Of a DNA stretch of 64,000 bases, positions 1-64,000 are shown piece by piece. The position numbers and the translations under genes were made by a program. Below the pieces are notes generated by a model. It worked only from the letters and a program-made list of their open reading frames with translations. It had not been told where the DNA came from and made no database searches. Position 1 is the first letter of the stretch; the number at the start of each line of letters is the position of its first letter. The stretch covers positions 3,173-67,172 of the forward strand of contig JANJTX010000151.1 in assembly GCA_024710875.1 (NCBI GenBank), in the 5' to 3' direction. The stretch is from Anaerolineales bacterium (GTDB lineage: Bacteria > Chloroflexota > Anaerolineae > Anaerolineales > UBA11579).

Positions 1-1
1 C

Positions 2-283
2 CGCAAATGGGATGATGAAGACAAGCACGCCGGCTATGTCGCCACCCTGGCCGTGCGCCGCCCGTGGCGCAAACGCGGCCTCGGCCGTGCCCTGCTGCTG
101 CATGCCTTCCGTGCCTTTCAGGCCCGCGGCCTGACCGCCGGCACCCTGCATGTGGATGCTGGCAGCCTGACCGGGGCGGTGCGTCTGTACGAAAACGCCG
201 GCATGTCTGTGCACCGTCGGATAGACCGCTACGAAAAAGTGCTGCGCGACGGCGAAGAAATCTCCACCACCGCGCTGGACTGA
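2..283 (+). CDS. GNAT family N-acetyltransferase, C-terminal part (5' end outside window)
   Basis: The frame is open from base 2. The translation ...YVATLAVRRPWRKRGLGRALL... contains the R-x-x-G-x-G/A acetyl-CoA loop typical of GNATs. Confidence 0.75.
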   Translation, partial: RKWDDEDKHAGYVATLAVRRPWRKRGLGRALLLHAFRAFQARGLTAGTLHVDAGSLTGAVRLYENAGMSVHRRIDRYEKVLRDGEEISTTALD

Positions 284-314
284 ACCAGTCTGCAAGACTC
301 AAGGAGTGTGGCCC

Positions 315-929
315 ATGCCCATCCATGCCCTGTTATGGGACCTCGGCGGCGTCATCGCCCGCACCGAAGACCCGGCCCCGCGGGCCGCTCTGGCCGCCCG
401 GCTGGGGTGCAATCTGGCCGACCTGAACACCGCCATCTTTGGCCCAGTCGGCCACAACCCGCTACAACTGGGCGAGGTCGATCTGGCCGGATACCATGCC
501 CACATCGCGGCGGCGCTGGGCTGCCCGCTGGAGGCCGTGCCTGAAATACTGGCCGAGTTCTATGGCGGGGATGTGCTGGACTACGCCCTGGTGGAGGAAC
601 TGCGCCGCCTCAAGCGCAGCTACCGCCAGACACTGGTGAGCAACCACCTACCCGGCTTGCGAGAGCGGTTGGAGCACGAATGGCAGATTGACGACGCCTT
701 TCATCACCTCCTGATTTCGCACGAAATCGGCCTGATGAAACCCGACCCGGCCTTTTACCGGTTGGCGCTGGAGACCACCGGCTGTACGGCCGAGGAAAGC
801 GTGTTCATCGATGACCACGAACCGAATGTCGCCGCCGCCCGCGCCCTGGGCCTGCACGGCATCGTCTTCACCAGCCCGGAGCAGGCGCTGGCGGAGTTGC
901 AGGCGCTGCTGGCACAGGCGACACACTGA
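315..929 (+). CDS. HAD-superfamily hydrolase (subfamily IA-like)
   Basis: The N-terminal LLWDLGGVI matches the DxG/DxD-type motif I, and the C-terminal FIDDHEPNVAAARALG matches motif IV. AAGGAG lies 8 nt upstream of the ATG at 315. The track ORF starts at a GTG at 306. Confidence 0.8.
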   Translation: MPIHALLWDLGGVIARTEDPAPRAALAARLGCNLADLNTAIFGPVGHNPLQLGEVDLAGYHAHIAAALGCPLEAVPEILAEFYGGDVLDYALVEELRRLKRSYRQTLVSNHLPGLRERLEHEWQIDDAFHHLLISHEIGLMKPDPAFYRLALETTGCTAEESVFIDDHEPNVAAARALGLHGIVFTSPEQALAELQALLAQATH

Positions 930-967
930 ACGAAATTAACCGATAAGATTAGATTTAGGAAAACATC

Positions 968-2275
968 ATGTCAACTCTTAAGAAAATCCTTAAACATCCA
1001 CTGGCTGTATGGCGCGACATCAACCCCTCGGCGCGCCTGTTCCTGATTTCCAACGGCCTGTTCGGGCTCTTTTGGAGCGGCTGGGCTTTGTTCTTCAACT
1101 TCTACATCCTCGGGCTGGGCTTTGACCGCCAGTTCCTGGGGCTGGTCTCCGGCATGCCATCATTCGCCATGCTGCTGTTTTGCCTGCCAATGGGCTGGGT
1201 CTCTGACCGCATCGGTCGGCGCCGGGCGCTGCTGATTGGCGTGAGCGTTCTGATTTTAGGGTTTGGCCTGATGGCTCTGACCAGCGACCCGAACCTGATT
1301 CTGCTGGGCGCCTTCGTGGGCGGCGTCGGTGATGCCCTGTTTGTCGTCAGTGTATCGCCCTTGCTGGCCGGGCTCACCAAACCCCAGAATCGCAGCATGG
1401 TCTTCAGCCTCAATATGGCCTCGATGACCTTTGCCAGCGTGTTCGGCAACTATCTGGCCGGGCAACTGCCGGGCTGGCTGGAAGCCGGTTTAGGCCTGGC
1501 GGCGGGTAGCGGCGATTCTTACCGGGCAGTAGTGGTCATCAGCACTGCGCTTTCGGTCGTGAGCATCCTGCCGCTATTCTGGATTGTGATGCCGCGGCGC
1601 GCCCCGGAGGAGGAGCCGACCCAAACCCAGCACCTGACCACTTCCGGAAAAATGCAAGATATTTTGCTAAATAAGTCGGTTTGGAAACTGGTTGTGCCAA
1701 ATCTCATCATGGGTTTTGGCGCGGCGTTGCTCATCCCCTACCTCAACCTGTATCTGGTAGACCGTTTTGCGGTTACCGATGCCGGTCTGGGTACGATTTT
1801 TGGCGCCCTCTCGCTGGTGATTGCGCTCGGCGCGCTGGGCGGCCCGCGGCTGGAACGCCTGCTGAACTCGCGGGTGCGGGCGGTGGTCGCCAGTCAGGGC
1901 ACCTCGATGCTGTTCATGCTGCTGCTATGGCTCTCGCCCAGCCTGCCGCTGGCGGTGCTGGGCCTGTGGCTGCGCGGCGCCATCATCAACATGGCCGCCC
2001 CGCTCTGGGATGCCTTCGTGATGGACCAGGTTTCGCCCAAAGCGCAGGGTACGGTCGCCAGTTTGCAAATGCTCACCTGGCAGGCGGGCTGGGCCATCGG
2101 GCCATACATCTCCGGCGTGGTGCAGGAACGCGCCGGGTTCAACCCGCTGTTCCTGACCACCACCGTGCTGTACATCATCGCCATCAGCCTGACCTGGTTC
2201 TGGTTCCGTGACCACGACTACCAACCCGCGACCCAAACCAGCCCCGTGGCGGCCGAAGCCGCCCTCGGCAAGTAA
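968..2275 (+). CDS. MFS transporter
   Basis: The 435-aa protein is strongly hydrophobic with multiple TM segments. It carries the loop motif GWVSDRIGRRR between TM2 and TM3, typical of the MFS family. Confidence 0.85.
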   Translation: MSTLKKILKHPLAVWRDINPSARLFLISNGLFGLFWSGWALFFNFYILGLGFDRQFLGLVSGMPSFAMLLFCLPMGWVSDRIGRRRALLIGVSVLILGFGLMALTSDPNLILLGAFVGGVGDALFVVSVSPLLAGLTKPQNRSMVFSLNMASMTFASVFGNYLAGQLPGWLEAGLGLAAGSGDSYRAVVVISTALSVVSILPLFWIVMPRRAPEEEPTQTQHLTTSGKMQDILLNKSVWKLVVPNLIMGFGAALLIPYLNLYLVDRFAVTDAGLGTIFGALSLVIALGALGGPRLERLLNSRVRAVVASQGTSMLFMLLLWLSPSLPLAVLGLWLRGAIINMAAPLWDAFVMDQVSPKAQGTVASLQMLTWQAGWAIGPYISGVVQERAGFNPLFLTTTVLYIIAISLTWFWFRDHDYQPATQTSPVAAEAALGK

Positions 2276-2276
2276 C

Positions 2277-2750
2277 ATGTACCGCGACGACCTGCGTGAA
2301 CTACTGGTAGATGTGCGCGCCGCCGCCCGCCTCGGCGATGCCGAAAGCATTGGCATCGCCCTGGCCGGGCTGCTGGACTGGCCGGAAGTGGCCGGCAACC
2401 CGGATATGGAACTGGCTTTTGTCAGCCAGGTGCTGGCGCCGGTAGGCGCGGCCCTGGCCGCCCCCGGCGTGCCCACCAACCTGCTGCTGGGCATGGCCCA
2501 GGACTCACAGGCCGCCTTCCGCGCCCTGGCCGCCGCCGCCCTGTGTTCACGCGCCCTCGCCGAAGTCCAGGCCACACGCCGGGCGCTGAACGACCTCGCC
2601 AATGACCACCGCCCGGAAGTGCGCCAGGCGATTGCCATTGCCCTGCGCCCCCAACGGGCCGAACCCGCTACCCAGACCCTGCTGGCCGAGTGGGCCGCCA
2701 GTGACAAACCCAAATGGCAAGCGCTGGCCGCTGAAATTCTGGCCGGCTGA
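2277..2750 (+). CDS. Hypothetical protein, Ala/Leu-rich helical (HEAT-like) repeat
   Basis: The ATG lies 1 nt after the upstream stop. The sequence is helical-repeat-like with recurring ...DHRPEVRQAIAIAL... segments. I recognise no catalytic motif. Confidence 0.5.
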   Translation: MYRDDLRELLVDVRAAARLGDAESIGIALAGLLDWPEVAGNPDMELAFVSQVLAPVGAALAAPGVPTNLLLGMAQDSQAAFRALAAAALCSRALAEVQATRRALNDLANDHRPEVRQAIAIALRPQRAEPATQTLLAEWAASDKPKWQALAAEILAG

Positions 2751-2793
2751 ACCCAACCACCCATCGCTGGCTGCGGCTGGCGGAGACACTGAC

Positions 2794-4143
2794 ATGAACC
2801 CAAAGACCAACGAAACCCTGATAGAAGACCTCGGCGAGGGCCTGACTCTGCGCCACGCCACCCCGGCGGATGCTGAATCGCTGGCCGATTTCAACAGCCG
2901 CGTCCATTCCGATGACGGCTGGGACCAACCCGAAGCTTTTCTCTACCACTGGACGCACGACTCACTGACCAAACCGCACCCAACCCTTAAACCCTCCGAC
3001 TTTCTGATTGTGGAAGATAGGGTTAAGGGCCGGATTGCCTCGACCATGAACCTCATTCCGCAGACCTGGGCCTACAGCGGCGTGGAATTTGGCGTGGGGC
3101 GGCCGGAACTGGTGGCCACCCACCCGGACTACCGCCAGCGCGGCCTGATTCGCAAACAGTTTGACCTCGTCCACCGCTGGAGCGCCGAGCGCGGCCACCT
3201 GGTACAGGCCATCACCGGTATCCCCTGGTACTACCGCCAGTTTGGCTATGAAATGACCGTAGAACTTTCCGGCGGGCGGCGTTGCTACACGCCTCTGATT
3301 CCCAAACTCAAAGAAGGCGAGCAAGAAGCCTACCGCCTGCGCCGTGCCACCACCGCCGACATCCCCTTCATGAAAAGGCTGGATGACGCCAGCGCCCGCC
3401 GCAACCTGCTTTTCTGCGTGCGCGATGAAGCCCTCTGGCAACTCGAACTCACTGGCCGTTCCGAAGGCGCCGCCCTGCACTTTGAAATCATCGAAAACGC
3501 CGCCGGTGAAGCGGTGGGGTTTGTGCGCTGGCCAAACATGCTCTGGGGCGCGGCCCTGCCCGTCTGGGGTTTTGAAGTCGCCCCCGGCCACAACTGGCAA
3601 GCCATCTCCAACAGCGTGTTGCGCGGGTTGGCCCCGCTGGGCGAAGCGCTGCTAAAAGAAAAGAGCCCGGAACGCAGTCTGGAACAGATTTATTTTGTAC
3701 TCGGCAGCCAGCACCCGGTCTATGAAGTCATTCCCCACCGCCTGCAAGAGTCCACCGAACCCTATGCCTGGTACCTGCGCGTTCCGGACCTGCCGGCCTT
3801 CCTGAGTCACATCGCCCCGGCCCTGGAAGCACGCCTGGCGACCTCCCTGCTGCCCGGCTACACCGGCGACTTAATGCTCAACTTTTACCGCAGCGGTGTA
3901 CGCCTGGATTTTCAGGCGGGCAAACTGGCGGGCGTGGACACCTGGAAACCGACCACCGAACATGAAGGTCATGTCGCCTTCCCCGACCGCACCTTTGTTC
4001 AAATGCTCTTCGGCTACCGCAGTCTGGATGAACTGGAAGCCGCCTTCCCCGACTGCTGGGTAGACCGTGACAATCCAGATAAGGGCGTGCTGGCCCGCGT
4101 CCTGTTCCCCAAACAGCCTTCCTCCATCTGGGGCGTACAGTAG
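2794..4143 (+). CDS. GNAT-domain acetyltransferase with large C-terminal extension (Eis-like architecture)
   Basis: The N-terminal GNAT core includes VATHPDYRQRGLIRKQF (acetyl-CoA loop). About 280 further residues are of unknown function. I placed the start at the ATG at 2794, because the upstream part of the track ORF overlaps the previous gene. Confidence 0.7.
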   Translation: MNPKTNETLIEDLGEGLTLRHATPADAESLADFNSRVHSDDGWDQPEAFLYHWTHDSLTKPHPTLKPSDFLIVEDRVKGRIASTMNLIPQTWAYSGVEFGVGRPELVATHPDYRQRGLIRKQFDLVHRWSAERGHLVQAITGIPWYYRQFGYEMTVELSGGRRCYTPLIPKLKEGEQEAYRLRRATTADIPFMKRLDDASARRNLLFCVRDEALWQLELTGRSEGAALHFEIIENAAGEAVGFVRWPNMLWGAALPVWGFEVAPGHNWQAISNSVLRGLAPLGEALLKEKSPERSLEQIYFVLGSQHPVYEVIPHRLQESTEPYAWYLRVPDLPAFLSHIAPALEARLATSLLPGYTGDLMLNFYRSGVRLDFQAGKLAGVDTWKPTTEHEGHVAFPDRTFVQMLFGYRSLDELEAAFPDCWVDRDNPDKGVLARVLFPKQPSSIWGVQ

Positions 4144-4179
4144 GTTCAGCCGGCGCGCCTCGCCACCCTCACCAATCCC

Positions 4180-5439
4180 ATGCCCAAAAACCCTCTTCAA
4201 ATTCTCACGCCGGTCCTGCGCTGGTTCCTTGGCACGATGATCCTCGCCAACACCGCCGGCACGATGCTCCTGCCACTGATGGCGGTCTACCTCGCCCGCG
4301 ACCTGGGCGCCAGCGTGGCGCAGGTTGGCCTGACTTTCACCCTGGCGGCTCTGGTCCCGTTGGCCCTGCAAATTCTGGGCGGCTGGCTCTCGGATAGCAT
4401 TGGCCGCCTGAAAGCGATTGCCATTGGCGCCGCGATTGCCACGCTGGGGTACATCCTGCTGCTGTTTGCCGATTCGTGGCAGATGGCGGCCTTCGCCCTG
4501 ATGCTGGAATATGTCTCCGGCGCCTTCGTAGGCCCCTCCTTTGGGGCTTTCATTGCTGACCAGTCCACTGAAGCGACGCGTGGCCGGGTGTTTGGGCTGA
4601 TGCACACCCTGTTCGCGGTGGTTGGGGTGATTGGCCCGCCGCTGGGCGGCTGGGTGGCGGATGTTTACGGTTTTCCGCTGCTCATCCGGCTGGCCTTTCT
4701 GCTCTACGGCTCGGCCGCAGTCTTGCGCATCTGGATGGCGCTCACGTCGCGCTTTCGCCAGCAAAGCGCACTGCCCTCGGAGGAACGCCCCTCGCTGGCC
4801 TCGCTGCGCGCCAGCCTCGGCAGCCTGTTGGCGCTGCTGGTAGGCGGCGGGGTCTTTACCTGGTTGATTCTGACCGATGGGGTGCGCGATATCGCCTTCC
4901 GTATGTCCTTTGAATTCCAGTCGCTGTATTTCAATGAAATCGCCGGGTTGAGTTTGCTTCAGGTGGGTTGGCTGGGCAGCATCATCAGCCTGGCGCGCAT
5001 GCTGGTCATGACCCCGGCCGGCGCGCTTTCGGACCGCATCGGCGAGCGCCGCACCATCATGCTCGGGTTTGGGCTGCAAGCCGCCGGGATGGGCCTCTTC
5101 CTGCTGGCGGGCAACTTCGTGACCTTCGCCCTGGCCTGGGTGGTGCTGGGCGTGGGTTTTGGGATTGCCGACCCGGCCTTTGATGCCCTATTCTCCAAAG
5201 CGGTACCGGCCGAACGGCGCGGGGTGGCCTTCGGGTTGTTTGGTACCAGCCTCGGGCTGGTCAGCCTGCCCGCCCCGTATATCGGGGCGCGCCTGTGGGA
5301 AACCTTCTCGCCGCGCCTGCCGTTTATCCTGACCACGATTGCAGCCGCCATTTCAATTCTGCCGGTCTACCTGAAATTGCGCCTGCCGGAAAATCCACAA
5401 CCGGAAGCCGCAGAGCCAGCGGTCGCCGCCGCTCAATGA
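4180..5439 (+). CDS. MFS transporter
   Basis: The 419-aa polytopic protein carries the GWLSDSIGRLK and ALSDRIGERR MFS loop motifs in its two halves. Confidence 0.85.
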   Translation: MPKNPLQILTPVLRWFLGTMILANTAGTMLLPLMAVYLARDLGASVAQVGLTFTLAALVPLALQILGGWLSDSIGRLKAIAIGAAIATLGYILLLFADSWQMAAFALMLEYVSGAFVGPSFGAFIADQSTEATRGRVFGLMHTLFAVVGVIGPPLGGWVADVYGFPLLIRLAFLLYGSAAVLRIWMALTSRFRQQSALPSEERPSLASLRASLGSLLALLVGGGVFTWLILTDGVRDIAFRMSFEFQSLYFNEIAGLSLLQVGWLGSIISLARMLVMTPAGALSDRIGERRTIMLGFGLQAAGMGLFLLAGNFVTFALAWVVLGVGFGIADPAFDALFSKAVPAERRGVAFGLFGTSLGLVSLPAPYIGARLWETFSPRLPFILTTIAAAISILPVYLKLRLPENPQPEAAEPAVAAAQ

Positions 5440-5473
5440 AGAAACACGAGGGTGAGCGTGATACCATTTCGGC

Positions 5474-6031
5474 ATGCTCACTCTCGGAATCATCGCTGAC
5501 ACCCACATCCCGGACCGGGCGCGCCGCCTGCACCCCCAAACGCTGGAATTCTTTGAGCAGGCGGGGGTAAGTGAAATCCTGCATGCCGGCGATATTTGCG
5601 TGCCGCGCGTGCTGGCTGAACTGGGCAAAATCGCGCCGGTGACGGCGGTGCGCGGCAACCGCGACTGGTTCCGCCAGCCGCGCCTGCCCCTGCACCGAAC
5701 ACTTGCATACGAGGGCGTAACCATCGGCCTCACGCACGGGCATCTCTCATGGCGCGGGTATTTGAGTGACAAATGGCGCTACCTGACGCGCGGCCCGCAG
5801 ACCTACCGAGCCTTTGCGGAAAAGGCGCTCTCGGTTTTTCCAGCGGACATTGATGTAGTTATCTTCGGGCATAATCATGCCCCCTACAACAAACGGCACG
5901 GCCAGACGCTGGTCTTCAACCCCGGCTCGGCCACCGTGCCCAACCCGCTGGAACGCGGCCTGCGCCCCAGCGTAGGCCTGCTGAAAATTGAAGGCGCGCA
6001 GGTCGTTGCCGATATCTGCTTTCTGGATTAA
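5474..6031 (+). CDS. Metallophosphoesterase, YfcE/MJ0936-like
   Basis: The calcineurin-like signature motifs occur in order: IADTH, HAGD, GNRD, THGH, GHNH. Confidence 0.85.
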   Translation: MLTLGIIADTHIPDRARRLHPQTLEFFEQAGVSEILHAGDICVPRVLAELGKIAPVTAVRGNRDWFRQPRLPLHRTLAYEGVTIGLTHGHLSWRGYLSDKWRYLTRGPQTYRAFAEKALSVFPADIDVVIFGHNHAPYNKRHGQTLVFNPGSATVPNPLERGLRPSVGLLKIEGAQVVADICFLD

Positions 6032-7080
6032 TCGCCCACCAGCGTGCGCTCAAAGAACTCCAGCGTGCGCTGCATCAGCAAGAACTCATCCCACCCGAAC
6101 AGGTTGTGGCCCTCGTCTTCGTAATAAAAACATTCGACTACTTTACCCAGCCCGCCCAGCAGGCCGCATAATTCCTGTGACCATTCCACCGGCACGATGT
6201 CATCCGCATCGCCATGATGAATGCTGACCGGCACGGCAACCCGGTCGTAAAAGTTTAGCGGCGAGATGGCCGCCAGGGGCGCATCGGCAAAGGCGGCACG
6301 TTCTTCCAGGCCGCGCTGCTGCTCCGAGAGGTTGAAGTAGATGTGGTCGAAATTGCGCTGTTCGTCGCCGGACATGGCGGCGTAAATCACAGCCGCATCC
6401 ACCGCCGCGCCCAGAGTGAGCGCTCGCAGGGCGACCCCACCGCCCATGCTGTGGCCCCACAGGCCAATGCGCGCCCCATCTGCCTCGGCCAGCAGGCCGG
6501 GCTGACCGCTGCTGGCGCGCACGATTTCCACCAGATTCAGGGTGTCAATCGCAAAGCCGACTCGAAACAAATTCGGGCCAGAATCGGAAGGCGGGTAATT
6601 GCGGAAATTGGGGTGCAGCACGAGGTATCCGGCCTCAGCCAGCCGGTCGGCATAGATGCGGGTGTAAGCCACGGTTTCATACTCGGCCGGGTCAATGTAC
6701 CCATGCAGCAGGATGACCACGGGAAACGGACCGCGCCCGTGGGGGATATTGGCAAACCCATAAATCGTCAGGCCATCGCTAGGGTAGGTGAACAGGCGGC
6801 GGCTGAACAGACGGGTGCGCTCCAGTTCGCCCAAATCCCGCACTTCGCCACCGCCATAGGCCCGCGCCGCCAGCGCCTCAATCGTCAGGTCGGTATAGAT
6901 CACGTTGGGCGGCACATCCAAAGCGGGCGCGCTGGCGGTTGGCGAGGCTTCCGGTTGCAACACCTGTGGGGCGGGCAACACCGAGGGTGGCGCGGTTGGC
7001 AGCGGAGCCGGAGCAGTAAGCGGCAGATTGCAGGCCGCCAGCGCCAACAGCAACAGGGCCGAGCCGTGCTTTCGATTCAT
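6028..7080 (-). CDS. Secreted alpha/beta hydrolase (S9 / dienelactone-hydrolase-like), probable lipoprotein
   Basis: MNRKHGSALLLLALAAC reads as a lipobox signal. A GHSMGG nucleophile elbow and a C-terminal HHGDAD segment are present. The start is set at the internal Met because the upstream half of the 652-aa track ORF is antisense to the lipid kinase gene. Confidence 0.75.
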   Translation of the reverse strand: MNRKHGSALLLLALAACNLPLTAPAPLPTAPPSVLPAPQVLQPEASPTASAPALDVPPNVIYTDLTIEALAARAYGGGEVRDLGELERTRLFSRRLFTYPSDGLTIYGFANIPHGRGPFPVVILLHGYIDPAEYETVAYTRIYADRLAEAGYLVLHPNFRNYPPSDSGPNLFRVGFAIDTLNLVEIVRASSGQPGLLAEADGARIGLWGHSMGGGVALRALTLGAAVDAAVIYAAMSGDEQRNFDHIYFNLSEQQRGLEERAAFADAPLAAISPLNFYDRVAVPVSIHHGDADDIVPVEWSQELCGLLGGLGKVVECFYYEDEGHNLFGWDEFLLMQRTLEFFERTLVGD

Positions 7081-7158
7081 CACAGGTCTGATTATATCCA
7101 CCCGCCCAGCAGCGGCGCGGCTATAATAACCCCACCCTGCGCCCGAGGAGCGAGAGCC

Positions 7159-8088
7159 ATGTCTAAACCCCGTGTAAAACTCATCATTAATCCCAATGCC
7201 GATATGGGCAATGCCTGGCGCTATGCCGCCAACCTGAAACACATTGCCGACCAGCACGCCGAAGTGGACTGGGCTGGCACGGTCTACCCCACCCACGCCA
7301 CCGAGCTGGCCCGCAAAGCTGCCGAAGATGGTTATGACATCGTTGTCGCTCTGGGCGGCGATGGCACGGTGCATGAGGTCATCAACGGCCTGATGCAAGC
7401 CAAAGTAAGCAAACGCCCGGTACTGGGCGTGGTACCGTTTGGCTCCGGCAATGACTTTGCCCATAATGTGGGCGTACCGGCGGATGCCGAAGCCGCCCTG
7501 GCGGCCGTATTTACCGGCGCGCCCAAAGCGATTGACCTGGCGTCCATCAGCGATAACCTCGGCCGCACCGAGTACTGGAACAACACCCTCAATATGGGGT
7601 TTGGCGGGGCGGTTACCATCCATTCGCACAAAATGCCGCTGTTGCGAGGCTTCGTCATGTATCTGGCAGCCGTACTGCAAACCATCTTCATGTCTTACAT
7701 CACCCTGGATACGGAAATCACCGCTGACGGCCAGACCTGGCAGGACCGCCTGATGATGATTGCGGTCAACAACGGCCCGCGCGAAGGCGGCGGTTTTGTG
7801 ACCGGCCCGGAAGCCCGGCTGGACGACGGCATTCTCAATCTCTCGACTGTGCAGCGCGTCTCGCGCGGCCTGATGCTGGTGATGCTGCCCTTCTTTATGC
7901 AAGGCACCCAGAGCCGCTTCAAGCAGGTCAAGTTCTTCACCTTCAAAAAGCTGGCAATCAAGACCCAGCAGGACCTCGTCATCCACACCGATGGCGAAGT
8001 GTTCGCCGGGTTCAACAGTGGCGTGCGCCAGCTAACGATTGAGCTGCTGCCGTCGGCCCTGCAAGTGATGACACCCAAAGGCAAGTAG
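7159..8088 (+). CDS. Diacylglycerol/lipid kinase family protein (YegS/BmrU-like)
   Basis: The ALGGDGTVHEVINGL motif and the overall about 310-aa length fit the family. The start is set at MSKPRVKLIINP. Confidence 0.85.
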   Translation: MSKPRVKLIINPNADMGNAWRYAANLKHIADQHAEVDWAGTVYPTHATELARKAAEDGYDIVVALGGDGTVHEVINGLMQAKVSKRPVLGVVPFGSGNDFAHNVGVPADAEAALAAVFTGAPKAIDLASISDNLGRTEYWNNTLNMGFGGAVTIHSHKMPLLRGFVMYLAAVLQTIFMSYITLDTEITADGQTWQDRLMMIAVNNGPREGGGFVTGPEARLDDGILNLSTVQRVSRGLMLVMLPFFMQGTQSRFKQVKFFTFKKLAIKTQQDLVIHTDGEVFAGFNSGVRQLTIELLPSALQVMTPKGK

Positions 8089-8173
8089 GGCGGTATACAG
8101 GTATACAGGAGCATAAATCCCAACTTCTCCCAAAGCCTTCCCCCTTGTTTACTTGTTTACCCCCTTCTAACCC

Positions 8174-9808
8174 ATGCCCACTCTGCTCCAATCCCTGCAA
8201 GACCACGACCTCGGGCATCTGCGCCTTGTGGCCGAAGCCTGGGGGCTGGAACTAGATTTGCCGGATGCCCGCGCTGGCCGTAAGCTGCTCGCCAAAGCGC
8301 TGCTGAAAGCCGGGCGGCCGGAAGACCAGTTTGAACTGCTGCCGAAAGATGCCCGCGAGGCCGTACTGGCCCTGCAAGCCGCTGGTGGGCGGCTGCCCTG
8401 GCCGGAGTTTGCCCGCCAATGGGGCGAGCCGCGCCCGCTCGGCCCCGGCCGGCGCGACCGCGAGCGGCCTGACCGCCACCCGGCCAACCCGGCCGAACGC
8501 CTGTGGTACTGCGCCTTGCTGGGGCACGCTTTTTTTGATACCGTGAATGGGCCGCAGGAATTTGCTTATCTGCCCACGGACCTGGCCGTCCACCTGCCGC
8601 AACCGCCACCATCCGCCCGGTTACCGCTGGGCCGCCCCGCCACTCCCGCTGAACGCAAACGCCCCCGCCCGACCAGCACAGCCCTGCTGGACCACGCCAC
8701 CACCTTTCTTGCGGCTCGCCGCGCCGGCCTGCCGCTGCCCCCCGAAGCGGAAGACTGGGGCCTGCACGTGCCCTGGCTGGAAGCCCTGCTGACCGCCGCC
8801 GGCCTGCTGGATAAAAACGGCCAGCCCCAGGCCGAGAATGTACGGGCATTTCTGGAAGCGCCGCGCGGTGCGGCCCTGGCCCAACTGGTAGGGGTCTGGC
8901 TCGCCAGCCCGCGTCTCAACGACTTGCGCCTGATTCCCCACCTGCGCGCCCACGGCCGCTGGCAAAACGACCCGCTGAAAACCCGAACAGCTGTCCTTGG
9001 CCTGCTGCCCCCCGCCGAGCCAGCGACCTGGTGGGCATTGCCAGCCATTATTGCAGATATCAAAGCACATCAACATGATTTTCAACGCGCCGGGGGCGAG
9101 TACACCGCCTGGTACATTCAGGACACCCGCACCGGCGATTATCTGCGCGGTGAAGAATACTGGGACAACGTAGAGGGTGCGCTGCTCACCTTCCTCATCA
9201 CCGGCCCGCTGCACTGGCTGGGCCTGCTGGACCTCGCCGCCCCGGAAGCGGATGCGCCGGTATTGGCCTTTCGCTATTCGGCCCTGGCGCCGGCGCTGCT
9301 GGCCGGCAAAGCGCCAAAGAGCCTGCCCCCCGAAAAGGAACGCCTGCGGGTCGATTCGGCCTTGCGAGTGCTGGCACCGCCCAACACACCGCGGGCCGCC
9401 CGCTACCTCATCGCCCGGTTTTGTGAGTGGGAGGGGCTGCAAAAAGATTCCTACCGCTATCGCATCACCGCCGCCAGTCTGGGGCGTGCCCAATCGCAGG
9501 GCCTCGCCAGTGCGCAACTGCTGGCGCTGCTCAAGAAACATGCCGCCCCGCCCCTGCCGCCCAACCTCGCCCCGGCCCTCGCGGGCTGGGAAGAACACGG
9601 CCCGCAGGCTCACCTGGAAAGCGTGGTTGTCTTGCGCGTCAATCACCCGGACCTGTTGGCGCAAGTTCGCGCCAGCCGCGCCGCCCGCTTTCTGGGTGCG
9701 CCGTTAAGCCCCACCAGCATCACGATTCAGCCCGGCGCCCGTCAGAAAGTGCTTGAAATTCTGGCTGAACTGGGCATCCTTGGTCAGTTGGATGAACCGG
9801 AGCCGTAA
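8174..9808 (+). CDS. Hypothetical protein (544 aa), no recognisable catalytic motif
   Basis: The long ORF has natural amino-acid composition and high GC3. It is Ala/Leu/Pro-rich and helical. The C-terminal part (ITAASLGRAQSQGL...LLALLKKH) vaguely recalls helicase-associated winged-helix domains, but I cannot support that. Confidence 0.55.
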   Translation: MPTLLQSLQDHDLGHLRLVAEAWGLELDLPDARAGRKLLAKALLKAGRPEDQFELLPKDAREAVLALQAAGGRLPWPEFARQWGEPRPLGPGRRDRERPDRHPANPAERLWYCALLGHAFFDTVNGPQEFAYLPTDLAVHLPQPPPSARLPLGRPATPAERKRPRPTSTALLDHATTFLAARRAGLPLPPEAEDWGLHVPWLEALLTAAGLLDKNGQPQAENVRAFLEAPRGAALAQLVGVWLASPRLNDLRLIPHLRAHGRWQNDPLKTRTAVLGLLPPAEPATWWALPAIIADIKAHQHDFQRAGGEYTAWYIQDTRTGDYLRGEEYWDNVEGALLTFLITGPLHWLGLLDLAAPEADAPVLAFRYSALAPALLAGKAPKSLPPEKERLRVDSALRVLAPPNTPRAARYLIARFCEWEGLQKDSYRYRITAASLGRAQSQGLASAQLLALLKKHAAPPLPPNLAPALAGWEEHGPQAHLESVVVLRVNHPDLLAQVRASRAARFLGAPLSPTSITIQPGARQKVLEILAELGILGQLDEPEP

Positions 9809-9985
9809 ATACAGTAATTAATAACGAGTGAATGAGTGATGAGTTGCAGGGAAATGGCCGCGATCCCTCACTGTGCTCGGGATGACAAAGTCTTGCCGGG
9901 TGATGTTTGCCTCTGAATAACAGTTAATGACCACTTACTCGTTACCTATTACCAGTTAGCCTCTTTTCCCTTACAATCTTCGCTT

Positions 9986-11205
9986 ATGCAAGCTCTGCGC
10001 GACCGTCTCAACGCCTCCTGGCCGTGGCTGCTCGGCCTGTACACTTTCGCCAGCCTGGTGGAGACCATCTTCTACAGCCAGTTGCTGGCCTTCACCCCGT
10101 TGTACCTGCCGCGCCTGGGCGTGGCGGAAAGCGATATCCCGTATTATGTCGGGTTGATTACCGCCCTCGCCAATGCTCTCGGCATTCCGCTCCTGCCGTT
10201 CTGGGGCGCGCTGGCCGACCGCTACTCGCGCAAACCCATCATTATCCGCTCGTTCGTCGTGCTGTTGCTGGCCGGGCTGCTGGCCCTGCTGGCGCGTAAC
10301 ATCTGGGTCTTTGTAGTGGCGCGCGCCATCACCTCCTTCGCCCTCGGTAACAGCGGCCTGATGATGACGACCCTGACGGAACGCCTGCCGCGCCACCGCC
10401 TGGGCCTGGGCTTCTCGATCATGAACAGCGCCGCGCCGATCGGGGCTTTTCTCGGCCCGCTCATCGGCGGCCCGATTGTGGATGCCTATGGCTTCCCGAC
10501 CTTGCTGGTCTTCAATACGTCTCTGGTGCTGCTGGTGGTGCTGGGCCTGGCTTTCGGCTACCGGGATGCCTTCAAGGGTCGCAACACCGGGCCGCTGGCC
10601 CGCATGGCGCTTGAATCGTTTCGCATCCTGTGGGACTCGCGCCGCCTGCGCTGGCTGTTTCCGGCGCTGTTTTTCGTCTTTGGCGGCTGGATGCTGTCCT
10701 TCACTTATGTGCCGCTGGCGGTGGCCGAGCTCTATAGCGGCCCGGAGCCCGGCCGGGCGATTGGCCTGGTGCTGGGGGCCAGCGGGGTCGCGACTCTGAT
10801 ATTAAGCCCGCTGCTGGGCGCGCTGGCGGACCGCTTCGGCCAATGGCGGGTGCTGTTCCTCGGCGGGCTGGCTACGCTGGTGCTATGGCCGGTGCCCGCC
10901 TACATGCCGGAGATCGTCTCGTTTGGGGTGGTGTGGGCAATACTCAATGGCGTGGTGTCAGCCATTTTTGCGCTCTCGTTCAGCGTGCTGGCCGGTTCCA
11001 CGACCGACTCGGTGCGCGGCCGGGTGATGTCCTTCGCCTATCTGCCCGCCAATATCGGCTTCACCATGGGCGCGGCGCTCGGCACGCAAATTACTCAAAC
11101 CAGCGTGTTCAATGTCTTTCCGGCTTCAGCGGGCATGACCGCCATCGGCCTGCTGCTGCTGTGGGTCGCATCCCGCCAGCCGGTGCCAGCCGACGCGCCG
11201 CCAAC

Positions 11206-11209
<4 letters not shown>
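9986..11209 (+). CDS. MFS transporter
   Basis: The 407-aa polytopic protein carries the GALADRYSRKP and GALADRFGQWR MFS loop motifs. Confidence 0.85.
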
Positions 11210-12504
<1,295 letters not shown>

Positions 12505-12535
12505 TACCGGCTATAACCCCGCTGGCGTCTGAATG

Positions 12536-13768
12536 TCACGCCGCTTCCGGGGCGGCTGCCGCCAGGCGCGCTTTGGCCCGGCCATGCAGAGTCAGATAGC
12601 CCGCCATCGCAATGGCGCAGAACAGCATGCCCCACAGCCACAGGCTGTTCGGGTTGTAATTATCCAGCACCAGCCCGGCCAGAATTGGCCCAACCGCCCA
12701 GGGAATCGTCCAGGCCAGCGCAAAGACTGCCATGTAGCGGCCGCGCATATCTTCGGGGGCCAGTTGGGCCGCCAGCGATTGGGCTACTGGAATGACAATC
12801 ATTTCGCCGATGGTAATGAAAACCATGGCCAGAATGAACAGGGGCAGGCCATAGACAAACGCGTACATGCCGAACCCCACCAGATAGAACAGACCGCCGA
12901 GGACCATCAGCAACAGGGGCGGCCGGGTTTTCAGGCGGCGCGTCAGCCAGAATTGCAGCAACACGACCATGGCGGCGTTGATGCTCAAAATGAGACCGTA
13001 GTCGGTGGGCGGCGCGCCACGCGCATCCCGCAGGAAAACCGGCAAAGAGGAATTCATCTGGATATAAACGGTGTTGAGAAAGGTGGAGGCAACCAGGAAA
13101 CCGATGAAGGCCGTATCGCGCAGCACCACGCCATAACCGGCCAGCGTACGCCCAAAGGGTTCATGCTCATGGCCAGGGGCGGCGGCCGGTTTGGTTTCAG
13201 CCAGGGCGAAGAAAATAATGATGGCAGTGATGATGCTGGTTACCGCATCTGACCAGAAGAGCCAGAGGTAAGAACGGGTGGCCATAAGGCCGCCAATCAG
13301 TGGGCCAATCATCACCGCCAGATTGACCACTACCCGCCAGATGCCATAGCCCTCGGTACGCTGTTCTTCCGGAAGCAGGTCGGCCACCATGGCCTGCTGG
13401 GCGGGGCCGGCCATATCCGACAGTACGCCGACCACCCCCGCCACGATGTAGAACACCGCCAGGCTGTCCACATACGCCATGACCACGCTGCTGGAGGCGC
13501 TGACCACCAGCCCGAAAATGACCAGCACCTTGCGCCCGAAGCGGTCTGCCAGGGCGCCGCCCACAAAACCGCCCACCTGGCTGGAGAGGGCAAAGATAGC
13601 AAACAACCCGCCGACGACCGTCATCCCGACATCAAACCGGGCAGAAACATACAGGGCAAAGAACGGAAAAAGTATCGCCCCACCGAGGCGGTCAATGAAA
13701 GAAGACCCCATCAATATCCAGAAGGGGCGCGGAAAACGGCGGAAGGTTTCAGATGCAGCGGTCAGCAT
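12536..13768 (-). CDS. MFS transporter
   Basis: The 410-aa polytopic protein carries the GALADRFGRK motif. Confidence 0.85.
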   Translation of the reverse strand: MLTAASETFRRFPRPFWILMGSSFIDRLGGAILFPFFALYVSARFDVGMTVVGGLFAIFALSSQVGGFVGGALADRFGRKVLVIFGLVVSASSSVVMAYVDSLAVFYIVAGVVGVLSDMAGPAQQAMVADLLPEEQRTEGYGIWRVVVNLAVMIGPLIGGLMATRSYLWLFWSDAVTSIITAIIIFFALAETKPAAAPGHEHEPFGRTLAGYGVVLRDTAFIGFLVASTFLNTVYIQMNSSLPVFLRDARGAPPTDYGLILSINAAMVVLLQFWLTRRLKTRPPLLLMVLGGLFYLVGFGMYAFVYGLPLFILAMVFITIGEMIVIPVAQSLAAQLAPEDMRGRYMAVFALAWTIPWAVGPILAGLVLDNYNPNSLWLWGMLFCAIAMAGYLTLHGRAKARLAAAAPEAA

Positions 13769-13864
13769 GGCAGGTTCTCCTCACGGCCGATATTGTACAT
13801 TAGTTCTATAAATCCGGGCAGTCTGTCTTTTTGCCACCAATGGCTTTTGTGGTAGCATGCCGCC

Positions 13865-15196
13865 ATGAAAACGACCTTAAAATTGACCCTGCTTCTCTCG
13901 GCCGCCCTGCTGCTGGCCTGCCAGACCGTCACGGGTTTGCTTTCTCCGTCCACCGCCACGCCGCTGCCTGCCAGCGCGACCACCGTCTCCCCGCTGGCCC
14001 CCACCGCGGCCAGCCCGGCCGGCACGCCAGAAGCAGAAACCTTCAGCCTGCCCCAGCATCAGCAGCAGGAAATCCTAGATGCGCTCTGGCAAATCATCGC
14101 CACCGAATACCTGTACCCGGATCTGAACGGGCTGGATTGGGATGAAATCCATGCCGAATACAGCGACAAGATTGCGGCTGGCCTTAGCGACCAGGAATTT
14201 TATTTCGCCATGGATGAGATGATTTTCCGGCTGGGCGATGACCACTCTGCCTTTCTCAGCCCGGCACAGGTCGCCGAAGAAGAGGCTGTGTATGCCGGCA
14301 ACCTGGATTACGTCGGTATTGGCGTTTATCTGGGCGGCGTGCCGGAACGTGAGCGGGCCGTGATTTATATGATCATCCCCGGTGGCTCAGCCGAGGCGGC
14401 CGGTCTGCAGGCCCGCGACAGCATCCTGACGGTGGACGGCCAACCGGTACTGGATGAGTTCGGCTACCCCACCGATACCATTCGCGGGCCGGAGGGCACC
14501 CCGGTGGTGCTGGAAGTACAAACCCCCGGCGAAGCCCCGCGCACGCTTACCCTGACCCGCACCCGCATCACCGGCACGCTGCCGGTGCCATATAACCTAC
14601 TCACCACCCCGGCCGGGCAGCGCATCGGCTACATCTTTATCCCGACCTTTGCAGACAGCAACGTGGATGGGCTGGTGCGGGACGCGCTGGAAAACCTCAC
14701 CGCCAGCGGGCCGCTGGACGGCCTGATTCTGGACAACCGCCTCAACGATGGCGGCTTTGAAAGCGAACTGCGCGGCACCCTGCGCCTGTTTACGGATGGC
14801 GTGGTGGGTTATTTTGTCAACCGCGACGGGCGCGAGCCCCTGCGGGTGAGCGGGCTGGATATCAATGGCTCGCAAACCGTACCGCTGGTGGTGCTGGTGG
14901 GCGAGAACACCTACTCTTATGGAGAGGTCTTCTCCGGCGTGCTGGGCGACCAGAACCGCGCCACCCTGATTGGCGAAACGACCCTCGGCAATGTGGAAAC
15001 GCTGTGGAGTTATGACTTTTCAGACGGTTCACGCGCCTGGCTGGCGCATGACACCTTTGCCCCGGCCAATAACCCGGAAATCGATTGGGAGGAAACCGGT
15101 ATCGTGGTGGATATCCTCGCCCCAGCCGACTGGGACCTGACCACCCAGGCCGATGACCCCGCCATCCTGGCCGCCCTGAAATTTTTTGACGAGTAG
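13865..15196 (+). CDS. S41 family C-terminal processing peptidase, lipoprotein
   Basis: LLLSAALLLAC reads as a lipobox. A PDZ-like segment GGSAEAAGLQARDSILTVDG is present. The overall architecture is tail-specific-protease-like. Confidence 0.8.
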   Translation: MKTTLKLTLLLSAALLLACQTVTGLLSPSTATPLPASATTVSPLAPTAASPAGTPEAETFSLPQHQQQEILDALWQIIATEYLYPDLNGLDWDEIHAEYSDKIAAGLSDQEFYFAMDEMIFRLGDDHSAFLSPAQVAEEEAVYAGNLDYVGIGVYLGGVPERERAVIYMIIPGGSAEAAGLQARDSILTVDGQPVLDEFGYPTDTIRGPEGTPVVLEVQTPGEAPRTLTLTRTRITGTLPVPYNLLTTPAGQRIGYIFIPTFADSNVDGLVRDALENLTASGPLDGLILDNRLNDGGFESELRGTLRLFTDGVVGYFVNRDGREPLRVSGLDINGSQTVPLVVLVGENTYSYGEVFSGVLGDQNRATLIGETTLGNVETLWSYDFSDGSRAWLAHDTFAPANNPEIDWEETGIVVDILAPADWDLTTQADDPAILAALKFFDE

Positions 15197-15281
15197 CGCG
15201 ACCATAGAAGCTGTCTAGAAAGATCACACGCTTTCTACAATTTTTACACCTTTAGTTGCGCAGTTTGAGTGAAATTTTCGC

Positions 15282-15309
15282 GTAGGGGCGACCTGCAGGT
15301 CGCCCCTAC
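15282..15309. terminator. Perfect 12-bp-stem palindrome between convergent genes (REP-like / bidirectional terminator candidate)
   Basis: The sequence is GTAGGGGCGACC-TGCA-GGTCGCCCCTAC. It lies between the stop of the S41 peptidase (+) and the stop of nadD (-). There is no flanking U-run. Confidence 0.5.
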
Positions 15310-15341
15310 CAATCGCTATTCAAAGACTTGCTAAACAGTTC

Positions 15342-15953
15342 CTACTTCAAATACAGCCCTCGCTGCTGGATGACCGCCAGTACCGCTGGCGGCAGGTAAT
15401 AGCGGTGCGGGCGACCCTCAGCAATGCGCCGCCGAATCTGGCGCGAGGAGATTTCCAGTAACGGGGCGCGGATGAACTGCACCCGGGCGCTTACCCCCGG
15501 CAGTTTGGCCTCCAGGGTCGGCAGGTCAAAACGCTGGTAGGGCCGCCGCATCACCCCCAGAATGTCGCAGCCTTGCACAAAGTCCTGCGCCCGCCGCCAG
15601 CCGGGCAGGTCACGCAACGAATCGCCACCCATCAGAAAAGCCAGCGTGCTATCCGGGTATTGCTGGCGCACCAGTTGGACCGTATCGGCGCTGTAATGCG
15701 GGCCGGGGCGGTCAATTTCAATCGTGGAGAGTTCAAACAGCGGGTTATCGGCAATGGCGGCCTGCAGCATTTCAAGGCGCGCCACCAGCGGCGTCATCGG
15801 CCGACCGGATTTGTGTGGCGGTTGAGGCGTGAGTACCCACAGCAGACGGTCGAGCGCCAGCTGGCTGCGGGCTTCGGCTGCCAGAATCAGATGCCCCTGA
15901 TGGGGTGGGTCAAACGTGCCGCCAAAAACGCCGATACGCATCTGCTCGCTCAC
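15342..15953 (-). CDS. nadD: Nicotinate-nucleotide adenylyltransferase
   Basis: The GVFGGTFDPPHQGHL (H/T-x-G-H) motif is present and the length is about 200 aa. The track start is a GTG, and an in-frame ATG at 15941 (MRIGVFGG) is an alternative start. Confidence 0.9.
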   Translation of the reverse strand: MSEQMRIGVFGGTFDPPHQGHLILAAEARSQLALDRLLWVLTPQPPHKSGRPMTPLVARLEMLQAAIADNPLFELSTIEIDRPGPHYSADTVQLVRQQYPDSTLAFLMGGDSLRDLPGWRRAQDFVQGCDILGVMRRPYQRFDLPTLEAKLPGVSARVQFIRAPLLEISSRQIRRRIAEGRPHRYYLPPAVLAVIQQRGLYLK

Positions 15954-15988
15954 ATTACCAATTACAAGTTACCGGTTACCGACCAATT

Positions 15989-17251
15989 CTAATCTTCCCA
16001 TTCCAGTTCAAAATCACCAATCACCACCGTATCGCCCTGCTTGATGCCGGCTTCGCGCAAGGCTTCGTCGATGCCGAGGCTTTCCAGAATGCGCTGGAAG
16101 CGGCGGGCGGACTGGTCGTGCTCCCAGTAGGTCATGCTGGCAGCGCGTTCAATCGCCGTGCCGACCACCTGCCAGTAGCCTTCCACGGTGCGTTTGATTT
16201 CAAACTGATTTGGGTCTTCCTGTGGGCGGTAAACCGGCAGGGCCGCCACCGATGGCGGGGCGGGCGCTTCGGCCAGCAAGCTGTGAGCGCGGTAGAGCAG
16301 GGCGCGTACACCCTCCCCCGTGACGGCCGAAACCAGAAACGGTTGCAGGCCGCGCTGCTCAAAGGCCTGCTTCAGTTCCGGCCAGCGCGCCTTCACATCC
16401 GGCAAATCGGCTTTGTTGACTGCCACCAGTTGCGGTTTGCTACCCAGGGTTTCATCAAACAGGGCCAGTTCGCTGTTAATCTGGCTGTAATCGGCCAGCG
16501 GGTCCTCGTTACTGCCATCCAGCATATGAATCAGCACGCGGGTGCGCTGAATATGGCGCAGGAAGTCATGCCCCAGTCCCACGCCCATGTGGGCACCTTC
16601 AATCAGCCCGGGAATATCAGCCAGCACGAGGTCGTTGCTTTCATCCAGCAAGGCCACACCGAGGTTGGGCGTGAGAGTGGTAAACGGGTAGTCGGCGATT
16701 TTCGGTTTGGCGTTGGTGCTGGCCGCCAGCAGGGTGGACTTGCCCGCATTGGGCAAACCGACAATGCCGACATCCGCAATCAGTTTCAGTTCCAGTTTGA
16801 GCTGCCGTTCTACGGCCGGCTCGCCCTTGGTGGCGATGCGCGGGGTCTGGTTGCGCGAGGTGGCGTAATGCTGGTTGCCGCGCCCGCCCTTGCCGCCTTT
16901 GGCAACCACCAGTTGCTGGCCGTCTTCGGTCAAGTCGCCAATGGGTTCACCTGTCAGGGCATCATAGACAATCGTGCCAGTCGGGACGGGCAGAATCAGG
17001 TCACCGCCCGCCCGGCCGGAGCGCTGGCTGGGGCCGCCGGGGCGGCCATCATCGGCGGCGTGGCGCTTCTTACGGTGGTAGGCATTCAGGCTGGTCAGCC
17101 CGGCGCGCGCTTCCAGTATTACATCGCCGCCGCGACCGCCATCGCCGCCATCCGGGCCACCGCGCGGCACAAACTTTTCACGCCGGAAATGCACCATGCC
17201 ATTCCCGCCCTTGCCGGATTGTACTGTAATGGTCGTCTCGTCAATAAACAT
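15989..17251 (-). CDS. obg: GTPase Obg/CgtA
   Basis: The protein starts MFIDE and has a Gly-rich Obg fold. G1 is GLPNAGKST and G3 is DIPGLIEGA. A C-terminal OCT-like domain ends DFELEWED. The start is set at the ATG at 17251; the track uses the GTG at 17260. Confidence 0.95.
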   Translation of the reverse strand: MFIDETTITVQSGKGGNGMVHFRREKFVPRGGPDGGDGGRGGDVILEARAGLTSLNAYHRKKRHAADDGRPGGPSQRSGRAGGDLILPVPTGTIVYDALTGEPIGDLTEDGQQLVVAKGGKGGRGNQHYATSRNQTPRIATKGEPAVERQLKLELKLIADVGIVGLPNAGKSTLLAASTNAKPKIADYPFTTLTPNLGVALLDESNDLVLADIPGLIEGAHMGVGLGHDFLRHIQRTRVLIHMLDGSNEDPLADYSQINSELALFDETLGSKPQLVAVNKADLPDVKARWPELKQAFEQRGLQPFLVSAVTGEGVRALLYRAHSLLAEAPAPPSVAALPVYRPQEDPNQFEIKRTVEGYWQVVGTAIERAASMTYWEHDQSARRFQRILESLGIDEALREAGIKQGDTVVIGDFELEWED

Positions 17252-17370
17252 ATTCAACACTACGCTCTCTAATTAAAAACACGAAAGCCAATTATATCAT
17301 CCAGCGGTTGCACCTAAATTGTACAATTCTTGTGTGGAAAAGCACTATTAATGGTAAACTTAGCCGGTTA

Positions 17371-17390
17371 TTTGTACGAAATAATACAAA
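17371..17390. promoter_or_regulatory. Candidate Rex autoregulatory operator (weak)
   Basis: TTTGTAcgaaataaTACAAA has 6-bp inverted arms and lies 16 nt upstream of the rex start. It shares the outer TTGT...ACAA of the Rex consensus TTGTGAA-N4-TTCACAA, but the inner positions differ. Confidence 0.3.
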
Positions 17391-17405
17391 CGGAGAGTTC
17401 CCGTA

Positions 17406-18026
17406 ATGGCGCAAAAAAATATCCCGGATATTGTCATTGGCCGACTGCCAATTTATCTTCGCTCGCTGCAACGTATGGAAGACGAGGGTCGGCAGGTCAC
17501 TTCATCCCAGGAGTTGGGCGAACGGCTGGGCATTTCGGCGGCCCAGATTCGCAAAGACCTTTCCCAGTTTGGCGAATTCGGCAAACAGGGCACCGGCTAC
17601 AACATTGAGTTCCTGTCCAAAAAAATCCGCGACATCCTGAATGTCGAGCGAGTGTGGGAGGTGGCGCTGGTGGGCGCTGGAGACATCGGCTCGGCCCTCG
17701 CCCGCTACAACGGCTTCAACCAGCGCGGCTTTCTAATTAAACTCATCTTTGACAACGACCCGCGCAAGATCGGCTCGCGGATCGGCGAATTCACCATCCT
17801 GGATGCCACCCGCATGGCGGCTGAAATCCAGCGCGCCGGGGTACAGGTGGCGATGGTTTCCGTGCCAGCCGCCCATGCCCAAGGCGTAGCCGACCAGTTG
17901 GTAGAAGCGGGCATCAAGGCCATCCTGAACTATGCGCCGGTTAATCTCAATGTGCCGGCCGGGGTGCGCGTCCAGCACATTGACCCGGTCGTGCATCTGC
18001 AACGCATGACCTATTATCTGGATTGA
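17406..18026 (+). CDS. rex: Redox-sensing transcriptional repressor Rex
   Basis: The N-terminal winged helix reads RLPIYLRSL...SSQELGERLGISAAQIRKDLSQFGEFGKQGTGY. A Rossmann motif LVGAGDIGSAL follows. Confidence 0.95.
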   Translation: MAQKNIPDIVIGRLPIYLRSLQRMEDEGRQVTSSQELGERLGISAAQIRKDLSQFGEFGKQGTGYNIEFLSKKIRDILNVERVWEVALVGAGDIGSALARYNGFNQRGFLIKLIFDNDPRKIGSRIGEFTILDATRMAAEIQRAGVQVAMVSVPAAHAQGVADQLVEAGIKAILNYAPVNLNVPAGVRVQHIDPVVHLQRMTYYLD

Positions 18027-18039
18027 GTCCAGTACATCA

Positions 18040-18079
18040 AAAAAACGCCCTGCCTTTTTGAACCGGCAGGGCGTTTTTA
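18040..18079. terminator. Bidirectional rho-independent terminator
   Basis: The ACGCCCTGCC/GGCAGGGCGT 10-bp stem is flanked by an A-run and a T-run. It lies between convergent rex (+) and mreB (-). Confidence 0.85.
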
Positions 18080-18105
18080 TATCCCTTTGATGAGGCGGGG
18101 CTGGC

Positions 18106-19116
18106 TTAGAACTGGGGCAGGTTGCGCTGCAAGAGCTTATAGAGGTCCTGGGCGCGGCAGGCGCCCTCGGCCACGCAGGTCAGCGGGTTATCCACCAGGT
18201 AGGTAGGTACGCCCAGTTTCTGGGTCATCAATTTTTCCATGCCGCGCAGCAATGCGCCGCCACCGCACAGGGCAATGCCGCGGTCAATGATGTCGCTGGC
18301 CAGTTCCGGGGGCGTTTTTTCCAGCACCCGGCGCACGGTTTCAAAGATCTGGTCGAGGGTGTCTTCCACGGCTTCTACAATCTCGCCGGTAGTTAGCGTG
18401 AGGGGTTTGGGCAGGCCGCTCACCTGATCCTGGCCCTGAATGTCAATGCTCAATTCCTGGTCCTGCGGTACGGCGGCCCCGATGCGGATTTTCACCTGTT
18501 CAGCCGTGGGCAGGCCGATAATCAGCCCGTATTTGCGACGCACATAGGTCACAATCGCTTCGTCCAAATCCAGCCCACCGAGGCGCAGGGTTTCAGCAGA
18601 GACGATGTCATGCATGGCGATGACCGCCGCTTGCGAGCAGCCGCCGCCCAGTAGCACAATCATGTTGCCCGAGGGGGTGCCAATCGGCAAGTCCACGCCG
18701 AGGGCCGCGGCCAGGGGTTGAGGGATTAACTGGGCATCACCCACATCCAGGGCGGCTTCATGCACCGCCCGCCGCTCAACGCTGGTGATGCCGTACGGGT
18801 GGGTGATCATTATTTTGGGACGCAGTTTAATGAAGCCAAACCCGCCGCCAATCCGTTCCAGCAACTGGCTGAGCAAAATCTGGGTGTACTCGTAGTAGGC
18901 TACTACGCCATGCCGCAAGACTCGCGTTACCTGGATATGGTCTTCGTCCACCCGGCCAAGCATGTTCTGGGCGGCGCGGCCAATTTCCACCATTTTTTGG
19001 GCTTCGAGGTCTACCGCCACAATGCTGGGTTCTTCGAGGATGACTGCGCCTGCTTCGGCAATGCGCGTGAACATCGTCCCCAGATCAATCCCCAGCTCTT
19101 TTGAAAAAATACCCAT
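18106..19116 (-). CDS. mreB: Rod shape-determining protein MreB
   Basis: The actin-like ATPase motifs GIDLGT and LCGGGALLRG are present in a 336-aa protein. Confidence 0.95.
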   Translation of the reverse strand: MGIFSKELGIDLGTMFTRIAEAGAVILEEPSIVAVDLEAQKMVEIGRAAQNMLGRVDEDHIQVTRVLRHGVVAYYEYTQILLSQLLERIGGGFGFIKLRPKIMITHPYGITSVERRAVHEAALDVGDAQLIPQPLAAALGVDLPIGTPSGNMIVLLGGGCSQAAVIAMHDIVSAETLRLGGLDLDEAIVTYVRRKYGLIIGLPTAEQVKIRIGAAVPQDQELSIDIQGQDQVSGLPKPLTLTTGEIVEAVEDTLDQIFETVRRVLEKTPPELASDIIDRGIALCGGGALLRGMEKLMTQKLGVPTYLVDNPLTCVAEGACRAQDLYKLLQRNLPQF

Positions 19117-19122
19117 AGGGGT

Positions 19123-19584
19123 TTAGCGGGATTCGCCCGAATCCTCGCTGCGACTGCTCATCCGGCTGCGGCCGGAACGGAAACGCTGGACGACATCCAA
19201 CCGCAGGTTGGAGCGCCGCAGGGCGGCTTCCATCGCCAGATAGGTATCCAGGTCGCCGCCAGTTTTGGCGTCCGTCAGCATTTCCTGGGCGCGCTTGCGG
19301 GCTTCTTCGGCCCGCCCAATGTCAATTTCATCCACGCTTTCAGCGGCATCTGCCAGAATGGTTACGATGTCCGGCTGTACTTCCACCAGGCCACCGGTAA
19401 CCGTAAAGACTTCTTCTTCGGCGCCTTTACGTACCCGGATGACACCCAAACCAAGGGTAGCCAGCACCGGGGCATGGCGCGGCAGGATGCCCATCTCGCC
19501 CGACGAGCCGGGGACGACCACCATATCGACATCTTCTTCGTAGACCAGCCGGTCCTGCGAGACGATTTCACAGCGGATTGTCAC
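19123..19584 (-). CDS. atpC: F1 ATP synthase epsilon subunit (with Ser/Arg-rich C-terminal tail)
   Basis: The protein reads IVSQDRLVYEEDVDMVVVPGSSGEMGILPRHAP and lies immediately after atpD. The tail RSGRSRMSSRSEDSGESR extends beyond the usual length. Confidence 0.9.
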   Translation of the reverse strand: MTIRCEIVSQDRLVYEEDVDMVVVPGSSGEMGILPRHAPVLATLGLGVIRVRKGAEEEVFTVTGGLVEVQPDIVTILADAAESVDEIDIGRAEEARKRAQEMLTDAKTGGDLDTYLAMEAALRRSNLRLDVVQRFRSGRSRMSSRSEDSGESR

Positions 19585-19605
19585 AGCCTACCTCCTGGGA
19601 CCTGA

Positions 19606-21920
<2,315 letters not shown>

Positions 21921-21939
21921 AATCCGTTAACCTAGCCGC

Positions 21940-23598
21940 TTAGAAGGTAGCGTTGAAAGCGTCAATGGCGGCGCGCAGTTTCTTTTCGGATTCGTCCGTA
22001 AGACGCTTCTCTTCGCGAATGGCCTTGACCACTTCCGGGTGGGAGGTGTGCATAAAGCGCAGCAGGCCGGTTTCCCATTCCTGCATCCGGTCGAGGTCAA
22101 TCTCATCCGCATAGCCCTTGGTACCAGCAAAAATCGCGATGACCTGATCTTCCATTTCAACCGGCTGGTACTGGGGCTGTTTGAGGATTTCCTGCAAACG
22201 CTGGCCGCGGTTCAGGCGTGCCTGCGTGCCCTTGTCCAGGCCGGAGCCGAACTGGGCGAAGGCTGCCAGCTCACGGAAGGAGGCCATATCGAGGCGCAGA
22301 CCGCCAGCCACCTGCTTCATGGCTTTGGTCTGGGCATCGCCACCCACGCGCGAGACCGAGAGGCCAGCATTCACCGCCGGGCGAATGCCGGCGTAGAACA
22401 GGTCGCTTTCCAGATAAATCTGGCCGTCCGTGATGGAAATCACGTTGGTCGGCACATAAGCCGAAACGTCGCCTAGCAGAGTTTCAATAATCGGCAGGGC
22501 GGTCAGTGAGCCACCCGAGCCCTTGAGTTTCACCAGTTTGTAATCGGCGGCCTTGTCCATCGCCTTGAGGGCTTCTTCGGCATTGTGCTTCGCCAGCGGA
22601 CCTTCGTAGGTCTGGCCATTGGCAGCGTCTTTGGGATCGGCTTCAGACCCGGCGAAATCCTTCTTCACGATGACGAAGTTGTCCGAAAGACGGGCGGCGC
22701 GCTCCAGCAGGCGGGAGTGCAGGTAGAACACATCACCCGGGTAGGCTTCACGGCCGGGCGGGCGGCGCAGCAGCAAAGACACCTGGCGGTAAGCCCAGGC
22801 GTGCTTGGAGAGGTCGTCGTACACAATCAGGGCATCCCGACCGGTTTCCATAAATTCTTCGCCGATGGAACAACCCGCGTAGGGGGCAATGTACTGGAGG
22901 GCGGCTGATTCATCCGCCGCCGCCACCACGATGACCGTGTTGGACATGGCGCCGTTGGCTTCCAGAATGGCGACGGTGCGGGCAATGGCAGCCTTCTTCT
23001 GGCCGATAGCGACGTAGATACACACGACGCCCTTGTCTTTCTGGTTGATGATGGCGTCAATCGCCAGTGCGGTCTTGCCGGTCTGGCGGTCGCCGATGAT
23101 GAGCTCGCGCTGGCCGCGGCCGACCGGGGTCAGGGCATCCACGGCCTTGATGCCGGTCTGCACCGGGGTGTCCACGTCCTTGCGGACGATAACGCCGGGG
23201 GCGATACGTTCAATCGGGCGGAAGCCGGTGGCGGCGATGGGGCCTTTCCCGTCAATCGGTTCGCCGAGCGCATTGACCACGCGGCCAATCATGGCATCGC
23301 CGACCGGTACGGAAGCGATACGGCCGGTGGAGCGCACGGTCATGCCTTCTTCAATACCGGTGAATTCGCCCATCACGATGATGCCGACGCTTTCGGCCTC
23401 AAGGTTGAAGGCGATGCCCATCACCCCGTTATCAAACTGGACGAGTTCCTGGGCTTTCACATCCCGCAGGCCGCGGGCACGGGCGATGCCGTCGCCGGCT
23501 TCGTACACCGTACCGACGTCGCGCACGCCCAGGTCGGGCTGGAAATCCTGGATTTGTTTTTGCAGGCTGGCAGAAAGGTCTTTAAGCATGTCAGACAT
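21940..23598 (-). CDS. atpA: F1 ATP synthase alpha subunit carrying an internal insertion of about 50 aa
   Basis: Walker A GDRQTGKT and the conserved [10 protein letters not shown] block are present. At 552 aa it is longer than the roughly 500-aa alpha subunits I recall. The extra segment lies between [10 protein letters not shown] and GGSLTALP. Confidence 0.95.
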
Positions 23599-23721
23599 CA
23601 GTCCATCTCCAATTGTCGGGCTGTGTTAGATTTTATGTACAGGCCCTACCGGGCAGGTTGCACCTTAAAAATCGAGCCAATGTGAGTTAAGGCGCGGTAA
23701 TCATACCTGATTGCAGGGTAT

Positions 23722-23739
23722 TTGTCCAGTAATTCACAA
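23722..23739. promoter_or_regulatory. Candidate Rex operator in the atpA / J-domain gene divergent region
   Basis: TTGTCCA-GTAA-TTCACAA is compared with the recalled Rex consensus TTGTGAA-N4-TTCACAA. The right half-site is perfect and the left has 2 mismatches. The site is 124 nt upstream of the atpA start. Confidence 0.5.
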
Positions 23740-23838
23740 TTGGGCAGTGCAGTTCGCAGGATTTGACATTTCGCGGTAGTTGGGCAGACTTGCGGTATAA
23801 TTGCGTTTTGTACTTCGCACGGTCAAAACCCTGACTCT

Positions 23839-24708
23839 ATGCCGCCCCGCAAACGTTCAACCACCCCCCGATCCAAAGACACCCGCCTTTCAACCAGCAG
23901 CGAACTGGAAGCGTTGCGCGACCGCTTGAACAAAAAGCGGGAGTTCATTGCAATTCTGGAACTGGAGCTCTTCAACACCCGCGCCGAACTGGCCGAGTGG
24001 GGCAAGCTCTACAACCTGCGAGTCGCCCCGCTGGATGCGCGCCTGCGCCAGTTACGTCGCCGCCTCTATGAGATGCTGGAAGCCCAGCGCAGCCCCGGCG
24101 AAGACGGCCCCGAGCCCTCGGATTTCGATCTGCATGAGGAAGAACAGGCCGAAGAAGAAGCCTTTGCCTACCGTGACCGCACCAACGGCCACAATGGCAA
24201 AATCAACGGCGAGGACAAGAACGGCAAAGCCCTCAGCCCCAAACTGGAAGAAGAACTGCGCCGCCTGTTCCGCGAGCTGGCCAAACGCTTCCACCCTGAC
24301 CTGACCAGCGACCCGGACGAGAAAGCCCAGCGCGACCAGATTATGACCCGCGTCAACCAGGCCTACACCGCCCGCGACATCGAAGCCCTGCGCAAACTGG
24401 CCGATGAACCAGACCGCCCGGCCGAGCCACGCCAGAGCCGCCAGGAAGAAGCCAACGCCCTGCGCAAGGAACTCAAACGGCTGGATGGCGTGATTCAAGA
24501 CCTGAAAACCACCATCCGCGTGTTGGAAGAATCACCCGCGATGCAGCTCAAGCTGGAAGCCCGCCTGCAACGCCGCGACGGGCGCGACCTGCTGACCGAA
24601 ATGGAAGCCAGCCTCAAAGAGCAGATAGAAGACCTGGAAGAGCGCCTGCTGGTGCTGGGCGTGGACGTGCATGATGTCCACCCTGACCAGAGCGTCCCGG
24701 CCAGTTAA
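23839..24708 (+). CDS. J-domain (DnaJ-like) protein with coiled-coil regions
   Basis: The central segment LFRELAKRFHPDLTSDPDEKAQRDQIMTRVNQAY contains the HPD tripeptide. The flanks are charged and coiled-coil-like. Confidence 0.75.
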   Translation: MPPRKRSTTPRSKDTRLSTSSELEALRDRLNKKREFIAILELELFNTRAELAEWGKLYNLRVAPLDARLRQLRRRLYEMLEAQRSPGEDGPEPSDFDLHEEEQAEEEAFAYRDRTNGHNGKINGEDKNGKALSPKLEEELRRLFRELAKRFHPDLTSDPDEKAQRDQIMTRVNQAYTARDIEALRKLADEPDRPAEPRQSRQEEANALRKELKRLDGVIQDLKTTIRVLEESPAMQLKLEARLQRRDGRDLLTEMEASLKEQIEDLEERLLVLGVDVHDVHPDQSVPAS

Positions 24709-24735
24709 CTCGGCCGCCACCGCTACAAACGCATA

Positions 24736-24764
24736 CCGCGCCAGCCAACGGCGCGGTTTTTTTA
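24736..24764 (+). terminator. Rho-independent terminator
   Basis: The CCGCGCC/GGCGCGG stem is followed by T7, directly after the J-domain gene. Confidence 0.8.
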
Positions 24765-24787
24765 TTTTCCCAAGTTTTTTTGGCGAT

Positions 24788-26332
24788 TTACTTGCTCTTG
24801 CGCCCCAGCAACCTTAATAACCGGGCGCGCACGTACTGGCTGACCAGCGCCAGCCCGGCCACGCCCACCCCAAAACCTACTCCGGCGCCCACGGCCACAC
24901 TCTGCACCCCCACCGGCGGCAGGATGGCCGCCATGCCCGCCGCCGCGCCCCACACCGCCAACCCCACCAGTAGGCCCGGCAGGTAAGCGGCCCGCAACAA
25001 ATCTACCAGCGACTGCGCCAGCGTTTTCATTAACATCGGCGGGTAGATGAGCGTGCCCTGGGCCAGCAGCACCAGCGCCCAGCCGGCCGCCGCCCCGCGG
25101 ATGCCCCAACCGCCTGCCATCAGCCCGACCGCCAGCGCCAGCCCCGCAACGCTGGCCGCCAGGAAGCCCCAACTCACCGCCCAGTGCTTGCCGACCCCCT
25201 GCAAGAGCGAGCGCGCCGCCAGTTGCGGCAGACCGACCGCCAGAGCGGCGGCCATCAGCGTCAGGGCCGCGGCGGCGGCTTCATAATCGGCATTGGTCCA
25301 GTCACTGCGTCCCAGCCACAGGCGCAGGGCGGGTTCGCCGTACACCGCCAGCCCGGCGGCGGCGCTGGCACCCAGCGCAAAAGTCACCCGCAGCACGCCA
25401 TCCGAGAGCGCCCGCAGTTGTTTTATATCGCCGCGCCCCTGGGCTTCGCTGGCCAGCGTGAGCAGCGGGTTGCCGATTTGCGAAATCAGCCCTGAAATAC
25501 GCATGATGAGCGTGAGTACCACGCCGTACACCCCGGCGGCCCCGGCCCCCAGTAGCGGCCCGGCCGCCAGCACAATCCCTTCGCGGTAAATAGAAGAGCC
25601 AAAGGCCATCACCATTGAGGCCAGCCCCAGGCCCAGTACCTCTTTGGCGAGTGGCAGGTCGGGCCGCGCCCACAGCCGCCGCCAACCGCCGCCCACCCGC
25701 CCGGCCACCGCCAGCAAAATCAGGTACTGCACCAGCGAGGCAACCGCCATCGCAATAGCCAGTGAAATCAAAGTAAAGGCGTTGAAGGCCAGCAGCCCCA
25801 GCACCAGCGCCACCCGCAAGAGTGAGTACACCGCCTGCATTCCGTTCACCCAGCCATAACGCTGGTAGCCGGTCAGCACGCCCGCCCCGATGCGCAACGG
25901 CAGGGCCAGTGCCAACCCGCTGGCACTGATGAGAAACACCGCCCGCGCTAGGGCATAATCCGCCGGTTGAATCCCCAGCCAGCCCGGCAGCGGCCCAACG
26001 ATGAACAGGCTGACCAGAAAAATCGCCCCGCCCGAGAGCGCCATCAAAAACAGGCTGGTGCTGGTTACGGCCGCCAGCTGGTGGGCATCCTCCGCGGCGC
26101 GCGCCCGCGCCACAAACCGCCCCACTGAATTGGATACACCCAAATTGGAGAGAATCAGAAAACTGATGGTCTGTCCGACGAGAGTCCAGATGCCGTACTG
26201 TTCCTTGCCCAGCGCTGCCACCATCAGCGGTAGCACCAGCAAGCTGAAAACCAGGTCAATCAGGTTGCCGAGCAGGCTGGCGGCCGAGCCGGTCAGGATG
26301 ACCGCACTCGGGTTGGGGCGCTTTTCAATCAT
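24788..26332 (-). CDS. Polysaccharide/oligosaccharide flippase (Wzx-like, MOP superfamily)
   Basis: The 514-aa protein has about 12-14 hydrophobic segments and a Gly/Ala/Leu-rich composition typical of Wzx/MurJ-type exporters. It is the last gene of the glycan operon. Confidence 0.7.
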   Translation of the reverse strand: MIEKRPNPSAVILTGSAASLLGNLIDLVFSLLVLPLMVAALGKEQYGIWTLVGQTISFLILSNLGVSNSVGRFVARARAAEDAHQLAAVTSTSLFLMALSGGAIFLVSLFIVGPLPGWLGIQPADYALARAVFLISASGLALALPLRIGAGVLTGYQRYGWVNGMQAVYSLLRVALVLGLLAFNAFTLISLAIAMAVASLVQYLILLAVAGRVGGGWRRLWARPDLPLAKEVLGLGLASMVMAFGSSIYREGIVLAAGPLLGAGAAGVYGVVLTLIMRISGLISQIGNPLLTLASEAQGRGDIKQLRALSDGVLRVTFALGASAAAGLAVYGEPALRLWLGRSDWTNADYEAAAAALTLMAAALAVGLPQLAARSLLQGVGKHWAVSWGFLAASVAGLALAVGLMAGGWGIRGAAAGWALVLLAQGTLIYPPMLMKTLAQSLVDLLRAAYLPGLLVGLAVWGAAAGMAAILPPVGVQSVAVGAGVGFGVGVAGLALVSQYVRARLLRLLGRKSK

Positions 26333-27218
26333 TCGTATAGCCTTGAAGATAGCCCAACCGCTGCGCCAGCGGCGCGGTCACGCGCCACACCGCGGCCTGC
26401 TCAGCGGCACTCAAGACATCAAAGGTCAAGTCCGGCGGCCGGATGCCGGGGAATTTCTCGCCCGCCGCCCCCACCAGCGAGCGCGCCCCCAGCACATGCC
26501 CGGGGCGCACTTCGCCGGGGCGCAGCATATCGGGCTGAAAGTCCAGGCCGAGGAATTCGCAAATGCGGGTCAGAGTGACCTGTGGTGCAGTACACAGGTC
26601 TTCATAGCGAATGTGCAGATAGGCCGTATCCGGTCGCAAGCGCGCCGCCTGCATCACGCGCTGGTTGTAGAACCGCCACTCGCGCCCCAGGTCTGCCAGC
26701 GATTGGTGCGCCCGCGCCGTGCGTTTACGAAACGAAATCACCTGCGCCAGCGGATGCTTGGTGAGGTGCAGCACCCGCGCCGGCGTGCCGGCCGCCAGCG
26801 GCAGCAACAGGTCGGCCAGCCGTTTGCGGCCAAAGAAAGCCACCGGCGCGCCGCTGAGTGCCTGTACTTGCGCCGGATAATCCAGCAAATGAGCGGTGTA
26901 GCGTTGGAGAGCCGCCGAAGTGGCGTAGAGCAGTTTTTGCAGAGCAAACAAACCCGGCAGCGAGAACACGGTTTTCAGCGGCCCGCTTTGAAATTCATCC
27001 CGCAGGGCGGCGTAGCCCGGCCAGCCCCGCAACGCGCCCCAGAATTCGCACTGCATGAACGGCTGGCCGCAGGCGCAGTGCGCCCGCTCATTGAGGTGGG
27101 CACGCAGAATCGTATCGCCGGTATGGCTGATTTGCGGGTGCGCATCCAGCAACAGGGCCAGCAACGAGTGACCGGAGGCCGAGACAGCCATGGATGCATG
27201 ATAAACCGGCTGGCTCAT
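26325..27218 (-). CDS. Sulfotransferase family protein
   Basis: Three sulfotransferase-like elements are present: a 5'-PSB-like loop SASGHSLLALLLDAHPQI, a 3'-PB-like LHLTKHPLAQVISFRKR, and a C-terminal YLHIRYEDLCTAPQVTLTRICEFLGL. ATGA overlap with the upstream gene indicates translational coupling. Confidence 0.7.
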   Translation of the reverse strand: MSQPVYHASMAVSASGHSLLALLLDAHPQISHTGDTILRAHLNERAHCACGQPFMQCEFWGALRGWPGYAALRDEFQSGPLKTVFSLPGLFALQKLLYATSAALQRYTAHLLDYPAQVQALSGAPVAFFGRKRLADLLLPLAAGTPARVLHLTKHPLAQVISFRKRTARAHQSLADLGREWRFYNQRVMQAARLRPDTAYLHIRYEDLCTAPQVTLTRICEFLGLDFQPDMLRPGEVRPGHVLGARSLVGAAGEKFPGIRPPDLTFDVLSAAEQAAVWRVTAPLAQRLGYLQGYTND

Positions 27219-27922
27219 TCCGCCGCTCGCCGCCCCATGAAAAACTCGGCCAACGCCAACCCCAAATCATCTTCCACATATACCCCGCGTTCGGGCGGCA
27301 TCTCATAATGCAGCATCGTGCGGCCATAGAATGAAGCATTGCGGATAAAGGCATCCCGCCGGGCGGCCAGCACCGCCCCATTGCGGATGTAGGGCAGGGC
27401 CAGATGCCGCCGTTGAACACCTAACGGCGCCTTGAACAGCGGCTCCAGCCGCTCGCCTTTAAGCGTGTAAGCCAGGTAGGGATTATCGTTCAGCGGCGGG
27501 CTGACGGAAATCACCGAGTCAGCCCTGGGATTATCCAGCAGCAGCTGGAGGGTGTTGTCAATATCCTCGGCGGTGCGTAACGGTGCGCCGGGCGAGAGCA
27601 AAACCACTATGTCTGGCTGGATATTTTCCGCCGCTTCCAGCCAACCCAGCGCATGCAGGGCTACCGCCACCGGAGAAATGTCCTCCCCGGCAAGGTGCTC
27701 CGGCCGGTTGAAGGGCACTTCGCCGCCATACTCACGCGCCAGTGCCCGGATGCGACCATCTTCAGTAGAAACGATGGTACGCGTGAGCAGCTGGCTGGCC
27801 TGGGCCGCCCGCAGGGTATGCACCAGCAAGGGCAGGCCCGCCAGTTGGCGGGTATTTTTTTGAATCAACCCCTGGCTGCCGCCCCGGGCCGGAACCACCC
27901 CAAATATATAGGGCTTGGACAT
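27215..27922 (-). CDS. CMP-sugar cytidylyltransferase (NeuA/KdsB family), paralog 1
   Basis: The N-terminal VPARGGSQGLIQKNTRQLAGLPLL motif matches the acylneuraminate cytidylyltransferase signature P-A-R-x-x-S-x-x-x-x-x-K-N. Confidence 0.8.
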   Translation of the reverse strand: MSKPYIFGVVPARGGSQGLIQKNTRQLAGLPLLVHTLRAAQASQLLTRTIVSTEDGRIRALAREYGGEVPFNRPEHLAGEDISPVAVALHALGWLEAAENIQPDIVVLLSPGAPLRTAEDIDNTLQLLLDNPRADSVISVSPPLNDNPYLAYTLKGERLEPLFKAPLGVQRRHLALPYIRNGAVLAARRDAFIRNASFYGRTMLHYEMPPERGVYVEDDLGLALAEFFMGRRAAE

Positions 27923-27972
27923 AGCGCTGCGCTCCTTGCCAGTGTGCGGCGATTATACAGGACAAGCCCCGC

Positions 27973-28866
27973 CTAGCTGCGGCGCGGCACAAGCCCCAGC
28001 CAGAGCGCCAAAGCATACAGCATGCGGTGGCTGTGTTTGAGGGCGTAGGCCGGGTCATTCTTCAACGCGCGGGCGTAGGCTTGCAGAGCCGGGCCGGGCG
28101 CGCCGCCATCCAGCAGGTAGCGCGCCGCCAGCCGGTGCGCCCCGCCCTGTACCCGCCGCGGGCGTTGTTGAATGCGCCGGGCCAATTCCGGCTGGGTTTG
28201 AGCCCATTCGAGAATGCGGTAGATTTCGGTACTGAAACCACCCGCCTGGGCAGTGTTCTTGGCGGCCGGGTGGTGGCGGGCCGCGGCCCACACTTGCGGC
28301 ACATAGCGCAGGCCACCCTGCTGCCCCAGCCGCAGCCACAACTGATGGTCAAGTAGAAAATGATAAGAAGGGTCCAGCAGGCCAGCTTTTTCCAGGGCGC
28401 TGCGGCGCATGAACACGCTTGGCTGGCCGATGATGCGAAAGGCCAGCAGGTCATCCAGCGTATAGGGTGCGTAACGGATGGTGTTGAAGACCTGCCCGGC
28501 CGCATCCAGCGATTCGAGGTCGCCAAACACGAACGCCAGGGTCGGGTCAGCCGCCAGCGCAGCCAGCGCCGCCTGCGCCGCCCCGGGGCGGTACACATCG
28601 TCGGAGTTCAGCCAGGCGACCACCTCGCCAGTGGCGCGCCCCAACCCTTTGTTAATCGCCTCGGCCTGGCCGCTATCCGGCTCGGAAACCCAGTAGGCCA
28701 GCCGTTCAGCGTAGCGCCGGATGATGTCCACGCTGCCATCGGTCGAGCCGCCATCCATGACGATGTACTCCAGGTTAGGGATATCCTGCCCCAGCACGGA
28801 CTGGATGGTTGCCTCCAGATAGGCAGCCTGGTTATAGGACGGGGTAATTATGGAAAGCGAAGTCAC
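27973..28866 (-). CDS. Glycosyltransferase family 2
   Basis: The protein reads SIITPSYNQAAYLEATIQSVLGQ...IVMDGGSTDGS, with a later DxD-like SDD. Confidence 0.85.
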   Translation of the reverse strand: MTSLSIITPSYNQAAYLEATIQSVLGQDIPNLEYIVMDGGSTDGSVDIIRRYAERLAYWVSEPDSGQAEAINKGLGRATGEVVAWLNSDDVYRPGAAQAALAALAADPTLAFVFGDLESLDAAGQVFNTIRYAPYTLDDLLAFRIIGQPSVFMRRSALEKAGLLDPSYHFLLDHQLWLRLGQQGGLRYVPQVWAAARHHPAAKNTAQAGGFSTEIYRILEWAQTQPELARRIQQRPRRVQGGAHRLAARYLLDGGAPGPALQAYARALKNDPAYALKHSHRMLYALALWLGLVPRRS

Positions 28867-30356
28867 GGAATGAGAGGCTTGCGCAGGTCAAAAATGGTCA
28901 GCGCGCCTTCCTGATGCAGCAGGATTTCATAGTTGGCATACAGGTGGTCGCGCAATTCGGGCTGGCGTTCCAACTGATTGTTGGTCGTGACCAGAAAGAC
29001 ATCCATACCCTCGGTGTACTGCGCCCACTGCTCGGCAAAGGACCGCGTATCCACGCCGCGCGCCTCGGCCAACGCCAGTTCGCCGGTGACCGGCCACAAC
29101 CGCACCTGGCGCCAGCCATAATAGGAAAGCGGGTAGCCGTACTGCTGGGTCAGGGCGATGACTTTTGCCTCCGGCGGTAAATGCGCCCCGACTTGAATCC
29201 AGTATTCCGGGTCTTTACGATGGTCCACCGAAAGCATTTGCGAACGCGCCAGCCAGCCCGGCAGGGCAACCGCCACCAGCGCCAGCCCGACCGCCGCCGC
29301 CCGCCAGAAGCGCGGCTGGTTGGCAAGGTGCGGCAACACTGCCGCCGCCAGCGGCGCCAGCGAGAGCGCAATCACTGGCACCAGTTGCAGGTGGTAATAA
29401 TCATGGGTGATGGTCTGGTGCGGCACCGAGAGACCGTAAAGGCCATAGCCCAGCCACAGGCCCAGCAAAGCCGCCCGGCCGGCGCCGCGCGCCAGTACCA
29501 GCCCGAACAGACCCAGAAACACAAAGGCCAGCCCCACCAGTTCGCCCAGCCACAGCGCCCAGCGGATGTAGAACTCCGGCGTGAGCAGCATCCCGGCCAG
29601 CGCCACGAACCAGGCCTGGAAATAGTTGCCGGCCGCGTCGCCGCGCCCCACAAAGTACGCCAGGAGGTTGGGGAGCAGCATCAGAGCCGCCATCGCCCAC
29701 ACCTGGCGGTTTTTGAAGGCCGCCCGCAAACCCAGCGCCTGCCACACCACCGCCACCATCAGCCCCGCCACCATATAGGCCGCAAACAGCTTCACCAGCG
29801 CCGCCAGCCCGCCGAACAACCCGGCCAGCAGGGCATACTTCCATGTTTTTTCCTCGGCCCAGCCCAGCGCCGCCCAGATAGCGAGGCACAGAAACATCAC
29901 CATCAGCGGCTCGGGCTGGAAGGAACGGCTGGCAATCACCGCAAACGGCAGAAACAGCATATACGCCAGCGATACCAATGCCGCGCCCGGAGTCGCCAGC
30001 CGCCGGGCGGCCGCCGCCAGCGCCGCGGCCGCCACCCCCCAGAACAGGATGGCATAGATACGCGCCACCCACAGTTCGGTGATGCCGGTCACGCGCCAGG
30101 TGGCCGCCACCAGCGTTTCAAAAATAGGGGGCTCAAAATCCACGATGGACTCGCGCAGCGCTACCGCGGTTTCGCGTTCAGCCTGGGTAGCTTCCGGCAG
30201 GTTCAGGTAGTAGATGCCGCGGGTGATAATCGCCGCCCGCAACTGGCGCGTGGGGCTGAAATCCAGCGGAGCATCGGTCAGGTCAATGAAACGCAGGCCG
30301 AGCCCCAGCAGGATCAGGGTGGCCATCAGCAGGAGAAAGTTTCGGTTGGTCATCAC
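28863..30356 (-). CDS. GT-C fold glycosyltransferase (ArnT/PMT_2-like, family 39-like)
   Basis: The 497-aa protein has about 11 TM segments plus a soluble C-terminal domain. An early loop FIDLTDAPLDFSP reads as an acidic motif. It overlaps the GT2 gene by 4 nt. Confidence 0.7.
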   Translation of the reverse strand: MMTNRNFLLLMATLILLGLGLRFIDLTDAPLDFSPTRQLRAAIITRGIYYLNLPEATQAERETAVALRESIVDFEPPIFETLVAATWRVTGITELWVARIYAILFWGVAAAALAAAARRLATPGAALVSLAYMLFLPFAVIASRSFQPEPLMVMFLCLAIWAALGWAEEKTWKYALLAGLFGGLAALVKLFAAYMVAGLMVAVVWQALGLRAAFKNRQVWAMAALMLLPNLLAYFVGRGDAAGNYFQAWFVALAGMLLTPEFYIRWALWLGELVGLAFVFLGLFGLVLARGAGRAALLGLWLGYGLYGLSVPHQTITHDYYHLQLVPVIALSLAPLAAAVLPHLANQPRFWRAAAVGLALVAVALPGWLARSQMLSVDHRKDPEYWIQVGAHLPPEAKVIALTQQYGYPLSYYGWRQVRLWPVTGELALAEARGVDTRSFAEQWAQYTEGMDVFLVTTNNQLERQPELRDHLYANYEILLHQEGALTIFDLRKPLIP

Positions 30357-30398
30357 GGATTAGTATACAGGAATCCGGCGGAGGGTCGGTAGCCAGTG

Positions 30399-31202
30399 TC
30401 AGAACAAGCTGGCGTAGTCCACCTTGTCAAAGACAGTCAGCTTGCCACCCACCGTCGCATCCAGCACCTGCCGCCCGGCCCGCACATAGGCCTGGCGCGC
30501 CATGCGGTAGCCGATTTCCGAAGTCTCCAGGTCCGGCAGTTGCCAGCGGAAGCCTTTGCCAAAGTAGCTGGCATGGAAATGGTCGGGGTCATCACCCGCC
30601 GAGGTGATGGTGGTGTTGGGCGTGCCCCGGGTGGCGAAGTTATGGTCCACGCCAATCAGAATCACCTGTTGAAAGCCCATGTGAAAGGCCAGTTGCAGGG
30701 CCACATAAGTAACGGTCGCCCCTTCCCACAGGCGGCCGCGCGCATCCCGGGCGAACTTAGGGCCGATGTAGGTGGTGTGCAGAAAAGAAGTGTACTCATC
30801 CAGCCCGACCCACTCACGGGCGCGCCAGGTCAGGAACTTGGGCATGTTGAGGGCCGCGATTTCAGCGGCGGTCTGTTGAATGACAAGGTCATTAACCGAC
30901 ACGAAGAAAGAGGTTTCAAAGCCCCAATCTTGAAAGGCCAGATAAATCCGGTTGAGGCCAAAGGTGTATTCGTTTTCCAGTTTGCTGACATCGGTGTGTT
31001 TCAAGCTCGGCCCGTTGCCGATGATGAAACAGCGTTCTCCTGCAAAAAGGTCTTTTTGTTCTCCCAGCCGCCGGATGCTGGCGCGCCGCCACGGGTGAAA
31101 AGTCGCCTGCGGCCACTGGCGGGCATGCAACAACCCCAGATAGGCCGCCCGGCCAGCCCGCCACACGAGTTCCGGGGTGAGTTGCTTCAGCCGGTTGCGC
31201 AT
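30399..31202 (-). CDS. DUF115 / MptE-like protein with GT42 (Cst-type sialyltransferase)-like motifs
   Basis: FIIGNGPSLKHTDVSKLENEYTFGLNRIYL parallels the recalled Campylobacter Cst-II N-terminus IIAGNGPSLKEIDYSRLPNDFDVFRCNQFYF. The later MGFQQVILIGVDHNF parallels LGYKEIYLSGIDFY. Confidence 0.65.
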   Translation of the reverse strand: MRNRLKQLTPELVWRAGRAAYLGLLHARQWPQATFHPWRRASIRRLGEQKDLFAGERCFIIGNGPSLKHTDVSKLENEYTFGLNRIYLAFQDWGFETSFFVSVNDLVIQQTAAEIAALNMPKFLTWRAREWVGLDEYTSFLHTTYIGPKFARDARGRLWEGATVTYVALQLAFHMGFQQVILIGVDHNFATRGTPNTTITSAGDDPDHFHASYFGKGFRWQLPDLETSEIGYRMARQAYVRAGRQVLDATVGGKLTVFDKVDYASLF

Positions 31203-31207
31203 GCCCG

Positions 31208-31972
31208 TTACTCGGTACTTAAGCGAGTGGTGGCCCCGCCATCCACCACCAGCGGCTGGCCGGTCATGAAGGACGATTGTTCGTTATCGGCGAGGAAATA
31301 AATCCCACGGGCGATTTCATCCGGCGTGCCAATCCGGCCGATGACGGTACGCGCCGCCAGGGCGTCCAGCCGGTCTTCTACGCTGGCGCTGCCAAAGGTA
31401 CTGCGCTTCACCCCGCCGCGTAGCATTTTGGTATCCACCGCGCCAGGCAAAATGGCGTTGGCGCGCACGCCATCCGGGGCGAACTCAATCGCCATGGCAC
31501 GCGTCAGGGCCAGCAGTGCGCCCTTGCTGGCGGCATAGGCTGCTACTTCAGCGCTGGTGGCAACCGCGTGCACCGATGCCACATTCACCACCGCCCCGCC
31601 GGCGGCTTTGAGCAGCGGGTAGGCTGCTTTGGTACACAGAAACGGCGCCCGTAGATTGACGGCCATGAGGGCTTCCCACTCTTCCAGTGAGGTATCGACC
31701 AGTTTTTTACCCAATCCTACGGCCGCGTTATTCACCAACGCATCCAGCGATTTGGTTGCGCGCTTCACCTGCTTGAAAATCACTTGGATGTCTTCGGGTT
31801 TGGCGATGTCCTGCTTGATGAATAGGCCGCTGGCCGGGAAGCCTTTACCGAACTGAATGCGGTCCACCCCAAACACCCGCCAGCCCTGGGCGGCGAAATG
31901 CAAGACCGTGGCGCGGCCAATACCGCCGGCCGCCCCGGTAATCAGTACGGTGCGCGGTGGGCTGGCGGTCAT
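31208..31972 (-). CDS. Short-chain dehydrogenase/reductase (SDR)
   Basis: The TGAAGGIGRAT cofactor motif, NNAAV, and the catalytic Y-x3-K (YAASKGAL) are present. The start is set at MTASPP, giving an ATGA overlap with the upstream gene. Confidence 0.85.
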   Translation of the reverse strand: MTASPPRTVLITGAAGGIGRATVLHFAAQGWRVFGVDRIQFGKGFPASGLFIKQDIAKPEDIQVIFKQVKRATKSLDALVNNAAVGLGKKLVDTSLEEWEALMAVNLRAPFLCTKAAYPLLKAAGGAVVNVASVHAVATSAEVAAYAASKGALLALTRAMAIEFAPDGVRANAILPGAVDTKMLRGGVKRSTFGSASVEDRLDALAARTVIGRIGTPDEIARGIYFLADNEQSSFMTGQPLVVDGGATTRLSTE

Positions 31973-32940
31973 TTCTGGTTGACCCATGTGTCCAAATCCG
32001 GATGGGGAATGTCCAGGCCCTGCAAGAGGTTGCGGATGGAATTCCAATGCACCGCTTCCCACGCCCGCGGGCTGGAGTTGGCGTTGTGGGGAGCCAGCAT
32101 GACATTGTCCATCGTCAGCAGGGGGCTGTCTTTGGGTAATGGTTCGTATTCAAAGACATCCAGCGCCGCCCCGCCGAGGTGGCTGCTTTGCAGGGCGGCT
32201 ATCAAGGCCGGCTCATCCACCAGCGGGCCACGCGCGGCGTTAATCACCACCGCGCCGGGCTTCATCTGGGCCAGCGTCTCGGCGTTCACGATGTGGCGGC
32301 TGGTGGGATTGAGGTCGCAGGTGAGGGCGACAAAGTCAGCCCCCGCCAGTAGATTTTCGAGCGAGGTCATTTCCACGCCGACTTCGGCCACAAAAGCCGG
32401 GTCAATGTCAATAATATCGGTGCCGAGCAGGGTCATGCCAAAGGCCTGCGCCCGCCGCAACGCAGCCTTGCCGATGTTGCCCACCCCCACCACGCCCAGC
32501 GTGCACTCGCCCAGGCTGTGGCCAGCGATTTTCTGCCACTCGCCGCGCTTCATGGCCGCATCCATCCACGGCTGGCGGCGGGCAAAGGCCAGCATGTAGC
32601 CCAGAATGGTATCGGCCACCGGGATGGTGAAGGCATTGGGGGTATTGCCCACCAGCACGCCGTTGGCGTTGGCAAAGGCCTTATCAATCGAGTCGATTCC
32701 TGTGCCCCACTTGGAGATCACTTTGAGGCGCGGTAGGCAGGCCTGAATGACTTCCGGGGTGTAGCGGTCATCGCCGCAGATGGTGCCGTCAAACTGCCCG
32801 GCATAAGCCAGCAGGTCGGCGGCTTCCATGCGTTCTTCCACGGCTGGCACAAGTACCTCGAGCCCGTAATAATCAAAAACGGGCTGAAAGCGTTCCCGAA
32901 AGGGAATCATGTAGGGGGCGGTCAGGAGGACGGTGGGCAT
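31969..32940 (-). CDS. D-isomer-specific 2-hydroxyacid dehydrogenase family protein
   Basis: The NAD motif GVVGVGNIGKAALRRAQAFGM is present. The catalytic-region sequences ARGPLVDE and PHNANSS are also present. Confidence 0.85.
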   Translation of the reverse strand: MPTVLLTAPYMIPFRERFQPVFDYYGLEVLVPAVEERMEAADLLAYAGQFDGTICGDDRYTPEVIQACLPRLKVISKWGTGIDSIDKAFANANGVLVGNTPNAFTIPVADTILGYMLAFARRQPWMDAAMKRGEWQKIAGHSLGECTLGVVGVGNIGKAALRRAQAFGMTLLGTDIIDIDPAFVAEVGVEMTSLENLLAGADFVALTCDLNPTSRHIVNAETLAQMKPGAVVINAARGPLVDEPALIAALQSSHLGGAALDVFEYEPLPKDSPLLTMDNVMLAPHNANSSPRAWEAVHWNSIRNLLQGLDIPHPDLDTWVNQK

Positions 32941-32970
32941 GGCGGGATTCTAACAGAGCGCGGGGCGTAG

Positions 32971-33684
32971 TTACCCGCCCCTGATTCGCTCCAGCATCAT
33001 GTACTCAGCCACTTTGAAATCCAGTTCCTCATCAATATCCACCGCTTCGTCGCGCGGGATTTCAAACATGCGCGGCCGCGCCCCAAGGCGGTGGTTACGC
33101 GCCACCAGATTTTCACGCGTGAAAATGTAAATGCAGGAGTTTTCTTCGTAAATCGGGGGGAGGTCCTGGGTGCGCAGCAGTTCGCCCGGGTTGTGGTTCA
33201 CCGCTTGCCCGGCCGCATCATACAGCCGGGTTTGTAGGCGCGTGACAGAGAACAGCGAATCGTATTCGGCCCGCCCGGCCAGAAAAGCCTGGATCGCGCC
33301 GGAAATCGTCTCGGCTTTCAGCAGCGGATTGGTGCTGTGGGTTTGCAGGTAATAGTCGCTCGGGAATGCGGCGGTGTCATGCAGCAGGATGTCGTTCATC
33401 GGGATCATGCCATCCCGCAGGTGTTCGGGGCGCAGCAGGCGTTGCACCTGTGGGTATTCTTTTTCAAGGCCTTCCAGAATCACCGGGCTATCAGTATCCA
33501 CCACCACCCGCGTAACCTCCGCGCAGGCCAGCAGGGCTTCCAGAATGTGCTGGTATAGCGGTTTGCCCGCCAACGGGCGGTAGTTTTTGCCCGGTACCCG
33601 CTCCGAGGAGTGGCGCATGGGCAGCAGGGCGGTAAGGGTGGGTGTCGCTTGGGTCACGTCTGGCTCCGCATATTCTCTCGCCAT
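32971..33684 (-). CDS. Cytidylyltransferase (NeuA/SpsF-like family), paralog 2, divergent N-terminal motif
   Basis: LLPMRHSSERVPGKNYRPLAGKPL is a P-x-R-x-x-S-x-R-x-P-x-K-N variant. The start is set at MAREYAE, because the upstream 67 codons of the track ORF look non-coding. Confidence 0.7.
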   Translation of the reverse strand: MAREYAEPDVTQATPTLTALLPMRHSSERVPGKNYRPLAGKPLYQHILEALLACAEVTRVVVDTDSPVILEGLEKEYPQVQRLLRPEHLRDGMIPMNDILLHDTAAFPSDYYLQTHSTNPLLKAETISGAIQAFLAGRAEYDSLFSVTRLQTRLYDAAGQAVNHNPGELLRTQDLPPIYEENSCIYIFTRENLVARNHRLGARPRMFEIPRDEAVDIDEELDFKVAEYMMLERIRGG

Positions 33685-33772
33685 TATACGGGAAAGCCTT
33701 CGGCAAAGGGACAACCATGCCGGATTTATGGGACATCTGCCCCTGCTCGCGTCTGTCCGCTGGGTTGACAAT

Positions 33773-33792
33773 ATATTCAGGAATTTGAATAT
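33773..33792. promoter_or_regulatory. ArsR/SmtB-type operator candidate
   Basis: ATATTCA-ggaatt-TGAATAT is a perfect 7-bp inverted repeat. It overlaps the arsR-family start codon and sits just downstream of a TTGACA hexamer at 33765-33770. Confidence 0.55.
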
Positions 33793-34153
33793 GAAACCCC
33801 CGAGCTTTGAATCCGCCGCCAGCCACACCCTGCAAGCCTTGCGCCAGCCCTTCCGCATCCGACTTTTGCGCGCCATTGGCAGCAACGAATGCTGTGTGTG
33901 CCATCTGGAGGCTCAATTGGGCCAGCGTCAGGCTTACATCTCTCAACACCTGATGGCGTTACGGGCGGCGGGTTTGCTGCGGGCACGGCGGCGCGGCAAG
34001 TTTGTGTATTACCGGCTGGCAAAACCAGCCGTGCTGGACCTACTGGAAGCCGCTGCCGCTTTGGGCGGAATAGAAGTGGAGCCGCTTCCGCTGTTGCCAG
34101 CACAAGAAGACTGCGCCTGTGCAGCCTGTCAGACATCTATAGAAGACAGATAG
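33791..34153 (+). CDS. ArsR/SmtB family metalloregulator
   Basis: The helix-turn-helix region ECCVCHLEAQLGQRQAYISQHLMALRAAGLL is an ELCVCDL-like metal site. A C-terminal Cys cluster CACAAC is also present. Confidence 0.85.
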   Translation: MKPPSFESAASHTLQALRQPFRIRLLRAIGSNECCVCHLEAQLGQRQAYISQHLMALRAAGLLRARRRGKFVYYRLAKPAVLDLLEAAAALGGIEVEPLPLLPAQEDCACAACQTSIEDR

Positions 34154-34166
34154 AAAAGGAGCTACC

Positions 34167-34412
34167 ATGTTGGAAATAAAAGTCCTCGGTCCCGGTTGCG
34201 CCAATTGCAAGCGACTGGAACAAATGGCCGAACGCGCGATCAGCGAACTTGGCCTGCAAGCCACGATCCTCAAAGTTACAGATTATGAGGAAATCATGGA
34301 TCTGGGTGTGATGAGTACCCCCGGGCTGGTCATCAACGGGCAGGTGGTCGTCAGTGGTCGTCTGCCACTGATGCAGGAAGTAAGCGACTGGCTGGCGGCC
34401 GCTGCCGGATAA
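34167..34412 (+). CDS. Small thioredoxin-fold protein (redox-active disulfide protein 2-like)
   Basis: The 81-aa protein carries the GPGCANCKRL CxxC motif and ...MSTPGLVINGQVV. Confidence 0.8.
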   Translation: MLEIKVLGPGCANCKRLEQMAERAISELGLQATILKVTDYEEIMDLGVMSTPGLVINGQVVVSGRLPLMQEVSDWLAAAAG

Positions 34413-34416
34413 CCCC

Positions 34417-35721
34417 ATGCCCACTCTGTTGAGTCTGATAGAAGTAGGCTGGCTGGCGCTGCTGGACTACCTGGCGGCGCACGTCATCCTTTGCCTGTTG
34501 CCGGCGTTCTTCATCGCTGGTGCGCTTTCCACTCTCATCCCCAAAGAGGCCATTACCCGCTATCTGGGGCCGGATGCCAGCAAGTGGGTATCGTACCCGG
34601 CGGCGGCGTTGGGCGGCTTTGTTCTGGCGGTGTGTTCCTGCACCATCCTGCCATTGTTCGCTGGCATCTGGCGGCGCGGGGCCGGGTTGGGGCCGGCGAT
34701 TACCTTTTTGTTCGTAGGGCCGGCAGTCAATATCCTGGCCATCGCCTACACCGGCGCGGCCCTGGGGCTGGACTTCGCCACCGCCCGCATTGTGCTGGCT
34801 TTAAGCTTCGGGCTCATCATCGGGTTACTAATGGCCTTTTTCTTCCGGCATGAAGTTCGGGAAAAACCCAAAGCGGCTTTTGGCAGCGAGGAACGTATCC
34901 GCCCCGCCGTTTGGGCATTTCTGGGGTTGATGATTCTGTTGCTGGTGGCGGGCACCCTCCAAATTGACCTGCTGACCAACGCGGCCCTGAGCTGGCAGAT
35001 TGCGAATCACCTGCCCAACTCTCTGCAAACCGGGCTAAACAGCCTGCACCTGACTGCACAGGGCGCCTTGCTGGTGGCGTTACTGGTGTTGCTGGGCGGT
35101 GCGGGCTGGCTGGGCCTGGAAAAGGTGCTTGACGGCTTTTCCGGCTGGACGCGCCTGGCCCTGGCGCTCGTGGCCCTGACGATGCTGGCCGCCGCGCCGG
35201 TAGTTACAGAAACCAACAGCTACCTGATTGAGATTACCGGGCGCACACTGGCCGTTACCCTGCTGCTGGCGGCCATTGCGCTGGTGGCCTGGCGCGGCTT
35301 CAGCCACAGTGAACTGGCTGGCTGGTTGTGGGAAACCTGGAAGTTCGTAAAGCAAATCTTCCCCATCCTCATTCTGGGCGTTTTCCTGGCTGGTGTAGCC
35401 CGTGCGCTGGTGCCGGGAGCGTGGGTGCAGTCATTGGCGGGCGAAAACACCCTACTGGCGAACTTCCTCGGCGTGGTATTTGGCGTATTCATGTACTTCC
35501 CCACCCTGGTGGAAGTGCCGGTTGCGCGCGCATTTCTTGACCTGGGTATGCACCGCGGGCCACTGCTGGCCTACCTGCTGGCCGACCCGGAACTCTCGTT
35601 GCAAAGCATGCTGGTTACCGGCCGCATTTTGGGGCGAAGCAAAACCATCGTGTATGTGGTGCTGGTGGCAATTTTCAGCACGGTGGCCGGGTATGCCTTT
35701 GGCTTGTGGGTAACCCCGTAA
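34417..35721 (+). CDS. Permease (ArsP/DUF318-like)
   Basis: The 434-aa polytopic protein has a conserved CSC motif (AVCSCTILPLF). It shows the usual genetic linkage to ArsR plus a thioredoxin-like protein. Confidence 0.7.
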   Translation: MPTLLSLIEVGWLALLDYLAAHVILCLLPAFFIAGALSTLIPKEAITRYLGPDASKWVSYPAAALGGFVLAVCSCTILPLFAGIWRRGAGLGPAITFLFVGPAVNILAIAYTGAALGLDFATARIVLALSFGLIIGLLMAFFFRHEVREKPKAAFGSEERIRPAVWAFLGLMILLLVAGTLQIDLLTNAALSWQIANHLPNSLQTGLNSLHLTAQGALLVALLVLLGGAGWLGLEKVLDGFSGWTRLALALVALTMLAAAPVVTETNSYLIEITGRTLAVTLLLAAIALVAWRGFSHSELAGWLWETWKFVKQIFPILILGVFLAGVARALVPGAWVQSLAGENTLLANFLGVVFGVFMYFPTLVEVPVARAFLDLGMHRGPLLAYLLADPELSLQSMLVTGRILGRSKTIVYVVLVAIFSTVAGYAFGLWVTP

Positions 35722-35758
35722 CGCGTGAATTTGTTGGGCGGGTATAATTTTCGCACCC

Positions 35759-36859
35759 ATGCCCGCCCAACTTCCGCTGGACCAGATACTGCAAGGCGAT
35801 TGCATCCAGACGCTGGCCGATTTACCGGCTGAAAGCGTGGACCTCGTCTTTGCTGACCCACCCTATAACCTTCAACTCCAAAACGACCTCTACCGCCCCA
35901 ACCGCACCAAGGTCAGCGCGGTGGACGATGCCTGGGACCAGTTCGCCGACTTTGCCGCCTACGACGACTTCACCCGCGCCTGGCTGGCAGCCTGCCGCCG
36001 GGTGCTCAAACCCAGCGGGGCGTTGTGGGTCATCGGCACTTATCACAACATCCACCGCATTGGCGCGCTGTTGCAGGACCTCGACTTCTGGCTATTGAAC
36101 TCGATTGTGTGGGTCAAAACCAACCCCATGCCGAATTTTCGCGGGGTGCGCTTTACCAACGCCCATGAAACCCTGCTGTGGGCGCAAAAAGAGCGCGGCG
36201 CGCCCTACACGTTTCACCACCACGCCATGAAGGGGCTGAATGACGACAAGCAGATGCGCAGCGATTGGGAAATCCCACTGTGCAGCGGAGCCGAGCGCAT
36301 CAAAATCAACGGCGAACGCGCCCACTCAACCCAGAAACCGGAAGCCCTGCTCTACCGGGTGATTCTCGCCAGCACCCACCCGGGCGATGTGATTCTGGAC
36401 CCGTTTTTTGGCAGCGGTACAACCGGCGCAGTCGCCAAAAAACTGCGCCGCCATTGGATTGGCATAGAACGCGACCCGGCCTATATCGAAGTCGCCCGGG
36501 CGCGCATCGCCGCCATCCCGACCCCCACAACAGCAGACACCCTGTTTGCCACGCCCAACCCGCGCAAACTGCCGCGCCTGCCCTTTGGCCGCCTGCTGGA
36601 AGCCGGGCTGCTGCAACCCGGCCAGAAACTCTTCCTTAGAAAATCTGGAGAGATTTTTGCGCAGGTACGCGCCGACGGGTTGCTGGAGTACAATCAGCAG
36701 CGCGCCTCGATTCACGCTCTGGCACGCGACCTCGCCAACGGCCCGGCCAATGGCTGGGAAGTCTGGCACTACGAGCAGGACGGCCAGCGTTACCCGATTG
36801 ACCGCCTGCGCCAGCAGTTGCGCCAGCAGGATTCTGAAATCAAAAACTCTATTTCATAA
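35759..36859 (+). CDS. Beta-class N6-adenine DNA methyltransferase, CcrM-like, no adjacent endonuclease
   Basis: Motif IV (FADPPYN) precedes motif I (DPFFGSGTTGAVA). The length of about 366 aa includes a C-terminal extension (RLPFGRLLEAGLL...) as in CcrM-type enzymes. Confidence 0.85.
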   Translation: MPAQLPLDQILQGDCIQTLADLPAESVDLVFADPPYNLQLQNDLYRPNRTKVSAVDDAWDQFADFAAYDDFTRAWLAACRRVLKPSGALWVIGTYHNIHRIGALLQDLDFWLLNSIVWVKTNPMPNFRGVRFTNAHETLLWAQKERGAPYTFHHHAMKGLNDDKQMRSDWEIPLCSGAERIKINGERAHSTQKPEALLYRVILASTHPGDVILDPFFGSGTTGAVAKKLRRHWIGIERDPAYIEVARARIAAIPTPTTADTLFATPNPRKLPRLPFGRLLEAGLLQPGQKLFLRKSGEIFAQVRADGLLEYNQQRASIHALARDLANGPANGWEVWHYEQDGQRYPIDRLRQQLRQQDSEIKNSIS

Positions 36860-36877
36860 CGCCAAGGAGAGAAAGAG

Positions 36878-38644
36878 ATGACCGAAGCCACCGCCGCCAA
36901 CCAACTGGGCCGCTGGGATTTAAGCGACCTCTACCCCGGGCCAGCTACCCCCGAACTGGACGCCGCCTTCAAGGAACTCGAAAGCCGGGTCACGAAATTC
37001 GAGGGGCTGCGCGAAAAACTCTCGGCCGATATGGATTTTGAAGAGTTCATGGATGCCCTCGAACATCAGGAAGCCTCCAGCCGCATCGCCAACCGGGTCG
37101 CCCAGTTTGCCGGGCTGTACTTTTCTGAAGACACCCAGAATCAGACCGCCCAGAGCCTGCAGGCCAAGGTCGACCAGTTTATGGCCACCATGCAGAACCG
37201 TACCCTGTTCTTCAGCCTGTGGTGGAAAGGGCTGGAGCAGGACGCCGCTGACCGCCTGATGAAGGATGCTGGCGAATACAAATACTTCCTGCAGCAAATT
37301 CGCAATTTCAAGCCCTACACCTTGAGCGAAGCCGAGGAGAAAATCCTCAACATCAAGAACGTGACCGGCCAAAGCGCCCTGCAAACCCTGTACAGCATGA
37401 TCACCGACCGCTATGTCTTCCGTCTGGAAGTGGATGGCGAAATCAAGGAAATGACCCGCGGCCAGCTCATGACCCTCGTTCAGGGCCCCAACCCGGACCT
37501 GCGCGCCGCAGCCTACCAGGAACTCTACAAGGTCTATGGCAACGACGGCCCGATTTTGGGCAACATGTACCAGACTCTGGTGCGCGATTACCACAACGAG
37601 AACATTGACCTGCGCGGTTTCGAAGCGCCGATTGCCGTCCGCAACCTGACCAATGACATCCCGGATGAGGTCGTGGAAACCCTGCTGAATGTCGCCCAGA
37701 AGAACGGCGGCGTGTTCCAGCGTTTCTTCAAGATGAAAGCCCGCCTGCTGAAGATGGACAAACTGCGCCGCTACGACATCTACGCTCCGGTATCCGCCTC
37801 CGACAAGAAATATGACTGGCGCGAAGCGGTGCAGATGACGCTCGACTCGTTTGGCGGGTTTGACGGCCAGGTGAAGACTCTCGCCCAGCGCGTTTTTGAT
37901 GAAGACCACATTGACAGCGAAGTGCGCAAGGGCAAGCGCGGCGGGGCCTTCTGCTCCTCCGGCGACCCGGCCGTTACCCCATTCGTGCTGGTGAACTACG
38001 ACGGCAGCGCCCGCGATGTCAGCACCCTGGCGCACGAACTCGGCCATGCCATCCACGCCATGCTTGCCGAACACCATAACGTCTTCAACTTCCACAGCAC
38101 CCTGCCGCTGGCTGAAACCGCCAGCACATTCTATGAAATGGTGCTGGTGGATTACATGCTGGCTCATGAGAAGGACGAAGCGGTCAAGCGCGACATCCTG
38201 TTCGCCCAGGTGGATGACAACTACGCCACCATCATGCGCCAGATTTTCTTCGCCATCTTTGAGCGCACCGCTCACAAGATGGTGCAGGAAGGCGCTTCAG
38301 TGGATGAGTTGAATGCCGCCTACATGGAAAACCTCAAGACCCAGTTTGGCGATGCGCTCGAAATCGGCGAAGAGTTCAAATGGGAATGGGTCTCCATCCC
38401 GCACATCTACTACTACCCCTTCTATGTATACGCCTATGCCTTTGGGCAGTTGCTGGTGCTGGCGCTCTACCAGCAGTACAAGAAGGAAGGCCAGTCGTTC
38501 GTGCCGCGCTTCCTGAAGATTCTGTCCTCGGGTGGCTCGATGCCGCCGGTCGAAATTCTGGACGCCGCCGGGGTGGACATCCGCAAGGCAGAGTTCTGGC
38601 AGGGCGGCTTTGATGTCCTCGCCCGCATGGTGGACGAGCTCTAA
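36878..38644 (+). CDS. pepF: Oligoendopeptidase F (M3B family)
   Basis: The HELGHAIH zinc motif is present in a 588-aa protein. Confidence 0.9.
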   Translation: MTEATAANQLGRWDLSDLYPGPATPELDAAFKELESRVTKFEGLREKLSADMDFEEFMDALEHQEASSRIANRVAQFAGLYFSEDTQNQTAQSLQAKVDQFMATMQNRTLFFSLWWKGLEQDAADRLMKDAGEYKYFLQQIRNFKPYTLSEAEEKILNIKNVTGQSALQTLYSMITDRYVFRLEVDGEIKEMTRGQLMTLVQGPNPDLRAAAYQELYKVYGNDGPILGNMYQTLVRDYHNENIDLRGFEAPIAVRNLTNDIPDEVVETLLNVAQKNGGVFQRFFKMKARLLKMDKLRRYDIYAPVSASDKKYDWREAVQMTLDSFGGFDGQVKTLAQRVFDEDHIDSEVRKGKRGGAFCSSGDPAVTPFVLVNYDGSARDVSTLAHELGHAIHAMLAEHHNVFNFHSTLPLAETASTFYEMVLVDYMLAHEKDEAVKRDILFAQVDDNYATIMRQIFFAIFERTAHKMVQEGASVDELNAAYMENLKTQFGDALEIGEEFKWEWVSIPHIYYYPFYVYAYAFGQLLVLALYQQYKKEGQSFVPRFLKILSSGGSMPPVEILDAAGVDIRKAEFWQGGFDVLARMVDEL

Positions 38645-38681
38645 GCCCTGCCGGCCGCGTAACCTTGTTTTGACAGTATGC

Positions 38682-38714
38682 AAAGCGCCCTGCGAATTCG
38701 CAGGGCGCTTTTTG
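38682..38714. terminator. Bidirectional rho-independent terminator
   Basis: The GCGCCCTGCG-aatt-CGCAGGGCGC stem is flanked by AAA and TTTTT. It lies between convergent pepF (+) and a lipoprotein gene (-). Confidence 0.85.
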
Positions 38715-38734
38715 TTGGTAATCGACTGGATGTC

Positions 38735-39706
38735 TTAGCGGGTGTCGCGCAGATCCCACAGCCGCAGGTTCGTCATCGTGTAGGTGAAGTTATCAGTATC
38801 GCCGGCGTTCACATACAGACCGAAGCGCCCGCCGCTGAAAGTATCGTCAAAGGCGGTGGCAATCAGGTAACCATTGGCATAGATACTGATTTCGCCAGCG
38901 CGGATGAGCACGCCGAGTTTGTTGCTCTGGTTCGGCCCGGCCAGAATCAGGTCATCGGCCTGGTAGGCAAAGAGCGCATCGGCCGAGTAGGGATTGCTGC
39001 TGTTCAGGCGGCGCAGCAGGTAGGTGCCATCGCAGGCAAACGCCACGATGTAGCCATGCGCCCCGGTGCTGCTGGTGCCGGCCTCCGGGCCGTACAAAAT
39101 CAGCCCATACGAGGAGCGCCCGCTGCACACTGCACCGGTGGTGACATCCATTTCTACATACAGCTCTTCCAGATAGGGGCCGGAGAACCACCAGGTATCA
39201 AACTCGCGGAACTTGCCGGTCACGCTGATGTTGCCAGCCGCATCGCTGGTCATCTGGATTTCGCTGGTATTCGGCAGGCGGCCGGTCGATCGGTCGGCCC
39301 AGTATTGCGTGCCCATGGCAGCATGCGTGAGGCGCGGCCCGCCAAAAGCCAGCACCGGGTCAAAAGGCGGGTCAGAGGGGGTCGGTGCCGGGGTGCGGCT
39401 GGCGGTGGGTTGGGCAGCCTGGGTGGCGGCTTGCTCGGCCTGCTCGGTCTCCACGATCGGTTCGGGCGTGACGCTCGGTTCAGGCGTGGGGCTGAAGGCG
39501 CTGGTGGGGGTGATGATGAAGGGCGTGGGGGTCGGCGCGGCCGGGCTGTCGCCGGTGGGGGCGGCGCTGGGGCTGGCCAGAACAATCACCGCCGTGGGGG
39601 CGGCCAGAGTCGGGAATTCAAACGGTGTCGGTTCGGCGATGGGCGCGCTGCGCACGCAAGCCGCCAGTACCAGCGAAGACATCAGCAGAAGGGCAAGTCG
39701 TTTCAT
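38735..39706 (-). CDS. Secreted lipoprotein with Pro/Thr-rich linker and C-terminal beta-rich (jelly-roll-like) domain
   Basis: MKRLALLLMSSLVLAAC reads as a lipobox. A long PT-rich linker follows. The C-terminus is ...FSGGRFGLYVNAGDTDNFTYTMTNLRLWDL. Function is unknown. Confidence 0.6.
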   Translation of the reverse strand: MKRLALLLMSSLVLAACVRSAPIAEPTPFEFPTLAAPTAVIVLASPSAAPTGDSPAAPTPTPFIITPTSAFSPTPEPSVTPEPIVETEQAEQAATQAAQPTASRTPAPTPSDPPFDPVLAFGGPRLTHAAMGTQYWADRSTGRLPNTSEIQMTSDAAGNISVTGKFREFDTWWFSGPYLEELYVEMDVTTGAVCSGRSSYGLILYGPEAGTSSTGAHGYIVAFACDGTYLLRRLNSSNPYSADALFAYQADDLILAGPNQSNKLGVLIRAGEISIYANGYLIATAFDDTFSGGRFGLYVNAGDTDNFTYTMTNLRLWDLRDTR

Positions 39707-39763
39707 ACGATTGAGGATAGCATAAAAGCCTGAAACGCGAATTGAAATGCGCAACCGCGCAGG

Positions 39764-40294
39764 CTACCCCCCCTCCATACGATAGGCCACCGCGGTCATA
39801 TCTCCCACAAACTCCGGCAGGCCGGTATGACCCAGCAGTTGCCGTACCGCCAGGCCCTCGCCAAGGTGATACCAGTAATGATAAATGTTGCGGTACAGCA
39901 TCGTGCCGATGCTCTCGGGCAAGGTGCGGCCTTTAAAGTCGATGTGCTGGCTCAATTTTTCCGTCGTCAGCGTCTCCAGAAACGTATCGGCGGCGTCGGT
40001 GATGTCGCGCCACGCCGCCCACATGGCGCTCACGTCCGGCGTGCTGGGTGGGCGGCCGCTGGCGGTCAGTTCCACCACCTGCGGGTGCAGTTTGATGTCC
40101 TGGGCGGCCCGCACCCAGTAGTAATTTTCCTGGCTGGCCAGATGCCCCACCATCCAGCCGATGCAGTTCAGCGCCTCAAAGCGGCGGCGGCCTTCCTCAT
40201 CCGTCACGCCCGCCAGCCCGCGGGCAAACTCAGTCCGCGCAAAACGCAGTTGTACCACCAGTGGGTGCGGCATAACGGTCTCCATTTCAGCCAA
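39764..40294 (-). CDS. DinB family protein
   Basis: This is a four-helix-bundle-type protein of about 175 aa with spaced His residues (GWMVGH..., YHYWYHLGE). The exact start is uncertain. Confidence 0.7.
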   Translation of the reverse strand: MAEMETVMPHPLVVQLRFARTEFARGLAGVTDEEGRRRFEALNCIGWMVGHLASQENYYWVRAAQDIKLHPQVVELTASGRPPSTPDVSAMWAAWRDITDAADTFLETLTTEKLSQHIDFKGRTLPESIGTMLYRNIYHYWYHLGEGLAVRQLLGHTGLPEFVGDMTAVAYRMEGG

Positions 40295-41249
40295 AGATAT
40301 ATTTCAGGGCGTAAGCCAGGCGGTCGTTGAAATCCGCCGGGTATTCGTGCGCCAACCCGGGGATGGTTTCCAATTCAGTAGAAACACCGTGCTGGTTGAG
40401 GCGCGCTACCAGTTCGCGGATGTTGTCGAGCGGGATGGTGGCATCCGCCTCGCCGGCCAGAATCAGGCCGCGCAGCCCGCGGCCGCGGCCCTGCTCCAGC
40501 AACGGCTGCCACTGGTCGAGGTCATCCATGTAGGGGCCGCCGGGGCCAATCAGCACAAAGCCCTGGGCCGGAATCTGGCCGGAGAGCGCCAGCCCCAGCG
40601 CGACTTCGCCGCCCATCGAGAAGCCGCCCAATAGAATCTGGGTTGGGTCCACGTTGTACTGGCGACCCACGCTGGCAAAGTGGCCTGCGACCTCCTCGGC
40701 CGCGCTTTCATAATCCGCCCAGGCATAGGCTCCCGCCCACATGGCGCGGGCCGACTGCGGCAGGCCCACCAGCCAGCCGCGCAGCGCCAGCGGACTCCAG
40801 CGCGGCAGATTGGCCTGCACGCTGTCCATATTGCCATGTAAGAAGAAAGCCAGCGGGCAACCTGGGCCGTCGGCAGCGCAGGCGGCTTCCGGGCGCACCA
40901 CCAGCACCGGCAGGGCGGCGGCCGGGTCGGCGGCCTGCATCTGGGCGCAGATGGCCGCCACGCGCTCGAATTCATCTTTGCCCTGCAAACCCGCAAACGA
41001 GGGCGATTGGCGCATGATGAGGTCGGAGTACCAGGTGCCGGCCGTCAGGCTGGTTTCCAGTATCTGGCAGGCGAGGGCCGGTTGTTCCATGCGGGCGGCA
41101 AAGCAGGCCCGCCAGTAGTTAATCAGCGGGAAATCATCCGGGTGGTCGAGCAGGGCGGCGGTGGTGTAATCCAGCCCCTGCTGGTAGGTCTGGGCGGCAA
41201 AGTGCTGCTGCACCTGCGCCCCAATCTGTTGCATGTTTTCAAGGGTCAT
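40287..41249 (-). CDS. Alpha/beta hydrolase (carboxylesterase/phospholipase-like) with helical N-terminal domain
   Basis: The GGFSMGG nucleophile elbow, a late LAGEADATIP segment and GLAHEY (His) are present. Confidence 0.7.
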   Translation of the reverse strand: MTLENMQQIGAQVQQHFAAQTYQQGLDYTTAALLDHPDDFPLINYWRACFAARMEQPALACQILETSLTAGTWYSDLIMRQSPSFAGLQGKDEFERVAAICAQMQAADPAAALPVLVVRPEAACAADGPGCPLAFFLHGNMDSVQANLPRWSPLALRGWLVGLPQSARAMWAGAYAWADYESAAEEVAGHFASVGRQYNVDPTQILLGGFSMGGEVALGLALSGQIPAQGFVLIGPGGPYMDDLDQWQPLLEQGRGRGLRGLILAGEADATIPLDNIRELVARLNQHGVSTELETIPGLAHEYPADFNDRLAYALKYIFG

Positions 41250-41343
41250 ACGGCCTCCTGCGCAAATCTTAGCATAGAAGCGCCCGCCCGCCGCCGCCCG
41301 TTATGGTATTCTTAATTCATCTTTTTTCAGGAGCGCCGCACAC

Positions 41344-41982
41344 ATGTACATCGCTGTCGAAGGGGTCATTGGCGTGGGCAAAACCAGCCTGGCGCGTTTG
41401 CTCCAGCCGCGTTTTGAAGCCGACCTGCAACTGGAGGTCTTTGAGGAGAACCCGTTTCTGGCCGATTTTTACAGCGACCGCCAGCGTTATGCCTTCCAGA
41501 CCCAGATTTTCTTTTTGCTGAGCCGTTACCACCAGCAACGCCGCTCGGTGCGGGAAGTGCTGGATACCGGCCGCAACCTCTTCACCGACTATACCTTTGC
41601 TAAGGATGCGCTGTTCGCCCAGATTAACCTGGCGGGCGACGAACTGGAAATGTATTACAAGGTCCATGAAGCCCTCGGCGAAAAAGTGCGCCTGCCCGAC
41701 CTGATTGTGTACCTGCGGGCCGAGACCGAGACCCTGATGCAACGGATTGCCCTGCGCGACCGGGCCTACGAGCGCAATATGGAAAGCGACTACATCGCCC
41801 GGCTCAACCAGGCCTATGACGACCACTACGGCCCCGGCTACCAGGGCCCGCCGGTGCTGATTATCAATTCCAATGGCCTGGATTTTGTGAAAAACCCGGC
41901 CGACCTGGACAAGATTGAAGCGGACGTGCGCGCCGCTCTGGAAAACGCCCCTCACCAGCCCGAGCTGCCGCTGAACGGCTAA
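41344..41982 (+). CDS. Deoxynucleoside kinase
   Basis: The P-loop EGVIGVGKTSLA is present, together with F.ENPFL, an FQTQIFFL-type substrate site and an LRDRAYE motif. Confidence 0.85.
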   Translation: MYIAVEGVIGVGKTSLARLLQPRFEADLQLEVFEENPFLADFYSDRQRYAFQTQIFFLLSRYHQQRRSVREVLDTGRNLFTDYTFAKDALFAQINLAGDELEMYYKVHEALGEKVRLPDLIVYLRAETETLMQRIALRDRAYERNMESDYIARLNQAYDDHYGPGYQGPPVLIINSNGLDFVKNPADLDKIEADVRAALENAPHQPELPLNG

Positions 41983-41986
41983 CCTG

Positions 41987-42994
41987 ATGCGAATTACCCG
42001 CGACTTACTGCTGAAAATTGCCAACGAAACCGTGACCGAACGCGCCCGGGCGGATAAATCCATCCTCGCCGCTTACCTGCACGGCAGTTTGCTGGAAGGC
42101 CGCGAACCGCTGCTGGGCGGGGCGGCCGATATTGACCTGAGCTTCGTGCACATCGGGGCCGATGCGCCGCGCGAAATCGTGCGCCTGACGGATGACGTCA
42201 CGCTGGATATCCTGCACCATGAACGCGCCGCCTACGAACCCGCCCGCACCCTGCGCCAGCATTCCTGGCTGGGGCCGGCGGTGTTCTACGCCAAAGCCCT
42301 GTACGACCCGCAGCACTTTCTGGATTTCACCCAGGCCAGCGCCCGCGGCATGTACGACGAGCCGGAGAATGTACTGGCGCGCGCCGAGCCGCTGCTGCAA
42401 ACCGCCCGCCAGACCTGGTTCCAGTTTTACAACCAGCAACTCACGGATGACACCGCCCGGGTGCGCGGCTTTCTGCTGGCGGTGGAAGCGGCCGCCAACG
42501 CCGCCGCCAGCCTGACCGGCCAGCCCCTGCCCACCCGCCGCCTGCTGCTGGAGTTCCCGGCCCGCGCCGCGGCCCTCGGCCAGCCGGGGCTGGCGGCCGG
42601 CCTGCTGGGCCTGCTGGGGGCACGTGACCTCACACCGGCGCAGGTAACCGCCTGGCTGCCGGACTGGCAAAGCGCCTACACCGAAGCCGCCACCAGCGGC
42701 CAGACCGAGCCGGACCTGCACCCCCTGCGCCGCAGGTATTACCAGCAGGCGATTCTCTCACTGGCCGAAGGCGGCTACCCGCAGGAAGCCGCCTGGCCGC
42801 TGCTGCGCACCTGGGCCGGGGCCGCCGCCGGGCTGCTGCCCGCCAGCCCGCCCCACCAGCGCTGGCTGGACGCGATGAGCGAACTGGGCCTGGCCGGGCC
42901 AGCATTGGAAGACCGCCTGGCCGGGCTGGATGCCTACCTGGATACGCTGGAAGAATTGTTTGACAGCTGGAAAAAAGAACGCGGCGTGGGGTAA
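41987..42994 (+). CDS. Hypothetical protein with minimal nucleotidyltransferase (Pol-beta-fold) motif
   Basis: LHGSLLEGREPLLGGAADIDLSFV fits G-S-x(n)-D-x-D. The rest of the protein is helical. It starts 4 nt after the dNK stop. Confidence 0.5.
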   Translation: MRITRDLLLKIANETVTERARADKSILAAYLHGSLLEGREPLLGGAADIDLSFVHIGADAPREIVRLTDDVTLDILHHERAAYEPARTLRQHSWLGPAVFYAKALYDPQHFLDFTQASARGMYDEPENVLARAEPLLQTARQTWFQFYNQQLTDDTARVRGFLLAVEAAANAAASLTGQPLPTRRLLLEFPARAAALGQPGLAAGLLGLLGARDLTPAQVTAWLPDWQSAYTEAATSGQTEPDLHPLRRRYYQQAILSLAEGGYPQEAAWPLLRTWAGAAAGLLPASPPHQRWLDAMSELGLAGPALEDRLAGLDAYLDTLEELFDSWKKERGVG

Positions 42995-43004
42995 TGCCCC
43001 GCTC

Positions 43005-43388
43005 TTAAATATTGCTCTTTTCTACCTGATGTAATACCCACCACTCTCTTTGATCAGTTACGGACTGAAACAAAATCGCCTCATTCCCAGGATAATCGCC
43101 TTCCAGCGGAAGCACCAATGTCGTTTCAACTCCAAATTCAAGCAATATCTCATTGTTTTCAAAGCTTACACTCGTCACTTCTTTGGGAATAAGATCTATG
43201 AGCGCTAGCTTAAACGCATCCGAAGGGAAGGTTATCTCCTTTTGCCCCGCCTTCCTGATTATTGGATCAGTGGTTACGTTTATACGGAACTCTTCAATAT
43301 TCAACTGGAGATAATCCATCACAAAGGTGACCGATTCAAGTCGCTTCGCAATTAATTTCTCGAGGCTGGTAAGTTCAACTCTTTTCAT
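43005..43388 (-). CDS. Hypothetical 127-aa protein in an AT-rich islet (immunity-protein-like composition)
   Basis: The GC content is markedly lower than in the flanking sequence. The protein is small, acidic and beta-rich, with a VMDYLQLNIEEF segment of the D-Y-[ILV]-x-L-x-F type that I associate with small orphan immunity-like proteins. This association was not verified. Confidence 0.45.
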   Translation of the reverse strand: MKRVELTSLEKLIAKRLESVTFVMDYLQLNIEEFRINVTTDPIIRKAGQKEITFPSDAFKLALIDLIPKEVTSVSFENNEILLEFGVETTLVLPLEGDYPGNEAILFQSVTDQREWWVLHQVEKSNI

Positions 43389-43538
43389 TGGATAGCCTAT
43401 GATGTTAACAGTTACATGATTATGTGAACCAAGAGATTGGTCGGAAAAATTATCTGACTACCTATCATCTTGATGTGGGGTAACAGCCTTCAATAGAACT
43501 CCTCCCCATCGCTTGTTCTGTTAAGAATTCTTGGGCTG

Positions 43539-44846
43539 TTACAAATTCCCCGCCAGCAACTGCCCGGTGGCTTTCTTGCCCGCCAGCGGCAGCAGCACGT
43601 AGAAAATCGCGCCCTGATCCGGGCCTTCGCTCTCGGCCCACACCCGCCCGCCATGCAACTGCACGATGCCGCGCGCAATCGCCAACCCGAGGCCCATGCC
43701 ACCGTAGGTACGCGTCATGTGGCCTTCCACCTGGTAGAAATCCTCAAAGATGCGCTGCAACTGGTCTTTCGGGATGCCGATACCATCGTCCTGAATGGCG
43801 GTCAGCGCCCCATCCGGGTGGCCGGTTACGGCGATGTTGATTTTGCCGTTGTTGGGCGTAAAGCGGATGGCGTTGTTCAGGACGTTCAGGAACACCCGCT
43901 TGAGCTTGTCGGCATCGGCGTTGACCGTCAGCGGCTCTTTCGGCAGGCGGATATTGAACTCCTGGCCCTTCTCGCGCGCCAGCGCCTGGGTTTCGCTGTA
44001 GGCTTCGGCCACAATCCGCTGTACCGGCTGGGCGGTGGGCTGGAACTCCTGCGTACCGGCCTGCAACAGGTTCATGTTGGTCATGTCGTCCACCAGCGTG
44101 CGCATTTGCAGGGCGGCCTTGTTCAGTTTCTCGGCAAAGCCGGCCAGTTCGGGCGGGGCATCTTCGCTTAAGAACTGCGAGTAGCCCAGCACAGTGTTGA
44201 GCGGGATGCGCAACTCATGTGAAGCAATGGCGATGAAATCGCTCTTGCGCTTATCCAGTTGGGCCAGTTCGTCAAAGGCGCTCTGCAGGGACTGCATCAG
44301 GCGGGCGTTGTTGATAGCGACCGCCGCCTGCGAGGCGATGACCGAGAGGATGTCCACATCCTCCTTGGAGAAATCGCCCAGCTTCTTGTTCACGCCCTCC
44401 AGCACGCCGATGGTCTTCTCGCTGATTTTCATCGGCACGCCCACCAGATTGCGGGTGTGGAACTGGGTCTTTTCGCCCACTTCGCTGAAGTGCTGCGGGT
44501 TGTTCTCCGCTTCGTTGATAATTTCCGGCCGGTCGGAGAGGAAAATCGCACCGGCGATGCTGGATTCCAGCGGCACCGGGATTTTCGCCAGTTCTTCCGG
44601 GTCGGAGCCGGTGGCAGCCGCAAAGCGCAGTTCGCCGGTCTTTTCGTTAAACAGTAACACCGAGACGCTCTCGCATTCGAGGATCTCGGTGCCGGTATCA
44701 ATGATGAAGTTCAGCAGGCGGTCGGGGTCGAGGGTGGAGTTGAGGGTCAGGCTGATTTCCACCAGCCGCGCGAACTGGCCGAGGGTGCGCTTCATCTCGA
44801 CCAGTGAATCGACCAATTGTCCGGTTGCGGGGTGTACCTGGCTCAT
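43539..44846 (-). CDS. GAF-domain sensor histidine kinase (orphan, no adjacent response regulator)
   Basis: An N-terminal GAF-like region is followed by the H-box ASHELRIPLN, the N-box VLNNAIRFT and the G-boxes DDGIGI and GGMGLGLAI. Confidence 0.9.
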   Translation of the reverse strand: MSQVHPATGQLVDSLVEMKRTLGQFARLVEISLTLNSTLDPDRLLNFIIDTGTEILECESVSVLLFNEKTGELRFAAATGSDPEELAKIPVPLESSIAGAIFLSDRPEIINEAENNPQHFSEVGEKTQFHTRNLVGVPMKISEKTIGVLEGVNKKLGDFSKEDVDILSVIASQAAVAINNARLMQSLQSAFDELAQLDKRKSDFIAIASHELRIPLNTVLGYSQFLSEDAPPELAGFAEKLNKAALQMRTLVDDMTNMNLLQAGTQEFQPTAQPVQRIVAEAYSETQALAREKGQEFNIRLPKEPLTVNADADKLKRVFLNVLNNAIRFTPNNGKINIAVTGHPDGALTAIQDDGIGIPKDQLQRIFEDFYQVEGHMTRTYGGMGLGLAIARGIVQLHGGRVWAESEGPDQGAIFYVLLPLAGKKATGQLLAGNL

Positions 44847-44896
44847 GGTTTTCCTAGTGTAGCGTGAAAGCGGCCTTTTGTCTATTCCCTCTTTAT

Positions 44897-44912
44897 TGCA
44901 TAATATTATGCA
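44897..44912. promoter_or_regulatory. Perfect 16-bp AT-rich palindrome upstream of the histidine kinase gene
   Basis: TGCATAATATTATGCA lies 51 nt upstream of the kinase start codon. Confidence 0.4.
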
Positions 44913-44974
44913 TTATTTTATATACAGCACGATATTGTGCTATACAGAAGAATTGAAATCCCCGCCCTCCGCAA

Positions 44975-45007
44975 GAAAAAGGGCCGGATTTCTCCGGCCC
45001 AAAAAAC
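44975..45007 (-). terminator. Rho-independent terminator of the GntR/ABC operon
   Basis: On the minus strand the sequence reads GGGCCGGA-gaaa-TCCGGCCC followed by TTTTT. It lies directly after the stop at 45009. Confidence 0.85.
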
Positions 45008-45008
45008 C

Positions 45009-45776
45009 TCAATCGTAGCGGGTGTCATCCAGTTGTTTGCGCAGCGTTTCCTGCGCATCCAGCTCGGGCGTCAGCCCACCGGCGCCGTCTTCGGCGGCCA
45101 GGCGCGCTTCGGCCGCTGCCAGCTCCTCCGGCCCTGCCCGCCGCACCAAAGACCACTTGCGGCAATGCGGGCAGTTTTCCAGCCGACTGAAACCGAGCTT
45201 GAGGCCCAGGGCGCTTAAGCGATAGGGCTTGCCGCACTTGGGGCACACCGCGCCGCCCAGCCAGCCATATTCGCCGGGACGATGGGCTTTCTTGCGGCCG
45301 GTGGCCAGCAGGGGCGCCAACGCGCTGACCGCCAGCAACGCAACCACAATCACCGCCAGCGGCACACCAATCCGACCCATCATCTCGCCAGCCTGCTCAC
45401 GGCCCACGAACAGCCGCACCAGTTCCTGCGAGCGCAACTCCGTACCATCGGCTCGCACGCCAACCGCCACCAGCGTGTGCTGGCCGGGCGGGTAATCATC
45501 GGTCACAAACGCTACCCGGAACGCTGGGGTCTCGCCGGACTCTCCCAGCAGGGTCTCGCCATCCAGATAGTAGCGCACGGATACCAGGTCGGCCGGGCCT
45601 TCCACGGTGACACTGAAGTTGCCCTGAATATCCCCATTGAAGCCGCCATAGCCCCAGTCGCGGCGCAGTTTGAGAATCAGTTCGGGCGACTCGCTTTGCG
45701 CCAGCGCCGGGCTGGCAATGCCGAGCAACAGCGCCAGCAGGACCAGCCACAGCAAATTTTTCTTCATTCGCATCAT
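45009..45776 (-). CDS. Single-pass membrane protein: signal peptide, extracytoplasmic beta domain, TM, cytoplasmic zinc ribbon
   Basis: The signal peptide reads MKKNLLWLVLLALLLGIASPALA. A TM segment VPLAVIVVALLAVSALAPLL follows. The motif CPKCG...CPHC is a zinc ribbon. The C-terminal tail is RKQLDDTRYD. Confidence 0.6.
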   Translation of the reverse strand: MMRMKKNLLWLVLLALLLGIASPALAQSESPELILKLRRDWGYGGFNGDIQGNFSVTVEGPADLVSVRYYLDGETLLGESGETPAFRVAFVTDDYPPGQHTLVAVGVRADGTELRSQELVRLFVGREQAGEMMGRIGVPLAVIVVALLAVSALAPLLATGRKKAHRPGEYGWLGGAVCPKCGKPYRLSALGLKLGFSRLENCPHCRKWSLVRRAGPEELAAAEARLAAEDGAGGLTPELDAQETLRKQLDDTRYD

Positions 45777-45787
45777 ACGACCTCTTT

Positions 45788-46579
45788 TTACTTCCAGCGG
45801 GTCAGGATGGTTTCACGCTGGAACAGTTGAATCGCCAGCGTGAGCAGGGCCGCATCCACCAGCACCAGCACCAGCGCCAGCCACACCACCACCGACTGAT
45901 CGACCTGAATCAGGCCAAAGGTCTGGCCCATGAACAGCCCCAGCACCGGCAGCATCACCAGCGCCGAAATCTGCTCGGCGACCCGGGGGTCATTAACGCG
46001 CGAGGAGACCATCACCGCCAAACTGACGGCCGCCACCGAGAGCAGCGGCCCGACCACCGCAATTGCCAGCAACCACAGCGGTTTGAGCAGTTGCGCCGCA
46101 ATCACGCTGCTGCCGGTAATCCACACCGCCCCGATGACGAAGACGATGTAGGCCCCCCAGGTCACGAATACCGCCGGCAGGGCTGCCCCCAGGGCTTTGC
46201 CCGCCAGCAATTGCAGGGTGCTGATGGGCGCCGCCAGCAGCGGCTCCAGCGTGCGGGTGCGCTTCTCGCCCACGATGCTGTAGGAAGCAATCGTCACCGG
46301 GATGATGACCGGCATCAGCAGGAAGAGCATCAGGAACTGGCTGACCAGAAAGAACTGGGCGCAATCCGCCCCGGCCAGGTCGCCGCACAGGGCCATGAAC
46401 TCCGGTGGGATTTCCGAAAGCCCCAGGGCCTGCTCCGGGCTGGCCCCGCGCATGCTGTACAGCACCCCGAGCGGGATGGCAATGAACAACAGCGGCATGA
46501 ACGCCACCGAGAAAAACACAAACCGATTCTTGAAGACCTCGGCCCACTCTTTACGAACCATCACCCAGACTTTATCCAT
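45788..46579 (-). CDS. ABC-2 type transporter permease
   Basis: The 263-aa protein has 6 hydrophobic segments. It overlaps the upstream ATPase gene by 8 nt. Confidence 0.8.
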   Translation of the reverse strand: MDKVWVMVRKEWAEVFKNRFVFFSVAFMPLLFIAIPLGVLYSMRGASPEQALGLSEIPPEFMALCGDLAGADCAQFFLVSQFLMLFLLMPVIIPVTIASYSIVGEKRTRTLEPLLAAPISTLQLLAGKALGAALPAVFVTWGAYIVFVIGAVWITGSSVIAAQLLKPLWLLAIAVVGPLLSVAAVSLAVMVSSRVNDPRVAEQISALVMLPVLGLFMGQTFGLIQVDQSVVVWLALVLVLVDAALLTLAIQLFQRETILTRWK

Positions 46580-47519
46580 GATTACCTTCTTCCTTGTCCA
46601 TCAGGTGCAGGTAGACATCTTCCAGACTGCGGCGCACCTCACCCACAAAGCGCAGCTCGGCCCCGGCCTCCACCAACCGCCGGATGATGGCCGGGTTGTG
46701 CGCCTCCGGGTCATCCAGCGTCACCACCAGTTTCTGGTCAATTAACTCGGCCTTTTGCACAAAATCAAAGCCGCTCACTGCCTCCGCCAGCCGGGGCTCG
46801 GCCTGCGCCAGATGAAAGACCACCATCCGGCCAAAGAGCTGGCCGCGCAGGTTGGCGGGGGTATCCAGCGCCAGCAGGCGGGCTTTGAACACGCCCACCC
46901 GGTCGCACAACCGGTCGGCTTCATCCAGATTGTGGGTGCACATGATGATGGTGCGCCCCTGCTGGCGCAATTCGGCGATGAATTCGCGCACCAGACGCGC
47001 CGCCTCGGGGTCCAACCCGGAGGTCGGTTCATCCAGATACAACACCGGCGGCTCGTGCAGCAGGGCACGCGCAATCGCCAACTTCTGGCGCATGCCCTTG
47101 GAGAATTCGCCGACTTCGTCGCCGCGCCGCGCCCACAAACCGAGCATGCGCAGGTATTTCTCCACCTGGCCGGGAATATCGGCCACATCGTAGAGGGCCG
47201 CAAAGAAGGCCAGGTTGCGCTCGGCGCTTAACTGGTCGTACATGCCCGGCGTTTCAGTCAGGATGCCGACCTTGCGGCGCACATCCATATCCTCTTTGCC
47301 AATCTCATGCCCGGCCACCACTGCCCGCCCACTGGTCGGCGCAATCAGGGCACTCAACATCCGGATGGTGGTGGTTTTGCCGGCCCCGTTGGGCCCGAGC
47401 AAGCCAAAGACTTCGCCCGCCCGCACTTGCAGCGAGAGGTTGTCCACCGCCAGTACGGCCTGCTCCCCTTTGCCAAAACGCTTGGTCAGGTTTTCTACCA
47501 CAATCGCATGTTCAGTCAT
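46572..47519 (-). CDS. ABC transporter ATP-binding protein
   Basis: Walker A GPNGAGKTT, the signature FSKGMRQK (LSGGQ variant) and Walker B LYLDEPTSGLD are present. Confidence 0.92.
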   Translation of the reverse strand: MTEHAIVVENLTKRFGKGEQAVLAVDNLSLQVRAGEVFGLLGPNGAGKTTTIRMLSALIAPTSGRAVVAGHEIGKEDMDVRRKVGILTETPGMYDQLSAERNLAFFAALYDVADIPGQVEKYLRMLGLWARRGDEVGEFSKGMRQKLAIARALLHEPPVLYLDEPTSGLDPEAARLVREFIAELRQQGRTIIMCTHNLDEADRLCDRVGVFKARLLALDTPANLRGQLFGRMVVFHLAQAEPRLAEAVSGFDFVQKAELIDQKLVVTLDDPEAHNPAIIRRLVEAGAELRFVGEVRRSLEDVYLHLMDKEEGNHG

Positions 47520-48462
47520 AACGGCTGTCCTCTATCTGTTCTCTTTTCGGCCGGGCCGGCGCCAGCGGCTGCAGCGCCGGGGCGTCAATCAGTTCCGGCT
47601 GGGCGGGCAGCAACGGCAAGACTCGCTTCAACCACAGGATAATGCCCACGCTCACCGCCGCCAGCCCCAGCAGCAACGCCTCGGCAATGTAGATGCTATA
47701 GGTCTGGCTGACAAAGACCGTAAGGCCATTTAGCAAAGCGTGCCAGCCCACGGCGGCCCACAACCAGCGGCTGCGGCCACTCACCACGGCCTGCATCACC
47801 AGCAGGCCGGCGCTCAAATGAAACACGAGGGCGCTCACGCGCTCCAGCGCGCCGAGCAACTGGTCGTACCAGGGAATGTCCCAATAGGCGGCCATGGCAG
47901 CCCGCACCTGCTCCAGATTGTCTCCGCCCACGAGGACCACCAACGCTTCCGGGCTGGCGCCATATAGCACAATCATCTGCAAAAAGGCGTATAGCACCAA
48001 CGCTCCGAGGATCATAGCCTCGATACCGCCATGCCCGGCGCCCACCATCAGCCCCTCGGCCCAGCTGCGGGCCTCCGGCAGAAAACGGCGCAGCGTAATC
48101 CAGCGGGCGACTTCTTCGAACAAGCCAGAAGACAGGCCCAGCGCCACCGCCATCCACACCAGCCCCCAGCTGCCCGGCTCGGGCGTCAGCCCCAGCCGCT
48201 CCAGAAGCGGGTTGAGCAGGAAGACATTGAACGGAATGTGCAACACCTGGGCCGCCACAAAGGTCATCGCCCCGATGCCGAACAGCCGCCATTCCTGCCG
48301 CCAGCGCCGCGCAATCCAGATGCCCAGCGCCAGCGGCATGGCAATCATCAGCGCGCCGTTGAGAAACGGCGGGATGGCATGCGGGTTGCTGACCAAAAAC
48401 CACAGCCCGCCGCCCAGCAGGAGCACCACGACCAGTGTACTTACAATGCGCAAAAACTTCAT
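47512..48462 (-). CDS. YhfC-like / CPBP-type intramembrane metalloprotease
   Basis: The polytopic protein carries GLFEEVARW (E-E-x-x-x-R), GAGHGGIE, ERVSALVFH and WHALLNG motifs. The C-terminal tail is REQIEDSRYD. Confidence 0.65.
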   Translation of the reverse strand: MKFLRIVSTLVVVLLLGGGLWFLVSNPHAIPPFLNGALMIAMPLALGIWIARRWRQEWRLFGIGAMTFVAAQVLHIPFNVFLLNPLLERLGLTPEPGSWGLVWMAVALGLSSGLFEEVARWITLRRFLPEARSWAEGLMVGAGHGGIEAMILGALVLYAFLQMIVLYGASPEALVVLVGGDNLEQVRAAMAAYWDIPWYDQLLGALERVSALVFHLSAGLLVMQAVVSGRSRWLWAAVGWHALLNGLTVFVSQTYSIYIAEALLLGLAAVSVGIILWLKRVLPLLPAQPELIDAPALQPLAPARPKREQIEDSRYD

Positions 48463-48481
48463 TCAACACCTCTCAAAGACC

Positions 48482-48499
48482 ATGTTTCACATGAAACAT
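48482..48499. promoter_or_regulatory. Operator-like palindrome 1
   Basis: ATGTTTCA-ca-TGAAACAT lies 20 nt upstream of the protease gene start. Confidence 0.5.
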
Positions 48500-48528
48500 T
48501 CGCCCACTATTGTACTGCGCTCAAATTG

Positions 48529-48544
48529 TGTTTCACGTGAAACA
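48529..48544. promoter_or_regulatory. Operator-like palindrome 2 (perfect)
   Basis: TGTTTCACGTGAAACA is a perfect 16-bp palindrome that shares the TGTTTCA/TGAAACA arms with palindrome 1. Centre-to-centre spacing is about 46 bp. Confidence 0.5.
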
Positions 48545-48590
48545 ACCCGCCCGCATAGGCTGTTTAGAACAGGCTACCTACCCCGGCTGA

Positions 48591-49559
48591 CTATCCGGAT
48601 CTCTCTTGCGGCTTCTGGTTCTGGGCCAGCGCCACCATACCGCTCAAGCCACCCAGGTTCATCGTGTCCACCGCGCTGGAAGGCACAATCACCAATGCGC
48701 CTTTTTCTTTCAGGCCTTCAAAGAGCATGTTCATCGCCCGCAGGTGCAGGGCGGTCGGGTTGTTGATGTAGGCCTCCGAGGCGGTCGCGAAGGAGTGTGC
48801 AATCTGTTCTTCCGATTCACCCAAAATCACGCGCGCCTGGCGTTCGCGTTCGGCCTGGGCCTGGCGCGACATGGCATCTTCCAGATCCTTGGGGATGACG
48901 ATATCCCGGATTTCCACCGACTGCACGCTCACGCCCCAGGGGGTGGTGCGCTCATCGATGATTTTCTGCAGGTCGGCATCCATCTTGGCCCGCCCGGCCA
49001 GTACATCCGCCAGCATCAGCGAACCAATCACTTCGCGCAGGGCGGTCTGCGAAGCCCAGGTGATGGCGGTGCGGTAGTTCTCCACTTCGAGGGCGGCCTT
49101 TTCGGCATCCCACACCACCCAGAACAGCACCGCATCTACATCCACCGGCACCGTGTCTTTGGTGAGGGTTTTCTCGGCGCTGAAGGGCGAGACCATCACG
49201 CGGTGGTCAATCCATTCGGTCGCCACATCCACAATCGGGATGAGCCAGAACACGCCCGGCCCTTTCAACCCGTGGAACTTGCCAAACCGCAGCACCACGG
49301 CTTTCTCCCACTGGTTGGCGACCTTGAGTGAGAACAGCACATAGATGGCCGCCAGCACCCACACCGCCAGCCAGGCAAAGATGGCGAAGTCCGAGGCGTT
49401 CAGACTGACATCCATATAGATGGTGCCGAGGGTGGCGATGAGAAAACCCACCGTGGCCAGAGTGGCCGAGAGGCCATTCAGCCGCTGCGGGTTATTGTCC
49501 ACGCCGAAGTTCTTCAAACGCTGGTCAAAAATTTTGTTGATGCTCATGTCATTCTCCAT
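48591..49559 (-). CDS. SPFH/band-7 (stomatin-like) membrane protein
   Basis: An N-terminal TM hairpin is followed by the SPFH core (VVLRFGKFHGLKGPGVFWLIPIVD ... TKDTVPVDVDAVLFW) and a coiled-coil QAERERQARV. Confidence 0.85.
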   Translation of the reverse strand: MENDMSINKIFDQRLKNFGVDNNPQRLNGLSATLATVGFLIATLGTIYMDVSLNASDFAIFAWLAVWVLAAIYVLFSLKVANQWEKAVVLRFGKFHGLKGPGVFWLIPIVDVATEWIDHRVMVSPFSAEKTLTKDTVPVDVDAVLFWVVWDAEKAALEVENYRTAITWASQTALREVIGSLMLADVLAGRAKMDADLQKIIDERTTPWGVSVQSVEIRDIVIPKDLEDAMSRQAQAERERQARVILGESEEQIAHSFATASEAYINNPTALHLRAMNMLFEGLKEKGALVIVPSSAVDTMNLGGLSGMVALAQNQKPQERSG

Positions 49560-49983
49560 TAGTGGATATTTCAGGTTCGTCGCTGGCGGCCGGGTGACCT
49601 TCGGCCTCCCAGCTGGCTAACGCCTGTTCAAAGGCGGCCCGCGCCTCGGCCGGGCTGAAATTCAAACGATCGGCCTCGACCGCATAAATTTGTGCCAGCC
49701 GCGTCAGACTGCGCTGGCGCAGGCGGGCGGTCTCTTCTACTGAAACGGGCTCCAGGATAAATGTGCCGCGCCCATGCTGGGTGGAGATGATGCCTTCTTC
49801 ATCCATCAGGCGGTAGGCGCGTGCCACAGTGTTGAAATTCACCCGCAGGTCGGCGGCCAGTTGGCGCACGGTCGGCAGTTGGTGGCCGGGCTGCAACTCC
49901 CCGGTGGCGATGGCATGCTTGATCTGGTCCATCAACTGGATGTAAATGGGGACGTGGGTGGTGAAGTCAATGTCAAAGTTCAT
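49549..49983 (-). CDS. GntR family transcriptional regulator, short YtrA-like subtype
   Basis: The winged HTH reads IYIQLMDQIKHAIATGELQPGHQLPTVRQLAADLRVNFNTVARAYRLMDEEGII. The C-terminal domain is short (144 aa total). The start is set at MNFDIDF, because the track ORF extension is low-complexity. Confidence 0.85.
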   Translation of the reverse strand: MNFDIDFTTHVPIYIQLMDQIKHAIATGELQPGHQLPTVRQLAADLRVNFNTVARAYRLMDEEGIISTQHGRGTFILEPVSVEETARLRQRSLTRLAQIYAVEADRLNFSPAEARAAFEQALASWEAEGHPAASDEPEISTNGE

Positions 49984-50134
49984 CTGTTTCGTCCTGTTTG
50001 TATCATTGTTTGTTTGTATGATTGTATATTTGTTGGATTGTTTTGTCAAGCGCGCTCCCGGGCCTGGATTCGGGCCGTACGGGCGGGTAAAATCGGGTAT
50101 CCTATAGCGGCTGTATCTATCCCCTTTCAAGGAC

Positions 50135-50800
50135 TTGTGTGTGACTGACCCCTGGCATTCTTACAATGAATTTATGCTCACCGGTGAGGCTGAACGCTTC
50201 ACCAAGCTCTTTGCCCGCTACGAACTCTTCAAGCAGGTGCTGGAGCTGCCCGGCGACATCGTCGAGTGCGGCGTATTGAAAGGCACCGGCCTGTTCCTGT
50301 GGGCGCGACTGCTCGAAATCTACTCGCCGCGCTCCAAGCGCAAAGTGGTGGGGTTTGATACCTTTGCCGGCTACCCCGCCGATACCAGTCTGGAGGTGGA
50401 CCGCCAGACCGGGCAGGAATACAAACGCCAGCAAATTCAGGATCCGGCCGATGTCAGCCGCGAGCGGTTGCTGCAAACCGCCGAATCGCTCGGCCTCTCG
50501 CACCGCATTGAACTGATTCCCGGCAACGCCACCCAGACCATCCCGCAGTATGTGGCCAGCCAGCCCGGCTTCCGCATCGCCCTGCTGGACCTGGACTTTG
50601 TGCTCTACGACCCCACCAAAACCGCCCTCGAAACCTTCTACCCGCTGGTGGTGCCGCACGGCATCATCGTCTTTGATGAGTATGCCGTCTCCGGCATGGG
50701 CGAATCAGACGCGGTGGATGAGTACTTCAAGGACAAGTCGGTGGTCTTCAACCAGTTCACCTGGGCCGCCAGCCCGACCGCCTACTGCGTGAAACCATGA
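50135..50800 (+). CDS. TylF/MycF-like SAM-dependent O-methyltransferase
   Basis: GDIVECGVLKGTGLFLWA, GFDTFAGYP, and LLDLDFVLYDPTKTALETFYPLVVPHGIIVFDEY resemble the macrocin-O-methyltransferase family. The start codon is uncertain: TTG at 50135, GTG at 50141 and ATG at 50174 are all possible. Confidence 0.7.
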   Translation: MCVTDPWHSYNEFMLTGEAERFTKLFARYELFKQVLELPGDIVECGVLKGTGLFLWARLLEIYSPRSKRKVVGFDTFAGYPADTSLEVDRQTGQEYKRQQIQDPADVSRERLLQTAESLGLSHRIELIPGNATQTIPQYVASQPGFRIALLDLDFVLYDPTKTALETFYPLVVPHGIIVFDEYAVSGMGESDAVDEYFKDKSVVFNQFTWAASPTAYCVKP

Positions 50801-51723
50801 TCGATCAGGAAGCCAAACTCAAGCGCATCGCCGCTCTGGGCTTTGACTATGAGGCCCAGCCCAAAGAGCACCAGACCGCCTGTAACCTGTGCGGCGAAAC
50901 CCGCCTGGTGGTCATTACGCACCAAGACCGCTACGGCTACCCAGCACCCGCCAATACCTGCTGGCGCTGTGGCCTGACCTTCATTAACCCGCGCATGACC
51001 GCCAGCGCTTACGAAGCGTTCTATGGCGGCACGTACCGCCCGCTGGTCAGCGCCTACCACGGCCGCGACATCAACGCTCAATCGATTCAGGCCGAGCAAC
51101 TCACCTACACCATCGAGCGCGAGGCCTTCCTCACGCCGTTTCTGGCCGGGCGGGCGGTCCGTACCATGCTGGATATCGGCGGCTCGACCGGCGTGGTGGC
51201 CGAGCGCTTAGCCCAAACCTACAACCTGACTGCCACCGTGCTGGACCCCTCGCCGGATGAACTGGAAGAAGCCCGCCGCCGCGGCCTGGAGACCATCACC
51301 GGCCTGGTGGAAGATGCCGACTTCGGCCAGCAGCAGTTTGACTTCGTCATCCTGTGCCAGACGATTGACCACCTGCTGGATATTCGCGGCACGTTGGCGA
51401 AAATCCGCCAGTTGCTGGCCCCCGAAGGCCTGTTCTTTGTGGACATCGTCGATTTCCGGGCCGCCTATCTGCGGCACTGGCGCATCAATGAAGCCCTCAA
51501 AATCGACCATCCCTATTACCTCACCCAGGCGACCGCCGAGGCCTACCTGGCCCGCGCCGGCTTTGACATCCTCGGCAAGGCCTACGCCGCCGACCATCTG
51601 CACATCTCCTACCTGTGCGCCGCCGGCACGCCGGACCCGGCCGCCCTGCCCAGCCCGGAGAGTGTGAACGAGCAACTGCACGAAATCCGCACCGTCCAGA
51701 ACACCGGCCACCGGTGGGCGTAA
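50797..51723 (+). CDS. Class I SAM-dependent methyltransferase with N-terminal Cys4 zinc ribbon
   Basis: CNLCGE...CWRCG is the zinc ribbon. SAM motif I reads MLDIGGSTGVVAERL, and an acidic loop VLDPS follows. It overlaps the upstream gene by 4 nt. Confidence 0.8.
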   Translation: MIDQEAKLKRIAALGFDYEAQPKEHQTACNLCGETRLVVITHQDRYGYPAPANTCWRCGLTFINPRMTASAYEAFYGGTYRPLVSAYHGRDINAQSIQAEQLTYTIEREAFLTPFLAGRAVRTMLDIGGSTGVVAERLAQTYNLTATVLDPSPDELEEARRRGLETITGLVEDADFGQQQFDFVILCQTIDHLLDIRGTLAKIRQLLAPEGLFFVDIVDFRAAYLRHWRINEALKIDHPYYLTQATAEAYLARAGFDILGKAYAADHLHISYLCAAGTPDPAALPSPESVNEQLHEIRTVQNTGHRWA

Positions 51724-51724
51724 G

Positions 51725-51774
51725 TAGTTGGCCGCAAGTTGTTAGCATTTGAAATGCACTCGAACGGCCAACTA
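51725..51774. other. 10-bp-stem hairpin in an AT-richer 138-bp spacer inside the plus-strand glycan cluster
   Basis: TAGTTGGCCG ... CGGCCAACTA has perfect arms and a 30-nt loop. The loop itself contains GCATTTGAAATGC. There is no U-run. Confidence 0.4.
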
Positions 51775-51861
51775 TTAAAAGTAGTCATTGGGAATCTATG
51801 AGTGCAAACATGCTGAAATTTGAGGACAACATGCCTAAAGACTTTCGGTGGACTACTTAGC

Positions 51862-52560
51862 ATGACCGCGGTGTTGGGGCTCATCCCGGCCCGCGGTGGC
51901 TCCAAGGGCATCCCGGGCAAGAACATCCGCCCGCTGGCGGGCAAACCCCTGCTGGCCTACACCGCCGAAGCAGCCCGCGCCAGCGGCGTGCTTGACCGCC
52001 TGATTCTCTCTACGGATGCCGAAGACATTGCCGCGGTGGGCCGCTCCGCCGGGCTGGAGGTGCCGTTCATACGCCCGCCCGAACTGGCCGCCGATGACAC
52101 CCCGATGCTGGCCGTCATCCAACATGCGCTGGCATACCTCGCCACTGAAGGCTACACCCCGGAGATCATTGTGCTGCTCCAACCGACTTCGCCGCTGCGC
52201 ACCCCGCAACACATCCGCACCGCGGTGGCCGAACTGCAATCCCGCGACGTAGATAGCGTGGCGAGCGTGGTGGCGGTACCGGCGGTGTATTCGCCGTATT
52301 ATGTAATGAAGATAGAAGATGACCGCCTGTTGAATTTTCTACCGGGCGGCCAGCAATACACCCGCCGCCAGGACGCCCCGCCGGCCTACTGCCGGGATGG
52401 CACGGTCTATGCCTTCTGGCGCAAGACTCTGGAAGAAAAAGGCAGTATTTACGGCGATAGCTGCTGGCCGCTGATTCTTGCGGAAGATGAATCCATCACG
52501 GTGGATACCCTTGCGGACTGGCAAAAGGCCGAGGATCGGCTCGCCCGTTTTTCTGGCTGA
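51862..52560 (+). CDS. CMP-sugar cytidylyltransferase (NeuA family), paralog 3
   Basis: The canonical N-terminus reads IPARGGSKGIPGKNIRPLAGKPLLAYT, with a later LQPTSPLR motif. Confidence 0.85.
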   Translation: MTAVLGLIPARGGSKGIPGKNIRPLAGKPLLAYTAEAARASGVLDRLILSTDAEDIAAVGRSAGLEVPFIRPPELAADDTPMLAVIQHALAYLATEGYTPEIIVLLQPTSPLRTPQHIRTAVAELQSRDVDSVASVVAVPAVYSPYYVMKIEDDRLLNFLPGGQQYTRRQDAPPAYCRDGTVYAFWRKTLEEKGSIYGDSCWPLILAEDESITVDTLADWQKAEDRLARFSG

Positions 52561-52569
52561 TTTGACCCG

Positions 52570-53871
52570 ATGAAAAAACCATTGCGATTCGGTTTTCTGG
52601 TTTATCGCACTCCAGTCTTGAAGACGATGGGAGTTTTGATAGATGCTTGTCTGAATCAGGGACTGGACGTGTACATTTTCTATTCTGGCGAAACATCAGA
52701 TCCCGGCAAGAGCTACCAAAACGCAACCCCGGCAAATATTCCCCGCTTTCCAGATCGCCAACCCCAGTATGTGGCTTGCCAGCCGCATGAAATCAGTCTG
52801 CTGGCGGCTGAATATCGCCTCGACGCATTCATCACCCATGAGGGCTATCACACCCTGCAGGGCTTCGGCCAGTTGGAGAGCGTTCGCACCCTGCGCCAGC
52901 AAGGCACGGCTGTCTTTTCGCTGACCCATTTCTTTGAGGTCTCGCGCCTGCCGCTGGAAGCCCTCGACCACTTTGACCTGACCTTCTTCATGAGCGAGTT
53001 TGGCATCGAGCTGATGTTTGACCTCAACGCCGCCACCCCAGCCGAGCGCGCCCACTACCGGCCGCGCATGGCCACCGCCGGTTCGCCAACCTTTGACCAG
53101 CTCGCGGGGTTGGATCAGACCGCCGCCCGCGCTCACTTCGGCCTGCCGCCCGACCGGCCAGTGGTGGTGCTGGCCGCCCCGGTGCTCTCGCCCGTGACCC
53201 TGTGGCGCTGGGTGGTGTGGCGCGAACCCGCCCTGCGCACCCGCCTGAAACGCGCTCTCAGCGCCCGCCGGCTGGACTTCCTGCCCCAGATTTTCAGCGG
53301 CCCGTCGTTTGAACGCTGTGTGGCGGCCGTGCGCGCCTTCTGCGACCGCCACAACGCCGTGCTGGTGGTCAAGTCGCGCCTCAAGCAAGACGACCCGCCC
53401 TACCTGATTGCCGCCGCCGACCATTATCTGGACGGCGCCGATGAAGAATATTATCCGCTTTTCACCATGTACCGCCTGCTGGCCGCCGCTGACCTGGTGG
53501 TGAGCGCCCAGAGCATGTCTTTGGTGGAGGCGGTGGCCGCCAACGTCCCGGCCGTCAATATCCATGTGCCTTTCCGCGAAATCGATGAACCCAGCCGCAG
53601 CACCTATGCCCGCTACCTGGAAGTGCTGCTCGGCAGCGCCCCGGACAGCCTGATGAACACCCCCGGTTGCATGTGGAGCCAGCCGTGGCAATCCTTCCCG
53701 CGCTGGCTGAACGGCAAAACGCTGGCCGACTTCCGGCTCGATTCAACCCGGGCCGATGAATACCGCCAGCACTATCTGGGCATGGAAGCCACCCCCAGCA
53801 GCCAGCGCATACTGGACACCATTCGCGACTACCTCAACACCCCTGTGGAGGCCCGCCATGCGCATGTCTGA
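52570..53871 (+). CDS. Hypothetical 433-aa protein, possible GT-B-like / capsule-type transferase
   Basis: I recognise no signature motif. The two-lobed alpha/beta-like pattern (FGFLVYR...VYIFYS; VVVLAAP...VLVVKSR...AADLVVSAQSMSLVEAVAANVPAVNI) is reminiscent of GT-B enzymes such as KpsS- or TagF-type transferases. This is inference only. Confidence 0.35.
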   Translation: MKKPLRFGFLVYRTPVLKTMGVLIDACLNQGLDVYIFYSGETSDPGKSYQNATPANIPRFPDRQPQYVACQPHEISLLAAEYRLDAFITHEGYHTLQGFGQLESVRTLRQQGTAVFSLTHFFEVSRLPLEALDHFDLTFFMSEFGIELMFDLNAATPAERAHYRPRMATAGSPTFDQLAGLDQTAARAHFGLPPDRPVVVLAAPVLSPVTLWRWVVWREPALRTRLKRALSARRLDFLPQIFSGPSFERCVAAVRAFCDRHNAVLVVKSRLKQDDPPYLIAAADHYLDGADEEYYPLFTMYRLLAAADLVVSAQSMSLVEAVAANVPAVNIHVPFREIDEPSRSTYARYLEVLLGSAPDSLMNTPGCMWSQPWQSFPRWLNGKTLADFRLDSTRADEYRQHYLGMEATPSSQRILDTIRDYLNTPVEARHAHV

Positions 53872-54760
53872 ACTCGGTTCCAGTCCGGCCGACCGCCGCC
53901 GGCGCTGGCGCAGTTGGCTAACCGCGCAACGACTGTGGGACGAGGACTTTGCCCCGGTTTTCATTTGCGGCGCCTCCGGCAGCGGCACGACCCTCATCGC
54001 CAGTCTGCTGAATCAGAACTATGAAGTCGGTCTGTACCTGAACGAAAGCGTGCGCATGCTGAACACCGGCCGCGACCTGTGGATGGACAAAGCCGATGAA
54101 TACCCGGATGTAAACGCCTATTACAACGCTCTCTTCATTCCCGCTCACCGCCCCCCGGCCGCCATCCGCCGCCAGTTGCTGCGGCTGTACCGCCGCGAAA
54201 TCATCTATCCCAAAACCAGCCCGGTAGTGATTGATAAAGGCCCAAACGCCCATCTGGTGCGTTTTGAATGGCTGCGCTCGGCTTTTCCAGCTGCCCGCTT
54301 TGTGTTCCTCTTCCGCCAGCCGGTCGAATCGGTTGAAGGTCTGCGCCGTAAGTGGAAGCAGGTGTTTGGCGGCTCACCCCTTACCGACCTGTGCGATTTC
54401 TGGCTTAATATGCATGAACGCTTTCTGGAAGATTCAGCCGACTACCGCGGGCAGGTCTACCCGCTGGCCTACGACACGCTGGTCGCCGACCCGCCCGCCA
54501 GCCTGGCCCGGGTGGCGGCCTTTGCCAGGCTCACGACCCGTCCCACCCCCCTGCCGCTGCCAGACCGCCCGGCCAAACCCGGCAAGGGCCTGCGCAATGT
54601 GGTGGATGGCAAAATTGTGGTGATGCCCGCTGCCCACCAGCGAGTGGACTCCAGCCTGACGCCTGAAGAAGAACTCCTGGTAGCCGAACGCCTGCTGCCG
54701 GCCTACACGCGTTACAAGCAAATCGAAGCCGCCTTTCTGGCCGGCCAGCCCCAGCCATGA
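53858..54760 (+). CDS. Sulfotransferase family protein
   Basis: Three sulfotransferase-like elements are present: a 5'-PSB loop FICGASGSGTTLIASLL, a 3'-PB-like FLFRQPVESVEGL, and a C-terminal LAYDTLVADPPASLARVAAFARL. The start is set at the ATG at 53858, overlapping the upstream gene by 14 nt. Confidence 0.75.
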   Translation: MRMSELGSSPADRRRRWRSWLTAQRLWDEDFAPVFICGASGSGTTLIASLLNQNYEVGLYLNESVRMLNTGRDLWMDKADEYPDVNAYYNALFIPAHRPPAAIRRQLLRLYRREIIYPKTSPVVIDKGPNAHLVRFEWLRSAFPAARFVFLFRQPVESVEGLRRKWKQVFGGSPLTDLCDFWLNMHERFLEDSADYRGQVYPLAYDTLVADPPASLARVAAFARLTTRPTPLPLPDRPAKPGKGLRNVVDGKIVVMPAAHQRVDSSLTPEEELLVAERLLPAYTRYKQIEAAFLAGQPQP

Positions 54761-55848
54761 GCCGCAAACCGCGCATCGCCTTTCTGCTGCAAATGTTCGG
54801 CGTGGGCGGCATGCCACAATGGCTGTACCGCCTGGCCGCCAGTCTGCGCGACGAGTTCGATTTCTACTTCATCGCCACCCACTCGGATTACATCCTGCCC
54901 GAATACCGGGCCGTCGCCCACACCGCCCACCTGCCCCCCAGCAAGTGGCGGCTGGCCGCCTGGCTGGCGCGCCACCAGATTGACCTGGTGCAGTTCGCCA
55001 ATCTGCGCCTGTATGCAGATGCCGCCCGGCTGGCGGGTGTCCCGGCGATTGTGGAGCGCACCGATGGCCTGCGCAACGGGGCCGCCCTCGGCCCAAAACA
55101 CGGTTTGGCAGCGGTGGTCGCCAGCACGCAGGGCACCATCCCGCACATTGCGCGCCTGATTGACCGCCAGAAAATCCACCTGATTTACAATGGCATTGAC
55201 CACGCCCATTACCAACAGGCCACCCCGGAGCGCTTTGGCTTTGCTCCCGAGGATGTGCTGATTGGCCGGACATCACGGCTGGCGGGCGGCAAGAACATCT
55301 CGCTGCTCATTCAGGCGGTACTGCGCCTGCGGGCCGAGCCGCGCCACGAGCACGTGCGGCTGGTCATCTGTGGCGGAGATAACACCGAACGCGGCGCACC
55401 GCCAATGCTGGCCGCCCTGCAGGCCGAGGCCGCCCCGCTGGGCGCGAGCGTGGTCTTCACCGGCGAAGTCGCCGACCCGGCCGCCATCACCGCCGGCTAT
55501 GACATCGCCACCTGCACCTCGCGCCCGGAAAACGAAGGCATCCCGAATTCGCTGCTGGAAGGCATGGCGGCCGGCAAGCCGCTGGTCGCCACCGCCGTGG
55601 GCGACATCCCCGAAATCCTCACCGAAGGCGATAACGGCCTGCTGGTACCCAGCGATGATTTGCCGGCTCTGACCGAAGCCCTGGCGCGCCTCATCGCCGA
55701 CCCGGCCCTGCGCCAGCAGATGGGCGCCGCCGGGCAGGCTCGCATTGCCCGTGACTTTGACCTCGCAGCCCAGGCCGAAAAATACGCTGCCCTCTACCGC
55801 CAGTTGCTGGCCGAACACGGCCGCTGGCCGCGCCGCGCCTGGCGCTAA
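54757..55848 (+). CDS. Glycosyltransferase family 4 (GT-B, group 1)
   Basis: The C-terminal E-x7-E-type region reads SRPENEGIPNSLLEGMAAGKPLVAT, followed by GLLVP. It overlaps the sulfotransferase gene by 4 nt. Confidence 0.85.
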   Translation: MSRKPRIAFLLQMFGVGGMPQWLYRLAASLRDEFDFYFIATHSDYILPEYRAVAHTAHLPPSKWRLAAWLARHQIDLVQFANLRLYADAARLAGVPAIVERTDGLRNGAALGPKHGLAAVVASTQGTIPHIARLIDRQKIHLIYNGIDHAHYQQATPERFGFAPEDVLIGRTSRLAGGKNISLLIQAVLRLRAEPRHEHVRLVICGGDNTERGAPPMLAALQAEAAPLGASVVFTGEVADPAAITAGYDIATCTSRPENEGIPNSLLEGMAAGKPLVATAVGDIPEILTEGDNGLLVPSDDLPALTEALARLIADPALRQQMGAAGQARIARDFDLAAQAEKYAALYRQLLAEHGRWPRRAWR

Positions 55849-55855
55849 CCCTCCC

Positions 55856-56452
55856 ATGCCGCCCCTCCCGCGCCGCTTTTACAACCGCCCCACGCTGGAA
55901 GTCGCCCGCGATCTGCTGGGGACGCGGCTGGTGCGCATCGAGAACGGCCAGCGCATCAGCGGCCTCATCCTTGAAACCGAAGCCTACTGCGGCGAAACCG
56001 ACCTCGGCTGCCACGCCAAAGCCGGCCTCACGAATCGCACCGCCCCGCTCTACGGCCCACCGGGCCACGCCTATGTGTATTTCACGTACGGCCATCACTG
56101 GCTGTTCAATGTGGTCACCCGCCCCGCCGGTGAGCCGGAAGCGGTTCTGGTTCGGGCGATCCTGCCGCTGGAAGGAATCGATGTCATCGAACAGCGGCGC
56201 GGCCAGCAACCGCGCCAACGCTGGACCGACGGCCCCGGCAAACTGGCCCAGGCCCTCGGCATCGATGGCCGCTTGAACACCCACAACCTCACCGCCCTGG
56301 ATGCCGAAGTCTTCATCGAACGCGCCCGCCCGCTGCCGGATGCTTTCGTAACCACCACGCCCCGCATCGGGTTATATACTGTGCCGGAGCCGTGGAAGAG
56401 CACCCCCTGGCGCTTTCTGGCGACCCTGCCGGAAAACTTCACAGTAGAATAA
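55856..56452 (+). CDS. mpg: DNA-3-methyladenine glycosylase (Mpg/AAG family)
   Basis: The protein reads FYNRPTLEVARDLLGTRLV, ETEAY, and AHAYVYFTYGHHWLFNVV. Confidence 0.9.
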   Translation: MPPLPRRFYNRPTLEVARDLLGTRLVRIENGQRISGLILETEAYCGETDLGCHAKAGLTNRTAPLYGPPGHAYVYFTYGHHWLFNVVTRPAGEPEAVLVRAILPLEGIDVIEQRRGQQPRQRWTDGPGKLAQALGIDGRLNTHNLTALDAEVFIERARPLPDAFVTTTPRIGLYTVPEPWKSTPWRFLATLPENFTVE

Positions 56453-56494
56453 GCCCGCACAATCGCAAGTCAGACCGACCCACAAGGAGCACGT

Positions 56495-57295
56495 ATGAAA
56501 CTCTTGGAAGGAAAAAACGCCCTCGTTTTTGGCGTGGCCAATAACCGCTCGATTGCCTGGGGCATCACCCAGGCCTTTCACCAACACGGCGCAAAGGTCG
56601 GCATTTCCTATGCCGGCGAGATGATGGAAAAACGCGCCCGCCCGCTGGGCGAATCGCTCGGGCTGGACTTCATCGAGCCCTGCGATGTCTCCAGCGATGC
56701 CGAGATTGAGGCGGTGGCCGCCAAAGCCAAAGCCCATTTCGGCCAGATTGACATCCTCGTGCATGCCATCGCCTTTGCCCCGCGCGAAGAACTAACCGGC
56801 GCCTTTTACACCACCAGCCGGGCCGGCTTCGCCACTGCTCTCGACATCAGCGTGTATTCTTTTATTGCGCTGGCGCGCGCCTTCCAGCCCCTGCTGCGGT
56901 CGGGCGGTTCCATGATGACGCTCTCGTACTACGCCGCCGAAAAGGTCGTACCGAATTACAACGTAATGGCGATTGCCAAGGCCGCCCTCGAGAACACCAC
57001 CCGCTACCTGGCGCGCGACTTTGGCCCGCAGGGTGTGCGCGTCAACGCCATTTCGGCCGGCCCCATCCGTACCCTGGCCGCCGCCGGCGTGGGCGGCTTC
57101 CGCGACCTCTACAAACGCTTTGCCGAGGTCTCGCCCATGCGTCAGGAAATCACGATTGAGGATGTCGGCGGCACGGCGGTGTACCTCGCCTCCGATCTCT
57201 CGGCCAAGACGACTGGCGAAATCATCTTTGTGGATGGCGGCTTCAACATCGTCGCCATTGCGGATGACATCGTTAGCGACGACAGCGCCGAATAA
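56495..57295 (+). CDS. fabI: Enoyl-[acyl-carrier-protein] reductase (NADH)
   Basis: The GVANNRSIAWGI motif and the Y-x6-K catalytic pair (YNVMAIAKAALE) are present in a 266-aa protein. Confidence 0.92.
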   Translation: MKLLEGKNALVFGVANNRSIAWGITQAFHQHGAKVGISYAGEMMEKRARPLGESLGLDFIEPCDVSSDAEIEAVAAKAKAHFGQIDILVHAIAFAPREELTGAFYTTSRAGFATALDISVYSFIALARAFQPLLRSGGSMMTLSYYAAEKVVPNYNVMAIAKAALENTTRYLARDFGPQGVRVNAISAGPIRTLAAAGVGGFRDLYKRFAEVSPMRQEITIEDVGGTAVYLASDLSAKTTGEIIFVDGGFNIVAIADDIVSDDSAE

Positions 57296-57313
57296 GACGA
57301 CCGAATGAATGCG

Positions 57314-57347
57314 CCGGGGCATGGCCAACGGTCATGCCCCGGTTTCT
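57314..57347 (+). terminator. Rho-independent terminator after fabI
   Basis: The CCGGGGCATG/CATGCCCCGG 10-bp stem is followed by TTTCT. Confidence 0.75.
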
Positions 57348-57383
57348 GTACTAGAATAGGGGGAATCGGAATGAGGAACTCGC

Positions 57384-57839
57384 ATGTTTCGTAAACGCAC
57401 AGACGCACAAACAACTACCGCCGCCCCGGCCAGCACGCCGGAACGCATCACCTCTGTACTGGGCGATGGCGTGGTCTTCCTCGGCAAAATCAGCGGGCGC
57501 GGCGGCGTGCGCATTGAAGGCGCGTTTGAAGGCGAAATCGCCCTCAACGGCACGCTGGTGGTTGGCACCACCGGGCGCGTGACCTGCCCGCATTTGCAGG
57601 CCCAGACCGTCATTGTGGCGGGTGCCCTGCGCGGCGACATCACCGCCGAGAAGGTCGAAATCCGCAGCACCGGCCGGGTGTGGGGTAACGTGACCACCGT
57701 GGCCTTCTCCACCGAAGAAGGCGCGTTCTTGCGCGGCCAAATTCAAATGGAAGAACAGGTAGAGCTGGACCTGCCTGAAACCGGAGATGCCAGCGTAGAA
57801 GCCCCGCCTCCGTTGAATGAAACCACTCCCTCTGCATAA
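57384..57839 (+). CDS. Bactofilin family cytoskeletal protein
   Basis: The beta-helical repeat pattern reads GKISGRGGVRIEGAFEGEIALNGTLVVGTTGRVTCPHLQAQTVIVAGALRGDITAEKVEIRSTGRVWGNV. Confidence 0.85.
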   Translation: MFRKRTDAQTTTAAPASTPERITSVLGDGVVFLGKISGRGGVRIEGAFEGEIALNGTLVVGTTGRVTCPHLQAQTVIVAGALRGDITAEKVEIRSTGRVWGNVTTVAFSTEEGAFLRGQIQMEEQVELDLPETGDASVEAPPPLNETTPSA

Positions 57840-57877
57840 AAAGAAGGCCTGCTTTCCAGCAGGCCTTCTTTTTTTCA
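57838..57877. terminator. Bidirectional rho-independent terminator
   Basis: The AAGAAGGCCTGC/GCAGGCCTTCTT 12-bp stem is flanked by an A-run and a T-run. It lies between convergent genes. Confidence 0.85.
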
Positions 57878-57890
57878 TCGGATTGTGCGA

Positions 57891-58985
57891 TTATTGTTGG
57901 GCAATCACAATTGTCAGGCCCGTGCCGCTGGCCGCCGGCCCCGCAAACAGGGTGACAATCGCCCCGCTGCTACTGCTGAAAGTCAGCGTACCAACCGGCG
58001 GAAATACACTTTCGCTGGTCAGGGTATAGCCGAGCGCCGCCATTTCGGTCTTGTAGAATTCAATCACCAGTTCGAGGGACGAATCGGTTTCATAGGTCAT
58101 CAGGCCCGGCAGGGTGGTGAGGTTGCGGGCATCCGGCATGGCAGGGTACGGGGTGGCGCCCTCTTCGCCGGGCGGTGGGCAATCCGCCGGGGGCTGGATA
58201 TCAAACGCCTGACTGGCCGGGATGACATCCCACTGGTAGCGCACATCGCCCTCAAAGTTGCGATCGTTGGTCAGCACTTCGCTCACGCCCCGCCCGTTCA
58301 GCACCAACCGGATAATGGCGCCATCCGTCTGGCTGATGTACAGCGCCCCTTCTTCCAGGCTGCGCACTTCGCCGCCCGCCACGGTCGTGAGGTCTACGTT
58401 GTCCATCGTGATGGCGTAACGGTCAGTCAGCACGCCGTTAATCGTGACGCCGGTTTCCACCCGCTGGGCGGTGCCATGCAACAGGCCGCCGGTATCCATC
58501 ATGGCGTCGTAGGGATTTTGCTGTTCCGAGTTGGCGGTCACGATGCAGCCAAAGGAAGGCGAATAGAGATAGTCGGTTTCTTCGATGTCGGCCACTTCGA
58601 GCCATTCCAGCCCACCAGCAATGGCGAGGTCGTTGGGCTCAAACCGGAAATAGGAACGCGGCGGCAGTTGGTTGCGCTGGCCGTTCACCAGTACCTGCCG
58701 GAAATATTCGCTGCCGTCCGGGTTGGTCGCGGTGAAATTGAAATCCATCCGGACTTCATAAGCCGGACTGCTGGTTTCTTCGTACAATGCCGGGTCATCC
58801 AAGTTGAGTTCCTGCGGGTTGGGCGAATCTCCGCCGGGTGCGGCCGCCGGTGCGCCGCCAGAGTCTCCACTGGCATCTGTTTGAGCCGGTGCAGACGATT
58901 CGCCGCTTCCCGGCAGCGACACACCCGAACAGGCCAGGGCCGCCACGCCGAGGACCAGCAAAACCAGAAATAATCGCTTGTGCAT
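57891..58985 (-). CDS. Hypothetical lipoprotein
   Basis: LVLLVLGVAALAC reads as a lipobox. A Gly/Ser/Pro linker follows. I recognise no domain. Confidence 0.6.
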   Translation of the reverse strand: MHKRLFLVLLVLGVAALACSGVSLPGSGESSAPAQTDASGDSGGAPAAAPGGDSPNPQELNLDDPALYEETSSPAYEVRMDFNFTATNPDGSEYFRQVLVNGQRNQLPPRSYFRFEPNDLAIAGGLEWLEVADIEETDYLYSPSFGCIVTANSEQQNPYDAMMDTGGLLHGTAQRVETGVTINGVLTDRYAITMDNVDLTTVAGGEVRSLEEGALYISQTDGAIIRLVLNGRGVSEVLTNDRNFEGDVRYQWDVIPASQAFDIQPPADCPPPGEEGATPYPAMPDARNLTTLPGLMTYETDSSLELVIEFYKTEMAALGYTLTSESVFPPVGTLTFSSSSGAIVTLFAGPAASGTGLTIVIAQQ

Positions 58986-59167
58986 TCAATCCTCCTTCAA
59001 GGAACAGGGCCAAAGTTGTATCTCCCGCTACCCAAAATTGTAGCACTTTTGTCTGTCTGGAACTCAACCGCCCAAAAGTACGGATAGCGCCAACTTCGAC
59101 TCGCCAACCTTGACACAGCCGTGAGCCAGGCATACACTAATGAAACCTTTTAAGGTCAAACTATTTT

Positions 59168-59650
59168 ATGCCCACCCACTTTAGCGGCTCTGACCGCGAA
59201 GTTCTGGCTCTCAATACGTATATAAAACTGACCCGCGCCACCGAGTCGTTTCTGACGCGCCTGTACCCGGGCGGCCGCTATCACGGTCTCACCGCCAGCC
59301 AGTTTGGCACGCTGGAAGTGCTGTACCACCTCGGCCCGCTGTGCCAGGGGGAGATTGGCGCCAAGCTGCTCAAAAGCCCCGGCAATATGACCCTCGTCAT
59401 CGACAACCTCGAGAAACGCAGCCTGGTGCGCCGGCAACGCGATAATGACGACCGCCGCCAGATTACCGTTCACCTGACGGCCGAAGGCCAGGCTCTGATG
59501 GCCGTGGTTTTCCCCCAGCATGTCGCTGACCTGGTAGCGATGTTCAGCGTATTGACCCCGGAAGAGCAGGCCGTCCTGGGCGACCTGATGAAGAAGCTGG
59601 GGCAGGCCTGCGAATCACCGGCCGCCGCCCCGCAGGATGCGCCCGGCTAA
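59168..59650 (+). CDS. MarR family transcriptional regulator
   Basis: The winged HTH reads LTASQFGTLEVLYHLGPLCQGEIGAKLLKSPGNMTLVIDNLEKRSLVRRQRDNDDRRQITVHLT. Confidence 0.88.
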   Translation: MPTHFSGSDREVLALNTYIKLTRATESFLTRLYPGGRYHGLTASQFGTLEVLYHLGPLCQGEIGAKLLKSPGNMTLVIDNLEKRSLVRRQRDNDDRRQITVHLTAEGQALMAVVFPQHVADLVAMFSVLTPEEQAVLGDLMKKLGQACESPAAAPQDAPG

Positions 59651-59663
59651 AAGTGCAGCACGC

Positions 59664-59699
59664 AAAAAAGTCGACCATTTGGAATGGTCGGCTTTTTTA
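59664..59699. terminator. Bidirectional rho-independent terminator
   Basis: The GTCGACCATT/AATGGTCGGC stem has one G-U pair and is flanked by A6 and T6. It lies between marR (+) and spoVS (-). Confidence 0.85.
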
Positions 59700-59739
59700 T
59701 ATTTGTACTGATCTTCGGTACGGCCCTATCCGGCCGCTT

Positions 59740-60015
59740 TTATTCGGTAATGCCGTTGCGCAATTCCACGGTGATCTTTATCGCCGTGCGGACTTTGCCG
59801 TCAATGTCCACATCCGAGAACGCGGCGGTGAAAATCGTGTCCAGCCCATCTTCGGCCAGGTAGCCTTTGGCCAACACCAGAGCTTTGACCGCCTGGTTGA
59901 CTGCCCCGGCCCCAATCGCCTGCACTTCGGCGCGTTTATTTTCGCGAAAAACGCCCGCGATGGCACCCGCCACCGCCGACGTGCGGGATGTTCCGGAGAC
60001 CTTGATGATATCCAT
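59740..60015 (-). CDS. spoVS: SpoVS-like protein
   Basis: The 91-aa protein reads IKVSGTSRTSAVAGAIAGVFRENKRAEVQAIGAGAVNQAVKALVLAKGYL and closely follows the SpoVS pattern. Confidence 0.9.
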   Translation of the reverse strand: MDIIKVSGTSRTSAVAGAIAGVFRENKRAEVQAIGAGAVNQAVKALVLAKGYLAEDGLDTIFTAAFSDVDIDGKVRTAIKITVELRNGITE

Positions 60016-60142
60016 GGGTGCGCTCCTCTGTTCGGTGCGATGTACTACAGCGACCCGTGCCGGGGCATTTCACTTTCAAAAAGGCCAATTTATGAATAAT
60101 TGTACAGGATTTCGAATTTCGAATCAACGGGGGAAAATTCGC

Positions 60143-60625
60143 CTAAGTTGGCAAATCCTCCATCAGCACTCCAAACAGCTGGGGCGGCTGGTGGCCGAGC
60201 CAGGTCAGGTAATTGGCCAACTGACTGCGGTGGTGGACTTCATGTTCCACCGTTGCCAGCAGGTAGCGCCAGCCACTGGCGGCATGGCCGGTCTGCCCGA
60301 CCCGTTTTTCGGCCAGCACGCTTTCCGGCTGGCCTTTAAGGAGTGCGACCCCTTCGGCGTGGCAGGCATCCAGGTAGGCCGTGGCGGCCGCCAGATCCGC
60401 CCCCAACTCTGGCGCGTGTCCGGGGTATTTCAGTCGCTCGCCCGCCACCAGCCGCCAATTCATCAATTGCACACTGCCCAGATGCCGGACGATGTCGCTG
60501 CAGGTGTATTCGCCCGGCGCTGGCGACCAATCCGCCAGGGTGGGTGGCACAGCCTCTATGAACAGGTGCGTGCGTTTGCGGACGCCCTCAAAATAGGCCA
60601 GGTAATCAGCCAGACGGGTAATCAT
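60143..60625 (-). CDS. DinB family protein
   Basis: This is a 160-aa helical bundle with conserved His residues (IVRHLG..., HEVHHRSQL). Confidence 0.75.
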   Translation of the reverse strand: MITRLADYLAYFEGVRKRTHLFIEAVPPTLADWSPAPGEYTCSDIVRHLGSVQLMNWRLVAGERLKYPGHAPELGADLAAATAYLDACHAEGVALLKGQPESVLAEKRVGQTGHAASGWRYLLATVEHEVHHRSQLANYLTWLGHQPPQLFGVLMEDLPT

Positions 60626-61674
60626 TTCGCCAGCAACCGGCGCAGCACCACCGTGCGCTCACCGATCATATTGCCATAGGTTTGGGCCTGCCCGGCCCCG
60701 TTATACATCGTGGCAAAGGCCACAAAATCCTCATTGCGCAGGGCGGGCAGGCCGCGGTTGTACGGGTCATTTTCAATGAATTTGAACATCGCCAGCAATT
60801 GATGCCGGGCGCCGTGCTCGCGGTCATTGAAGGCGGCAAACATGTCATTCACATGGGCATAACCCACTCGTTTGAAGTTACTGCCGAGAATCTGCGGGGC
60901 GCCCATGCTGATGGACATACGCGCCGCGGCAGTGTGGAACCCGCTGGCGAATTCCAGCACCGCCCACTCTTTGAGCTGGTCGCCATGAAACGGCCGCCAT
61001 TCCTCGGTCGTGGCGGTACGGTAAAGATGGTCCTTCCAGCGCTGGGTGGCATTGAATTTGAAGTGCTGGTCGTATTTGGCTTTGTTCTGTTTGCCCCAGT
61101 AGTCAAAAAACAGATGGTTTTCAAAACGGATAATCATGCGGTTGTTGGGGCCAAAGGCCGCCCCGCCCGATTCTACGGATACCACCGCCGCCAGGATGGC
61201 CGGGTCAATGCCATATTTTGGAGCCAGGGCGGTCAACAGCCCACCGTAACGGTTCCAGGTCTGGGCGACCTGCTTTTCCACCGCCGTGGCCGTATCGGTC
61301 AGTTGCTTGGCCGCCTCCAGCGGTGCGCTTTCCGGGGCATCCGCAGGCAGGGTCGGGGGCTTTTGCACCGGCGGGGCGCTGGCTTCCTGCTTCACGACCT
61401 GCTGTACTTCGGCGGGCGGCGGGCCGCTCGGCACGCTGTTGGCTTCGGTGGCTAAATCCGGCGTAGCGCTGGCCCGGCCGCGCGGTGGTTGGATCGCCCG
61501 GTACGAGATAAAGCCCCGGGCATTGTTGGCGGCTTCCACCAGCAGCCAGGTCTTCTGTAGGTCAAGTACCAGCACAGTCAACCCGGCCGGCAATTGGCCC
61601 AGCACCTTGCTCTGGGAATTGGGTTGCTCATATAGAGGGGTGGTCTGATACAGGCGGCGGGAATAAACGGGCAT
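60622..61674 (-). CDS. N-acetylmuramidase-family (DUF3380-like) peptidoglycan hydrolase with N-terminal SH3-like domain and Pro-rich linker
   Basis: The C-terminal domain AILAAVVSVESGGAAFGPNNRMIIRFENHLF...GAPQILGSNF matches the pattern I recall for PF11860-type muramidases. The N-terminal about 60 aa are SH3b-like. Confidence 0.7.
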   Translation of the reverse strand: MPVYSRRLYQTTPLYEQPNSQSKVLGQLPAGLTVLVLDLQKTWLLVEAANNARGFISYRAIQPPRGRASATPDLATEANSVPSGPPPAEVQQVVKQEASAPPVQKPPTLPADAPESAPLEAAKQLTDTATAVEKQVAQTWNRYGGLLTALAPKYGIDPAILAAVVSVESGGAAFGPNNRMIIRFENHLFFDYWGKQNKAKYDQHFKFNATQRWKDHLYRTATTEEWRPFHGDQLKEWAVLEFASGFHTAAARMSISMGAPQILGSNFKRVGYAHVNDMFAAFNDREHGARHQLLAMFKFIENDPYNRGLPALRNEDFVAFATMYNGAGQAQTYGNMIGERTVVLRRLLAK

Positions 61675-61740
61675 GAATACCTCACTTGCAAGTGAATAAG
61701 GACTGCTTTATTGTAGGAGGGCGAATGCCGCGTGTCAATT

Positions 61741-61815
61741 GCTTTGCTGATTGTAGTTCTTTAAAAGAGATTTCTCTTTATGTCTTGTGGAAAGTAAAGT
61801 TAATTAGTAGTACCA
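61741..61815. other. AT-rich tract (candidate DNA-unwinding element)
   Basis: TTTGCTGATTGTAGTTCTTTAAAAGAGATTTCTCTTTATGTCTTGTGGAAAGTAAAGTTAATTAGTAGTA is conspicuously AT-rich in a GC-rich genome. Confidence 0.4.
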
Positions 61816-61821
61816 GTAGGG

Positions 61822-61830
61822 GCTGGGGAT
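61822..61830 (-). promoter_or_regulatory. DnaA box, 1 mismatch
   Basis: TGGGGATAA is the reverse complement of TTATCCCCA. The consensus is TTATCCACA. Confidence 0.5.
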
Positions 61831-62090
61831 AAGTGGAGAACCCGTTTGAGCTGGTTGCTTTGTGCCATATTTACCGCACTCGCTCTGCGGCTGCCTGCAT
61901 CTGGCGGCTGGGTGGGGCAGTTTCCTCCCCAGCCGCCCTGTGCATGAAACGCGCATAACATTTGCCGCTCGCCGCTGCCTGATTGCCCTTTTAGAAAATA
62001 TGGGGCTCTTAATCACCCACCCCCCATATATAGGGGCGGGGCGTACCGGTCTGAACCAGACTAATCGGGGGGTTTTCCCCAGTTATGCCT

Positions 62091-62120
62091 GTTTATCCAC
62101 ACAATATCCGCACTTATCCA
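62091..62120 (+). promoter_or_regulatory. Two perfect DnaA boxes flanking a degenerate one
   Basis: TTATCCACA occurs at 62091-62099 and again at 62112-62120. ATATCCGCA lies between them. All three are in the same orientation. Confidence 0.65.
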
Positions 62121-62184
62121 CACACCTGCCCGCAAAACTTGCAGAATTGTCAGGCTAAATAGCGGATGAGCGGTTTTTGAGGGC

Positions 62185-62213
62185 TTGACAAACGTTTTTG
62201 GTTAGACTACAAT
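62185..62213 (+). promoter_or_regulatory. Sigma-70-type promoter for the 62278 gene
   Basis: TTGACA, a 17-nt spacer, then TACAAT. It is followed by a TGTCT-N5-AGACA inverted repeat in the leader. Confidence 0.6.
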
Positions 62214-62277
62214 CTTTGTTAGATGATTGTCTAATAAAGACAGCAACCTAACAGATTTGGCCTGACGGAGATACACC

Positions 62278-63192
62278 ATGCTCAATACACTGTCCTGGAG
62301 CCACCAGCTCGCAACCCATATTCTGGAAGACCTGGCCGCAGTCATGCGCCCGGCCATTCAGCAGGTGCTGCACACCTTTGGCCAGCCCGAAGCCACCGAT
62401 GTCTTCCTCGCCCAGTATGCCGTCGGGTTTGACCCTGAACCGCTCGGTCTGGCCCATATTTTCAAACGCTCCCCGTACCATAACCCGGAGCAATTCCAGT
62501 CTGACTTCAAAGCCGCTGTCTCCCGCGGCTGGCTGGCCGAGCGCACCCCCGGCGCATACGGCCCAACGCCTTCGGCGCAAGCCTTCGTGGCCGATCTCCA
62601 ACACGCCACCGCCCAGCGCCTTGCAGCACTGGCCCCGCAACCGGAAAACGAACTGAATCACCTGATTGATTTGCTGGGGCGCGTAACCACCGCCGCCCTT
62701 GAACTGCCGGACCTGGCCGAAACGCCCGCCCTGCGGATGAGCCGCCGCTTCAATCAGCCCGGCCAGCCGGCCATGCTGCGTTTGCGCCGCGCCCTGATTG
62801 ACCTGCTTTCCTTCCGCGACGATGCCCATGTGGCCGCCTGGGTGCAATATGAAATTGATGGCTACGCCTGGGAAGCCTTCACCCTGCTCTGGCGGGGTAC
62901 GGCCTGCACCCCGGAAGACCTGGCCGAAACCCTCGCCGCCCGCGCCTACACCGCCGCCGATTATGCCGCCGCCCTCGCCCGACTGGCCGAGCGCGGCTGG
63001 GTGAGCGCAACCGCTACCGGCTACGAAGTCACCCCGGAAGGCGGCCAGCTGCGCCAGGCGGTCGAAGACCTCACCGACCAGTATTACAACGCCGCCTTCG
63101 CTACGCTGACCACTGCTGAACTTGAAGTCCTTCACCAGCGCCTTACCTCCCTGGCCCAGGCGCTGCCCCTCGCCGTACCCGACCCGGCCTGA
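62278..63192 (+). CDS. Hypothetical protein with two MarR-like winged-helix half-repeats (pseudo-dimer)
   Basis: Two similar segments end ...SRGWLAERTPGAYGPTPSAQAFV and ...ERGWVSATATGYEVTPEGGQLRQAV. The composition is natural, whereas the overlapping 366-aa minus-strand ORF is Gly/Arg-rich antisense noise. Confidence 0.6.
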   Translation: MLNTLSWSHQLATHILEDLAAVMRPAIQQVLHTFGQPEATDVFLAQYAVGFDPEPLGLAHIFKRSPYHNPEQFQSDFKAAVSRGWLAERTPGAYGPTPSAQAFVADLQHATAQRLAALAPQPENELNHLIDLLGRVTTAALELPDLAETPALRMSRRFNQPGQPAMLRLRRALIDLLSFRDDAHVAAWVQYEIDGYAWEAFTLLWRGTACTPEDLAETLAARAYTAADYAAALARLAERGWVSATATGYEVTPEGGQLRQAVEDLTDQYYNAAFATLTTAELEVLHQRLTSLAQALPLAVPDPA

Positions 63193-63205
63193 AAGGATGT
63201 AAGCC

Positions 63206-63361
63206 ATGAGCTTCAACCGCATCCAGATTGTGCTAAGCAATGAAGTCCCGGACCCGCAGGAAAAGAGCGCCCCGCGCCCGATGCAGTCCGCCGTGTGCCC
63301 GGCCGAAGAAACCCGCGCCGCGGGCCTGCCCACCTGCCCACCCGCCACTGTGATTGTGTAA
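63206..63361 (+). CDS. Small ORF (51 aa), not in the ORF track
   Basis: The product is MSFNRIQIVLSNEVPDPQEKSAPRPMQSAVCPAEETRAAGLPTCPPATVIV. AAAGGA lies 8 nt upstream of the ATG. G/C strongly predominates at third codon positions. The ORF starts 13 nt after the upstream stop. Confidence 0.45.
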   Translation: MSFNRIQIVLSNEVPDPQEKSAPRPMQSAVCPAEETRAAGLPTCPPATVIV

Positions 63362-63376
63362 TCCTCCTCCGGATTT

Positions 63377-63409
63377 GGGGCGGGCGCATCCGATCAATGC
63401 GCCCGCCCC
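63377..63409. terminator. 13-bp perfect-stem hairpin after the small ORF (no U-run)
   Basis: The sequence is GGGGCGGGCGCAT-ccgatca-ATGCGCCCGCCCC. Confidence 0.5.
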
Positions 63410-63448
63410 CAGCATTCATCCCCCTTTATCCCCCTTCAGGAGACCCGC

Positions 63449-64000
63449 ATGTCCGACCTCACCTTCACCCAGACCTACCCCGTTTCGCCCACCCTGCTCT
63501 ACCAGGCTCTCACCCAGCCGCTCATGCTGGAAGGCTGGTTTGCCAATACCGTGGATATTGACCCGCGTCCGGAAGGCCGTTTTTATGCCTACTGGACCCA
63601 GGGTTACTCCACACACGGCCGGGTCACTGAAGCCAAAGAAAACGAAAAGCTGGTTTTTTCCTGGCACGGCAGTACCGACCCGGCCGCCAGCCAGGTAACC
63701 ATCACCCTCAACGCTGCGGGCAAAGACACCCAGCTTCATATTCAGCACAGCGGGTTGGGCGAAGGCGACGGCTGGGCAGAAACCCGCCCCGAATTGCAGG
63801 CCGGTTGGGAGGCAGCCCTGCTCAATCTCGAATCGCTGCTGGTGCGCGGGCTGGACAAGCGCATCTTTGACCGGCCGTTTCTCGGCATTCAGATTGCCGG
63901 CGCAATGACCGCTGAGCAGGCCAAAGAGCGCGGGCTGGGCATTGCCGGCGGCATCAACATCAGCGGCACGCTGCCCGGCACCGGCGCCGAAGCCGCCGGA
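63449..64000 (+). CDS. SRPBCC (AHSA1-like) domain protein fused to a PDZ-like domain, 3' end outside window
   Basis: The ORF is open to the window end and so is absent from the track. AGGAG lies 7 nt upstream. The N-terminal part reads ...LMLEGWFA...GRFYAYW...GRVTEAKENEKLVFSW. It continues ...GIAGGINISGTLPGTGAEAAG, which looks like the start of a PDZ domain. Confidence 0.7.
   Translation, partial: MSDLTFTQTYPVSPTLLYQALTQPLMLEGWFANTVDIDPRPEGRFYAYWTQGYSTHGRVTEAKENEKLVFSWHGSTDPAASQVTITLNAAGKDTQLHIQHSGLGEGDGWAETRPELQAGWEAALLNLESLLVRGLDKRIFDRPFLGIQIAGAMTAEQAKERGLGIAGGINISGTLPGTGAEAAG

Follow-up and report, generated by a model that had tools for sequence, protein, structure and literature searches.

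The window, which is the whole 64-kb stretch of DNA analyzed here, contains a gap of about 600 bp (61675-62277) that is bounded by a muramidase gene on the minus strand and a HTH_67 gene on the plus strand. The left neighbor (60622-61674) encodes a protein of 350 aa with SH3 and N-acetylmuramidase domains (PF11860, 3.9e-34; PF08239), and the right neighbor (62278-63192) encodes a winged-helix protein of 304 aa (PF21863, 5e-19) for which orthologs with 57-93 % identity were found. The transcription of both genes points away from the module that is described below. The synteny of the muramidase gene is kept in the loci L002, L004, L005 and L006, and a metagenome protein scan with the muramidase as first query gave no matches. 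An earlier note on this DNA had called the gap the longest intergenic stretch in the window. This is plausible, and the next apparent gap (42995-43538) holds an ORF of 127 aa. Going by the source names of its relatives, the organism is an uncultured member of the Anaerolineae (Chloroflexota). Conservation was assessed with an alignment of seven orthologous sequences from six loci (A1), all of which have the muramidase and HTH_67 context and encode HTH_67 proteins that are 57-73 % identical to that of the window.

Two identical sigma-70-type promoters, TTGACA-17-TACAAT, flank the module on both sides and fire outward. The promoter of the HTH_67 gene, found by a promoter scan (62185-62213, plus strand), had already been recognized 65 bp downstream of the DnaA boxes; it is present and conserved, although the spacing to the second perfect box is 62 bp. 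Its CTTGACA and TTAGACTACAATCT are invariant in the seven orthologous sequences. The promoter of the muramidase gene (61710-61738, minus strand, 11/12 matches) is the mirror image of the right one and was absent from the earlier note. It adjoins the AT-rich tract, fires outward from it and is kept in L002, L004 and L006 in A1. The -10 element and the leader start of the HTH_67 promoter are covered by an inverted repeat on the plus strand (TTAGACTACAATCT / AGATGATTGTCTAA, 62202-62234), of which TTAGAC, TTAGA and TCTAATA.AGAC are invariant in A1. Judged by its sequence, this repeat is probably the operator of the HTH_67 regulator and lies outside the origin proposed below. The Rfam searches, with the gathering threshold on the window and as an E-value scan of the gap, gave no credible match, no tRNA or tmRNA genes were found, and a terminator scan detected none within the gap. 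As the scans for Rfam families, tRNAs and tmRNAs were empty, a non-coding RNA gene in the gap is unsupported.

The gap is rich in DnaA boxes. With up to two mismatches, nine boxes were counted, compared to 1.2 expected (Poisson p ~5e-6), which is the maximum for any 600-bp segment across the 64 kb. Two of them are perfect TTATCCACA boxes on the plus strand (62093-62101 and 62114-62122), spaced 21 bp start to start, and the 64 kb contains no perfect DnaA box besides these two. Both boxes and their spacing had been reported correctly, while their coordinates (62091 and 62112) were about 2 bp too low. The degenerate box that had been described between them is ATATCCGCA at 62104-62112. A similar shift affects the weaker boxes: the one-mismatch box TTATCCCCA on the minus strand exists, but at 61824-61832 and not at 61822-61830, and the two-mismatch boxes TGTGGAAAG and TTTTCCCCA, formerly placed at 61784 and 62071, are located at 61786-61794 and 62073-62081. 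The left boxes share one orientation, and the right boxes all have the opposite one. According to the box scan, the right array (62073-62122, plus strand) consists of TTTTCCCCA at 62073, TTATCCACA at 62093, ATATCCGCA at 62104 and TTATCCACA at 62114. It follows the unwinding module on the right at a distance of about 250 bp and is helically phased, with strong boxes every 20-21 bp and weak ones between them. With two perfect and additional phased weaker boxes, it provides an extra cluster on which the initiator could oligomerize. The seven orthologous sequences show no difference in the motif GTTnTCCCCA or in the two perfect boxes.

The middle region (61903-61947) was characterized by repeat and box scans and contains a GC-rich inverted repeat as well as the degenerate boxes TCCTCCCCA (61923-61931) and TGTGCATGA (61939-61947). 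A class-wide consensus was derived from an alignment of 34 module sequences, and for this region it consists of a convergent box pair, TTATCCCCAGCC...GGCTGGGGATAA. The GC-rich hairpin that had been pointed out before is present (GGCGGCTGGG, 61903-61912; CCCAGCCGCC, 61928-61937), but it is not conserved in the orthologs. The repeat at 61903-61937 overlaps the degenerate box pair, and as the orthologs lack the hairpin, it was rejected as a functional element. The idea of counting GANTC sites with regard to a CcrM-like methylase found no basis, since the gap contains none; GATC sites are likewise missing from the gap. Between the middle region and the right array, a palindrome, CCCCATATATAGGG (consensus CCCCATATATGGGG), forms a candidate accessory site at 62022-62035, and its core is invariant in the seven orthologous sequences. 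The consensus palindrome was found in 27 of the 34 modules, compared to a background of only 0.013 per 455 bp, and in most cases its position relative to the unwinding module is +203 to +217.

On the plus strand, the left part of the gap contains an AT-rich tract, six DnaA-trios, a GGGC spacer and two abutting DnaA boxes in this order. This complete unwinding module was overlooked in the earlier note. The AT-rich tract, a putative DNA unwinding element (DUE), spans 61741-61804 and has an A+T content of 70 % versus a window mean of 38 %. For the slightly longer tract at 61741-61815, which had been singled out as AT-rich, the content is 69 %, which bears out that observation for a window with 62 % G+C. 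Duplex stability was calculated as nearest-neighbor energy in 64-bp segments over the 64 kb, and the least stable segment of all is 61749-61812, with -72.2 compared to a mean of -99.8 and a standard deviation of 6.5 kcal/mol. The trios, read from the sequence as six consecutive NAN, are AAT TAG TAG TAC CAG TAG (61802-61819, plus strand). The trio TAG corresponds to 3'-GAT-5', and its count was given as four of six, with three visible in the string listed here. The spacer GGGC (61820-61823, plus strand) connects the trios to the boxes and was identified in the sequence, the ortholog alignment and the metagenome loci. The tandem abutting boxes (61824-61840, minus strand) comprise a proximal box, TGGGGATA(A), which as TGGGGATAA has one mismatch, and a distal box, AGTGGAGAA, with two mismatches. 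In relatives, the distal box reads TGTGGAnAA and has one or no mismatch.

This arrangement agrees with the basal unwinding system (BUS) of bacterial origins as described in PMC8287927 (Pelliciari 2021), which comprises tandem boxes, a GC-rich gap, at least three NAN trios with a preference for 3'-GAT-5', and then an AT-rich region. In the published origins covered there, the distance between the better box and the first trio peaks at 10-13 bp. The gap was searched for a DnaA box with up to two mismatches within 16 bp of at least three trios with a central A. Such a combination was found with six trios and a 12-bp spacer between the distal box and the first trio, and it is accompanied by the GC-rich spacer GGGC and by the AT-rich element at 61741-61804 past the trios. 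Written 3'-5' as in the tables of PMC8287927, the consensus of the module is AATAGGTGT-ATAGGGGT-CGGG-GATGATGAT.

These elements are conserved in related genomes, both in A1 and in about 34 non-redundant metagenome loci. In A1, no variation was seen in the trios, the spacer, the tandem boxes, both promoters or the palindrome CCCCCA.AT.T.GGGG, which also holds for the elements of the right array, while the sequence between the invariant blocks has diverged. The trio pattern TAG.A.T...GTAG is kept in register in all seven orthologous sequences, and the same applies to TGGGGATA.GTGGA.AAC for the tandem boxes. Since the AT-rich tract, the trios, the spacer and the tandem boxes are invariant over family-level divergence, selection appears to act on unwinding and not on the binding of boxes alone.

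To cover a broader range of genomes, metagenome contigs were scanned with a 26-nt core, GTAGGGNNTGGGGATANGTGGANAAC, which has 22 fixed bases. Matches were found in 46 contigs. In eight of them, the core lies between dnaA and dnaN; four of these are low-GC contigs of one kind and four are high-GC contigs of another. Most of the other 38 loci contain the whole module of about 350 bp beside unrelated genes. In most of these 38, the core is preceded by AT-rich DNA and by trios of the TAGTAGTAG type, and runs of this type stand at the trio position in most of the 46 contigs. The equivalent of the AT-rich tract has an A+T content of 57-79 % in nearly all modules that are not linked to dnaA. The neighboring genes are a deoxynucleoside kinase (dNK) and a protein of 335-351 aa without Pfam families at 11 loci, Peptidase_M1 and an ArsR-type HTH protein at six, and enoyl-CoA hydratase (ECH) and GlgC at five, with further gene pairs among the remaining loci. 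Whatever the neighboring genes are, most of these other modules have two to three perfect boxes with a spacing of 20-21 bp at +250 to +330, and this layout of the array is independent of the G+C content of the contig (44-67 %).

This recurrence bears on the suggestion that the boxes mainly form a regulatory region through which DnaA would control the muramidase gene and the HTH_67 operon from their divergent promoters. DnaA does act as a transcription factor, and the -35 element of a strong conserved promoter follows the perfect boxes at a distance of 62-92 bp. However, at 11 other loci, where the array keeps its distance from the unwinding module, the gene next to it is on the minus strand and turns its 3' end toward the array, so that there is no promoter at this place. 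The array is therefore better understood as a part of the module than as a promoter element. In addition, the operator-like repeat at 62202-62234 already explains the regulation of the HTH_67 promoter, and promoters have no use for trios or a DUE. The earlier proposal of a DnaA-controlled promoter is weakened accordingly, and a mainly regulatory role of the boxes is considered very unlikely.

The variety of gene pairs beside the module across lineages could also suggest that it is the replication origin of a mobile element, for instance of a plasmid or phage that has integrated. Three of the loci, L019, L037 and L045, point in the same direction, since the AT-rich tract is missing there and the surrounding ORFs are unusual and possibly of phage type. 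Against this, integrase, Rep and partition genes are not consistently linked to the module, its flanks are of the housekeeping type, and the module had no match among 2.9 million viral contigs and 72,556 plasmids. The skew flip in other lineages that is described below is a signal of chromosomal scale, which also argues against such an element. An origin of mobile descent is thus hardly credible.

The earlier statement that the window contains neither dnaA nor dnaN holds, as tblastn found no homolog of either gene. In the loci of the window's family, tblastn detected no dnaA, and the gene tables of L004-L008, L055 and L056 contain no DnaA or DnaN Pfam families. The adjacency to dnaA and dnaN, which is a common but not a defining feature of origins, is therefore not given at the window locus. 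The gene order around the module provides further information. In other lineages, an ArsR-type gene abuts the module, and its counterpart in the window's family (40-48 % identity) is retained on the right at +5.5 kb; for this reason, the five genes directly to the right of the module look inserted. Two lineages have an ortholog of the origin-adjacent dNK gene (88 % identity between lineages), one at -5 kb and the other at +16.5 kb, and in both it is oriented toward the module. These positions and orientations suggest an inversion that is symmetric about the module, which is the pattern left around an origin. At the rotamase locus of Longilinea arvoryzae, the single locus inspected in this species, no module was found within +/-10 kb.

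The raw skew of the flanks is misleading because the third positions of coding strands are rich in C and many loci have genes that converge on the module. Instead, the skew per gene was regressed on the side of the module and the gene orientation. For loci outside the window's family that are not linked to dnaA, the side effect was +0.045 +/- 0.008. Left of the module, plus-strand genes had a skew of -0.049 and minus-strand genes of -0.038, and on the right the values were +0.045 and +0.046, respectively. In these lineages, there is a clean flip from negative to positive at the module that is independent of gene orientation. The controls linked to dnaA showed the same polarity with a side effect of +0.124, and the low-GC dnaA-linked loci with sufficiently long flanks (L015, L039 and L051) had strong skew flips of +0.24 to +0.43.

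The window's family behaves differently. There is no sign change at the module, and for flanks within +/-10-12 kb the regression gave a side effect of 0.000 +/- 0.007 and a constant of -0.053. The plus strand is C-rich over the 62 kb left of the module (mean -0.047), as expected of a left replichore, but the right flank is C-rich too in every family member where it was usable. For five family members, negative skew extends over 10-14 kb to either side. The right flank is still negative at +11 kb in the closest relative, L001. At the locus L055 of the L005 lineage, it stays negative up to +10.5 kb, and at L056 of the L004 lineage up to about +14 kb. At L055 and L056, the later positive skew coincides with a switch to minus-strand genes. 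When flanks up to +18 kb are included, a side effect of +0.022 +/- 0.008 is obtained (third positions +0.039 +/- 0.016), which is half of that in other lineages. The skew check that the earlier note had named thus gave a divided result, with a flip in other lineages and none within 10-14 kb in the window's family. For the oriC reading, this means that the skew at loci not linked to dnaA backs it, but that origin activity in the window's own lineage is not confirmed by skew. The conflict is eased to some extent by the gene order, as the five genes next to the module on the right look inserted and the dNK positions fit inversions about an origin.

A possible reason could be that the module is derived from an oriC but is not the active primary origin in the window's lineage. 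Such a copy could be displaced, silent or secondary and be kept for regulation or to titrate DnaA. Alternatively, the origin could have been relocated recently, so that its right flank is not yet re-equilibrated. Besides the uniformly negative skew, the composition of this copy is consistent with such a role: the copy in the window's family has only three near-consensus boxes with up to one mismatch, compared to five to nine in most other modules, and its middle boxes are degenerate. The five apparently inserted genes to the right of the module fit as well. On the other hand, the invariance of the trios, the spacer, the tandem boxes and the AT-rich tract over family-level divergence speaks against such a copy, and so does the weak shift in the expected direction with flanks up to +18 kb. 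Furthermore, no second module was seen within the 64-kb window. Titration sites of the datA type and the DnaA-box clusters of Bacillus subtilis lack trios and a DUE, so that the accessory DnaA-titration site considered before is a weaker explanation for a locus with a conserved BUS and DUE. Taken as a whole, a non-primary or recently relocated copy is rather unlikely, although it would account for the skew. More speculative explanations for the single skew sign on both sides are very asymmetric or unidirectional replication, a relocated origin with a flank that has not re-equilibrated, or two origin modules of which that of the window is the accessory one; along the same line, the palindrome CCCCATATATGGGG, which recurs class-wide at a fixed distance in the module, might be the site of an undescribed origin-binding factor. 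These explanations are regarded as doubtful.

The most suitable interpretation of the gap is that it is the chromosomal replication origin (oriC) of an uncultured Anaerolineae (Chloroflexota) bacterium and is unlinked to dnaA, which we consider probable. The earlier description as an oriC-like element away from dnaA is supported by the conserved unwinding module, which is common to loci linked to dnaA and dnaN and to loci unlinked to dnaA. If the window's copy fires as an origin, DnaA would bind the phased right array (62073-62122) and the opposed tandem boxes at 61824-61840. From the tandem boxes, a DnaA filament would then extend over GGGC onto one strand of the trios (61802-61819). The adjacent AT-rich tract (61741-61804) would open, and the helicase would be loaded there. 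The outward promoters at the edges may leave negative supercoils between them and thereby aid the opening. Transcription of gidA is known to help opening at the oriC of E. coli.

The Anaerolineae are abundant, slow-growing and mostly uncultured bacteria, and to our knowledge their replication origins are uncharacterized. A literature search for oriC in Anaerolineae retrieved nothing specific. The module of about 350 bp with its 26-nt core could therefore serve as a sequence tag for the likely origin in metagenome-assembled genomes of this class. Such a tag could be used for the orientation of assemblies, for coverage-based growth rates (peak-to-trough ratio) and for shuttle vectors. Existing knowledge on the mechanism of bacterial origins and initiation is not changed by these results, and the oddities of note are the weak skew flip in the window's family and the conserved palindrome inside the module.

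For comparison within the class, a DoriC/Ori-Finder prediction for Anaerolinea thermophila UNI-1 (ORI94030346) is placed at the genome position ~420-460. Among the entries covered in the BUS survey (PMC8287927), A. thermophila was the sole one from the Anaerolineae. Its BUS is poor, since the trio score is low and the box AAAAGGGGT is combined with a spacer of 16 bp. The predicted origin shares the class with the window but does not resemble its module. A closer likeness exists to the BUS of other bacteria. Compared to those of B. subtilis and others, the tandem boxes, a 4-bp GC-rich spacer, the trios and the AT-rich tract occur in identical order and polarity. The BUS of B. subtilis was reportedly described by Richardson in 2016. 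Abutting boxes of 9 and 8 nt and a CGGG spacer (3'-5') are shared with Deinococcus maricopensis and Geobacter sulfurreducens, according to the entries in PMC8287927. In contrast to the published BUS, the module of the window is not located between dnaA and dnaN, its distal box has two mismatches, and its binding by DnaA and its unwinding are predicted.

The lack of linkage to dnaA is shared with the oriC of E. coli, which is located between gidA and mioC. There, the box R1 in TGTGGATAA orientation comes after the DUE, the strong box R4 at the other end has the opposite orientation, and the phased boxes between the two are weaker. As with R1, the trio strand of the window module has a box in TGTGGATAA orientation 3' of the trios, and in both loci the unwinding element lies on the outer side of one of two opposed box arrays. 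Both also have a flanking gene whose transcription leads away from the DUE and would thereby aid opening. The opposed boxes are about 250-290 bp apart in the window and about 190 bp apart in E. coli. Unlike the oriC of E. coli, the window locus has no GATC clusters, which argues against a control of the SeqA type, and its module contains the conserved palindrome. As a cluster of boxes away from dnaA, the locus is also similar to datA and DARS of E. coli and to the DnaA-box clusters of B. subtilis, but it differs from all of these in having conserved trios and an unwinding element.

The palindrome CCCCATATATGGGG lies inside the oriC-like module at positions 62022-62035 of the window, and it recurs at +203 to +217 relative to the unwinding module in the loci carrying it (L002-L052). 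It is present in 27 of the 34 aligned non-redundant modules, compared with 0.013 per 455 bp in the background, and weaker copies occur near +50 to +90 of the consensus module. The palindrome is a conserved component of the module. To our knowledge, there is no origin-factor site that fits it.

Invariant motifs were also found in the leader of the HTH_67 gene, the right neighbour of the origin gap. The motifs TTAGAC, TTAGAT, GTCTAA and CTAA(C/T), which overlap the -10 element, are present in the window (62202-62260) and in the orthologues, and they likely represent an autoregulatory operator of the HTH_67 protein. The operon headed by this gene further comprises an ORF of 50 aa together with two SRPBCC-PDZ-DinB genes.

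The earlier note had proposed counting GANTC sites in this region given a CcrM-like methylase nearby. This enzyme is probably the DNA methyltransferase at 35759-36859, an N6_N4_Mtase with a RAMA domain. Since the origin gap contains neither GANTC nor GATC sites (0 of either), origin control via methylation is not indicated.

The 26-nt core pattern of the module also matched three high-GC contigs (L019, L037 and L045) without the AT-rich tract, and the box array is missing as well from L037 and L045. In all three, the pattern is surrounded by unusual ORFs, which may be phage structural genes, and these matches may be chance or non-origin occurrences.

Several independent metagenome contigs stop inside or right beside the module. 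One (L001) begins 17 bp upstream of the HTH_67 gene, and three others (L003, L007 and L008) have their first base some 140 bp to the left of the unwinding module. Strain variation, a coverage change at the locus or chance could account for these ends.

At about 18400-19000 of the Longilinea arvoryzae locus L059 (DF967972.1, about 2.037 Mb), five tandem copies of one fragment (GGGTTCGAATCCCAT...CTCTCCGCC), which has a tRNA 3' part at its end, come after a tRNA gene. These copies look like repeated integration scars.

Within the window, a deoxynucleoside kinase (dNK) gene and a Pfam-less 335-aa gene lie directly side by side and co-oriented at 41344-42994. The pair is 19 kb to the left of the module, and no boxes separate the two genes. 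They are homologues of the gene pair flanking the module in 11 other loci, with identities of 33-36% (dNK) and 34-46% (335-aa protein), and the window dNK appears to be a paralogue of the dNK found next to the module. Immediately beyond the 335-aa gene, a 127-aa ORF on the minus strand (43005-43388), without a Pfam match, lies within a GC-poor island (51% versus 62% G+C) and may have been acquired horizontally. In two lineages of the window's own family, L005 (3846-4502) and L056 (16236-16892) carry orthologous dNK genes that are 88% identical and in both cases preceded by a PPDK_N gene. One orthologue is to the left of the module and the other to its right, and each points toward it, an arrangement suggestive of an inversion with the module as its centre of symmetry.
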